Shown: positions 1 to 64,000 of the stretch, piece by piece
How positions within the stretch are numbered: the stretch's first letter is position 1
Layout of the letters: every line of letters begins with the position of its first letter
Assembly: GCA_951406725.2 (NCBI GenBank)
Contig: OX597826.1
Span: 46,252,001-46,316,000, forward strand
Reading direction: 5' to 3'
Source of the DNA: Octopus vulgaris
Lineage: Eukaryota
Length of the DNA stretch: 64,000 nucleotides
Notes under the pieces: generated by a model
The model's database searches: none
What the model saw: the letters and a program-made list of their open reading frames with translations, nothing else
Told to the model about the DNA's origin: nothing
Program-made: the position numbers and the translations under genes

Positions 1-975
1 CTCTCTCTCTCTTACACACACACTACATCACACTGATTCTGTTTGACAACTACATATCATGTAACATTTATCCAGCCCAAATATTCTACGTTTTATTTTC
101 AAACTGGGCAGATATGGCCTTTCACACCTACCTACAATGTCATCTTAAAAATAAGCAATCACATCATCAAAATTTCAAAGCTACAAGATAATGCATGATT
201 ACTTCAAAACAGTGTGAATAAATATGCATTACAATTGATAGAGCAATTAATATGAAGTGTTGAGCACTCAGTCACTTACATTCCAATTTAATGAACATAT
301 AGTTCAGTTGATCAAACAACTAAAAGCTCATCACTGAAACTGACTAAGATCCATTACTGCCTGAATATACCATTCTATCAATATCAATACATCTTTTTGG
401 ATTGGATTGCCTGTGTTCAATCCACTGCAGGATGAAGACCTCAGCATGACCTCTCTCCACGAACCACAGTCTGATGTGGAAGCCATGAATCTGAGCTTGA
501 GATCATATTGGTTTGATGAGCATAGTCTGCCACACTGACTCAACATAGCTGAGCAGAAGGGTGCAATTTTATATACAGTTACCCAGGAGTAGTTAAATTA
601 ATAATATCAACCCCCAAAGCTTAACTGGTACTTATTTTATCAACCCCGAAAGGATGGAAGGCCTTGGCAGAATTTGAACTCAGAATGTAAGTACAGATGA
701 AATACCACTAAGCATTTTACCCAGTGTAGTATTGATTCTGCTAGCTCACCACCTTATGTTACTGGTACTTAAATAAATAAAAAAAAATCACACATTAGAC
801 TGATGGTATCTGTTCAGGCTCTTAACATTATGAGTCCAAATTCCATCATGGTCACTTGTGAGCTTAACACTATTACCAACAACGGGCTAATTTATGTATA
901 TATATCAATATACATACATACACTCACACATATATACACACACATATATGTGTATATACATACATACAATGGAAT

Positions 976-1030
<55 letters not shown>

Positions 1031-1403
1031 TCAAGCAACCTGTTGCCTGTCACTTTTTCTTATATACAATACATATATACACACACATATATGTGTATAT
1101 ACACACATACAATAATTGTGGTCTTTTTTTAAAAACCATTTTAGAAATTATTTACTCTTATATATATATACACATGTATATATTTGGAGTGTTTTGGAAA
1201 TTCCTTGATACTGTTATAATATTTGGAGAGAAGATTTTTTCTGAAAGAGTTAAGCTTGAGAAAAGAACAAATATATATATAAGCATGCATGCAAGTGTGT
1301 GCATGTATGTGTCCTCCATATTCATATGTTTATGTGTTTCTCTGTGTGTGTGTGTGTGTGTGTTTGCAGGTATGCATATATACATACATATATATACATA
1401 CAT

Positions 1404-1457
<54 letters not shown>

Positions 1458-1567
1458 GTATACACACACACACACACACACACACAGAAACACACAAACA
1501 TATGAATATGGAGGACACATACATGCACACACTTGCATGCATGCTTACGTACATACATGTGCACAAA

Positions 1568-1614
<47 letters not shown>

Positions 1615-1654
1615 CATGCACACACATACTGACCCACATACATGTGCACAAAGA

Positions 1655-1685
<31 letters not shown>

Positions 1686-2718
1686 CACATATATAGCAAT
1701 AATAATTCTCTAAATGAGATATATATATATATATATGAAATGAAGAAATATCTAGATACTTTAGAAAGATTGGTGACATGATACATGTAAATTCAGTACA
1801 GAACCAATACACCTGCTGCGGTATTTTAATAGACATCACAGTAATCTGTGAGTGCTGCACAGCCAAGGTAGCTGAAGATCGCAGGCTTAGATTGAACCAG
1901 CTACCCAAACTTTCAATCCAGGTAATTTTCTTAATTGAGAGAAGGCAGCATGAAGATATCAAAGCTAAAACCACAAAAGCCTGATTTAAGTGGATACCCA
2001 GTCTGCGGAGGATGTCTGAAAAGGGTTGGTGCCTAAATCTCAGTAACAAAAAAAAAAACACAAAAAAAAAAAAATCAATCCAAAAAACAAAAAAAAAAAC
2101 AAACAGGAATTGTAAAAATAAGAAAATAAATAAAAAAAACACATCTCTGTGTACAAGAAAAGCGGCAAAAATTTACAACACAAAAGAATTAGTTTTCCGT
2201 TGATCATGAACGAGAAAATCCAGTAAGCTGTGAGTAATGAATCGAAGCATGATGTCGCATTCACGAGGGAAGACTGGTGCCAAAAACAGGCAAACATCTG
2301 TATATAGAAAGATATTGCATAAATACTCTTATTGCTTCTAATTAGAGCATTGTTTCACATGAAATGATGTCAAAATGAACTCTAACACTGCACAGCAGAA
2401 AATAGGAGCAATTTTTCATGCTATTTAATGAAAGAATGTGTCGTTTTCTACGTTTCAATTAGATTTATTTCAATCCTTGCATAGCAGTAAATATGTAATG
2501 TCTCTAGGATAATTAAGACACAACTCACTTGAAATGGCAGAATCTCAAAGACAAAAATAGAAATAAAAATGACAAGAAATAAAATGTTTTGTATGTAATA
2601 TGTATGTCTGTGAGTGTGTGTGTGCATGAGTCCATGTGTAATGTGTGTGTGTATTTAAGTACTCATGAATGCATATGTGCTTGGATGTGAAAGTGTGAGT
2701 AAAAATTTATATACATAG

Positions 2719-2761
<43 letters not shown>

Positions 2762-3006
2762 CAGACATAAACATATAGGCATATATATATATATAAATCC
2801 ATATACAGACAGACATATATATGTATGTATATATGTATATATATATATGCATATAATCTATATAGATAGATAAGTAGATGAATACACAGACAGAGATGGA
2901 TATATTCCTATGTAAACATATGTATTTAAATAAATGTATGAGCATGCACACATGCGTATAATTATATACACAAACATTGATATATGCATGTGTATATGAA
3001 TGTATG

Positions 3007-3041
<35 letters not shown>

Positions 3042-3054
3042 ATATGTATGTATG

Positions 3055-3111
<57 letters not shown>

Positions 3112-3426
3112 ATTTATATTCATACATATATATATATATATATGCATGAATATACAAACACACACATATAAGTATGAATTCTTCAAGTAGTATTTTCAAT
3201 ATTTCTCTATTGATGGAATAATACTTTTCTGCATTCTTTGATAGGAAAAGTACCAAGATTTGGTGTGAAAAACACCGACAAAACAAGAAAAAGATTCAGC
3301 AAATGTTTAAAAATGTTAAATGCAGTGAAATTATTTCAAGAAAACATAAAGAACTGCCAATTGCAAATAAAGTTAAGACAGTTTTACATACATACAAATG
3401 TATGTATGTGAGTGCATATATATACT

Positions 3427-3466
<40 letters not shown>

Positions 3467-6400
3467 TTCATAGATATATGTATATATATTTACACACATA
3501 CAGATACACTGCACTACGGATACACATACACACATCGTAATAATTTATGTGTGGTGTATACACATAGCTATACATACCTATACACACACACACACATTTA
3601 CTTAAGTGTAGGAAAACACGCGTGAAGACAGGAATGATGACAAGGAAGACGACAAAGATGACAACGATGTGGTGATGCTGATGCTGATGATGATGATGAT
3701 GCTACTATTTGGCTTTTTGTTTTGATTTCCCCCTCTTTTGCCAAGTTTTCGTTCTTGTGGCAGCAGAAAAAGTAAACTTATTTAATAAGTAAACTTGTAA
3801 ATGGCAATAAAATATGCCAATATTTTGCAGAAACCTTAAGCAAGAACTTTACTTACGCTATGCATGTATGTACATATGTGAGTTTGCATATATGTATGTA
3901 AGTATGTGTGTGAATATGAATGTTTATTAAATTAGTCAAAACTATATGAGAATTCATACATATTTTTACAAGATGGCTAGTTTTTGATAGATGCCTGGTT
4001 CAGTGTTTTTAAAATAAAATTTAAAGATTGTACATACATATATACATACATATGTGTGTGTATGTGTATACACATGCATTTTGTGGGTAATAAATATTGT
4101 ATATAGATGGCCCCCAATTATTTGCAAGCATTTTTTTTTAAAGAATGAGAGAGTGTGTCAGTTAAGCTTCCTCCTCACTTCATTTGTGTCACAATCTTCT
4201 TTTCCTTTTTCTTCTGTGCATTTTGTTCGTTTACTCTGGTCGTTTGTATCTCTGTTATCTTTTAGTGACTGTGGCCATGCTGGGGTACTGCCTTGAAGGG
4301 TTTATGTCAAACAAATCAACAAACAAACCTCAGAACTTATACTGTTACTAGTATTCGTTTGCAAAATAAACACCAGTTGTCAAGCAACTGTGAGGGGACA
4401 AACATGAACACTAACTCAAAGACACACACACACACATACACACATATATACATATCTGGTGGGATTCCACACAGTTTCTGCCCACCAAATTCACTCACAA
4501 AGCATTGACTGTCTCAGGGCTATAGGAAGAGATAGTTACCTAAGATGCAATGTAGTGGGACTGAACCCGAATACATGTGGTTGCTACCACACACACACAG
4601 CCATGTCTACACATATGTTTGTATTTATTTATTTTTATTTTTACTTTATTCTACTTATTATTTTGTTGTTGCTGTTGTTTAGACCACCCGCTAACCCTAC
4701 AAGAACCAGAACTAACTGCCATCCTCAAGAAAGTAATCACTAGGTAGTGTGCATCATCGTCATCATTCAACATCTGCCTCCTATGCTGGTATGGGTTGGA
4801 CAGTTTGACAGGAGCCAGCCAACCCATGCCAGCATGCATTGCTAATTGTTCTAGGTGCTGGCAGGGTCACAAGCAATATATATATTCTCTCACCTCTCGA
4901 CAGTCCTATCTGTAATCAGGTGGAATCTCAAGGATATGACAGCAGGAGGAGGGAGAGAGGGTCACACCAGCAGTTGGCAGGTATTCCTGCTCTGCGGAGA
5001 GCAGACTAGAGCAATGTGAAGGACTTGGCCTTACTGAAGGATGTGGAAGGTCCAGGAATCAACTGCATGATCCCAACAACCATAGCACAAGGCCACACAT
5101 GAATCTAATGAAAGGAAACCTATACAATTTTGGGGGAATTCTAATTTTTGAGGTTGTCTTAAACACAGTGGACACTGGACTATATTATCTACTGTGGTGT
5201 TTCTCAAGCTTTCAGTATTGTCTCCTTGTTTTGAATAATACTCGTTCAATGTCCCCTTTGCTGTGAACTGGCAGAATTGTTAGCATGCTTGGGCAAAATG
5301 CTTAGCAGCATTTCGTCCATCTTAATATTCTGAGTTCAAATTCTGCTATGGTCAACTTTGCCTTCCATCCCTTCAGGGTTCATAAAATATGTACCAGTTT
5401 AAGCAGTGGGGTCAACATAATTAACTTACCCTATCCCTTGACATTGCTGGCCTTGTACCAGAATTTGAATATAACATTTAATACACCAGACATAACGATG
5501 CTGACAGGTTGATGGCCATTGCAAGACTACTTGCAATTGAGTCACTTCATCAATATAATATGGTATGTCAAAATGACATTTTGACCAATAATATTAATAA
5601 ATGATATACAGAAGAGGAGGAGTTGGGGGGGGGGCTTAGTTGTATAGGTTAGAAAGAATTTCTGGAGGCAGATTTTCTATGGAGGGATACCCTTCCTGTT
5701 GCTAATTCTTATTTTGTTACGAAGCAGAGTAATGTATCTTATTTGATTGGACAGGGTTTTTTTTACAGAAGACTGGAAACAAACAACACTGCTTGTATGA
5801 CAGTAATGCATGTTTACTACTATTTCTTACTGTTAAGACAAAAGCAGACAGACATACATACACACACACACACATATATTAGAGCAATTAAAAAGTCCAT
5901 TAAAGGCACCTCCACCACTACTACTTACTATCCCATTTGTCTCTAATACCAATATATAAGTTTCCACTACCTGCCTGCTCCTCATTGTGGAGGTGCATGG
6001 CTTAATAGTTAGGGTGTTAGAATCATGATTGGAAGATTGGGGTTTCAATTCCTGGACCGAGTGATGTGTTGTGCTCTTAAGCAAAACACTTCATTTCACA
6101 TTGCACCAGTCCACTTGGCTGGTAAAAATGAGTAATCTTCTAACAGACTGGCATCCCATCCGGGGAGGAACAGAGAAATCAGGAAACCAGCTCCATGCTC
6201 CTTTTGGAGTGATGTAGACTGACCACTACCCTCCCCCCCCCACCGTCACCCACCAGGGGTTGGTATATCCAGGGGCAGCTCGTAGATAAAATTAGTCGGG
6301 GTGCTGCTTCAGAAGATTTTTAGCTGTTGTTTTAATACTGTGCAAATGAAACAAAAATACAAAAAGAAAATTTATACATAAACTTGACCGGTTCACATTT

Positions 6401-7014
6401 TAGCCACTGCCACTGAACAATGCCATGAACACTCCTTGTTTTTCAACAATCCCCCCACCCCCAAAAAATACAAAATAAGGGGGGTGGGAATCTGCCCTAT
6501 TTTTCAAATCCTGGTAGCAATACTGGAAGCAGGATAATAATTTAATTCTACACTATATCACATTCAAGAATATAAACACACTTTTAAGCACATAACACAT
6601 GCGGATCAAAAAGAAACACTATCTTTCACCGGCACTGTATGAAGGACAGTGTTCTCTCTACCTAGGGTGAAGCTTCCTATCTCGGACATGTGAGCATGTG
6701 CACAACAGCCAATCACACCGTCGCTGGAACTGTGAAGTACACAGTTCTCTATACAAGGGTTTTTGTATTTTTTCCATAAACTAGGGGATGGCTACTGACA
6801 TTAAACTTAAGGATTATATAATGTACAATTACAAAGAAAGAATTAAAGAAAAAAGGATTCATTATATTGAATGTTATCAATAATATCAAGTGGAAATAGA
6901 GGGGTGCTGCAGTTCCACAGTGCCTATACACGAGCCACCACTGGGTATAACTTATCTTGAAAGAACAGATTTTGAGTGTGCTCTTTTAATTTCAAGATGG
7001 TATTGTGAACTTAA

Positions 7015-7235
7015 CCCTTTAGTGTTCAGATTACTCGGTTAAATGTAATACTTTTTCACTCAAATTGTTTTGAATTAATCATGCATTATCTTATATCTTT
7101 GAGGTTTCAATGATGTGATTGCTTAGTTTTAGAATGTCAATGTAGGTTAGGTGTGAGGGGCTAGATATGACCAGTTTGAATAAAAAACATGTAGAATATC
7201 TGGGCCAGATATGGCCGGTTTAAACACTAGAGGGT
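7015..7235. mobile_element. piggyBac-type MITE (TTAA-flanked)
   Basis: TTAA-CCCTTTAGTGTT...AACACTAGAGGG-TTAA; same family at ~64-250 (inverted) and 52930-53592 (split by SINE A). Confidence 0.8.
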
Positions 7236-7788
7236 TAAGGAGTAAGACTTATGACTGGTATTTCTAGCACCACGAGTGATAAAGTAGAGAGAGAGACTCC
7301 TTCAAAAGTTTGTTTCTCTATAAGTTGCAACTGTTGTGAAACCATCAACTAACTTTCTTCTTCAGTATACATGCCTACTCTGACAAAAGTAATAAGGTGG
7401 ATTATTTCTGAACATTCATTACCAGCGCATTATATGTGATGACTAAGGCAGTAGTTGCCATTGCATTTAAACTTCTCGACTCATGAATGCATTCAGAAGA
7501 CACACGACAGCAATGGCATGCATTCTGCATTCTATAAATGGAAAAAGGTAATATCTTATTCCTTTATTCTATTGAAAGAAGATTTGGGTTTATTTAAGAT
7601 TTATTAAAGCCATATTGAGACAGAGTCAGCTCCTAACTTATTATGAAAGATAATATCAATACTTGCTCTCATTATAAATATGCGTGTGCGTGTGCATGCG
7701 CATGTGTGTTTGCATGCACATGTATGCGTGTGTGAGTGTATAATATATATATATATATATATTTGCATGCACATGTATGTGTGTGTGA

Positions 7789-7823
<35 letters not shown>

Positions 7824-7893
7824 TGTGTGTGTATATATATATTTATATATATAGAGAGAGAGAGAGACATGTGTGTGTGTGTGTGTGTGTATG

Positions 7894-7935
<42 letters not shown>

Positions 7936-8974
7936 TGTGTGTGTGTGTGTGTATGTATAAATGTCTATCCATAAACAAATGTGCACACACACAAATATAT
8001 ACAGACATATGTATTTATATACATGCATAAGTACATATATATATATATATACATGATGATGATGATGATATATATATACATATATATATATATCAAAATG
8101 ATTATTACATAACTAAATACATACAAACATGCATACATACATACATACACACACATCAACACAAAGCCAATACTTTCTGATCTTCAGCTGATCTACAGCC
8201 ATACAACATTCTTAAACCAGATGACAATTTAAACTGAACTGCATGTTTGTGCATGTATAAAAACGTAAATGCACATACACATGCACTCTATCACATGTGT
8301 CTGTGAGCATGTGCATGCATGTGAGCGTATCTATATGGATTAGTGTGCGTTATCATCTAGAAATGAAAAAAAAACACACAAAAAAACTCAATACTTTAAT
8401 TATAACATGTATAATTTATAGGTACGTGTGCATATGTGTGCACATCTAACCTCACACACACATATATACATAGACACACACATACAATCATCATCTCTGA
8501 AAAAAGTGACATTAGATGATGATGAAGAAGAGGTGGATGATAAAACAATTACAGCATGGAAGACATATGTTAGCCATTTAAGTGTACACAAAGACTGTGA
8601 ACGTCACTTAAACATTTATCATTTGGTGTTAAAATTGTGTTTTTTTTTTTTTTTTTACCAAATGTTAACTGGTCACTGACTTAGCCTTTCGTCCTTTCGG
8701 GGTCGATTAAATAGGTGCCAGTTATGCACTGGGGTCAATGCAATAGACTTAATCACTTTGTCTGTCCTTGTTTATCCTCTCTGTTTAACCATGTGGGCAA
8801 TAAATACATACACATACACACACATATATATACATATATATATATATACATAGATATATATATACATACATAAATATATATATATACATAGATATATGTA
8901 TACATACATAAATATATATATATACATAGATATATGTATACATACATATATGTACACATACATATATGTACACA

Positions 8975-9214
8975 CTCACCCCTACTGTCCCTCTAGCGTC
9001 TGACCTCTGACCTCTGCCCGAAGTCAGAACGCCATGATAGATCGTTAGCTCCTACACGCTTTTTTTTTCTCTCCTTGTTTTTTTTCTGTGTATCTTTCTG
9101 TCGAAGAGCGTAAGCTTGAAACGTAAAAGACTTGTTCTATTTCTATTCCTGAGCACCATTCTAATACATTTGTTTGTTTGTACTCCACCTACCTTCGTCT
9201 TTTGTTTATTTTCG

Positions 9215-9217
<3 letters not shown>
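8975..9217 (+). mobile_element. Short PLE-type 3' end / pseudo-LTR fragment with hammerhead
   Basis: Pyrimidine-rich leader, hammerhead, ~90-nt T-rich tail, then (TA)n; same layout as 40047-40886. Confidence 0.55.
9093..9130 (+). ncRNA. Hammerhead ribozyme variant (core CUGUCGA)
   Basis: TCTTT-CTGTCGA-A-GAGC(GTAA)GCTT-GAAAC-GTA-AAAGA: 5-bp stem I, stem II, palindromic ACGT stem III; A6 is replaced by U. Confidence 0.65.
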
Positions 9218-9261
<44 letters not shown>

Positions 9262-9524
9262 CAGATATACCTGGAATTGCCCAGCTTAAAGACAATAATC
9301 AAATTTTAAAATGCTGTCTAGATTATGCAGGTGTGAAGTGCTAATAGCTGAGATACCAACTTTCTGCATTAATAACTCTCCAGCCCATGCCAGCATGGAA
9401 CATAAATGTTAAGTGAAATGTTAAAAGAAAGTTTTCAACTCATATATGCATATAAAGTAAATACACATAATTCAAAAACACATTTTGTGTAGCTTATTTC
9501 GCAACCAAAGGAAACAGGTACGGA

Positions 9525-10145
9525 TTATAAACAACGAAAGGCCGGTTTTGGTGATTCATTTGACAGAGGTAGTAGAGAGCCAATCCAAAGATATATCTGA
9601 TCTTGGATCTTGAAAGTTTGCATGAATCCTGGCTCAGTTAAATCTCTTGTGGCTCCAAATGATGTCATCTGTAGTGCAGTGTTGTATTGCCTAATTTTGT
9701 TTTGAGAGTGCTTGGAATCTTGCTCAGTTGATGACAACAGTTTCTTCAATGGCTCTGGAGGTTGGGGGATTGCAGGGAGTTTAACCTTTCCATCACTGCA
9801 GCACAGTGCAGGTGTCTCTCCAGGCCACTTTGTTGCTTTACAATATATCCACTCAGTTGTCAGTGCACCAATGGAAACTTTAGCATAATTAACTGCTGCA
9901 TTGTAATTGAAAGCTGCTTCATAGAATTTGCTTCTCTGAGCTGTTACAACTGCTCTTCGTTCTGCAGTGGAGATCCTATTCCTTGTCAGCCATGAATACC
10001 TCTGTTCATCACTTTGAGATGCTCTGGCTTTTGTAGTGCACTGTCTGTCCATTTCTTGGTATGCTTCCCTTTCTGTAGCTGTCTCTCTTTCCCTGGACAG
10101 AGACATTTTTTTGGCTGGCCTTGACATTGTAGACAAATTTGACAT
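9525..10145 (-). mobile_element. Helitron Rep/helicase N-terminal (zinc-finger) fragment
   Basis: YCKATKWPGETPALCCSDGKVKLPAIPQPPEPLKKLL...IRQYNTALQMTSFGA...GFMQTFKIQDQIYLWIGSLLP matches the conserved Helitron RepHel N-terminus; truncated. A degenerate 3'-end-like motif lies at ~9258-9285. Confidence 0.88.
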
Positions 10146-11411
10146 GTAGTTAATAACAAAAAAAAAAGCAAGAAAAAATACAAGGAAAAACAACAAGAGG
10201 ACTTGGTACATGCAAAGTATTAATAAGATGTTCAAGGAAGGAAAGAAAGGGTGATTTACATTTTCAGCAAAGCTCTCCTTCGGAAACAGGAGACAGAGGG
10301 AAGTCCAAGAGAAAAAAAAGATCACCAACAATACTCATGTATTTTACACACAAACACAAATATGAGGTGATTCATAAGCACTCAGCCAAGAGCGCATTGC
10401 ATCTTGCAGCAGAAACACCCATAAGCTAATGCAGTTCATTACATAATTTCTTCTTCCCTTGTCACTTATTACACTAATTATTCGACTAATGCTTTTTTTC
10501 TAAAGCATATGTATATTGAATTCCAACACCAGCTTAGTAGTATCCTCATACTTAAGAAAAATATTTAAATACACACACACACACACACAGATATGTTAAA
10601 GCTTTATTAACCAATCTTCTTACATCTCTTTATTCAGATCTACTTAGCGGCATCAGAAATGTTCAAGATGGGTGTACAGACTGACTGTAATTCATATTGT
10701 GGTGGAAAGCACACATTTTCTTCACCTGTTTATCTACATGGAATAGGAAAAACTGTCCAAGTTTTAATTGCAAGGTTTTCCCACCCACCTTATGTTTTAA
10801 TAAGATAGTCAAAGGAATAGTAGGGCGCTAATCTCACCAGCTGAAAGAGAATGGTGAGATTTGCTTTGCTGTTGATATCTGCCAGAATATGCATACACTA
10901 CAGTGTTACTCATTGCAGAAGTAAGAACAATTCTACTGTAAGTAATATCAGGAATAATGGTATCTTTTATCTTTAATCTCTTTTACTTGTTTCAGTCATT
11001 TGACTGTGGCCATGCAACAGCACTGCCTTTAGTCGAGCAAATCGACCCCAGGATTTATTCTTTGTAAGCCTAGTACTTATTCTGCTGGACCCTTTTGCCG
11101 AACCGCGAAGTTACAGAGACGTAAACACACCATCATTATTATTATTATTGTTATTATCATCATTCTTTTCATTCTTTTTCAGAATTGCTAACATGCTAAG
11201 TAAAATGCTTAGTGGCATTTTATCTGTCTTTACACTGAGTTAAAATTCTGCTGAGGTCAACTTTGCCTTTCAGCCTTTCAGGGTCAATAAATTAAGTACC
11301 AGTTGAGCACTGGGGTCAATGTATATGACTTGTCTTCTTCCTCCAATTTTTGGGCCTTGTGCCTATAGTAAAATATATTATTATTATCATTATTACTATT
11401 ATTATTAGTGC

Positions 11412-11462
<51 letters not shown>

Positions 11463-11555
11463 AAGTACATGCTATATTAGCAAAAATGTTGTCTTGAGGT
11501 TTCGTAACAATAAATCTCCTCAAATTTAAAGAATCTTCCTTGCAGGTCAATGAGA

Positions 11556-12194
11556 TAATTTGACCAATATTTTGTAAAATATACGATATGTTTTTGTGTT
11601 TATGAGCATGGAAGAGAGTGAGAATAAATGATTACTTGCATAGATACAGGTTTGCATATTGTTGTTGTGTAGTTTGGTCACCCCTTGGTCAAGCAGGAAT
11701 GTAACAAGAATAGCTAAGTGCTCAGTTTAACAAGCACCTGATGCTTTTAATTCCTTTAGCAGAAAACTGGATATGTTGGGTGCTAATATGACCACCAGTG
11801 ATTTGTGTGTTGCACATTTGTAGTTGACAATATTATTGTACATCTGTAATTAACAGTGTTACTGCACAGCTGTTGTTGACAGCACTGTTGTACATCTGTA
11901 GTTGACGATGCTATTGTACATCTGTAGTGGACAGTACTATTGTACATTTGTGGTTGACAGCCCTATTGTACACCTGTAGTTGTCAACTGTGCAGTAACAC
12001 TGTTAATTACAGATGTACAATAATATTGTCAACTACAAATGTGCAACACACAAATCACTGGTGGTCATAATAGCACCCAACATATCCAGTTTTCTGCTAA
12101 AGGAATTAAAAGCATCAGGTGCTTGTTAAACTGAGCACTTAGCTATTCTTGTTACATTCCTGCTTGACCAAGGGGTGACCAAACTACACAACAA
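11556..12194. repeat. Templated fold-back insertion copied from 14341-14773
   Basis: 11556-11975 is the reverse complement of 14341-14773; 11987-12196 is a direct copy of 14459-14668; CAGGTCAATGAGA flanks both sides (11543-11555, 12195-12207). Confidence 0.9.
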
Positions 12195-12802
12195 CAGGTC
12201 AATGAGAACTCAGTTCCAACATTTTGCATTTTGTGACTGAGTAGCATTCATGTAATAAAAAAGTTGATGCTCCAAGGAAGCACAGCTAACAGTTTTTTTA
12301 TTAGTTTTAAATAGCTAAAATGGATTCTTTTGCAATATAAATACATATTCGAATAATTAAATCATTAATTTAACCAATTTGACTCCAACATGCCTGAAAC
12401 CACCATTAGTTCCCATGGTGCAAAATCCATGTCATAGAGTGATCTTAGTTTAAAAAACCGTTCATCAAAATATGTTAATTTAAGTGCTAAATACCAGCTT
12501 AACAATGATGAAGTTATTTTACAAAATACTTCATTATTTTCAAAACTAGCTGAAACAGAAACTGTGTATTTCAACAAAAATATGGTTTGAAAAATGGGTT
12601 AAGCAACAGTAAATTATTGAATAATTGAGAATTTGGTGAGAAACACAATATTCCTTAAAATATTTTTTTTCTTTTTTTGACAGTCATTGAAAATACAGTA
12701 AGTATGTGTATGTGTTTGTGTGTAGACACTTACATACATACACACACATATATGTATAATTATACATATATACTTATATAAATGCATGCATATATGCATC
12801 TG

Positions 12803-12857
<55 letters not shown>

Positions 12858-13539
12858 ACACACACACAGATGACCTTTGACATTTCACAGAACATAGAGA
12901 ACCTAGTAGAAAGATATTCTCCACTAGAAAAAAAAAAAGAGAAATGGCAACATACCAATGGTTAGAGACAACTGAACTGAAGAAACAGTTTACTGGAATA
13001 ATACAAAGATAAATCAGAACATTATTTGGAATACAAAGCAATATATGTGAAACTGACATAACTTGTAAACTAATTGGGCGTTTTTGGCAACCTTTAACTT
13101 CATAAAGAACAATGAACCCCAGAGGAGAGCAACTTAAAGCTAGAGTCGGAGAGAAAAATGTCCCTGGCAGTTCCATTGTTGCAGGAATCGATGTCATGAC
13201 TAACAAGAAACAAATAAAAGGAAAGTTGAACTGGTAAAAGTAATTAATTTGAGTCCGAGATGTATGCATCCCTTTAGCTTCAGACAATTGTGGTCAGCAT
13301 AGGAAATGGTTCGACAATGTGAGTGTTGTCGGGACTGACGCTTGTTAAACCAGTGTTTAGCTTAAGGTCATAGATAGCCTGCAGAGAACTGTATTAAGTG
13401 GTGCCAGCGTCTATCAATAAAACTCTTTTCTATACTTACAAATTTGCGTAAATCTTTGTTGCAGTTGCACTGTGCAGTCGCTGAGTTGCTGGTGACAGCG
13501 AAAGGTGGCAGTGACTGCTTTAGCTAGGATTTGCACAGC

Positions 13540-13621
<82 letters not shown>

Positions 13622-14199
13622 CATATGCCACATGCTAGAGAAAGATTTGTTGACAAAAGGAAAAATCTTTGATAATCTCCAGTGGCCTTTGTACGCTACA
13701 CAAAGTTACCGACAAAAAAAAAAATTTTTTTTGTGGAAGTAATTTTTTTCTTTCTTTCTTCCAATTTTTCTCTTTTAATGATGCTGGTGACCATTGTCAT
13801 CTTTATCATCATCATCGTTGATACTTTCATCATCACTGTCATCATAATCTATGTCTGCTTTCCATGCTGGTATGGCTTGGACAGGTTGCCACGGTCAGAG
13901 TCAGCACAGATTTGGGGGTACAGCTCATCTAGACAGGTTGGAAGAACTGCATCTTCATAACAAATATTCATAATTTATTTATATCATATGAAATATTTAT
14001 CATTTACCAATCTGACATTTTCCTAAACATAAAATTAGACAAAAAGTAGAAATAGAACTCAAAAAAGAATATGTCAGTATTAACAGAATTTATTTCAATC
14101 TGGCAAAATTAAATCTTTAACTCATCTGTCCAAAAATTTATCATTATCTATACATCTTATATCACAATTTGTGTATAATAGTTTTGTAATATAGTATTA

Positions 14200-14515
14200 T
14201 TGTCAACTATAGATATACAATATTATAGTGAGCTACAGATGTACAATAGCATTATCAACAACAGATGTACAATCTTTGTGTCAATTTCAGATGCACAATA
14301 GCATTGACAACTGTAGATGTACAATAGTGTTGTCAACTAAAGGTGTACAATAGGGCTGTCAACCACAAATGTACAATAGTACTGTCCACTATACTGTCCA
14401 CTACAGATGTACAATAGCATCGTCAACTACAGATGTACAACAGTGCTGTCAACAACAGCTGTGCAGTAACACTGTTAATTACAGATGTACAATAATATTG
14501 TCAACTACAGATGTG
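14200..14515. repeat. 26-bp minisatellite, ~11-12 degenerate units
   Basis: Unit TGTCAACTACAGATGTACAATAGYRY; spacing 14421 to 14447 is 26 nt. Confidence 0.85.
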
Positions 14516-15085
14516 CAACAAACAAATCACTGGTGGTCATATTAGCACCCAACATAGCCAGTTTTCTGCTAAAGGAATTAAAAGCATCAGGTGCTTGTTA
14601 AACTGGGCACTTAGCTATTCTCGTTACATTCCTGCTTGACCAAGGGGTGACCAAGCTACACAACAACAATATGCAAACCTGTATCTATGCAAGTAATCAT
14701 TTATTCTCACTCTCTTCCATGCTCATAAACACAAAAACATATCGTATATTTTACAAAATATTGGTCAAATTATTTCATTTCCTATTCTGTCCTACTTTCC
14801 TCCCTTTTTTTTTTTTACTAGCTCCAAATTATAAATTCTGATACAAGTATATATAGAAGGAAAAGGGAAAGTAGGGAAGCTACATCATAAAGATAAGATG
14901 GACTTGGGATATTTGTTATCATAAACAGAAATATAGTTTTCAAAATGATATCTATCAGTTATTTCCCAAAAACCATTTTTTCTGCCTAAAGCAACAAGAC
15001 ATCTATAAAGGTTTTATATCTAAATAATGTAAACATACATATGTGTATATACACACACACACACACACATATATATATATGCACC

Positions 15086-15117
<32 letters not shown>

Positions 15118-15488
15118 CACATACATGTATATATGTGCTTGTGAGTCTGAGTGGGTGGGTGTATGTATGTATATGTGTAAATTCTGGTATTATCTCCAAA
15201 GTCTCTTCTATTTTACAGCTTTGTGATAAGGTTTCATACTCGAAATCGCACAAAATAGATTCCAGTTTGCTTGATAGGGTTTTTGGCCCCCACTCTGCCA
15301 CACCTTACCCCCCAACTACTACTGTCACACTAATGTTTTGTTTTAACCTGAAGTGAAATTTAGATAACAAACAGCCAGTAGCTTTTTATGCTAACAAATT
15401 CACTCAAATTTTGGCTACATTTTCATATCAAGGAAAGCATATGACAATAAATAACAATGAATAATAATGATAATAATGATGATAATGC

Positions 15489-15522
<34 letters not shown>

Positions 15523-15523
<1 letters not shown>

Positions 15524-16067
15524 TAAATGCTCTGATGCAGTACCAGGCAGTGGCTCTCATGCCTTTTGATCTTAACTGATTGGACGTTTTATCATGTATA
15601 TGATTTGTCTTGGTGTAAAAGATGGGCTACAGCAAATATTCTTTTCAACACCACAGATTTGCTCGTCAGTTGCTTGACCTTAATCAGTTGAGCATGTCCC
15701 TTAGTGGCTGATGATATGTTCATCTCTGATCAAGAGCAGAAGTAGTGGGGGAGCATCATAGCCAGGTACTGAGAGGGATTCTTTGGGGTTTGAATAATTC
15801 ACCTCTGGAAACAAGAATGTTTCGTTCAACATCCTTAAACAACCCTTATTTGGAACCTTTTGAGCAGGATGGGTTACTTGACCTGAAGAAAATTCTAACT
15901 GGGCCCCACCAGCAAGGCCAAGCGCTGTTTATCTTGATATGAGATAATATGATTGTGATGTATGTGCCTGGTGTATGCTTATAAGACAGGTAGTCATGAT
16001 GGTTATATTGGGCTTCATATTATTTGTACCCCAGTGTCACTTAAATGGGATGCACTGCTCTCTCACG
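15523..16067 (+). mobile_element. ~550-bp (AAT)n-embedded interspersed repeat, copy 1
   Basis: Colinear with 61607-62166 over its whole length, same ends, (AAT)n on both flanks. Confidence 0.85.
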
Positions 16068-17580
16068 TAATAATAATGATGATGATGATGATGGTAATTC
16101 TTTTTTAATTGCCACAAGGGCCACAAAACATTTAGAATAATACAAAAACATCCAAACTGCAACCTAAGAATCTGAAAGATATTGGAACTGAGACTAGCAG
16201 TATTGACCAACAGGAAAGTGCCATCTTGCAAGTCTGCAAGACGTCTCCCCCGCCAAAAAAAAATAAAAAAATAATAATAATTGAGGTTTAAGGATACTTG
16301 TTGGTACTAAATCTCAGGGTAGCACTTCTGCTAATTAAATTAGTAGGTAATAGCTTTTGAGTAATAATAGTGATCATAATGATGATTATGATGATAATGA
16401 CAGTGTTGTTGATGATGACAATGAAGAAGAGGATGATGTTGGCGATAATGGCGGTGGTGATGACAATGACAACGAGGATGACAATAATAACTAGGAAAGG
16501 GAGGGGGAGGAGGAAGATGGTGGTGGTGGTGTCCATGAATGATAGTGACTGAAAGTGAAATTACTTTACAATAATTACTCACAACATTTTTTCCCTCCTA
16601 AACTGCAGATACTCTTTACTCCAAGAAGTGTTTATCCTACCACTAGTTCTTGTCAAAATAGAATCAAATCAATAAAAGTAGAAATAACACCAACAACAAC
16701 ACAATAACAGTATTAGGGAAATTGATAGTTAAATTAAGGAATAATTAAAACGTTTCATATAAAAAATTTTTTTTTTTATATCCTTTAATTTTTTTGTTTT
16801 GTTTTGCTTCTCCCAAATTGGAAATGAATTTATTTCAATATCAACTTTTGCGTAGAATAAGTTTAGATCAGTCATATTGTGTGTTTGTGTGAGAGAATGA
16901 GAAAAAGAGAGGGGGAGGGGGGAGTGCTACAGAGTTCAAATGAGTTACACGAGAAATTACTGGGAACAACAACAACAACAACAACAACAGAACAACTGAC
17001 AGAACACAAAAATATATAAAAAGAAGAAATTAAATAATAAAGTAATGCATAGGTACTAAAGTGCAAACACACACACACACACATATATATATACACATAT
17101 ACATATATACATGCACATATTTACATACATATATAAATACATGTATAGTCATATACCATGTGTGTGATTATATATATATATATACACATATACATATACA
17201 CACACATACATATATATATACATATATACACATATATACATACACACACACATACATACATATATATATATTTACATATACACACACATATACATATATG
17301 TATATGTCAGAAAGAGAGAGAGAGATTGCATCACTTGATAAAATAATAACACTTGCAAAGAGATTCAGTGAAAAGGTGTTGACTAGCGAGAGAACTCCAG
17401 AACTCCAGGATGTTTTATTAAATTTAGATTCGATAACATTGCCAGAGCTGATCAGGGATAATTCTACAGATATTCACGGAGGACTAAGAAGTCAAAAATC
17501 TTGTACTTTGTCTCAAATTGCTTCATTATATGAGCAGAGTGAGAGGAAAAGAATACATATGCACAAAAATACATACATAC

Positions 17581-17634
<54 letters not shown>

Positions 17635-18675
17635 TGTATACATATATATATATATAGAGAGAGAGAGAGGTGGGAGAGGGAGAGTTTTGCAACCATAGTA
17701 CCCATTTTTTTTTTTTGCTTATATCTGTTGGTGGTTTGTTTTTCCTCTTTTTTTATTATTTTATTTTTTGTTGTTTTCTTTTTCGACAGGGAAGAAATTT
17801 AATAAAACTGAAATAACAAATAAGAAGAGAAAGAAGCAAATGTTTTGCTTCATTAATTTAACAAGAAACAGGATTTTAATGATGATTTGAAACATTAATT
17901 TCATTTGCATCATGTATGTATGTAGGAGTTTATGCATGTGTGTGTATGTGTGTGTGTGTGTGTGTGTGTGTTTGCATGGAATGAGAGAGAAAGCTACAAA
18001 GATAGAAATATAGATAAAGAAAGAGATAGACACACACAGACATGCACACAAAGAAAGACGAAGAGAGAAATTTGAATAAGCTACTAACGAAAAGGTTATT
18101 GGTTAATTTTAAAACAATGATCAACATTTAAGAAAGTCTTGGTAAAGGAAACCAACTAGAAAGATTCATCAACCGTTAATGTATACAAAAAAAAAAAAAA
18201 CGATGCTGAGAAATCAATCAGGCCAAGAATATTCGATATACACCACTAATAAACACACACACATACACACAAGAACTTGACTCTACACACTTGATCTACC
18301 TAATTCATAAACATGAATATAAGCAGACAATGGACCGATCATTAACTACGGTGCTTAAATTAGACTATGCTGGCACTGGTGCAAAGAAAAGACAAAAAAC
18401 AAAATCAAATAAAAAAAAAACCCCACAGTGATGCACATTGCAGAATGTCTGTAAAACACAGGAATCAATACATATATACATATGGCTATACTGAACGATA
18501 GTTGCATTCTATGATATACTGATTCCTGGGTGTTTTATTTATTTATTTATTTTTAGTAGAAATTAATTGTGTGGCATTTCGGGGTAGTGGTGGGAAGGGC
18601 ACATAATACACTGCACCATGAATCTAACAAAGCATTTTCAAATTACACCTTGCATTCATATGTGTATACATAGAT

Positions 18676-18706
<31 letters not shown>

Positions 18707-18985
18707 TGTTTGTATGGATATACATATGTGTGTGTGGACACGTGAATTGAAATTCTCGCCTTACGCACATGCACACATATAGAGAGAGTGGGAGAGAAAA
18801 AGAGAGAGAGATGTATGTGCGTGTGTGTGTGAGTGTGTGTGTGTGTGTATATATATATCATCATCATCGTTTAACGTCTGTTTTCCATGCTAGAATGGGT
18901 TGGATGGTTCGACCGGGGTCTGGGAAGCGAAGAGGCTGCACCAGGCTCCAGTCTGATCTGGCAGTGTTTCTACAGCTTAATGCCC

Positions 18986-19354
18986 TTCTGCAACTACATC
19001 ACCCCTAACATCAGGCCACCTAACTACCCAGACTGCAACCCCCTTGATTATTATGTGTGGGACACAGTTGAGCGAGAGACCGACAAAACTCCTTGTAACA
19101 CCAAAGATGAATTGAAAGCAAGGACTACGGCAGCATTCACCAACTGAAACAAGGAGACCATCCACAATAGTTGCAGGAGACTCCAAAGTCATCCAGAGGC
19201 CATGCCTGAAGACAATGGTAATTCCACTGGATACATTTATTCTTCAGTATTTCAAGACATTTTTATGTAATTCTGGCAAATACATCTAGAACGAGATGCC
19301 AGTGCTACTTTCACATTTACTTAACTTAGACAACAGTTCATTCACCACAGACTG
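18986..19354 (+). mobile_element. Tc1/mariner-superfamily transposase 3' fragment with right end
   Basis: NIRPPNYPDCNPLDYYVWDTVERETDKTPCNTKDELKARTTAAFTN (WPPNSPDxNPLDY motif); ends ...ACTG followed by TA. Confidence 0.82.
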
Positions 19355-21627
19355 TATATTTATTTTTCTAAATTCTTAAAGATTTAAGAAACTGGTAGTT
19401 TCAGAGATTTCTCTGATTTTCAGAAGTCGAGCTGGAAAGACAAGAAGCTATGCTGAAACTGTCTTGCTTCTGAATGGAATCTAAAAATTCTTCTGTTTTT
19501 ATAGAAAGAACATGGTTTAAATTAGTATCTACTTTTGGATATGGTTTGATTGGCTGAGGATAATTGTGTGATTAGGTTTGGAAATTTTTGTAAGTTCCTG
19601 GCTATGTCCATTCTCTAATGTCATGTGACATTATGTTTGGTGCCATAAGTTAAAGCTATCATAAAGGGGTGATAGATTATCAGTTCTTTGAACAAGGATA
19701 ATTACACCCTGATGTACTAAATCTCTAAGCCAGTTTTAATTTGCAATTCTAGTTGTTTGAACTAATTAACATGCTTCTTGCTCCAGAATGGTACACTAAT
19801 AGTACAATAATTATGTATGTGTGTGTGTGTGTGTGTGTGCGCGCGCACGTTGGTGATTTTGTGTCAACATGGCAGAATAGTGAAGAAGTTTTCTGTTCAA
19901 TCATTAGGTCTGAGGTTTGATTGTGCTGCTCAGCATTTCAGATCTACCCAAGCACTCTATGTGAAATTGAGAACCGGTTGGGTGGAAGCTTCTTGGAATC
20001 AACAGTATTTGTAATCCAAATGCCCAATTTTGCTATACACTGCATCAAGTTGTTTCTTCTGCCTACACATTAAGGGCACACATGTCAGAGGAATACTTGG
20101 CCACTCACACTATACATCAAAAAGTGCATAGTAATGTATCTATTCATTCTCATAATATGGTGGCAGATTCAAACATGAATATGCTGATGTGTGATCATAA
20201 AACACACAGTTCATTCACATAAATGGCAGAAGACTCATACCCTGCAGCAGAAGTGTTAAGACCGATCCTTCTGGTTGCACAAAGCACTCATGGTGGAGCC
20301 ACATAAAAGCACCTGTGTGGTACCATGTAAAACAGCCCATGTGGTGACACGTAAAAGTGCCTGTGCAGCTTACTTTCCAAACCACATGGTTTAGGGTTCA
20401 ATCCCATAGTGTGGCACCTTGGGCAAGTGTCTTTTACTATAGCCTTGGGCTGACCAAAGATTTGTGAGATTTGGGAGAAAGAAGCCCATTGGATATATAT
20501 ATGTGTGTATATGTATGTATGTATATATATCTGTGTGTGTGTCTCTTTGTGTCTGTATTTGTTTCCCTCCCTCCCCATCACCATTTGACAACTGGTGTTG
20601 GTGTGTTTACATCTCCGTAACTTAGTGGTTCAACAAGAGAGACCGACAGAATAAGTACAAGACTAAAGAAATAAGCCCTGAGGTCAATCTGTATGACTAA
20701 AACCCTTCAAGGTGATGCTCCAGTATGGCCGCAGTTAAAAGACTGAAACAAGTATATACAAAAAAAAGTCTTAATTCCATATAATGATAGTTCCAGGCAG
20801 GTCTGCATCTACTTCATACTTGTTTAAATTTCTAGCCAACTCCAGTACTTTATATATGAAAAGACAAAGTTGATTTCAGACAATATTTATGCAGATATCG
20901 CTATGTCTTTTATAAGTTTGCTTCCTAACCATCTGGCTTTAGAGTCAGGCCAACTGTGTAGCACCTTGGGCAAGTGTCTTCAACCAAAACCTAATGAATA
21001 GATTTTATCGATAAAAACTGTAACAAGTTCATAATAATGATAATAGAAGTGGTTTAGATGGTAGTGGTAGCGGTGGATAGGTAACTTCCATCACACACTT
21101 TCCTTCAGATTTGTATATGGTGCGATTACATGTCTTTAGAAAAACAACACTAAAACCCCATTTACGATCATAATTTCTTTGCAGGTGACCATTTTATATT
21201 CCATATACATAAGTTTGCAGGTTGTTCTTCAGAACATCTCAAAACCACATGGCACTTCTCCAAACAGGAGCATATTGAAGTAATTACGTGTTTTATATTC
21301 CCAAGACTTATTCTGCTCAATATAAATAACAAGTGTCTAAGACTATATGCACATATATTTATGTACCCAATATATTTATTAATAACAGCACCTGATACTT
21401 GTAGAAGTAGACCTTCCAAGTTAAGCCCTCAAAATTGCATGTCTAGGATACAGGTGCTGTACAGAAGGACACACATGATGCAAGCCACATAAACCTTTAT
21501 TTATTTTTGTTTGACAGCAATGATTTTGATTTTCCAAACACATTTAGACAGCTGGCTGAAGGTGAAGACGGCTTTTCTTATAATGTGAATATTTATTTTC
21601 CACAAACTTACACACCTTGTCTGTCTG

Positions 21628-21663
<36 letters not shown>

Positions 21664-21788
21664 TGTGTACATGTAAGAGTGTGCAAGAAGAGTTCTGCTT
21701 GCGTGTTTACGGTTTTAAAAAGACACATGTGTAGAAAATTAAGTGAATATAAAACAAGACAAAAGTGAGGGTGTAGAGGGAATTGAAC

Positions 21789-21871
<83 letters not shown>

Positions 21872-21874
21872 GTA

Positions 21875-23363
21875 TACCGGAGTAAACACATAAATGTGAA
21901 ACAAGGTGGAAAAAAGAGTACTCAAATACCAGTGGTAGAGTAATATGCTTTATTTTAAGCAGCAGAAAATTCAACAAAATCTGTTACTCTGAGTTTCTCG
22001 TTGCCGTTCATCAGACAGTTTTTGCTAGAATGGAACATATATATTAATTCAATCTATACTCTTACAAACGCTACACCTTTAAAAAGAAATGGACTTGTTT
22101 GATTGGCCCTTTAGAAAAAACGGTCAATCTTCGAGCGATAAACAAAAAGGTCAAAAATATATGTATATATATATAAAAAACTTATAAAAATTATAAAATC
22201 CGAGGAAAAAAACCTATTGCCGTTAATGAAGACAGTACAAATTAATGCATAGAAATTAAACCTGTTATAAATACTGCAATACATATTTATATTAAAATCC
22301 ACATATATATATCAACATACACAAAAGGATGCGCGTAAACGCCATACATACATATACAGACGTATGAATATGAATCTAAATTATACACATAAAAGCATGT
22401 GTACATATATTCACGCAAACCGTCTCGCACGCAAGCTAAAATTCATCTATGTAGCAATTCTCATATACTGAGCAAGGAGGGGGAACGAAAGAAAGGGAAA
22501 GAGAGAAAAAGAAATGAAGGAGGGGTGGGGAAAACTTGTAGCGATATTATTGGCATCTATAGAGGCCAGTATACATACACAAGTTTGAATTGATACATAT
22601 ACATACCGTCGTGTGTATGCGTGCTTACGCACAAGCATACTTTCACTTACACATACACAGATACGCATGCTTACAAATATATATGCTTTGCTATATACAA
22701 ACTTATATAAACATTCTAAATTTGACAACATTGCTTTTTTTAAAAAAAACATTGCTTTTAAAAAATGGGTGCATTAATAAAAATATATACGAAAGACATA
22801 TAAAATAAAATATAACATCCTATTTTGGGTCATTTATAAATAATCAAGGTAATATAAATAATCAAGGTAATCTTATGCAATACAATAACATGAAAACAAA
22901 GTTTGTAGGTTTTTCCTAATATATATGTAGAAACAATAAGACTTTGCTATATGTCCGTCGTAGCGCTCAAGAGTCAAAATCAAAATCAAAAAATCAAAAT
23001 ACAAAATATATACTCTATCCATATGGTATATTTATATTCGACATTTTAAATTTAGCCGTGTGCCTACATAAGTTCATTAATTCACTTCTTTGATTCAAAG
23101 AATTATTGTCTTTGAATAATATGTGCATTTTTTCTAATAAGCAGAGCCTGCACTTGAAATTATATTTGTAAGCTCCATGCCTGTATGGTGCCGCCCTGTC
23201 CAGAATGCTCCATGTCACGTTGAAAGGTGGGGCTTCCTTTTCTTTTAGTTCCCAGACATATTTTGCTAGGCTGGTTTTCTTTCTGTTCTCTGGGTATTTA
23301 AAAGAATTCTTATGAGAATAAAATCTTGTTTTAAATGAATTTTCTGAAGCCCCTGTGTATGTC
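21875..23363 (-). mobile_element. Penelope-like retroelement 3' part (GIY-YIG endonuclease C-terminus, ~1.1-kb 3' UTR, hammerhead); left arm of palindrome
   Basis: Open frame to the stop at 23015: TYTGASENSFKTRFYSHKNSF...TSLAKYVWELKE...WSIL...CRLCLLEK...LNQRSELMNLCRH, typical of PLE (Neptune-like) GIY-YIG domains. The 3' end abuts (TA)n. Confidence 0.88.
21981..22018 (-). ncRNA. Minimal type I hammerhead ribozyme (left-arm copy)
   Basis: Exact reverse complement of 24741-24778. Confidence 0.8.
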
Positions 23364-24811
23364 AAGGTGCAAGTGGAAGGCTCATCGGAATACAAGACAT
23401 ACACAGGGGCTTCAGAAAATTCATTTAAAACAAGATTTTATTCTCATAAGAATTCTTTTAAATACCCAGAGAACAGAAAGAAAACCAGCCTAGCAAAATA
23501 TGTCTGGGAACTAAAAGAAAAGGAAGCCCCACCTTTCAACGTGACATGGAGCATTCTGGACAGGGCGGCACCATACAGGCATGGAGCTTACAAATATAAT
23601 TTCAAGTGCAGGCTCTGCTTATTAGAAAAATGCACATATTATTCAAAGACAATAATTCTTTGAATCAAAGAAGTGAATTAATGAACTTATGTAGGCACAC
23701 GGCTAAATTTAAAATGTCGAATATAAATATACCATATGGATAGAGTATATATTTTGTATTTTGATTTTTTGATTTTGATTTTGACTCTTGAGCGCTACGA
23801 CGGACATATAGCAAAGTCTTATTGTTTCTACATATATATTAGGAAAAACCTACAAACTTTGTTTTCATGTTATTGTATTGCATAAGATTACCTTGATTAT
23901 TTATATTACCTTGATTATTTATAAATGACCCAAAATAGGATGTTATATTTTATTTTATATGTCTTTCGTATATATTTTTATTAATGCACCCATTTTTTAA
24001 AAGCAATGTTTTTTTTAAAAAAAGCAATGTTGTCAAATTTAGAATGTTTATATAAGTTTGTATATAGCAAAGCATATATATTTGTAAGCATGCGTATCTG
24101 TGTATGTGTAAGTGAAAGTATGCTTGTGCGTAAGCACGCATACACACGACGGTATGTATATGTATCAATTCAAACTTGTGTATGTATACTGGCCTCTATA
24201 GATGCCAATAATATCGCTACAAGTTTTCCCCACCCCTCCTTCTATTTCTTTTTTCTCTCTTTCCCTTTCTTTCGTTCCCCCTCCTTGCTCAGTATATGAG
24301 AATTGCTACATAGATGAATTTTAGCTTGCGTGCGAGACGGTTTGCGTGAATATATGTACACATGCTTTTATGTGTATAATTTAGATTCATATTCATACGT
24401 CTGTATATGTATGTATGGCGTTTACGCGCATCCTTTTGTGTATGTTGATATATATATGTGGATTTTAATATAAATATGTATTGCAGTATTTATAACAGGT
24501 TTAATTTCTATGCATTAATTTGTACTGTCTTCATTAACGGCAATAGGTTTTTTCCTCGGATTTTATAATTTTTATAAGTTTTTTATATATATATACATAT
24601 ATTTTTGACCTTTTTGTTTATCGCTCGAAGATTGACCGTTTTTTCTAAAGGGCCAATCAAACAAGTCCATTTCTTTTTAAAGGTGTAGCGTTTGTAAGAG
24701 TATAGATTGAATTAATATATATGTTCCATTCTAGCAAAAACTGTCTGATGAACGGCAACGAGAAACTCAGAGTAACAGATTTTGTTGAATTTTCTGCTGC
24801 TTAAAATAAAG
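23364..24811 (+). mobile_element. Penelope-like retroelement 3' part; right arm of palindrome
   Basis: Reverse complement of the left arm from 23396, plus 32 extra 5' nt in frame (KVQVEGSSEYK). One A is missing in the run near 23625, which frameshifts the GIY-YIG ORF. Ends in a short TA-rich tract. Confidence 0.88.
24741..24778 (+). ncRNA. Minimal type I hammerhead ribozyme in the PLE 3' region
   Basis: CTGT-CTGATGA-A-CG(GCAA)CG-A-GAAA-CTC(A)GAG-TA-ACAG: stem I CTGT/ACAG (extendable to caaaa/ttttg), intact core, near-palindromic stem III, GUA cleavage triplet. Confidence 0.8.
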
Positions 24812-24824
24812 TATATATATGTAT

Positions 24825-25520
24825 ATATAGTAATAATAACAATAATCCTTGGATGGAATTTATAAATATTTTAATGCACTGCTCCAGGCATTTCCAAAAA
24901 TCACATGTCTTCAGATCACAATCTATATTCCCAGGATGATTACAGTGTAGTTTGTAATATCAGTGAGTATCGGGTAGATCATCTTCATGGATTCAATTCT
25001 TCAGGCAATAATAGCATTAATGGACACCTCAGTCTCATACCTATTTCTTTACTACCCACAAGGGGCTAAACACAGAGGAGACAAACAGGACAGACAGACG
25101 GATTAAGTCGATCATATATCGGCCCCAGTGCGTAACTGGTACTTAATTTATCGACCCCGAAAGGATGAAAGGCAAAATGTTGACCTCGGCGGAATTTGAA
25201 CACAGAACGTAACGGCAGATGAAATACCGCTAAGCATTTCACCCAATAAGCTAACGTTTCTGCCAGCTCACCGCCTCCAATCACATACCTTAAGGAATAA
25301 TCAAACCTCTGTTGAAAATCCATTTAATGTTATATTGCCTGAAGAAATGAATCCATGAAAATGATCTACCCGATACTCACTGATACTACGAACTACACTG
25401 TAATCATCCCAGGAATATGGACTGTGATCTTAAGAGATATGTGATATGTGCAAACGGACGTAGTTATGCATTAAAATATTTATAAATTCCATTCAAGGAT
25501 TATTGTTGTTATTACTATAT
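24825..25520. mobile_element. Fold-back/MITE-like element with ~200-bp imperfect inverted arms
   Basis: 24825-25024 is the reverse complement of 25319-25520 with scattered mismatches. Confidence 0.75.
25043..25277 (-). mobile_element. SINE family B inserted in the centre of a fold-back element
   Basis: Family B sequence flanked by an imperfect duplication (cagtctcatacct / caatcacatacct). Confidence 0.88.
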
Positions 25521-25658
25521 CTATCCTACATTATATCGGTACAACTCGGTGCAACTCCCAAAAATGGTGCACCAGTCAGCATCATTAGACTATAGCCAGC
25601 ATAATGGAACAGGGGCTTTATCTATAAATTCAAAATGTTTCCTGTAAGCTAATTTAAA

Positions 25659-25700
<42 letters not shown>

Positions 25701-27220
25701 GATGGGGGGGGTTGCATCCATGCACTCACACACAGCAGTGAAATAGGTGCCAAGACTTCAGAAATTAATTATATCTAGAAGATACAAATAATCTGACTTC
25801 GAAGTCATTTCAGAAGTCTGCATTCATCTTTTTCCAGAGAAACCTTCTGTAATATGAAAGACTGATGGATACCATTTATCTCTCTCTCTCTCTCTCTCTG
25901 GACAGTGACTGCCCATCCAATGTGTACTTAACAAGGAAAGCAGATATCAAATGAGATGATAAGGATATGTGTGTACATGTGCACACATATATGTATGGGT
26001 AGACAGACAAATAAACACACAGACAGACAGAGCTGGGTAATTGAATAGAGGATAGATATATAAATAGATATATAGATAGATGGAAAGACAGGCAGATAGA
26101 TAAATAAAAAAGAAAAATAGAGAGTTACATAGATATATGAAAAATACTTTGATGGATATATACGTAGGACAGAAGAAAGAAGGGGGAAGGAAAGGGAGAG
26201 AGAGAGAAATGGATGAGCGAACAGACAGAGAGATAAATATATAAATAGATAGATACACAGAGAGATAGATTCATAGATGGATAGATATATAGATAGATAA
26301 ATTCATAGATAAAGAGATAAATCAATTGAGAAAATGATAGATGACTCAATGGATAAGGAAGATAATGAAGGGAAATTGAACATATTTTAAATGTGAAATT
26401 TCGGTAGAAACAAATAAAGAATTAAACTCAATTGTAGGCCTGCTGCCTTACAATGAGGGCTAAATATACCAAAACCCTGTACCCCGCACCCACAACCAGC
26501 CTCAAAAAAAAAAAAAAAAAAAAGCAGGGTTTTAAAATAAAGTGAAGATGTTGTTTTAAAAGTCTAGCTTAATGTCTCATTTTCCATTTTCTTCTTTTGT
26601 AAAATTCTGTTTGGAATGTTTAATACAAAGACTTTCCATAGATCTATAGATTGCACATGTAAGCGAAGTAGAACATTTTTTTATTCTAGAAATATTGGTT
26701 ATTACATGTAGGCTATTTGAGATCCATCTCTTTGATTTAATCACAGATGAAAATCCGAGATAGAAAAAGAAAAGTATCAAAAAAAGAAATATAAAAAATC
26801 TCAAAACAATTTAAAAACACATGGACACACACACAAATACAAATAAATGAATACACACATTTTTACACACTCGCATTGAAAACGAAACAAAACAGACAAA
26901 AAAAAAACCACTTTAAATAAAAAAAAAACTTAAATAAAAGACTTTTCCATATTAGGAAAAGTGACATATTGTGAATAACTATCGTTGTATACAATCGATT
27001 GCTATTTATGAAAATAAAAAAAAAATCTCAAACTAAAAACTTTCCAAAAATTAAAGAACAAAAGGAGAACAAGGAAAAATAAAACTAAATTTTTAAAAAA
27101 AAACAAAGATAAGAAAAAATTTTAAAATTATTTCCCAAAAACTTAACACATATATCTTTATAACATACAAAAACAACAATGGGTTTGAAACCTATAATTT
27201 CCCCAAATATCACGATATAC

Positions 27221-27284
<64 letters not shown>

Positions 27285-27567
27285 TCTCTTCCCTCCTAAT
27301 ACTGCTCTCAGTTCAATAATTAGGACTGAACATGATAATAATTTTACACAGGAAAAAACAGAGATTCAAGGAGAGAGGGTGGGTAACATAATTTTCTTTT
27401 CTCTCTTCTCGTTTCTCTCTTTTTTTTTCTTTCTTTTCTTTTCTTTTTCTTTGTCTTTTTCTATCAGGCGATTCCAATTGGAAATTCAGGCAATATATTA
27501 TTAGATAATAAATGAAGAACAAAGAATAAATAACAAATAAATTGATAAATTGAAATGCAAAAATACA

Positions 27568-27606
<39 letters not shown>

Positions 27607-29565
27607 TAATAATAAGGGCAATGACAAAAGCAACAATGACAAGGCACAGTGGCAACAATGACAGAAATGATGTTAAGAGTAGGACGATGAGGGCAATGAT
27701 GGCGATGACAATGATGGTAATGTTGGTGGTGGCGATGGTGATGATATTGATGATGGTGATGCTGATGATTTAGATGATGTTGAGGGTGATGATTTAGATG
27801 ATGATGATGATGACTGTGATAATGACACACACACACAATATAAAAAAAATGGAACCCCTGCTTCCTTTTGTGTGAAAATGCCACAATAGTAAATTTTACA
27901 TTAAAATCACTCTGATAAAAAGGCTGCTGCTTCTCGCCAATAAAAGAGCGTTTCATCAATAAAGGTGTGCATGTGCAAGCGAGTGTGGACATGAGTGTGT
28001 GTGTGTGTGTGTGTGATGCAAGTGAGTGTGCATGGACGTGTATGCACAAGTGAGTGTGCATGAGCATGTGAGTATGCATGGGTGTGTGAATAAGTGTGTG
28101 AGTGTAAATGGATGAGTGAGTGAATGCGTGTACAAGTATGTATTTGTGCATGTGTGTGTAAGAGAGAGAGACTCGGTTAAGGTGGACTGGGAAGCTGCAT
28201 TAATGGCAACACGATGCTTAAATAATAACACAGGAGAAAATGCCAAGCTTTTTAATTTCATTGTCTACATCTGACGCCTTGTCTCTTTTTTGCTTTGCAC
28301 ATTTTTGCTCTTTCATTCGCTCTACCACCTGCCCCCCCCCCCCCGCCCGCCACTGCCACACATTATATCTCCAGGTAAAATTTCACTACGATGCATCACA
28401 TTGAGATTTCACACTCTCTCCTCCTCCTCCTCTCTTTCTCTCATCCTTTCTTTGTCTTTCATTCACACACACACACACTTTTTTTTGTGTATACCTTCTA
28501 TACAGCTTTTACTTTTTGCAACTTTTTTTTTTTTGTGTTGTTAAAGACACAAACACACACACATACACAAAGAAAATAATGAAAAAAAAACAACAAAAAA
28601 ACAAAAAAAAATGGGTGTATTGGTTATGAAGCCTTTTAGATATGGCATAGAAAAGCCATCACCACGACAATATAAGCTGACACAATCAACATTGTCATCA
28701 CGTATAACACTGCATGATAACAACTCTCCTCTCAGGCAAAACAGTTTTCTGTCTTTGTTATACAGGTGCACACAAATTTTGCACAGATATCCACTTATGC
28801 ATGTACAACACACAAATACACTAAACCCCTCCCCCCACGCACACACACACACTACATACATCCCCATCACTCTTTTACTCTCCTTTCTTTCCTTTTTATT
28901 TGCTAACATGATTTATTTTTCAGTAATTTTAAGCAAGTTTTACAGAAATAAAATTATAAAATTATTTTCTATTCAAGAAATTATGAAATATCTAAACATG
29001 GAATTGCTTTGAGTTGAAATAATGCATGTATAATAATAATAATAAAAAAGAAGACAAGAAACAAATGTGGGCTATATAATTTTGACCTCTGTCAAATAAT
29101 TTTGGCTTTTGAATCAGAGTTTCCTCTGAAATCAAGTGTTTACGCTAAACACCAACTATGCTAATAATCTAATTGATATGAAAAGTTAAGGAGTAGGAAT
29201 GGGAGAGCAGGGCTGCGATAGCATATCATAGTGGGATCTATAACAATGTGATTCAGGTGTAATAAAATAAACAAACAACCACATATCATTAAATGACATT
29301 CCTATAACAATTGTTATACCCCATGCTCAGTTCATAGTTGGTATAACAAGGGAAACATAATGAGAGAAGAGATGAGAATAAAGAACAGGAAAAAAAACTT
29401 GTTGGAACAACAGTGGTTAGATATCAGTTTGATCAAAGTCATAATTGCTAACCTCCCCTTAGTTCAAGCACACACAAAAACATGCACACTTTTGTAATAT
29501 AGAGTTATAACTTTATCATCAATTTCTGCACTCTATCCAAATTCTATGTTGGGTTTCCAATTTAA

Positions 29566-29767
29566 CCCTTTTGTTACTCTATTTATGTTGAAATACACTG
29601 CTTTTTGTATCAACTAATTTTAACAATAATGAATCTAGCAAAATAACTTCACCAATATTAAGCTAGTGATTGGAATATAAAATTACCATGGCATTTTATG
29701 GCTATAAAAATGTGAAGTTGACAGCAATGAACTGTGGGCCGCCTCAGATAAGGTGGTATCAAAAGTG
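29566..29767. mobile_element. Second piggyBac-type MITE family
   Basis: TTAA-CCCTTTTGTTAC...GTATCAAAAGTG-TTAA; related internal sequence at ~45000-45215 and 57170-57310. Confidence 0.6.
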
Positions 29768-31460
29768 TTAACCACTTTAGCAATAACCAGTTAAAAATAA
29801 CAGCCAAATCTTCCTCAAATCAAGCTCTGCTTTCTTATACTTATAGATTTGTTGATGGTGAAATGACTTGGGCTAAACAATTCTTTTTATTTAGAAGCTC
29901 ACGACTCTTTATAGCAGCAGTCTTTTCTGCACCACAGACTAGTTTGATGCAACACAGTTTTCCTCCAGACCAGGGGATCATGCACATAACAAAACACAAT
30001 GAAAAGTATCATCATTATCATTTAACATCAGTCTTCCATGATGGCATGAGTCAAATGGTTTAACTGGAGCTGGCAAGCCAGAGAGCTGCAACAGGCTCCA
30101 TTGTCTGCTTTGGTATGGTTTGTACAGCTGGATGCCCTTCCTAATGCCAACCACTCAACAGAGTGGACTGAGTGCTTTTTATGTAGCACCAGCACTGGTG
30201 CTTTTCACCTAGCACCAACACCAGTTGAGTTACCAAGTAACTTGCAAGACAAAGACCTCTCAGCTGGGAGGAGGGAGTGGGCTTATGGGAAGTGGCTTTG
30301 TGCGATGTGAGAGGCTAAAGTATAATAGAGGGATAGAGATAGGTGTCTTACTATAGATCAAATACTTGGCTACCCCAGTAGGAAAAGAGAGGAGAGGAAG
30401 GTGAGATAAAGAGAGAAAGAAAGAGAGATAGTCAGGGTGAATTTAATTATTACATAATAATACATATATAATGCAAAAACATTCCACAAACTGTGACAGT
30501 TGATAAAATAGAAATAAACTTTTAAAATTTATTTTTTCTGTGTGGCCTTATACCAAATAATCCAAGGCCCAATACTGGTCAGCAACCCACTGGTTTGGGA
30601 CTCCTGCTCTATACAGCCTACAAAACTGGTAGGAGGGAAAGAAGGAGAGACAATTGCATCCTCAAACTGGAGATTTGGCTTCTATACATGAAACAGAGTA
30701 GATTCTTTGTCAAGTGGTGATATTAAAATGAGCAACAGATTAAGTATACCATCCAAGTAGGCCATGCTGGGATTTGAACTCAGAACACAAAGAGCTGGAA
30801 CAAACACCATGAGACGTCTCTTCTAATATCCTAACATTTACTCCAATTACTGTTTGGTAATTCAGTGCATGAAATTTAATTTATAGCAATGCTGAATATT
30901 TTGGGCGCGTATCAGGTTACTAAGAGTTCACTCAGACAAAACAGTAACAACACTTATCATAATTACCACACATTAATTATTTATAAATACAATGCTTAAT
31001 CATCATCATCACCATCAATTCCATAATGATTATCATCACGATCATCGTTACCACTATCATCCTTTCCTACGTCTGCTTTTTACCATTGCAGGAATGAGAA
31101 GCTGGATGAGAGTTATTTTGAGACAGTATTTTGTGGCAGGATGCCATTCCACCTGCTAACCCTTACTTGTTTTTCCTAGTAAGGTATTCCACCAGTCTTT
31201 GCACATGAAACTATTGAAGCTGCAGGACATATTTTTTTATGCATAATACAAAAACATAACACTAAGTTCTCCACCAAACAATGCAAATTCAAAGACACAC
31301 ATACATACTATTACATCATCAACAATCAACATCATCATATTGCTATTAATATTAACCTTCCAACTCATGCCAGCATGGAAAGCGGATGTTAAATGATTAT
31401 GATGATGATGTGCTATAAGGCAGAAACTGAAAGAAGCCCATTGTGTATATATATATATAC

Positions 31461-31841
31461 ACTCTTTACTCTTTTACTTGTTTCAGTCATTAGACTGTGG
31501 CCATGCTGGAGCACCACCTTTAGTCGAGTAAATCGACCCCAGGGCATATTCTTTGTGAGCCTAGTACTTATTGTATCAGTCTCTTTTGCCAAACCGCTAA
31601 GTTACAGGGATGTAAACACACCAGCATCGGTTGCCAAGTGATGTTGGGGAGACAAACACAGACACACAAACACACACATATATATACAGCGGGCTTCTTT
31701 CAGTTTCCATCTACCAAATCCACTCACAAAGCTTTGGTTGGCCCGTGGCTATAGTAGAAGACACTTGCCTAAGGTGCCACGCAGTGGGACTGAACCTGGA
31801 ACCATGTAGTTGGTAAGCAAGCTACTTACCACACAGCCACT
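31461..31841 (-). mobile_element. SINE family A, near full length
   Basis: Reverse-complement match to 52989-53465. Confidence 0.88.
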
Positions 31842-31844
31842 ATA

Positions 31845-32185
31845 TATAAGGTAAATTACAAAATGGAGAGGATAACCAATTTACAAACATCAGCCTGTAA
31901 ACATTCATTTATTAATTAATTACAATCATATATAAGTAATCAAAATAAATAAACAAACAAGTAATTAATTAAACAAAAATAAATAAATGAATGAATAAGA
32001 ATGAGTGAAAATATATTTTTTCACTCATTCTTATTCATTTATTTCTTTTTATTTATTTACTATTTGTTTATTTATTTTGATTACTTATACATATGACTAA
32101 TTAATTGATAAATAAATCCAAATCAATGGTCACAGGCTGATGTTTGTCAATTGATTATCCTCTCCATTTTCTTATTTGCCTTATA
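31845..32185. mobile_element. AT-rich palindromic MITE
   Basis: TATAAGGTAAATTACAAAATGGAGAGGATAA ... TTATCCTCTCCATTTTCTTATTTGCCTTATA; imperfect symmetry continues to the centre at ~32014. Confidence 0.75.
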
Positions 32186-32376
32186 AATTCTGAGTAAAAT
32201 TCTGCTTTACCCCAACTCATACATTTTATTCAATTGCACTACTGCCCTGCAACAGTAAGCACTTGGATATAAATATGTAGGTATACATCCAGTAATATAT
32301 GGGATATTTATTATCCCTTAGAAGGTTGTTTAACCTATAACTCACACAGACATATATATATATATATGTAGGTATG

Positions 32377-32469
<93 letters not shown>

Positions 32470-33943
32470 ATGCATGTATGTATGTATGCATGTATGTACC
32501 TGTGAATGTGTGTGTATTTTTGTGTCTGTGTGTTTAGATCCCCAGGACTTAGCAGTTTGGCAAAAGAGACCAATAGAATAAGTACTAGACTTAAGAAATA
32601 AGTCTTGGGGTCAATTTGTTCCACTAAAATCCTTCAAAGTGATGCTCCAGCATGGCCACAGTGAAATGCCTAAAACATATAAAAGAGACTATATGCCCCT
32701 CCCCCTACACACATAAACATGCATGCATGTATGTATGTATACATATATTCATACGTTTGGCTTGCAAGTAGTTTCCAAATATCAAATTTTTCTTGTAAAA
32801 GCAGCAGTTAATCTGAGTATGTTGCCGGCCGAAAAATAACTTACTGAAGGTGTGCTATGGTGAGGACTGAACCTAATACCACATAATTGTTACCAGAACT
32901 GTTATAAAAACAAAAACAAAAAAATAACCAACTTAAACCATATAGCTGTGTCTGTGCTTATATGAAAGACAAGTAAATTATATATGTTCGTTGATAAGGC
33001 AGAAGGTTTTTAGTTTCCAGGATGCAATGTTAAATACGAGAGAATATAGCTATAATAGCATCACAAAGAGCTTCTGAATCAGTAACAAATACATTTAATT
33101 CCAACCACTTCCCACATTAACATATGTTAATATTGTTAAGTAAACCAGATTAACTCCTCTCCCTTACATTAAGATTAAATCCTACATTAATAGCTAGATT
33201 AATAATATCAAGTATGGTGATTGTCATGGAATACAGCAGAATACATTAGCTGCTATCATCAAGGAATACTGACAGCAGCAAAACATAAAGAACCATGCTT
33301 CTTTGATTATGGCAGGTAGGAATAAGTGAAGTAAGAAAAAATAATATAATCCACATAAGAATGGCGAAGCAAGGGAAAACTCGAGATATTTTTGTGGTAG
33401 GATCACACTTTGATAATAAAGTCGAAGTCGTCGCAGTGTGTTAGTGTGAAGGGTGGATGTGTTACGATATGTACGAGTTGGATATTACGTTAAGACGTGT
33501 ACGAAGACATGTAATGAAGGTGGGCGGATGGGGAAAGATAGAGATGAGAGGAAACAACAATAACAATCACACACACAGACACACACACACACATAACCAT
33601 GCGCATAGACATACACACATATGCAGCCATATACATGCACGATGCAAATGCAAGTTGAAATAATCATTTCATATACATACATAGACAGATACACATATTT
33701 ATATATGTACATACATCTCTCTCGCTATATATATATATATATACATACATACACACACATACACAATGTACACACATATAATTACTTGCATACATACAAC
33801 ATATATGTATATATGATATATGTATATATATAGATACACACACACATATATACATGCACAGAAACAAATACATATAAGTGTATATGCATATATATGCATA
33901 TATATATATATATGTATAAATTATGAACATATATAGACACACA

Positions 33944-33988
<45 letters not shown>

Positions 33989-34470
33989 ATGCACAAACAT
34001 ATACACGCACATATATATGTGTATGTGTGTGTGTGTGTATACAAACATTTATACACTTAAACACACATTGTACACATCATAAAAAAGATTAGAAGTCAAA
34101 TGTATAAAGAGAAATATTAAAAATCACATACAGTAGATGACCTGATAAAAATTACAATACCGCAATTTAAACAACAAAACAAGACAACAAGTTGTTTTCC
34201 GGAAAATATTTTCCAATCTTATTTTTATTCTTTGTGCACACAATCTTCCATGGAATTAACAAATAATGCAATAATGCAATAACAATCAATACCAAAATAA
34301 CAAAACGACAGAGAGGGGGTTGGAGTCGGGGAGGTTAAGTTCTAAAGGAATGCATTTTTGCAACAATTCTATGCTTGTCATTTGAACATTAACAATACTT
34401 GAAATATAATTTTATCTCCTTAGCTGCCATGAACTTTCAGATATGAAATCTCGTAAATGGATTACAAATG

Positions 34471-34512
<42 letters not shown>

Positions 34513-34667
34513 TTTGCTTAGACATAGGAAAACTAATAACCTGGTATAAGAACTCATTATGGATATGATTCAAAAAAAAAAAAAAAAAGAAAGCATTATT
34601 CAAGTACAGTGTAATAAAAACTGAAATAAATAGCAAGTGAACAAGAACTTATGTAATGAACTTCAGT

Positions 34668-34709
34668 AGCTTACAGTTGTTTCTGCTACTAGATAGCTTC
34701 ATCAGAGCT
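34668..34709 (-). ncRNA. Minimal type I hammerhead ribozyme
   Basis: Minus strand reads AGCT-CTGATGA-A-GCTA(TCTAG)TAGC-A-GAAA-CA(AC)TG-TA-AGCT. All three stems pair, the core is intact and the triplet is GUA. Confidence 0.82.
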
Positions 34710-36536
34710 TCAAGGCATGACTGTGTGGTAATATGCTTCCTTCCCAGCCATAGTTCTGGGTTCAGTCCTACTGCAAGACACCTTAGGCATATGTCTTCTA
34801 TTATAGTGTCTGTGCCAATCAAAGCCTTGTGACTGGATTTGGTTGATGGAAACTGAAAGAAGCCCATTGGATGGATGGATAAACAGACAAAGATATAGAT
34901 ATCTATATATCTATGTTTGTGTCTGTCTTTGTGTTTGCTCTCACCACTACTTGACGTGTTATTTCATTTATGTCTCAAGAAACTAGATCAACAGCGTAAG
35001 TATGAGGCTTAACAGTAAATCTTGGGTGTCATTTCTTTGACTATACTTTTCAAAGTAGTGCCCCATCATGGCTGCAATCCAGTGCCTCTAGAACTGCCAA
35101 AGAGATTGGATGTTTGGAAAGACATCAAGTTATAAAAACAAAACTGAAAATGGAACTAGCAAGGTGTGCCCATCCCCCAATCCAACTATCTACAAGAGCA
35201 GAAATGACCTAGCCAACCCATGCCAACATAGAAAGCAAATGTAAAATGATGATGGTGATTATGAGGAAAAGGAGGCGGAAGGAGAGTGACCTTTGAATCC
35301 CAAAATGAAATTTGGACTCAAAATGTAGAGAGAACAGATACTTGAATAAATAATGCAAGGCACCAACAATCCTACTTGTGCAGCCACTTTGGACTGGTGC
35401 TATATTTTACAACTTCAAAAAGTTGAAAGGCAAGGATGACCTCAGTAAGGTTTGAACTTAAGAGTGCATAAAGCCGAAACAAACATGGGATCACACTTTC
35501 ATCTGACATTCAAATACGTAGGCAGGAGGCATTTATGCCCTAAATGGCGAAGTTCTAAGGCACGGAGCTGGCAGAAAAATTAGCATGCTGGGCGAAATGC
35601 TTAGAGGTATTTCGTCTGTCTTTACATTCTGAGTTCAAATTCCGCCGAGGTCGACTTTGCCTTTCATCCTTTCGTGGTCGATAAATTAAATACCAGTTAT
35701 GTACTGGGGTCGAGCTAATCAACTGGTCCTCTCCCCCAAAATTTCAGGCCTTGTGCCCAGAGTAGAAAAGAAATGGATAAGTTCTTTATTTATCAACCCT
35801 GGAAAGATGAAAAAAAAAAAAAAAACCAAAGCTGAACTCAACAAGACTTGAACTCAGAATGTTAAGAGCCAGAATGAAAACTAAAACCACAAGGTATTTC
35901 TAACTTTTCTGTCAATTCACTGTCAAGTAATAAAAGATGTGGAGAAACAGCAGTTGAAGACTTTCGGTATTATACAAATCTCTGACTATTTTATATTTTT
36001 AATACTTTGAACAACACATATACTCATTCAGGTCCAAAAAAGTTGTGAAGCACAATTACCTCACTTTGTCAACGACAATGAAAGTTAAAAATGACGGGTT
36101 TTATGAATCAAATATTATGACGAACAATTGAAAGATTTTCATAAAACCAAATAAGGAAAAGAAGAGAAAAACAAGAAGAACAACAATCACAAACAGTTAA
36201 AAATTTATTCCCAGTTCAGCAGTAATAATGGAGGACTTTTAATATATTCTGGTTAAGTGACTGCAAAAACATTAAGTAATGTTTTAAAGTAAACAAACTA
36301 TAATTCCAATTGTAAATAAACACGCAAAGAATTTTTGAGTTTACTTTTCTTCTTCGTCTTTCCGTTATTTCACAAGTTTTTCCAGATAAAAGGAAAAATA
36401 ACAAATAAGTTGTGATTTCAAGGGGGAGGGTGCACAGCAAATAAAATTGTATATATGTGTGTATATACATACACAGATGTATGCGTAAATGTCTGAGCAT
36501 ACATATATACACGCAGACACACAAACACACATACAC

Positions 36537-36567
<31 letters not shown>

Positions 36568-37580
36568 TATATATTAAAGAGAGGAGAAAGAAGGAGAGGT
36601 GGAGAGAAGGAGGCAGATTAGTGTCTGCACACAGCTACAGAAATAAGTGAACTAAAGAACAAAAACAAAAAAAAAAGTCCTACGTGGTTGTAATAATAAT
36701 ATTAATAATAACCATAACGACAACCACAATAATGATGATGATAATGACAGCAACATCAACAGCAACTATAATGATATATACGAGATGAATTTCATTAAAG
36801 TTCAATGGAGATGATCAACATCTCACCTGTATAGTCTCCATAGAAAAAAAAAAGAGCATAAAACAAAAAGCAAACCAAAAAAAAAGCGCTTTACGGGAGA
36901 TTGATGCAATCAATACAGGCTTGGTGAGGGCGCAGGCAGTGTGTGTGTGTGTGTGTGGAGGTGGGGGTAGGGTGAGAGGACAATTTCAGGCTGATTTCTA
37001 AAGTGTTAGGAATCAACAATGGATTATAATTAAGTCAACAGAGCTAAAGGTATTTACAGAAACACAAGCACAGAGAAAAACATACACACACACACACACA
37101 CACACAAACCTACATACAAACACACACACACACACACAATTGTTAAGATCAATAGAGTTTTATCATTACACACACACACACACACACTCTTCCCATCTCT
37201 TTCTCATTCAGCTTCCGAGTTATTATTCTCATATATATATATATATATATATGTATACACACACACACACATATATATATATACATATATATACACACAC
37301 ACATATATATATACTGTGTACACACACACACACACACATATATATTTATAAAGGAAAAAGGGGAAAAAAAAAAGCACTAATTCCTGCCTCACAAACATTT
37401 TAATGTCATCAAATAGCATTCAATTCTTGTGTCACATGTATACATAGATAGCCGTAGTAGATAATTGACCAACAACAACAACAACAACAATTTGGATTTA
37501 TATGGTTCTTCTCTCAATTGATTTCATCACCGTAGAAAGAAAGAAAAACAAAAAAGGCACCTAAATGATATATTGCACGT

Positions 37581-37648
<68 letters not shown>

Positions 37649-37751
37649 GAATAGAGCTTCTATTTACTAGATAAAGCATTCGAAAAAAAACAAAAGTGAT
37701 TGCACACATATATACACAAAAGAAATGGAAAAAAAAAATCAACATTCACTT

Positions 37752-37859
37752 TATAATCATCATCATTATTATCATCATTATTATTATTATTATTACAATT
37801 ATTATTATTACTATTATTATTATTATTATTATTACTATTATAATTATTATTATTATTAC

Positions 37860-37899
<40 letters not shown>

Positions 37900-37947
37900 T
37901 ATCATTATTACTATTATTATTATTATTATTATTACTATTATTATTAC

Positions 37948-37978
<31 letters not shown>

Positions 37979-38145
37979 TATTATTATTACTATTATTATT
38001 ATCATCATTATCATCATCACCATTATTATTGTTATTATTTTCTTATCTTTACATTATTATTGTTGCAGTTATTATTTGATAGTTCTTTTCTACTACTACC
38101 ACTACTACTACTACCACCACCACCACCACCACCACCACCACCACC

Positions 38146-38198
<53 letters not shown>

Positions 38199-38547
38199 CA
38201 CTACTACTACTACTGCTACTACTACTACTACTACTACTGTTGTCACCATCGCCACCACCATCAGTAGAAGTTGTAGCATAGGTGCCTTATTGCTATCATC
38301 GTCATTATCGTTATCATTATCATTATTATTATTATTATTAAAAAACGACGGAACTAAACTACAAACAGTAATTATCAAAGCCCAAATTATACATGTGTAT
38401 ATGCATATTTGTCAATGTATCATCATTTCGTTGTGTTTGTTCACGAACAATGTAGAGGCACACATTGAGAGAATATAATGAAGAGTGGGAAATTAAAACA
38501 ACAACAACAACAACAATAATAATAGTTAAAATAATAACAACAACAAC

Positions 38548-38639
<92 letters not shown>

Positions 38640-38660
38640 CATCACCATCATTATTATAAG
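37752..38660. repeat. Compound trinucleotide microsatellite field (ATT, ACT, ACC, AAC, AAT)
   Basis: Directly visible; source of the poly-I/Y/N/V ORFs. Confidence 0.95.
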
Positions 38661-39277
38661 GGCCAAAAAGAAAAATAAGTTAATAAGTTAAAAACAATAA
38701 ATATTATAAGCATATATAATAAATTACCGATCAAAATTTTACTGAAACCCCCTAAAAAAAAAAAGGAGAAAAATGGAGAAGAAAGCAAAAACTCCCATGA
38801 AATATACTTAATTCATTGTCATTATTTAACATTCTAACATTTTGATAATTTCCAAATTATCGACAGCAGAATTATTATATAGACTTTGGCATTTGGCAGC
38901 CATTTTTTTTTTCCTTTTTTTTCAGATTACCATATAGATTTTATTGCATTGGATATATATATATATATATACACACTTCCTTCATTTCAAAAGAAAATAA
39001 AATCAAAAAAATAATAAATGAATAAAAAATAACACAATATTCTCTCCAGAGTGCAATAACAATTTAAAGAAGCCAAAAAATTCTAAAACCCGCAATTTGG
39101 AATCTATTCTCAGCGTAAATCTATGAAAAATTCCCATTGTAGCAATGGAAGCTATAGAAGACTTTTTTTTTTGGGCCGTTTTGTTGTTGTTAAGAGTGTA
39201 TATGGGAATAACATCAAATGAAAATGTGCGTTGATTACTATACACACACACACACAAACATATATATATACACTAAT

Positions 39278-39312
<35 letters not shown>

Positions 39313-40046
39313 GAAATATATATACACATACAAACATATACATGCATAAAGACACATACTCACCCGCATATATATACATACATAGATATATGCACACAGA
39401 TGGTAAAAATGGAAAAATAAAGGAATTCTTTAAACAGATTAAATAACACAACACAGCAATATTGACAACAAGAACAAAAAAAAAAATGAATAACGAAACA
39501 TAACGAACTAATGCTTCAATACACAAATGAGTATAACTGATTTTTAAATGTTTAATGAAAGATTAGAAACTCGTAAGCAATCCCCCGCCTCACACAACCA
39601 CCACCGCTGCCGCCACCACCACCACCGCCACTGCCACCTCACCCCCCACCCTATCGCACGTCATAAAAGACTTCCAAAGAGACTATGGATAAATGATAAA
39701 GTTTCTTTCTCTCATAAGAGTGGCAATAATATAAGGCCATTATCCGCCACACTCCACGCCATAAAATGAACAGCCCAGTAGCAGCAAATAGGTCCATTCA
39801 TACACTAGACTTGAAAGTAAAATAAAAGAAACCCCATCAAAAAACAACAAACAAAAATAAATACCATTCCATAAGATGCTTTTTTTTTTTTTAAGCTAAA
39901 CAAGCTTGGTTCCAGTCAAGATTAATAAAATTTAATATCAGTTAAATTTTGCCTATAATTTTATATGCATACATAGCTATAACAACCTATTTATCTCTCA
40001 CTTGCTTTATTGCTGTGACTATATATATATATATACATATATATAT

Positions 40047-40886
40047 CGCGCTTGCGCCGGTTCGCGCACGCATACGCGCCGCATGCACCTCGCTCTTGGA
40101 CCCGACGAGACCTCCCGCCCGTTCCTGGGACCGTCGCTTGTTGTTGGGTTTTCCCACGCCCGTCTCCGCGGGACCACTCTTCCATCTTCCCCTCAGCTGG
40201 AGCCCTTTTTCCTTAACCCCCCACCTTTTTCGTTACACACACGCGCACACATATACACACATTGCTTAAATATATACATTACTCTTACACACATTCAATC
40301 TACTCGCCATTAATACTACCACGACACTGGACACACACACACACTACTACTCAACACACGCTGGCACGCTACATACGCCCCCACCCCTTCCCCTCCCTCC
40401 CTTCCTCCTTCCTTCTTTTTCTTACTACTGACCTTTGTCTGCTATGCTGACCGGGGTCTCGCCCTACCTCACACGCCTACACACAGACGCACACACTAAC
40501 ACATACATATATTTTTTGTTTTTTTATCTCGCCTCACACACACACATACACACACGCACACGCACACACTCACACATACACACACATCTGTTGCGTTACC
40601 AACCTTGTCTCCACTCTTTTGCCTTTAAAAACCTACTTTGCTCTTGTTATCGTAAACTTCCGCCTTTCACCATGTGTAACTCGTAAACACCAGTCGTTTT
40701 TTTTCTCTATCCCTGTTGCCCGCTTTGGGATCTTTCTTTCCTCTCTCTTCCTTCTTTATGTTTCCGACGAAGAGCTCCGCTCGAAACGTCATACCTCCCT
40801 GCTTCCATTTCCTGAGCGCCTATTAATAATAATACTGTAATTGTTCCATTGTTGTTGTTTTTTTGTTTTCCCGTTTGGATTAAAAT
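40047..40886 (+). mobile_element. CpG-rich ~840-bp PLE-type 3' UTR / non-autonomous element inserted in (TA)n
   Basis: Sharp GC/CpG-rich, C-skewed block between two (TA)n tracts, with a hammerhead ~95 nt before the 3' end; no recognisable protein. Confidence 0.55.
40760..40794 (+). ncRNA. Degenerate hammerhead ribozyme
   Basis: GTTT-CCGACGA-A-GAGC(TCC)GCTC-GAAAC-GTC-ATAC: U4 is replaced by C and stem I has one mismatch; stem II and GAAAC-GTC are intact. Confidence 0.55.
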
Positions 40887-40903
40887 TATATATATATATA
40901 TAC

Positions 40904-40944
<41 letters not shown>

Positions 40945-41826
40945 TAGATAGATAGATAGATAGATGGATAGGTAGATAGATAGATAGATATTCATATATA
41001 AGTTATATACCATCACCATCATCATTTTGTGGTCGTCTTTTCCAGGTTTGGATGGGTCAAATGAAAATTCATTGAGACAGATTTTCTACCACTGGATGTG
41101 CTTCTTGTCACCAACCCTCACCTGTCTTTAAGCAAGGTAATATTTCTTCATGGTCAGATACGTCACAGAATACTGGAAATGAATAACACAGCTTACTCAC
41201 CAATAGACACACACATACATACATGTGTGTGTGTGTGTATTTATGCATTTGTTTAGCAAGATTCTTGATGTGAAAACATGCCTGCAGATAGAGATACATA
41301 TTACAGAAGTACAAACTGTAATAGGCAGGACAAGACGAGACACATGGGACAGAGAGTTGCCGAAGAGGTCACAGAAAGAGTGATGAAAGAACTTTGATGG
41401 ACAAATAAACTAAAAATAATAACAATAAAACTAAAGTGAAAATCAAATAAATAGTGCGTGTGTGTTTAATTGGTAAAAGATGACCATTCCCAAGAATATA
41501 TATATGTGTGTGTGTGTGTGTGTATAAAAGTACATATACTAACATCATCATTTAATGTCCCTTGTCCATGGTTGAACAGTTTGACTGGGCTGGCACACTG
41601 GAAGGCTTTGCCAGGCTCCAGTCTAATTTGGCATGGTTTTCTAGGGCTGGATGCCCTTCCTAACACCAACCACTCCAAGAGCGGGATGGGTGCACTTACC
41701 ATGCCACCGGCATAGGTGCCATTTGCATGACACTGGTCTCTGCCATGACTGCGATTTTACTTGGCTTGATGGGTCTTATTCTCAAGCATGGCATAATGCC
41801 AAAGGTCTTGGTCACAGCCTATAAAC

Positions 41827-41861
<35 letters not shown>

Positions 41862-41979
41862 TCAGAAGTTGAAAATGCACTGGTAGTCTTTTAGGTTGTT
41901 TATATTCCAAGTTGCGACAGAGTTCCATGTCTTTTTATCTCAACATTAGAAAATCAGAAAAATCTGTGAAACCAGTTAA

Positions 41980-42294
41980 CTGGTACTCCATTGTTTATGA
42001 CAACGAGGGTTCCAGTTGATCTGATCAATGGAACAGCCAGCACATGAAATTAACATGCAAGTGACTGAGCATTCTACAAACACGTGTACACCTAACGTAA
42101 TTCTCAGTCAAATTCAGGGTGGCACAGAAGCTGGCCCTTTGAATTATAGATACTATTCATTTTTGCCAGCTGAGTGGACTGGAGCAATATGAAATAAAGT
42201 GTCTTGTTCAAGGACACAATGTGCCGCCAGATATTGAACTCACGACCTTACGACTGTGAGCTGAATACCCTAACCACTCAGCCACGTGCCTTCA
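41980..42294 (-). mobile_element. tRNA-derived SINE (third family) with 14-bp target-site duplication
   Basis: Head GGCACGTGGCTGAGTGGTTAGG...GAGTTCAAT; GTGAAACCAGTTAA at 41966-41979 and 42295-42308; related copy at ~5990-6140(+). Confidence 0.85.
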
Positions 42295-42949
42295 GTGAAA
42301 CCAGTTAAGCCTTTAAAAATAAACTATCTAACAGACACCAAGTGCATTTTCAACTTCTTTCAATATTTCTACCCATGTGGAATAAAATAGCTTTGTTTCT
42401 TATTAATAATCTTTTATCTTTTAATCGTTTCAGTCAGTAGACTGTGGCCATGCTGGAGCACAGTCTTGACAGATTTAGTCACACAAATTGACTCCAATAC
42501 GTTTTTGTTTAAAGTCTATTTATTCTATTGGTCTCTTTTGGTTGACCTGTTAAGTGTCAGGGATGTAAACAAAGCAACGCCAACAATCAAGCAGTGGTGA
42601 AGAATAAACACAAACGCAAAGACACATACATAGATATATAAATTTATGAGAAATACATGAGGTAGAAGGAGGGGAGGACTAACAATAACAGCAATAAAGA
42701 AATGAACCTTGAACAAGCATTCTTTCCCTTGTTCCGGTCATTTGACTAGGGACATGATAGAGCACTTTCTTGAAGGGTTTTAGCCAAACAAATCAACCCT
42801 AGGACATATCTTTTTAAAGCCTAGTACTTATTCTATTGGTCACATTTACTGAACTTCTAAGTTACAGGGATGTAAACAGACCAACAGCAGTTGTCAAGTG
42901 GTACTGAGGAGGGGACTCAAAGACATACACACAGATATACACACACACA

Positions 42950-42984
<35 letters not shown>

Positions 42985-43350
42985 GATATACACACACACA
43001 ATATATACACACACACACAAACACACACATATATATATATATGACAAGCTTCTTTCGGTCTCCATCTACAAAATCCACTCACAAGGCTTTGGTTGGCCCA
43101 AGGCTATAGTAGTAGACACTTATCCAAGGTAGCACGTAGTGGGACTGAACCCAAAAGCATGTGGCTGGGAGGCAAGCTTCTTACCACACAGCTGTATGGG
43201 GGGTGGGGAATTTCTCACAGCAAATAATAACTAAAACTCCTCTCAATCATTTTCTACATGCTCACTAATTAAGCCAAGTCTAATTATCTAAACTGTCCTC
43301 ACTAAGTGGGCCTGCAAACTTGGACTACTTGAATGCAGTTACATGTACAT

Positions 43351-43631
43351 TTTATTAACTCTGCCTTAGCGAAGGCGGAGTTATTGTTTTCAGTTGTGTG
43401 TGTTTGTTTGTCCTTGGACAAGATATCGCAAGAACCGCTGGATGGATTCGGATGAAACTTTCAGGGATGTTTCACCACGTGACTGGCACAAACTGATTAG
43501 ATTTTGGGATTGATTTTGAAAGCAGTTGAGTTTATTTCAGATATTCTTATTTTAAAAATCATCTCTGGCTAATTGTTGAGAAGACGTTGGTGTTGCCTTG
43601 GCAGAGGTTTGCACTCTCCGATTGCTTTTGT
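43351..43631 (+). mobile_element. Non-autonomous Helentron / DINE-1-like element
   Basis: T-rich 5' end, subterminal inverted repeat CTCTGCC/GGCAGAG, 5' hairpin, GTTT microsatellite, GGATGAAACTT and TTAGATTTTGG core blocks, 3' hairpin GCACTC-TCC-GATTGC. Confidence 0.7.
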
Positions 43632-45997
43632 CATCTATTTACTCCTTAATTTTTACAGAAAACAAAATGTAGTTTGGCAGTGAGAATTTTCTAAATTCTT
43701 TCCAAGACTCATATACACTCTGGATAGCTGCACATCTATTTCTATCATTTATCTTTACTTATTTCAGTTGTTGGACTGAAGCCAAGCTGGGGCACAGCTT
43801 TGAAGGATGTTGTCAAACAAATCATCCCAGTACTTATTTCTAAAGTCAGGTACTTAGTCTATCAGTCTCTTTTGCTGAACTGCTAAGTTATGGCCATATA
43901 GAGAAAACAAACACCACCTGCTATGGGGCTATGGGTGCCAAATATAAAACAAAGATTCATACATTCATTCATTTATTCATACATACATATGTACATACAT
44001 GCATGCATGCATACATATACACACACACATACACACGATAAACTTCTTTCACCAACTTTCACCAACTTCTTGCACCAACCAAATCCACTCATGAGGCTTT
44101 TGTTGGCCAAGGATTATAGTAAAAGATACTTGCTCAAGGTGCCACATTGTGGGATTGAACCCAACACAGCATGATTCGTGCAAAAGCTCCTTAATCACAT
44201 AGCCAAGACTAAGAGAATAATATTTAATACTTCACATTTAGAGGTGTCTACTTCTATCACAAAACTATGATATACACCCTCATACAAAAACAGTGTCTGC
44301 TTCAAAGGTAAACATTCCTTCCAATCTGAATACAAATATATTACTTCAATAAAACAACCTCAATCGAGGGCATAGTGCTGGCAGAACATTAGTGTATTGA
44401 AGCAGGTATCTTATTGTCTCTGCGAGTTCTGTGTTCAAATTCCACTGTCTGTATGAGAAAATATAGTGGCACACTTCAGTTGTCTTTAAGACTTTTGTTA
44501 CCATGTTTCTCTGGAAATACAATGCCTTTGTTGCAACAACTTTTGAAAAACATGAAACCTTTAGAAAATAATCTGGTATAAGTGCAAAATTATACAAATA
44601 AAATATACATTTATATATATATCTTACAAGCTGTGTATACTGTAATAGACACAGAGAATGAAAGTACATCCTTAGATTTTTTTTTTTTTCAGAGAGCGAA
44701 AAGAGTATACATCTTACTGAATATAATTCTTTTAATATTATTCTTTATTATTATCACAGTAGCCAAGGTGATGAGCTGGCAGAATTGTTAGCACATTGGG
44801 CAAAATGCTTAGCAGCATTTCACCCATCTTTGCGTTCTGAGTTCAAATTCTGCTGAGGTCAACTTTGCCTTTCATCCTTTCAGGTCAATAAAATAAGTAC
44901 CACTTGAATACTGGGGTCATTGTAATCAACTTACCCACTCCTGCAAAATCTCAAGCCTTGTGCTTGTAGTAGAAAGGATTATTATCACTGTAGCCATGTA
45001 TATCTTTTCATCCTGTTTTTGAATCTTCAACCCGACATAACTCCAGATTTCCAAAATATTTTGTCTAAGGTCTTTTGTCAATATTAAAACGGCATTTGGG
45101 ATTAAGGTTAACATGAAATTTTTATGGAAGACTTTAATTTCTATCCCTTTCAAACAGAAAGCTTAATATCACAGGAACAAGAGTAATCTCAAGTAGGTGA
45201 ATATCAAAGGGGTTAAAACAGAAAGTTTGTATTATAGAAAAGGGGGGTAATTTCAGATGGGTTTGCATCAAAAGGGTGAAGCAAGTGCTCACGTACTTCA
45301 GCTGGTCACTCTCATTGGCAACACACCAGCTCTGCTCACTCAACAAACAATTAATTAAGGTGATAAGAAAAACTAAAAAAAAACAACAACAAAACCACAG
45401 TACAGAGATCATGTGATGGTCATGCCTTTCTTGATGACATTAATTAATAAACAAAGTGAAATGACTACAAGTGGGTACCACAAATAGGGTCGCATTACAG
45501 CTTGTTAATCTCTAATCTGCAGCAATCTATCATCTCAAAACTCCCAAACAATTTCTGATCCCTTTTTCCTCCAGCTCTGCCCTTTTTCAGTCTTTTCTCC
45601 TTTATAGTTATTACAACAATGCAGCCTTTACAGCTCACATATCCAACACCGCACAGTTAAATACACCATGATTTCAAACCCAACGAATCAGCGACACGTT
45701 CTATTATTTGAATAGTGCTCAAGTGAATAGTGACGGTGATGGAGTTATTAAATCTCCAAGATGAATTTCATGACTCATTGAAGACATATAGACAGAGATG
45801 AAAAGCTTATTGTGACAATGAATAGATGAAAAGAGAAGACAGGAGGGTGTCATCAACAGAGCCAACATCTTTGATCACATTCATACACAACCAACACAAC
45901 ATCCCCGAGAGAAACATGTCTTCTTCTTCCATACTGTAAGTGAACATCAGAACAATAATATAAGAAGTTTAGATATCATGCCTCTGTGTGTATGCGG

Positions 45998-46035
<38 letters not shown>

Positions 46036-46244
46036 CATGCACACACACATATATATATACACACAAACATATAAGTGTGTATTTGTATGCTGTATACACA
46101 CCTCCACATCAACACAATCATGTGCATACACACAAATATATTTGTATATAATATACATATATGTGTGTGTGTGTGTATATACAATATATGCATAGATATA
46201 ATATATAGACATGTAAATATATATCATAGATCTATTTATATATG

Positions 46245-46280
<36 letters not shown>

Positions 46281-46383
46281 CACACACATAATAAATATAA
46301 ACATATTTAATATATATGTATATACATATGTGTGTGTGTGTGTGTGTGTATATATATTATACACACATATAGACTGATATATA

Positions 46384-46425
<42 letters not shown>

Positions 46426-47043
46426 CATACACACATACATACGTTGATGCATCAAATAAATGGGTAAGCAAAAAAAAATAACAAAAATCAAAAATAACAA
46501 AAAAATATGATAGACTTCCTCATGAAAAGAATAAATTTGAATAAAATTACAACAATAGCAACAACATAAACATCACATACACACATGCGCATACATAAAT
46601 ACACACACACACACACACACACGCATATGTGCATGCATGTATGTATGTATGTATGTATGTATACCTACATGAAGATAAACTTTTACAATTCTACAAGATT
46701 CCTTATAGTTCCCAGAAAAACAACAACATCAACAATAAATGCAATAGTGGACATGAAATACATCAAACAGAATGAAGCATAACACTAAGAGACATGAAAG
46801 CCCCCTCCCCACCCAGCCTTGGCACCACTCTTCTTCATCATCTTCTCCTTCTGTTCTATTGGGTCTGTTCTTGTTTATATATATATATACATATATACAC
46901 AAATTTTTTTTAATATTATTATTATTCTCATCATCATCATTATTATTATTATGGTCTCTTTTCTTTGTTTCTCTTTTCTTTAAATTTACAATTTACAATG
47001 ACTAGGTGGGGTAGAAAACACAAAAGCACACACACAAAAAAGA

Positions 47044-47088
<45 letters not shown>

Positions 47089-47597
47089 TACATGTGTATG
47101 TTTATATATATATATATATGTATGTGTATATACATATACAAAAATCAAATGCAAAATTTAATATTTCTCTCTCTCTCTGGAAAATATGATGTTTCAATTT
47201 ATTTCAAGAGAAAACTGTTGTTAATGCAAGGTTTTTTTTCTCTGTTTTTGTTTTGTCTTTTAGAAAGAAAAATGAAAAAAAAAAGAAAAAAAATTGTTTT
47301 CTTTGACACACTAGAATTAATCATTCTTCACATATAAACACTATCTTCTTCCTTCGTCTTACCCCATTTCTCTCACAAACAGACACACACACACTCACTT
47401 CCTTACAGACACATTTATTTTGCATTTCCTAGTATATATATTTTTTTTTTCTGTGAAAGGGAAAGAACTATCTAGAAATGATACACATACATCATAAACA
47501 CACAGTTCATAGGAAAGAAAACACCACCGAAATTAAAATTAAAATAACAAAAATAAAACGAATTTAAAATAAGTAAATAAATACAATAGTCACTTAC

Positions 47598-47798
47598 CTC
47601 AACAGCATAGTGTAGTGCCTTAGCTGCGGGATGAATTAGGAGGTTGTGAAATGGTGTGATTTGGGGTTTTCCCCAACCGCCTTCTGTCGACCATTCAATT
47701 TCAAGCATGTGGTCAGTGAAAAACCTGCCAAAGACCAGCTCATTTGAAGCGGGCTTTGGTTGAGGATTTTTGGATTTCTGAACAATGGCCTGTGCCGC
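47598..47798 (-). CDS. BCAT: Internal coding exon (67 codons, phase 0/0) of a branched-chain amino acid aminotransferase (BCAT/IlvE family)
   Basis: Translates AAQAIVQKSKNPQPKPASNELVFGRFFTDHMLEIEWSTEGGWGKPQITPFHNLLIHPAAKALHYAVE, matching the BCAT N-terminal motifs LVFG..FTDHML..EW...GW.KP.I.P and HP...LHYAVE. Flanked by a pyrimidine tract + TACAG acceptor and a GAG|GTAAGT donor. Confidence 0.93.
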
Positions 47799-47979
47799 CT
47801 GTATTAGCAAGGAAAACAAAAACAAAATAAGAGAGATGAAAGAAAAATGAAATGGTTGAGTGACTTTTATAAATTTATGATTTTGTTTATATTTACAACA
47901 CAAGTGTAAAAAAAAAAAAAAATCAATGTCATTTTTATATTTGGTTTGCAAGATTCTTGGTGTGAACTTGTGTGTTGAA

Positions 47980-48510
47980 ACATATTTTGCTGCATCTTGG
48001 AAGCGTCATTATACCAATAATAATAAACACATGTACTGGTTCTATTTCACTTATTTATTATTTATTTGCCAATTAAGGTACTGATATAGCAGACTCATTA
48101 GCATGCCAAGTAAAATGGTTAGCATCATTTCATCCTTCACTATGTTCTGAGTTCAAATTCCGCTAAATTCAACATTTCCTTTCATCCTTTTGGGGGTACC
48201 AGTTGAGCTATGGTGTTAACAGAATCGACTTATCAGCTCCCTCGAAATAGCTGCCCTTGCACCAAAATTTTGAGATGATTATTTATTTGTCAATTAGTTA
48301 GCTAATTAACTAATTGATTGTTTGATTAATCGTCTGATTGAGCAATAAATCAGTCAGGTTTGCAAAAGTCTGACTGATTAATCAAAGAATCAATTAGCTA
48401 AATTTCTTAAAAGGTTAACCAACTGACAAATAAAAATAAGGAAGTGAAACAAAACCACGGTGTGTATTTATTATTCATATAATGACCCTCTTAAGATACA
48501 ATAAAAGCAT
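47980..48510. mobile_element. Decayed palindromic MITE interrupted by a SINE
   Basis: Imperfect inverted ends (gcatcttggaagcgtcattata / tataatgaccctcttaagatac) and internal symmetry around ~48360. Confidence 0.45.
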
Positions 48511-48930
48511 CTAGAAATATGTGTATGAATGATGTACATTGAAATTCACCTATAAATAAGAGTTTATAATACATTGGGCTTTAAAAGAAAAAGAATAAAA
48601 AAAGAGAAGGAAAATTTGTTGTAGGATCTTACTACCTTTGTTTCAACCAAAGTATTTTTAACCCAATGTATAAGGTAGGCTGTTTCTTCTAGTTAGATTG
48701 GGTTTTAGAGATATCGTTTTTGGAAGACTTACACTTTGCTCTTTTACTTGTTTCTATCATTGGATAACAGCTATGCTGGAGCACCACCTTATTCTGTTGG
48801 TTGCTTTTGCCAAAGTGCTAACAGGGACAAAAACAAATTGACACCATTTGTGAAGCAGTGGTGGGGAACAACCACTCAAACACATACATACATGACAAGT
48901 ATTTTTCAGTTTTTCATTACCAAATTCACT

Positions 48931-49742
48931 TATGAGGTAGATTCTAGAAATTTTGAGACATTTTTTTTAGGAGAGGTATTTATAACTTTTCTAGATTATT
49001 GTAATTTTAGCATATCACTACAATACATCTAATAAGCTAATCACCAACTTTTGTTATTCCAGATTGAAAGAGAAAGCTGTAAAAGCACTTTGAACACATT
49101 CTACGAAATATTGCTTGCCCCAGCTGACTATTATGCAGAATGCAGTCAGGACTTGAAGACAATTTGGATACTCACTACGCAATTAGGTTTTATGTTAAAC
49201 TGAGAAAATTTGCTACAGAGAATTATAAAATGCTCCAGCCTGCCTACGGATTAACTTGTATGAGCTAAGCATCTGTTTTTCACAGGCGCAAGTGGCCAGG
49301 CAAAGCAAGTCTACTCAGAGGCCCATCAAGATCCTCTTTTTTAAGAGCAAGAACACCATCTACATCTTCTGACCGGTCATTCAACAATGAATACTTTGGA
49401 GAGGTTTTGAGGGAGTTCAGGAAGAGATTTCATATAAAAAAAATTCAAAGCACCGGCACCCAGAGAATGTGCCTGTCCACTAATCCATCCTGATAGCCTA
49501 CTATGTGACAGAGAAGGGCATCAAAACTGTTCCACACCCTCCCTACACTCCAGACTTTATTCCCTTTGACTTTTGGTTGTTTTCAAAGCTGAAGAACCTC
49601 AGGGACAGTCCTTTTGAAGATGGAGGAGGATGTGACAAGGGTCCTGGATACTTTCACTTAGGAGGACTTCCATGGGGCCTTCACAAAATAGTTGGAGTAT
49701 TTCAACTAGTGCACTGAAGTCAGGTCTTACACTGAAGGAGAT
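48931..49742 (+). mobile_element. Decayed mariner transposon
   Basis: GIKTVPHPPYTPDFIPFDFWLFSKLK (PHPPYSPDLAPxDF motif), plus an N-terminal YAIRFYVKL...YKMLQPAYG remnant at ~49175-49260. Confidence 0.8.
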
Positions 49743-50902
49743 TGTCCAGGGTTCAGTCCCATTGCATGGCATCTAGGGCAAGTGTCTTCTACTGTAGCTC
49801 TAGGTCAACCAAAGCCTCATGAGAGGATTTGGTGGTAGAGAGAGATCGAAAGAAGATGGTTGTATACACACACACACACACACACATGTATGTGTGTGTG
49901 TCTTTGTGTTTGTCAACCCCACCCACTTGACAGTGTTGGTTTGTTTGTGTCACAATATGTTAGCAGTTTAGTAAAAGAAACCATAAGAGTTAGTAAGCAG
50001 GCTTAAAAATACTGGAGTTGATTTGTTCCAATAGACCCTTCAAAGAAGAGCCCTTTATAAGGCTGTAGTCCACTGACAGAAACAAGTAACAGATAAATGG
50101 AAACATGTTTATTGGTAGCATTAATTTTTATTCTTTTCCTTTCCTTTTTTTTTTTTGGCAACATATTTAGATTTCAAGAAGAATTACAAAGTGATAACAA
50201 GTACCAAACATTAAAAGATTGTAGTTTATCTAATAAACCGGGAATATTGATTTCAAATTTTGGCAGAAGGCCAGCAATTTTTTGGTTGGGGGGGGGGGGG
50301 GAGAGACCAAGTCAATTACATCAGCCCCAGTGCAAACCAGGAACTTATTTTATTGACCCCGAAAGGATGAAAAGCAAAGTCAAGCTAAGCAGAATTTGAA
50401 CACAGAACATACAGGTAGGCAAGATGATGCAAAGCATTTTGCCTGGCGTACTAACGATCTAGACCAGCTTGGTGCCTTGAAGTAAACCTGAAAAATTAAA
50501 CCATATACACACTGAGTATGGAGGGGGAGGAGGCAAGATGTATGATTTCTGGAGGCCCTTCAAGACCAGCGAGATCAATGCTATTAATATTTCATTTAAA
50601 CTGTTCAAAATCAACACCTGCAGGGAAAATATGAAAAGGGAAGAGGTTCCAAGGGGATAACATACTTGGGGGAATGGATTGAGTGTAATGGTTAGTGTGA
50701 GGCTTATTAGTGGAGGGGGAGGATTGAACACAATAAAAGGGATGACAGGAAAATGACAAATGAATCAGGAGTGCTTGAGTAGAGGCAGTGCAAGTATATA
50801 TTTTGATAAAAGTATTACATCAAGCCAAAGAAGGAACTTCTAGGTTAACCTTTAGCATACTGATTTGTTCCTAGAACAGTTTCCCCTACTACTGCATTAT
50901 TC

Positions 50903-51135
50903 TTATTTCTTTACTGCCCACAAGGGGCTACACACAGAGGGGACAAACAAGGACAGACAAACGGATTAAGTCGATTACATCGACCCCAGTGCGTAACTGG
51001 TACTTAATTTATCGACCCCGAAAGGATGAAAGGCAAATTCGACCTCAGCGGAATTTGAACTCAGAACGTAGCGGCAGACGAAATACCGCTAAGCATTTCA
51101 CCCGGTGTGCTAACGTTTCTGCCAGCTCACCACCT
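50903..51135 (-). mobile_element. SINE family B, well-preserved full-length copy
   Basis: Closely matches the 25043-25277 and 57345-57572 copies and retains CpGs. Confidence 0.88.
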
Positions 51136-51202
51136 TCACTATTCTTCACCACTCTATTATTCTTGGAGGAACAAAAGAGGTGAGCAACTACTCTTAAAAT
51201 TA

Positions 51203-51794
51203 TTATAACTTTCGCTGAATTGTGTGAACAAACTTGATCCTTTTTGTATACAAATAAAGGACCGGATGAATAATATTTTTATGTAGTGCATTAAAGAACA
51301 GATGAATGAGTTGCTTCACAGAAATGTACCCCCTTGGGGCCAGTACATTCCTTAAATCAACCAGCCATGGATGACAGTATCCACTCAGTACTTTGTTCAC
51401 ATTATAACTGTAGACACAGTCTACATCCTCATCATCACCTCACATAATTTCAGCATCAATATCTGCCTGAGTAAATCCTTCAAAATCGTCATCTGAATCA
51501 GAATCAAACAAGATTTTTTTCCAGAAAAGTTTCAAAAGCAGGAGCAGCCATTTTTGTTGCGCAAAAAAATCAAGACAACTAAGTTCAATTTTAAAGCTTG
51601 TCTACCTCGTTGCTAGTATATAAACAATGGAAATGGTGTCTGAATCGAAAGTAGCCTGTTTACAGCTTAAAGTACTGGAAATAAACTTAGCGCTGTGTTT
51701 ATTTTAAACACCCATCGCAAGGCGACAAAATGCGTCTGCAGCTATAAGGGAGAAAACTCATGGGTGACAAACTGTGACAGTAGCTTGGAGAAAG
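51203..51794 (-). mobile_element. Probable piggyBac 5' end with decayed transposase N-terminus
   Basis: TTAA at 51795-51798; ATG at 51551 gives MAAPAFETFLEK/ILFDSDSDDDFEGFTQADID...HPWLVD...HLFFN with a frameshift and a stop, resembling acidic piggyBac N-termini. Confidence 0.45.
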
Positions 51795-52384
51795 TTAATA
51801 GTTGACTTCCAAATAATTGCTAAATACCATTTAGACTGTACCCCTACTGTCTTAAAAAGTAAAATGGACACACAAAGGGCAATGGTTTTGACGAGAGGGC
51901 CAAAGCAATTACATTGACCCTTGATTGGTATTTATTTTACTGGACTCCAAAATGACAAAACACAAAATCCACCTTGGTGGAATTTGAGCTTAGAAAAGAC
52001 CTAAAGAAATACTGCAAAGCATTTTGTCCACCATGGTGATGATTCTATCAGATTGCTGCCCTCGACGCATTGAATATTGTAACCTAAGATGTGCTATGCC
52101 TGAATAAGAAAGAACAACTTTGATGATAGCTTTGCTAATTTGATGTTGGGAATAATAACAATGGCAACAACTACAAAAATCTAAGGAGGAAGTTTCTAAT
52201 TGGCAGCTTCATAAGTTAGAATCAACAGCAAAATCATTGTCAAATCACACTGTGTTGTCTTAATTCTTTCTACTACTAGGCACAACCCCAAAAACTTAAT
52301 GGAGAGGGGCTCAGTCATTTAGCCCCTTGCAGACAGATTTAGTACGGACAGTCTGTGCTGTGCACCCAGTATTAGGCCATTCAG

Positions 52385-52449
52385 TATTTTTTTATTCTTT
52401 TATTTGTTTCAGTCATTTGACCGCGGCCATGCTGGAGCACCGCCTTTAG
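52385..52449 (-). mobile_element. 3' tail of SINE family A fused downstream of the 5S sequence
   Basis: AAAGGCGGTGCTCCAGCATGGCCGCGGTCAAATGACTGAAACAAATAAAAGAATAAAA matches the end of the SINE at 53400-53465. Confidence 0.85.
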
Positions 52450-52457
52450 ATAGAAAG

Positions 52458-52577
52458 ATGTTTACAGCACCTAGGTTTCCCAAGCGGTCACCCATCTAAG
52501 TACTAACTAGGCTCGCCTTTGCTTAACTTTGGTGATCGGACGAGAACCGGTGTTTCCAAAGTGATATGGCCGTAAAC
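52458..52577 (-). rRNA. 5S: Full-length 5S rRNA sequence (isolated copy, probably retroposed)
   Basis: GTTTACGGCCATATCACTTTGGAAACACCGGTTCTCGTCCGATCACCAAAGTTAAGCAAAGGCGAGCCTAGTTAGTACTTAGATGGGTGACCGCTTGGGAAACCTAGGTGCTGTAAAC; box A- and C-like motifs are present and helices I, II and V pair. Confidence 0.93.
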
Positions 52578-52988
52578 ATAACTACATAAATTTTCATACA
52601 GGAAATTTGACAGTGTATTTACAGATTCTTCTCAGTATGGTATATTTGAAAACATGGTGCCACACAGAGTGAGACATAGCACTGCTCTCTCTCTCACACA
52701 CACACAGTGTTTCGATGCAGTCAGTACTGCTTCCTGTCTGCAAGGAGTTAAATCAACCCCAGTGATCAACTAGAACTTATTTTATCAAGGATGAAAAGGC
52801 AAAGTCGACCTTAATGTAGTTTTGAAATCAAAACGTAAAGCAGGAAGAAATGCTGCTAAACATTTTCCCCAATGCTTCTGTCAACTCAGTACCTTACTGT
52901 ACAGTCTTAATAAAAGAAAACCACATTAACCCTTTAGCACTCGGATTATTCTCTCGAATGTAATGCATTTTGATTCACATTGTTTTGT

Positions 52989-53164
52989 GGCGCCGGAGTG
53001 GCTGAGTGGTAAGTAGTTTGCTTACCAACCACATGGTTCTGGATTCAGTCCCACTGCATGGCACCTTGGGCAAGTGTCTTCTACTATAGCCTTGGGCAAC
53101 CAAAGCCTTGTGAGTGGATTTGGTAGACGGAAACTGAAAGAAGCCCATCGTATATAAGTATATA

Positions 53165-53226
<62 letters not shown>

Positions 53227-53465
53227 TGTGTGTGTGTGTGTGTGTGTGTTTGTATGTCTGTTTGTCCCCTCCCTCCCAACATCACTTGACAACTCATGCT
53301 GGTGTGTTTACATCCCTGTAACTTAGCGGTTCGGCAAAAGAGACCAATAGAATAAGTACTAGGCTTACAAAGAATAAGTCCTGGGGTCGATTTGCTTGAC
53401 TAAAGCGGGGCTCCAGCAAGGCCGCAGTCAAATGACTGAAACAAGTAAAAGAGTAAAGAGAGTAT
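52989..53465 (+). mobile_element. tRNA-derived SINE family A, full length
   Basis: A box TGGCTGAGTGG, B-box-like GGATTCAGTCC, internal (TA)/(TG) tract, tail ending GAAACAAGTAAAAGAG. Related copies at ~4255-4600(-), 10965-11130(-), 20368-20755(+), 32520-32685(+), 34715-35085(+), 42410-42625(-), 42720-43192(-), 43745-44205(-), 48735-48930(-), 49745-50095(+). Confidence 0.9.
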
Positions 53466-54321
53466 CTCAGCGCTTCCAGATTTTGATGATGTGATCCTTT
53501 ATTTTTAGAATGACAGGGTAGGTGTGAGAGGCCAGATCTGACCAGTTTGAACTTACAACAGGTAAAAGATTTTGGGCCGGATTAAATGCTAATAACATCA
53601 TTCTAAATACACTATCATTCCATGTACCACAGGCTTCAATGACTACAAACAAGCATCTTCCATTTGCTACATTTTCAACTAAAAGTCTGCAAGCCACAGC
53701 TTTAGCTGCAGACACAACTTGTTTGCACCTGAGCAGACAAGAGCAAAGTCAAAGAAGGTATCTCACTCAAGTGCACCACAACACACTGCCTGAGATGGAA
53801 TTTGGCATCACAACCTTACAATCATGTGACCAATGGCCTTAACACTCACCATGTACCTTCCGAAAGGCACACACCCTATTCCTGAAGAACAAAAAAAAAA
53901 AAATTGTGTTGGTATTTACCAAAAGGTTTTCATTACAAGTTGTTACTAAATCACCTTTGACCTTGGACTAAAAAAACAACAACAGATATAAACAGATTGA
54001 ACACAAAATTGTAATTATGAACGGGACATAAAAAAATTTATAGCATTCTAGCTGAGCGATGACTTTGTCAATACACTGTACAAACATATATATTAATGTC
54101 TGTTTTTGTCCCTTTTCTCTATTATTCCCAGTCAGTTACTCATATTTTTTATTGCACCCATGTGAAAAATCAGTCATTGATCTTTGTTGTATTGTACTTT
54201 GTAGGGCAGTAACTACAGCACCTCCAGTCAAAAGGTCTCCAGCTGTAAAACCTCTGTTGGCATGCAGCACATCTACATGCACAAACACACACATACATAA
54301 ATACATGTGTATATATATATG

Positions 54322-54361
<40 letters not shown>

Positions 54362-54423
54362 TATGTATGTAGGTATGTATGTAGGTATGTGTATAGATAC
54401 ATATACACACACACATGCACATT

Positions 54424-54463
<40 letters not shown>

Positions 54464-54727
54464 TAGCCTTAAGCACTCTCTCATATAATATAAATATAAC
54501 ATTAGCAATTAATTAACTACTTTATACAACAACAATATTAACGCTATCTTAGTCCTATTGGATATGTCAGCTGGAAAATTTGCAGAGTGCATTGCAGTAT
54601 TTTATCACAGGCCTCTACAGTCTGTGTTCAAATCTCACCTGGGTCAACTTCCTCTTTCATTTCTTAATAAACATAGTACCAGTCGAGTACTGGGTCAACT
54701 GCTACTATTACTGTATCTCCCTCTCTT

Positions 54728-54766
<39 letters not shown>

Positions 54767-54989
54767 GTAGCAGCCCATGCTACTCCAGACTGATGACGAG
54801 CAAAGACTCAGAAACTAGTCTCTGGATGCAGGCTTAGCCGGGTGGAGGTGCTTGTCTCCACCTTGTAAATATAAGGACACAGGAAATGTGTCAAGGCCAA
54901 CAGGAAGCGTTGATGCTTCCTAGGGCTAAATAGCAGTAGTATGATTGCCTTCATGGGACTGTCACATTAAGTTGACAATATACAACTAC
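54767..54989 (+). mobile_element. ~220-nt non-coding hammerhead-bearing element in (TA)n (retrozyme-like, or a solo PLE pseudo-LTR)
   Basis: GC-richer island with (TA)n on both sides; hammerhead plus at least six further hairpins; no ORF. Confidence 0.65.
54784..54826 (+). ncRNA. Minimal type I hammerhead ribozyme
   Basis: TCCAGA-CTGATGA-C-GAG(CAAAGA)CTC-A-GAAA-CTAG-TC-TCTGGA: 6-bp perfect stem I, intact core, palindromic stem III (CTAG), GUC cleavage triplet. Confidence 0.88.
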
Positions 54990-55513
54990 TATATATATAT
55001 ATATATATATATTGAGAGAAACTGACAGACATAAGCAGGCAAGCAGACAGAGAGATATAGATAGTACATAGGTATTGATGGTGACCTTCTGTACAGTTTC
55101 CATGAAGCAAGTTTCAGTTATAAGGCATTGGTCAAACTGAGGCAATATTTAAAGATACTTTAAGGCATAAAGATGTCAGAATTGTTACTACACCAGGAAA
55201 AATGTTTCACTGCAGTTCTTCCGACTGTACATTCTGAGTTCAAATTCCACAGGGGTCAACTTTGCCTTTCATCCTTCTGGAGTCAATAAGATAAGTACCA
55301 GTTGAGCAGTGGGGTTGATGTAATCAACTTACTCCCTCCCATGAAATTACAGGTTATTGTGCAAAAATCTGAAACCAATACTACAAGATACTTGCCCAAG
55401 ATACCATGCAGTGGGTTTGAACCAAAATGCATTGGATTGTAAGCAAACTTATTAACCACTATGCCTGCATCTAGACATACATACGCACACAGATGTATGT
55501 ATGTGTATGTATG

Positions 55514-55558
<45 letters not shown>

Positions 55559-56749
55559 GAGGAAAAAGAGGTAATGAAAAAGCACATGTGAGAAAGAAAG
55601 AAAGAGAGAAAGAACAGAAGAGAGACTTAATATCAAAAATAACATTAAAAAAATGTAAAACTATAAAGCAAATTATAGAAAAAAAACTGAATAAACTATA
55701 AAAGTATATTTCTAAAGAATACTGACACAAACGAAGAAACGATGCCAAAACACTCATTATAATCAAAAGTCTGAGAGACGATTTTCTAATTCTTTTCTCT
55801 TTCTTTCTGTCCAGGTAGTCTGTTTGTCTGTGTTATGTAAGTGCCAGCTCTTGTAGTGACAGAGCTGCATTAACACACTCCTTAAAGAACCAAACTCATC
55901 AGCTAAAAACAAACATGAATGAATTAAATTAGAGACGGTGGTAGGGGGCGGGTGGGTGGGTGGGAGGGCTGCAGCCTTTTGTATGAATAACTCATAATTA
56001 GCATCATCTTGTAGGCTTGCCTTTGTTTACACATATCGTTTAATATCCCAACAATTGGGACCTGCTATAATTGATGTTGCTGTAGTTGTTGTTGTTGTCG
56101 TTATCATTATTATTCATGTTGTTATTAAAATAAGCTTGCCCCAACTCCATTCTTTTAGCTGCCAAAAGTATGTTTCCACAGTGTAGATGTGTAGGCATGC
56201 AAACATTCCACTATGGATAGGCATCTCTAGCTGCAGTTTTGCTAAAACTATTAACATTCTAAAAACCAAAGCTAAATGGATTTTAAAAAAGAAAATACTT
56301 AGAAAAACCTAATTTAATATCAGTTTTGTTATAAGATGTATTTTCATACCTTAACCTCTCATCACTTGGCATAAGACTATCTCCCTGAATAATACACTCC
56401 CTCAGTTGAAGTGTTTTGTTTTGCAAGCTAATCAGATACCTCACTTGTGCTGGTGCCCTGTAAAAAAAAACCCTCTGTAACGTGGCGGGTGTTAGGAAGG
56501 GCATTCAGCTGTAGAGACTATACCAAAACAGACACTGGAGTTTGGTACATCAGCTCCAGTCAAACCATCCAACCCATACCAACATGGAAAACAGACATTA
56601 AATAGTGATAATGAATGAATGAATGATTTGTGAGGTCAATAAGGGTATAATTAAAAATGATAGTAATTAACTCATAAGTATATCTAAGATGCTGTGTTTT
56701 CCAGCAAGCAAGTTAATGTAGTATATAGTATAACCCTTTTGTTACCATA

Positions 56750-57160
56750 TTCCTGGGGCCTACCAATACACAAGACCCATACCTCGCAGAAGAAGTGATA
56801 AGACTGAACCTTCTGGTTGTCTAAAGCACCTATGGGGGTGCCACGTAAAAGCACCCAGGCAGAGATATGTAAAAGTGGCCATGCTGTGGCATGTAAAAGT
56901 GCCCTTGTGGCAACATGTAAAAGCACCTGTGTGGCAACACATAAAAGCACCTGTGCAGTGCCATGTAAAAGCACCCATGTGGTGCTACATAAAAGCATTC
57001 AGCACACCCTGTGAAGTGGCTGGTTTTTGGAAGGGCATCCAGCCATTGAAACCAGGCCAAATCAGACTGGAGTTTGGTGCAGTCCACCCACTGACTTGCC
57101 AGCTTTGGTCACACAGTCTAACCCATGCCAGTATGGACAATAGATGTTAAATGATGATGA
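56750..57160 (+). mobile_element. (ATG)n-tailed retroposon (SINE or LINE 3' end) with internal ~24-bp tandem repeat
   Basis: About seven TAAAAGCACCTGTGTGGYRMCAYG-like units at 56820-57000; tail CCCATGCCAGYATGGA...GTTAAATGATGAT. Related pieces at ~18858-18985, 20230-20365, 30010-30380, 41543-41820, 56340-56610. Confidence 0.75.
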
Positions 57161-57344
57161 TTTCTATTAAAATAAACCCCCTTTATTTCAATCAATTTTG
57201 AAAATAATGAAGAATGTAATAAATTAATTTGTCATTATTAAGCTGATGTTTGGAAATTTAAATTACCTTGAAGTTTTAACAGAAAATTTTAATTTAATCA
57301 CTTTTTGAAGTAACTACATCCTATTGCTTTGCAGTAGTGTACCT

Positions 57345-57572
57345 ATTTCTTCACTACCCACAAGGGGCTAAACACAGAGAGGAAAACAGGGACAGACAAA
57401 CGGATTAAGTTGATTATATTGACTCCATTGCATAACTGGTACTTATTTAATTGACCCTGAAAGGATGAAAGGAAAAGTCAACCTCGGCGGAATTTGAACT
57501 CAGAACGTAGCTGCAGACGAAATACAGCTACGCATTTCACCTGGCATGCTAACGTTTCTGCCAGCTAGCCGC
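57345..57572 (-). mobile_element. tRNA-derived SINE family B with 18-bp target-site duplication
   Basis: Head GGCGGCTAGCTGGCAGAAACGTTAG...GAGTTCAAATTCC; CTTTGCAGTAGTGTACCT at 57327-57344 and 57573-57590. Related copies at ~590-755, 5262-5470, 8682-8805, 11180-11370, 35558-35770, 44765-44975, 48085-48270, 50245-50460, 55160-55380, 62290-62485. Confidence 0.9.
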
Positions 57573-58554
57573 CTTTGCAGTAGTGTACCTTCACATTTAG
57601 TACACAGTGAAAATCTTTATCGAATATATTGCCCAAAAGTTATCAATTTCAAATATGGTAATTTTTTCTAACTGCGGAGTAGGACCAGCAACTTTAAAAG
57701 GAGGGCTAAGTTAATTTAAGTGCTCTACTGGCACTTATTTTACTGGCCTCCAAGTGGATGAAAGACAAATTTATCTTTGGCAGGATCTGAACTTAGGACA
57801 CAAAAAGCAGAAGAAATACTGCTAAACACTTTCTCTGGCACAGTAATGGTTCTACCAGTTTCCTGCCTTGATATAACTGAATACATAACATAATGATTAA
57901 TAAACAGAATATATATTGCCTATTTTATTGTAGCCATAGCAAGGTATCATCTATTGTTTAGCTTATAATATCCAACCATTTTACAATGTATTCTTCACAA
58001 GGGGCAGCCCAGTACTGCCAGATATGATGAAAGGGTACACCAACATTACCAAACATGATGAAGGGGTACCCAATACTGCATAACCTAACGAGGGGGTACT
58101 CCAACACTGCTGGACATAATGAAGGGGTGCCCTAAAAAGGAAAAGTTCCAGAATCTCTGATCCAGAACTAAATTCTCCAATGTGTTTTTTTCATTTTCTG
58201 CAAGACAATTGACTTGCAGGATTGACACAAAGGAAATTGGCTGTTATTTCTAGCACATTAAAGGACCCCATAGATGCTCTCGCTTTAAGCTCAATTAAGG
58301 CTGTTTTATGCAGCCACAGACCTTAAAACTCCCAAACCAGCTTATGATGAGAGGAGACAAAAAAAAAAAAAGGGAAACATACACACACATACACACACTC
58401 ATACACAAACACACATATGTACATAGACAGATGCAAACAAAACCATTATCGTGCTTACTATGAAACAATTGAGTGACTATAATGGATGGAATAAACAAGT
58501 GTGACAGTGATGAGTGTGCATAATGTGTGAAGAAAGTATCTACTTCAGGTGGGT

Positions 58555-58669
58555 GACTACCATTACTACTACTACTACTACTACTATTACTGTGCTAACA
58601 ACAATGACGACTACTACTACTACTACTACTACCACAATCACTATAACTTTCACCGCTACCACCAACACC

Positions 58670-58739
<70 letters not shown>

Positions 58740-58972
58740 ACACTACCACAATCACTGTAACTTTCACCACTACCACCAACACCACTACCATCACCACCAC
58801 CACCACCACTACTACTACTACTACTACCACAATCAATATGTCTTTCACCACTACTACCAACACCACCACTACTACTACTACAACTACAACTACCACAATC
58901 ACTTTCACCACTACTACTACTACTACAACTACTACTACCACAATCACTATAACTTTCACCACTACCACCAAC

Positions 58973-59009
<37 letters not shown>

Positions 59010-59160
59010 GAACCACCAATAATACTACCACCACCACCATCTCCACTACTACTATGGGTACTATTATTACCACCGCCACCACCACCACCACTACTACTAC
59101 TACTCTCACCACTACTACAACTACGCCCACCATCACCACCACCACCACCACCACCATAGT
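58555..59160. repeat. (ACT/ACC)n array with a higher-order spacer
   Basis: An ACCACAATCACT(ATAA)CTTTCACC-like spacer recurs five times among the ACN triplets. Confidence 0.9.
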
Positions 59161-59692
59161 AGCTTTAGGCATTCACAGTGGTTAACTTGGACATTAGCAG
59201 AATACTGATTAAACATGCTACCAGTGACAAATGTAATGTCACATAGTAACACCTGAACCCACCCTTCCCTCTGCTAACTCCCTTCTTTCTCTCTTTTTTT
59301 TTCTCTCTCTCTCTCTCTTCCTCATCCTCATCCTCTCTTTCTCAGCTATATGCACCATTAGAAAAAGAGGAAATCAAACATGAAAACAGTACAAAAACAC
59401 ACAAATATATACATAAGACACAGACTGATACATACATATATACACACATATAAAATATATATATATACATATATATATATATAATTATATATATATGTGT
59501 GTGTGTGTGTGTTTGTATGTATATATATATGTATGTGTGTGTATGTATGTATATTATACACACATGCAAACATCTCACATACACATATACATACATGCAC
59601 TTGCAAACATCTCTGTAAACACACACATACTCATACAGGTACACAGACACAAACACATACGCACAGGCACACCTGAACGCATACAGACACAA

Positions 59693-59732
<40 letters not shown>

Positions 59733-60185
59733 CCATCTGCACAAACGCACACACATACAGAACGAGGACAAGTGGTTTTTCTGTTCTTTCAAACCGAAAT
59801 CCATTTACAGACGGAGCCGTGATCGCAGGAGACGGCATTTTGATCAATGAACCGTATCAAATGGAATGCATTGTTCACTCAGCACCATTTGCAGATGCAG
59901 TGGATAAGAAAAAAAGATGGCAATCCACAATTTCCTGTTTGCAGAGAGGAAGTTTTAAAACAAACTTTATCAAATGACAAGAGATGATAATGTATTGCCA
60001 TTAAATATCAGTCTGGTGAAAGACAGACCGATGCTGCGGTAATAACATTGCCAGACAATCGCATTTAGAGAAAAGCACCGGAGGCGGCTGGTGGCAGGGG
60101 CCGTACTGAATCTACAGACTTAATTGAACTTGGGCATTTTACTTCTAATTAATGCAAAGCATGTTTGTTGTTCCTTAAAATTGTA

Positions 60186-60325
60186 GAGAGAGAGAGACTA
60201 GAGGCAGCCAGAGAGAGAGAGACTAGAGGCAGCCAGAGAGAGAGAGAGACTAGAGGCAGCCAGAGAGAGAGAGAGACTAGAGGCAGCCAGAGAGAGAGAG
60301 AGAGACTAGAGGCAGCCAGAGAGAG
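60186..60325. repeat. Minisatellite (GA)n-CTAGAGGCAGCCA x5
   Basis: Directly visible. Confidence 0.9.
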
Positions 60326-61109
60326 GAAGAGGCAGAGAGTGAGAGAGAGAGAAAGGAAATGCACATTAACAACAGAGAAGTTAGATTGAGGAGGAGGCTA
60401 GTAATGGTCACATGTGGAAGAGGAAAGAATTCCATTGGAAGAAAGAGGAGAGAGAGAGAGAGAGAGAGGGATACGAGTGAGGTGAAAGTTTACAATGAAA
60501 TAAGCCAAATTACATTAAAGGTTAAGTTCATATAAAACTTGCACATTAGAGCAGAAGGACTTGATAGTATGCTGGCTGATAGAGAGGACAGCAAACTTTG
60601 GAATCTGCCGGTGAAAAAGATAGAAGAAGCTGTGATGTGGAAGCGCTGGGACACTACTGACCACATGGTCAGAAGATCAAATTTTGAAATTTTAAAAGAC
60701 AGCTGCTTTCAGTCAGTCAGCTCTTGTCCAAGGTTCCTCACCCTATCGCAAGATTTTATGGGGGTCAATGACAGAAAGAGCCTGGAAAAAAACTTCCAAA
60801 TGAAGAAACAACTGCTCCAAAAAAAAGGTAAACAATCCATAAAATCAATGCAAGAAGAAGAAATTAATGTAAAAATATTGTGATTTCTTTGTATGGCCAT
60901 GTGTGTGCTTGAGTGTATGAATGTGTGCATGTGAATGTATGTGCAAGGGTGTATGTGTACATCCCTGCATTTATGTGCATGTGTGCATGGGGGTGTATAT
61001 ATATTTGTGTGGGTGCATGCACACACACTTCCTCTTTACACAAGAACATAATTGCTATTCTTTCAGGGAAGAACATAATACTATGAAAAATGAAAAAAAT
61101 AAATAAATA

Positions 61110-61166
<57 letters not shown>

Positions 61167-61606
61167 TTTCGTTTTTGGATTTGGTTTGCAAGATTCTTGG
61201 TGACGTCATTAACTTTAGGCCATTCTATATTTTTGTTCTCATTTTTCTCCGACTAGGAATGTATTCCTTTATTGACACCATGATGACTTCTTCATCAGCC
61301 ATCTTTAACTGAATAAAGGAAACAGCAAAATATTATTTTTTTCCGAAAGTTGTTAAGATTCAAAAGAATATTGATGCACACCCCTTGTAAAACAGGGGGT
61401 GTTTCTAAACAAAAATATTATCTGTGAAGTCCAGACACTCTCGGAAATGCAATGCTAACAATAAAATGAAAATATGGGGCCTAAGAAGGCTGAAAAGATT
61501 ACAAACACTATTTCAATTTATGGAGCTTCAAATTTCCATGACTTTACAGTATGGCGGCCATAGTAATAATAATAATAATAATAATGATGATGATGATGAT
61601 AATAAT

Positions 61607-62166
61607 ATAAATGCCCTGATGCAGTAAAAGGCAGTGGCTCTCGTGGCTTCTGATCTTAACTGATTGGAAGTGTTATCATGTACATTGTTTTATCTTGGTA
61701 TAAAAGATGGGCTACAGCAAATATTCTGCTCAATACCAAAGATTTGCTTGTCAGTTGTTTGACATTAACAAGTTGAGCATGTCCCTTAGTGGCTGACGAT
61801 ATGTGCATCTCTGATCACGAGCAGAAGTGGTGGGGAAGCATCATAGCCATGTGCTGAGAGGGATTCTTTGGGGTTTGAATAATTCAACTCTGGAAACATG
61901 GGTGTTTCGTTCAACATCCATAAACAACCCTTATTCGGGGACCTTTTGAGCAGGATGGGTTACTTGACCTGAAAAGAATTCTAACTAGGCCCCACCTGCA
62001 AGGTCATGTGCTGTTTATCTTGATATGAGATCACCATGTCTCAAACATATGATTGTGATGCATGTGCCTAGTGTACCCTTATCAGATGGGTAATCATGAT
62101 GGGTATACTGGGCTTCGTATATTATACCCCAGTGTCACTTTGATGGCATGCACTGCTCTCTCACTC
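61607..62166 (+). mobile_element. ~550-bp (AAT)n-embedded interspersed repeat, copy 2
   Basis: Starts ATAAATGCCCTGATGCAG and ends CTCTCTCACTC(AAT)n, as in copy 1. Confidence 0.85.
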
Positions 62167-62216
<50 letters not shown>

Positions 62217-62217
62217 T

Positions 62218-62298
62218 ATAGACAAATGGTTGAAGGAGATTCAAACTGAATGTCCTGTAGAGCTTTTACAGAAACTTTGCCTCTTAGGGACAGGAAAG
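62218..62298 (+). mobile_element. C-terminal remnant of a Dong/R4-like LINE ORF directly after (AAT)n
   Basis: IDKWLKEIQTECPVELLQKLCLLGTGK resembles the LQK..LLGTA..LRKVL terminus of RLE-type LINEs; short, and cut by a SINE. Confidence 0.55.
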
Positions 62299-63184
62299 AC
62301 CTCAAATTTTGGTACAAGGCCAGCAATTTTAGGGAAGAGGCAAAGTTGATTACACTGACCCCAGTGTTCAGTTGGTACTTATTTTATTGACTCCCAAAAG
62401 GATAAAAGGCAAAATTGATCACAACAGAATTTGAACTATGTACATGAAGGTGGATGAAATGCTGCTCAGATTTTGCCTGGCGTTGGGACCAGAAAGATTA
62501 TCAGGAGGGTTTTAAGCACTTGAAAGACTATATAGAAAGCTTGTGGATATATAAGGTTAGCGTCTGAAACTTGCTACCCACATAAATTCTACAAGGAATA
62601 AGAACAAACCTGAATCAAATCAAAAATAATGATGATAGCTACGATGATGACGGTGATGAAAATTAAGATAATAAAAATAATAATAATTATAAGGTTGTTT
62701 GTCGGGTGAAAGTGTTAACTCTGTAAAAGGTGTATACATGTTGCTGCTGCAGTGTAAATCAGTGGAATTCTACATAAATTCAGAGTCAAAAGGAAATCTT
62801 CTTTTGATTATCACAGCAGTTATTGTGTCACAACTTAACAGAATAATTCTCGATATCAAAGTAACGGCATTGTCATCATACACTCTGCTGATTCCATGCA
62901 GCAGAAAAAAAAAAAAAAAAATAAATAAATAAATAACGGTAAAGTTTTAATGGTTTTAACCGAAAACAGAACAGAGTAAAGCAGCTTTAGCACTAATTGA
63001 TGTCTGTGTTTATTATTTATTGCCTCAGTATGAACGGAACGCGAAGGGCTGAAGAAGAAGAAGAAGAAGAGCTAATGCAAAGCATACAATTGAGACAAGA
63101 ATGTGGATAAAACGAGAAGATAAGTAATGATTATATGCATGACTGTATGCATCTCTGTGTGGATATGTACATATATTTGTGATT

Positions 63185-63590
<406 letters not shown>

Positions 63591-63667
63591 AAATATATGA
63601 GTGTGTGAGGGCGGTTGTATGTATAGATATATACATATGTGGGTGGAAGTATTGTGTGCATGTGTGT

Positions 63668-63712
<45 letters not shown>

Positions 63713-64000
63713 CATATTTGTGCATGCAGGGGTGTGTGTGGATATATGTATGCATATGCATGAATGTGTTTCCGTGCGTGTTTGTTTGCGTGTGTGTATG
63801 TATGTACGTACATGTTTGTATAGATAAGTGTGCCCGTTTTTAAGACGTGTATATCATATAGCTTCTCTCTAAACTCTTATCTGTTATCCCCTGAAGCTCA
63901 GGATTAAGAAGCAAGCCGCACAAGTGCGCTTAAGCCAAAAGGATAATGACAAAAGTAAAAAAGACGTAGAAATGCGAATAATAAATGAAAGAGAAAGCGA

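Follow-up and report, generated by a model that had tools for sequence, protein, structure and literature searches.

A truncated copy of a retrozyme-type hammerhead repeat in Octopus vulgaris, its Penelope-like insertion anatomy, and a LINE that targets its family

Non-LTR retrozymes have been defined in coral, mussel and axolotl (PMC7229834). In the accessible text of that paper they are tandem repeats of 170–400 bp that contain a type I hammerhead ribozyme (HHR), have a GC content under 45–50%, a highly self-paired monomer and no open reading frame, and Penelope-like elements (PLEs) are called a “strong candidate” for moving them. The accessible sections of a 2026 preprint (bioRxiv 10.64898/2026.07.22.740005) argue for a PLE origin of retrozymes in vertebrates, the role of PLEs being supported by co-occurrence and by similarity to pseudo-LTRs. 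Non-autonomous PLEs and pseudo-LTR derivatives (PMC8557442 and the same preprint, from the parts available) occur as partial tandems with an inverted, 5′-truncated arm and an optional, often one-ended 3′ tail, are biased toward (TA)n, and reside alongside PLEs with a C-terminal GIY-YIG domain. Among Tx1 elements, too, some are known to target other transposons (PMC4494074, available part). Active Penelope and L1-Tx1 families have been annotated among octopus repeats (PMC13282606), in an account whose accessible text never mentions ribozyme, hammerhead or retrozyme; the corresponding text of PMC7229834 mentions neither cephalopods nor octopus. No cephalopod retrozyme was found in the open literature searched, nor any combination of a retrozyme with Tx1 or any LINE targeting a ribozyme retroelement.

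We have analyzed a hammerhead-bearing island in a window of 64,000 nucleotides of Octopus vulgaris DNA (Table 1). The ribozyme is present in each unit of a repeat of 349–352 bp (subfamily A) or 362 bp (subfamily H), and the unit resembles the metazoan retrozymes in being non-coding, 42% GC and strongly self-paired as a monomer. It differs from them in its documented PLE-type insertion anatomy and in being targeted by a LINE. The copy in the window is a partial monomer, 93% identical to a natural unit (L012:1372-1723) across unit positions 130–352, and terminates at the short 3′ end of the family. The 223-nt island out-folds 200 of 200 shuffled sequences (z = −3.28), and no open reading frame of at least 120 aa overlaps it, in agreement with its initial description as non-coding; the (TA)n described on both sides is also found, the left flank being a (TC)n(TA)n composite. 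Taken by itself, the family is an added member of a kind already known. Elsewhere on the minus strand of the window lie an exon of a branched-chain amino acid aminotransferase (47595-47804, E = 4e-19) and a 5S rRNA copy (52459-52577, 110.7 bits).

Table 1. Positions in the window of the hammerhead island, its parts and a Penelope-like copy
Feature	Position	Strand	Remarks
5′-truncated copy of ~351-bp tandem hammerhead unit, subfamily A	54768..54989	+	unit positions 130-352
Type I hammerhead (HHR)	54784..54826	+	6-bp stem I, conserved core, palindromic helix III
HHR stem I	54784-54789/54821-54826	+	6 bp, seen in sequence
HHR core CTGATGA	54790-54796	+	seen in sequence
HHR stem II	54798-54800/54807-54809	+	3 bp, seen in sequence
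HHR GAAA	54811-54814	+	seen in sequence
HHR helix III palindrome ACTAGT	54814-54819	+	seen in sequence
HHR GUC site	54818-54820	+	predicted cut after C54820
Distal arm of extended stem I	54768..54783	+	equivalent of LINE site (unit ~125-146), empty in window copy
Rod arm pairing with full-monomer spacer	54841..54874	+	partner absent from truncated window copy
Conserved hairpin	54876..54892	+	93.7% paired, 0 double changes in 29 rows
Conserved hairpin with compensatory changes	54902..54921	+	95.9% paired, 2/7 pairs changed on both sides
Family hairpin TCCC/GGGA and terminal hairpin	54946..54978	+	from alignment
Left flank (TC)n(TA)n, target microsatellite	54717..54766		seen in sequence
Right flank (TA)n	54990..55011		seen in sequence
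PLE-A copy, context outside element	21876..24812		ends approximate; very young active autonomous family
GIY-YIG end of window PLE-A copy	23015-23437	-	inverted partner on plus
Hammerhead-like motif of window PLE-A copy	22014 minus, 24745 plus	both	A·A mismatch beneath 2-bp stem II

The type I hammerhead, its predicted GUC cleavage site and the palindromic helix III are all present where the initial annotation had placed them. No hammerhead model in Rfam matched the window motif even at E ≤ 10, and the hammerhead call therefore rests on our own structural tests. These employed an alignment of 29 rows chosen for diversity, with some misalignment in the rows of subfamilies D and F. Pairing in stem I is 94%, and its pairs covary across subfamilies, all six being changed on both sides, as are two of the three pairs of stem II. 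Measures of the whole structure lay above those of 500 of 500 shuffles, which ignore relatedness, and above every slid control. The hammerhead could be parsed by hand in 28 of the 29 rows; helix III, with a length of 6, 8 or 10 nt, was fully self-complementary in 25 of these, and a C·A mismatch underlay stem II in 23. The window copy has this mismatch (C54797·A54810), which had been overlooked, and with its 6-bp stem I and paired extension the ribozyme is not a “minimal” hammerhead. According to the available descriptions, HHR_Amex1 likewise has a helix III of one pair with a palindromic tetraloop, and HHR_Amex2 a similar mismatch beneath stem II. Sister subfamilies show covariation of the U3-A8 core pair, a variant described in the accessible text of PMC4209133. 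The core pattern has 111 exact matches in the genome and none in the control. The pattern of base changes indicates that the RNA structure of the unit is under selection and that the type I hammerhead is real; self-cleavage is predicted.

The hairpins that had been listed in the island are all found in the window sequence, and the alignment divides them. GACACA/TGTGTC is conserved; AGGAAGC/GCTTCCT also has changes on both sides, as does TGTCA/TGACA, which belongs to the terminal hairpin (54959-54978; 91.9% paired, two of six pairs changed on both sides). The C–G pair of GCAGT/ATTGC occurs in one of the 29 rows, that of the window; the family has a TCCC/GGGA hairpin, 82% paired and disrupted in the window copy by G54947. 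The U–A pair of GGTGGAG/CTCCACC likewise occurs in one of 29 rows; where the unit is complete, the spacer is the pairing partner of this arm. The 5′ hairpin (54767-54783) is paired in only 53% of cells and is thus not a feature of the family. Nor is the folding switch proposed for it supported: in L007, a typical copy, the minimum-energy fold has the extended stem I, and two private bases of the window copy favor the hairpin.

How is the complete monomer folded? The long-range helix from the arm beyond the hammerhead to the spacer was found in seven of seven natural monomers, with −12 kcal/mol for a control lacking the spacer. Folded as a circle, the cut-to-cut monomer adopts a rod shape and gave z = −7.1 in subfamily A (0/60 shuffles as good) and z = −7.4 in subfamily H (0/50). 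A and H share a conserved block of the spacer at unit positions 13–85, absent from the window (72% over 75 nt), the remainder having diverged. A promoter reading of the spacer, based on a TATA-like box and a TCA at the LINE site, was dropped, since this AT-rich stretch supplies the opposite strand of the rod helix. With a single hammerhead, a weakened extension of stem I and no spacer, the copy in the window is probably an inactive end product; it is a fragment of a genuine retrozyme-type family.

A genome search for the island gave 3,063 first-look candidates, of which the 40 scored were 92–100% identical. The island had been taken for a self-contained element of ~220 nt. Copies extend up to ~129 nt further 5′, however, and then into a preceding unit: the element is a head-to-tail unit with a period of 349–352 bp, in which sequence 5′ of the window start recurs 3′ of its end, and dimers and a 2.6-unit array are found. 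Subfamilies B–G are 70–85% identical to A. The tandem arrays and fixed ends that the initial annotation had proposed to look for are seen as arrays and discrete 3′ ends, whereas 5′ ends vary and there is no fixed size of ~220 nt. The 60 de-duplicated loci of subfamily A have 76 terminal 3′ ends: position 352 is the last in 48, the other 28 continue into a tail of ~59 nt, and 39 of the 76 adjoin (TA)4 or (TC)4. Fifteen loci have one direct and one inverted arm; the tail is on one arm in nine and on neither in six. The arrangement agrees with that described for PLEs in PMC8557442. In a 3′-anchored sample, the 5′ ends cluster at unit 118–156, an interval picked after viewing the data that holds 10 of the 21 ends within positions 5–220 (~4 expected). 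There is no pile-up at the cut site (1 of 43 segments within 175–190), which suggests that cDNAs run through the ribozyme site. The trimer L075 lies inside another high-copy repeat, and contigs with the empty site reveal a 7-bp target duplication. Contigs of four presumed-RNA runs cover the unit; they reveal neither strand, ends nor circles. A single unit fragment has been quadrupled together with a C2H2 zinc-finger gene cluster (L158-L161, G000:C29 24.38-24.60 Mb), and its four copies were rejected as independent insertions.

Subfamily H is young, with 1,073 core matches, and is related to A in its spacer (E = 2e-8) and in its layout; it has no equivalent of the 5′-end cluster. Comparing 30 units from 12 arrays on one contig, inverted arms included, we found 0.65 differences within and 3.9 between arrays over ~204 nt. 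The values for the older subfamily A are 4.15 and 4.83, in 62 nt. H arrays reach ~5.6 units and have private variants in common. Such uniformity fits what would be expected from rolling copying of a single circle; linear transcripts of arrays that were already uniform, or local duplication, could also produce it.

The copies of the unit bear the marks of PLE insertion: they occur as partial tandems and with 5′ segments in inverted orientation, their 3′ ends fall at two fixed points, and (TA)n or (TC)n often flanks them. The genome harbors PLEs that are active. PLE-A gave 17,054 candidates, the 150 scored being 99–100% identical, and 727-aa frames are open in many. PLE-B, the second active family, has intact frames of 899 aa; its 3′ UTR, in a simple scan, showed no canonical hammerhead. 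Pfam returned no family for either ORF or for the fragments in the window, and we take these elements to be PLEs on the basis of RT and GIY-YIG/CCHH-type motifs read by eye. Both occur as tandems. Two discrete 3′ ends are found in subfamily H and in PLE-A as well, the latter inserting into (TA)n with the identical short and tailed pattern (tail ~71 nt). The tail of the octopus unit, ~59 nt, compares with 30–40 bp in the accessible descriptions of PLE derivatives (PMC8557442; bioRxiv 10.64898/2026.07.22.740005). Unlike these derivatives, the unit did not match the pseudo-LTR of any resident PLE family that we compared: no DNA is shared with PLE-A (30 loci), with PLE-B and older subfamilies, or with the old PLE at L017.

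The initial annotation had named, as an outcome that would tell against it, longer copies running 5′ into an RT/GIY-YIG ORF. None of the unit copies examined does so. When 128 unit loci were searched by tblastn with the ORF of a resident PLE, a single PLE remnant lay upstream in the same orientation (L017/L088), where the unit is inserted in the 3′ UTR of an old PLE; this PLE is the host of the insertion, because none of 19 other copies of it carries the unit. The distant same-contig pairs of matches at L154 and L155 proved to be unrelated copies. Of the original proposal, the analysis supports a hammerhead retroelement that is non-coding and non-autonomous, has a palindromic helix III and inserts in the manner of PLEs, often beside (TA)n; it does not support the self-contained ~220-nt element or the folding switch. 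An active resident PLE is a candidate type of driver enzyme for the unit. The octopus genome provides evidence at the level of insertions, the same two-ended, inverted, (TA)n-flanked anatomy being present in retrozymes and in active PLEs and the young arrays being uniform, and its intact PLE ORFs and young subfamily H are material for a direct test of trans-mobilization.

The unit is also the target of a LINE. One and the same 1.68-kb ORF1-only insert occupies unit ~125–146 in two subfamily A copies, with the target duplicated, and a third contains its final 119 bp. The pattern of the LINE 3′ end has 236 genome matches (control, 3). Taking the first 30 by position, a hammerhead lies within 45 nt of 16, against 60 of 6,000 random positions (1%); among the others, several begin with the target sequence of the unit followed by another LINE, and ~6 are off-target as judged by eye. 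Intact copies are 5,355 bp, with a CCHC knuckle in ORF1 and APE, RT and zf-RVT domains in an ORF2 of 1,140 aa; the sole protein match to ORF1 is labelled Octopus bimaculoides (54% identity). From 20 loci picked for long frames (one of another lineage, two without a junction) we could read 17 junctions, of which 12 adjoin a hammerhead, two are self-tandem inside a unit and three are off-target. The 5′ junction within the unit is identical in five loci. The site is directly 5′ of the hammerhead, and the target duplication leaves the ribozyme whole. The link holds across ORF1 families, to ~50% protein identity, and the site is kept across subfamilies despite their differing target sequences. The main resident zf-RVT LINE lineage shows no such targeting (1 of 22 junctions flagged, apparently falsely).

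With these domains, a fixed target and a target duplication, the LINE is of L1/Tx1 type, its clade being assigned from the domains, and is site-specific on the unit. It resembles the Tx1-clade LINEs of PMC4494074, as described in the accessible part, in the CCHC of ORF1, the APE, RT and zf-RVT of ORF2, a target duplication of ~15–20 bp and self-tandem arrays, and it likewise uses a fixed site in another repeat, as do Tx1L in Tx1D, Keno in U2 snRNA and SINEU in Mariner-N4. Its target, in contrast, is a ribozyme retroelement, at a site kept even where the subfamily target sequences differ. Composites of LINE and unit have inverted unit arms (L298, L300, L302 and L308), and in L164 and L194 the inverted arms take in the LINE 3′ end. 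These point to PLE-type copying of LINE and unit together, so that the junction counts are not independent. That insertion has happened independently more than once is shown by separate subfamilies that each have duplications of their own, and by truncated LINEs flanked by duplications at L021 and L178.

By what route did the window copy arise? With considerable confidence, we regard it as a truncated non-LTR-type retrozyme, of which the RNA is likely cut, circularized and copied in trans by a PLE into AT-rich DNA. We infer the following steps at the RNA level. Unit arrays would be transcribed, two hammerheads would pair via their palindromic helix III, with cleavage at GUC, and the cut-to-cut monomer would be ligated into a rod-like circle. 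The RT/GIY-YIG enzyme of a PLE would begin cDNA synthesis ~168 nt downstream of the cut, at a site that is fixed, continue backwards through the ribozyme site and stop variably, giving 0.3 to ~5.6 units, and would often add a second, inverted arm during copying. Where a LINE is present, its RNA would be freed from the host transcript by the flanking hammerheads, and the LINE-bearing unit would be re-copied whole by the PLE enzyme. We count against this explanation that eight of nine predicted Xenopus dimers failed to cleave in vitro (bioRxiv 10.64898/2026.07.22.740005, accessible part), and that the rod found its best partner in the cognate one in just four of six subfamilies. Also to be counted against it are the lack of DNA similarity between the unit and either active PLE family, the limited share of subfamily A ends (39 of 76) that adjoin (TA)4 or (TC)4, the six of 15 two-armed loci in which both arms are tailless, and the similar differences within and between arrays of subfamily A. 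The same family and PLE driver might instead use as template a linear, multimeric read-through RNA that stays uncleaved, with no part for circles in mobilization. The cDNAs that cross the cut site without accumulating 5′ ends there would agree with such a template, as would the tandems formed by the PLEs themselves, and copies with a 5.4-kb LINE are harder to imagine as small circles. Yet the conserved rod joins the post-cut region to the next spacer, which is a property of the cut-to-cut monomer, arrays of up to ~5.6 units have private variants in common, and mussel and axolotl retrozymes of similar size are circular in vivo (PMC7229834, accessible text). We consider the linear template rather unlikely.

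Other origins are much less probable. The 5′-end cluster could mark the transcription start of a self-contained ~220-nt RNA beginning near 54768, with the 5′ hairpin as its switch; stalling of reverse transcriptase at the ribozyme accounts for the cluster equally well, subfamily H is without it, the unit is ~351 bp long and the hairpin, poorly paired, depends on private bases, and we think this very improbable. Slightly more remote is the suggestion that the unit is what remains of an autonomous PLE, namely its 3′ pseudo-LTR. It would explain the PLE-type anatomy, the 2026 preprint relates retrozymes to pseudo-LTRs in its accessible part, and our comparison covered two active and one old PLE family; against it, longer copies continue into the previous unit rather than an ORF, and the sole PLE remnant upstream is an insertion host. 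We give as little weight to spreading by the L1/Tx1 LINE itself, through 3′ transduction or as a SINE-like partner. LINE 3′ ends are tightly linked to the unit, but the majority of sampled units have no LINE, unit ends are fixed internal sites without the AATAAAGA end of the LINE, and inverted arms duplicate the 3′ end, as in PLE-A copies. L1 twin priming is not known to duplicate the 3′ end in inverted arms.

Alongside the preferred PLE-copied retrozyme, we tentatively advance, as somewhat short of an even prospect, a system of three tiers, in which a PLE spreads the circular retrozyme and the LINE, specialized on the retrozyme as its target, lands in the distal arm of the ribozyme and leaves it intact, borrows host transcription and the two hammerheads to free its RNA, and is taken whole to new loci by the PLE machinery. 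If true, a ribozyme vehicle would allow the enzyme of one retrotransposon class to mobilize another class. The site-specific LINE partnership, present in the subfamily of the window copy too, is the new part of the system; it would add a class of target for site-specific LINEs and would be a natural example of a retrozyme with 5 kb of cargo. Dependence on co-transcription with the target would be shared with R2 in 28S rDNA, as available accounts describe it. HAL1 (half-L1) elements are ORF1-only, and the ORF1-only derivatives of ~1.7 kb in the octopus lineage are like them. Unlike in R2 and HAL1, it is the host repeat, itself a mobile element, and not the LINE that would here own the ribozyme.

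The LINE also forms self-tandem arrays (L228, L229, L230 and L296-L297), with periods of ~1.8 kb and ~5.37 kb; in some of them, ORF1-only families sharing ~39% identity are mixed at a single target. At L205 (~1160-1182), the sequence before an ORF1-only LINE copy resembles the 5′ end of U1 snRNA, possibly a chimeric retrocopy.
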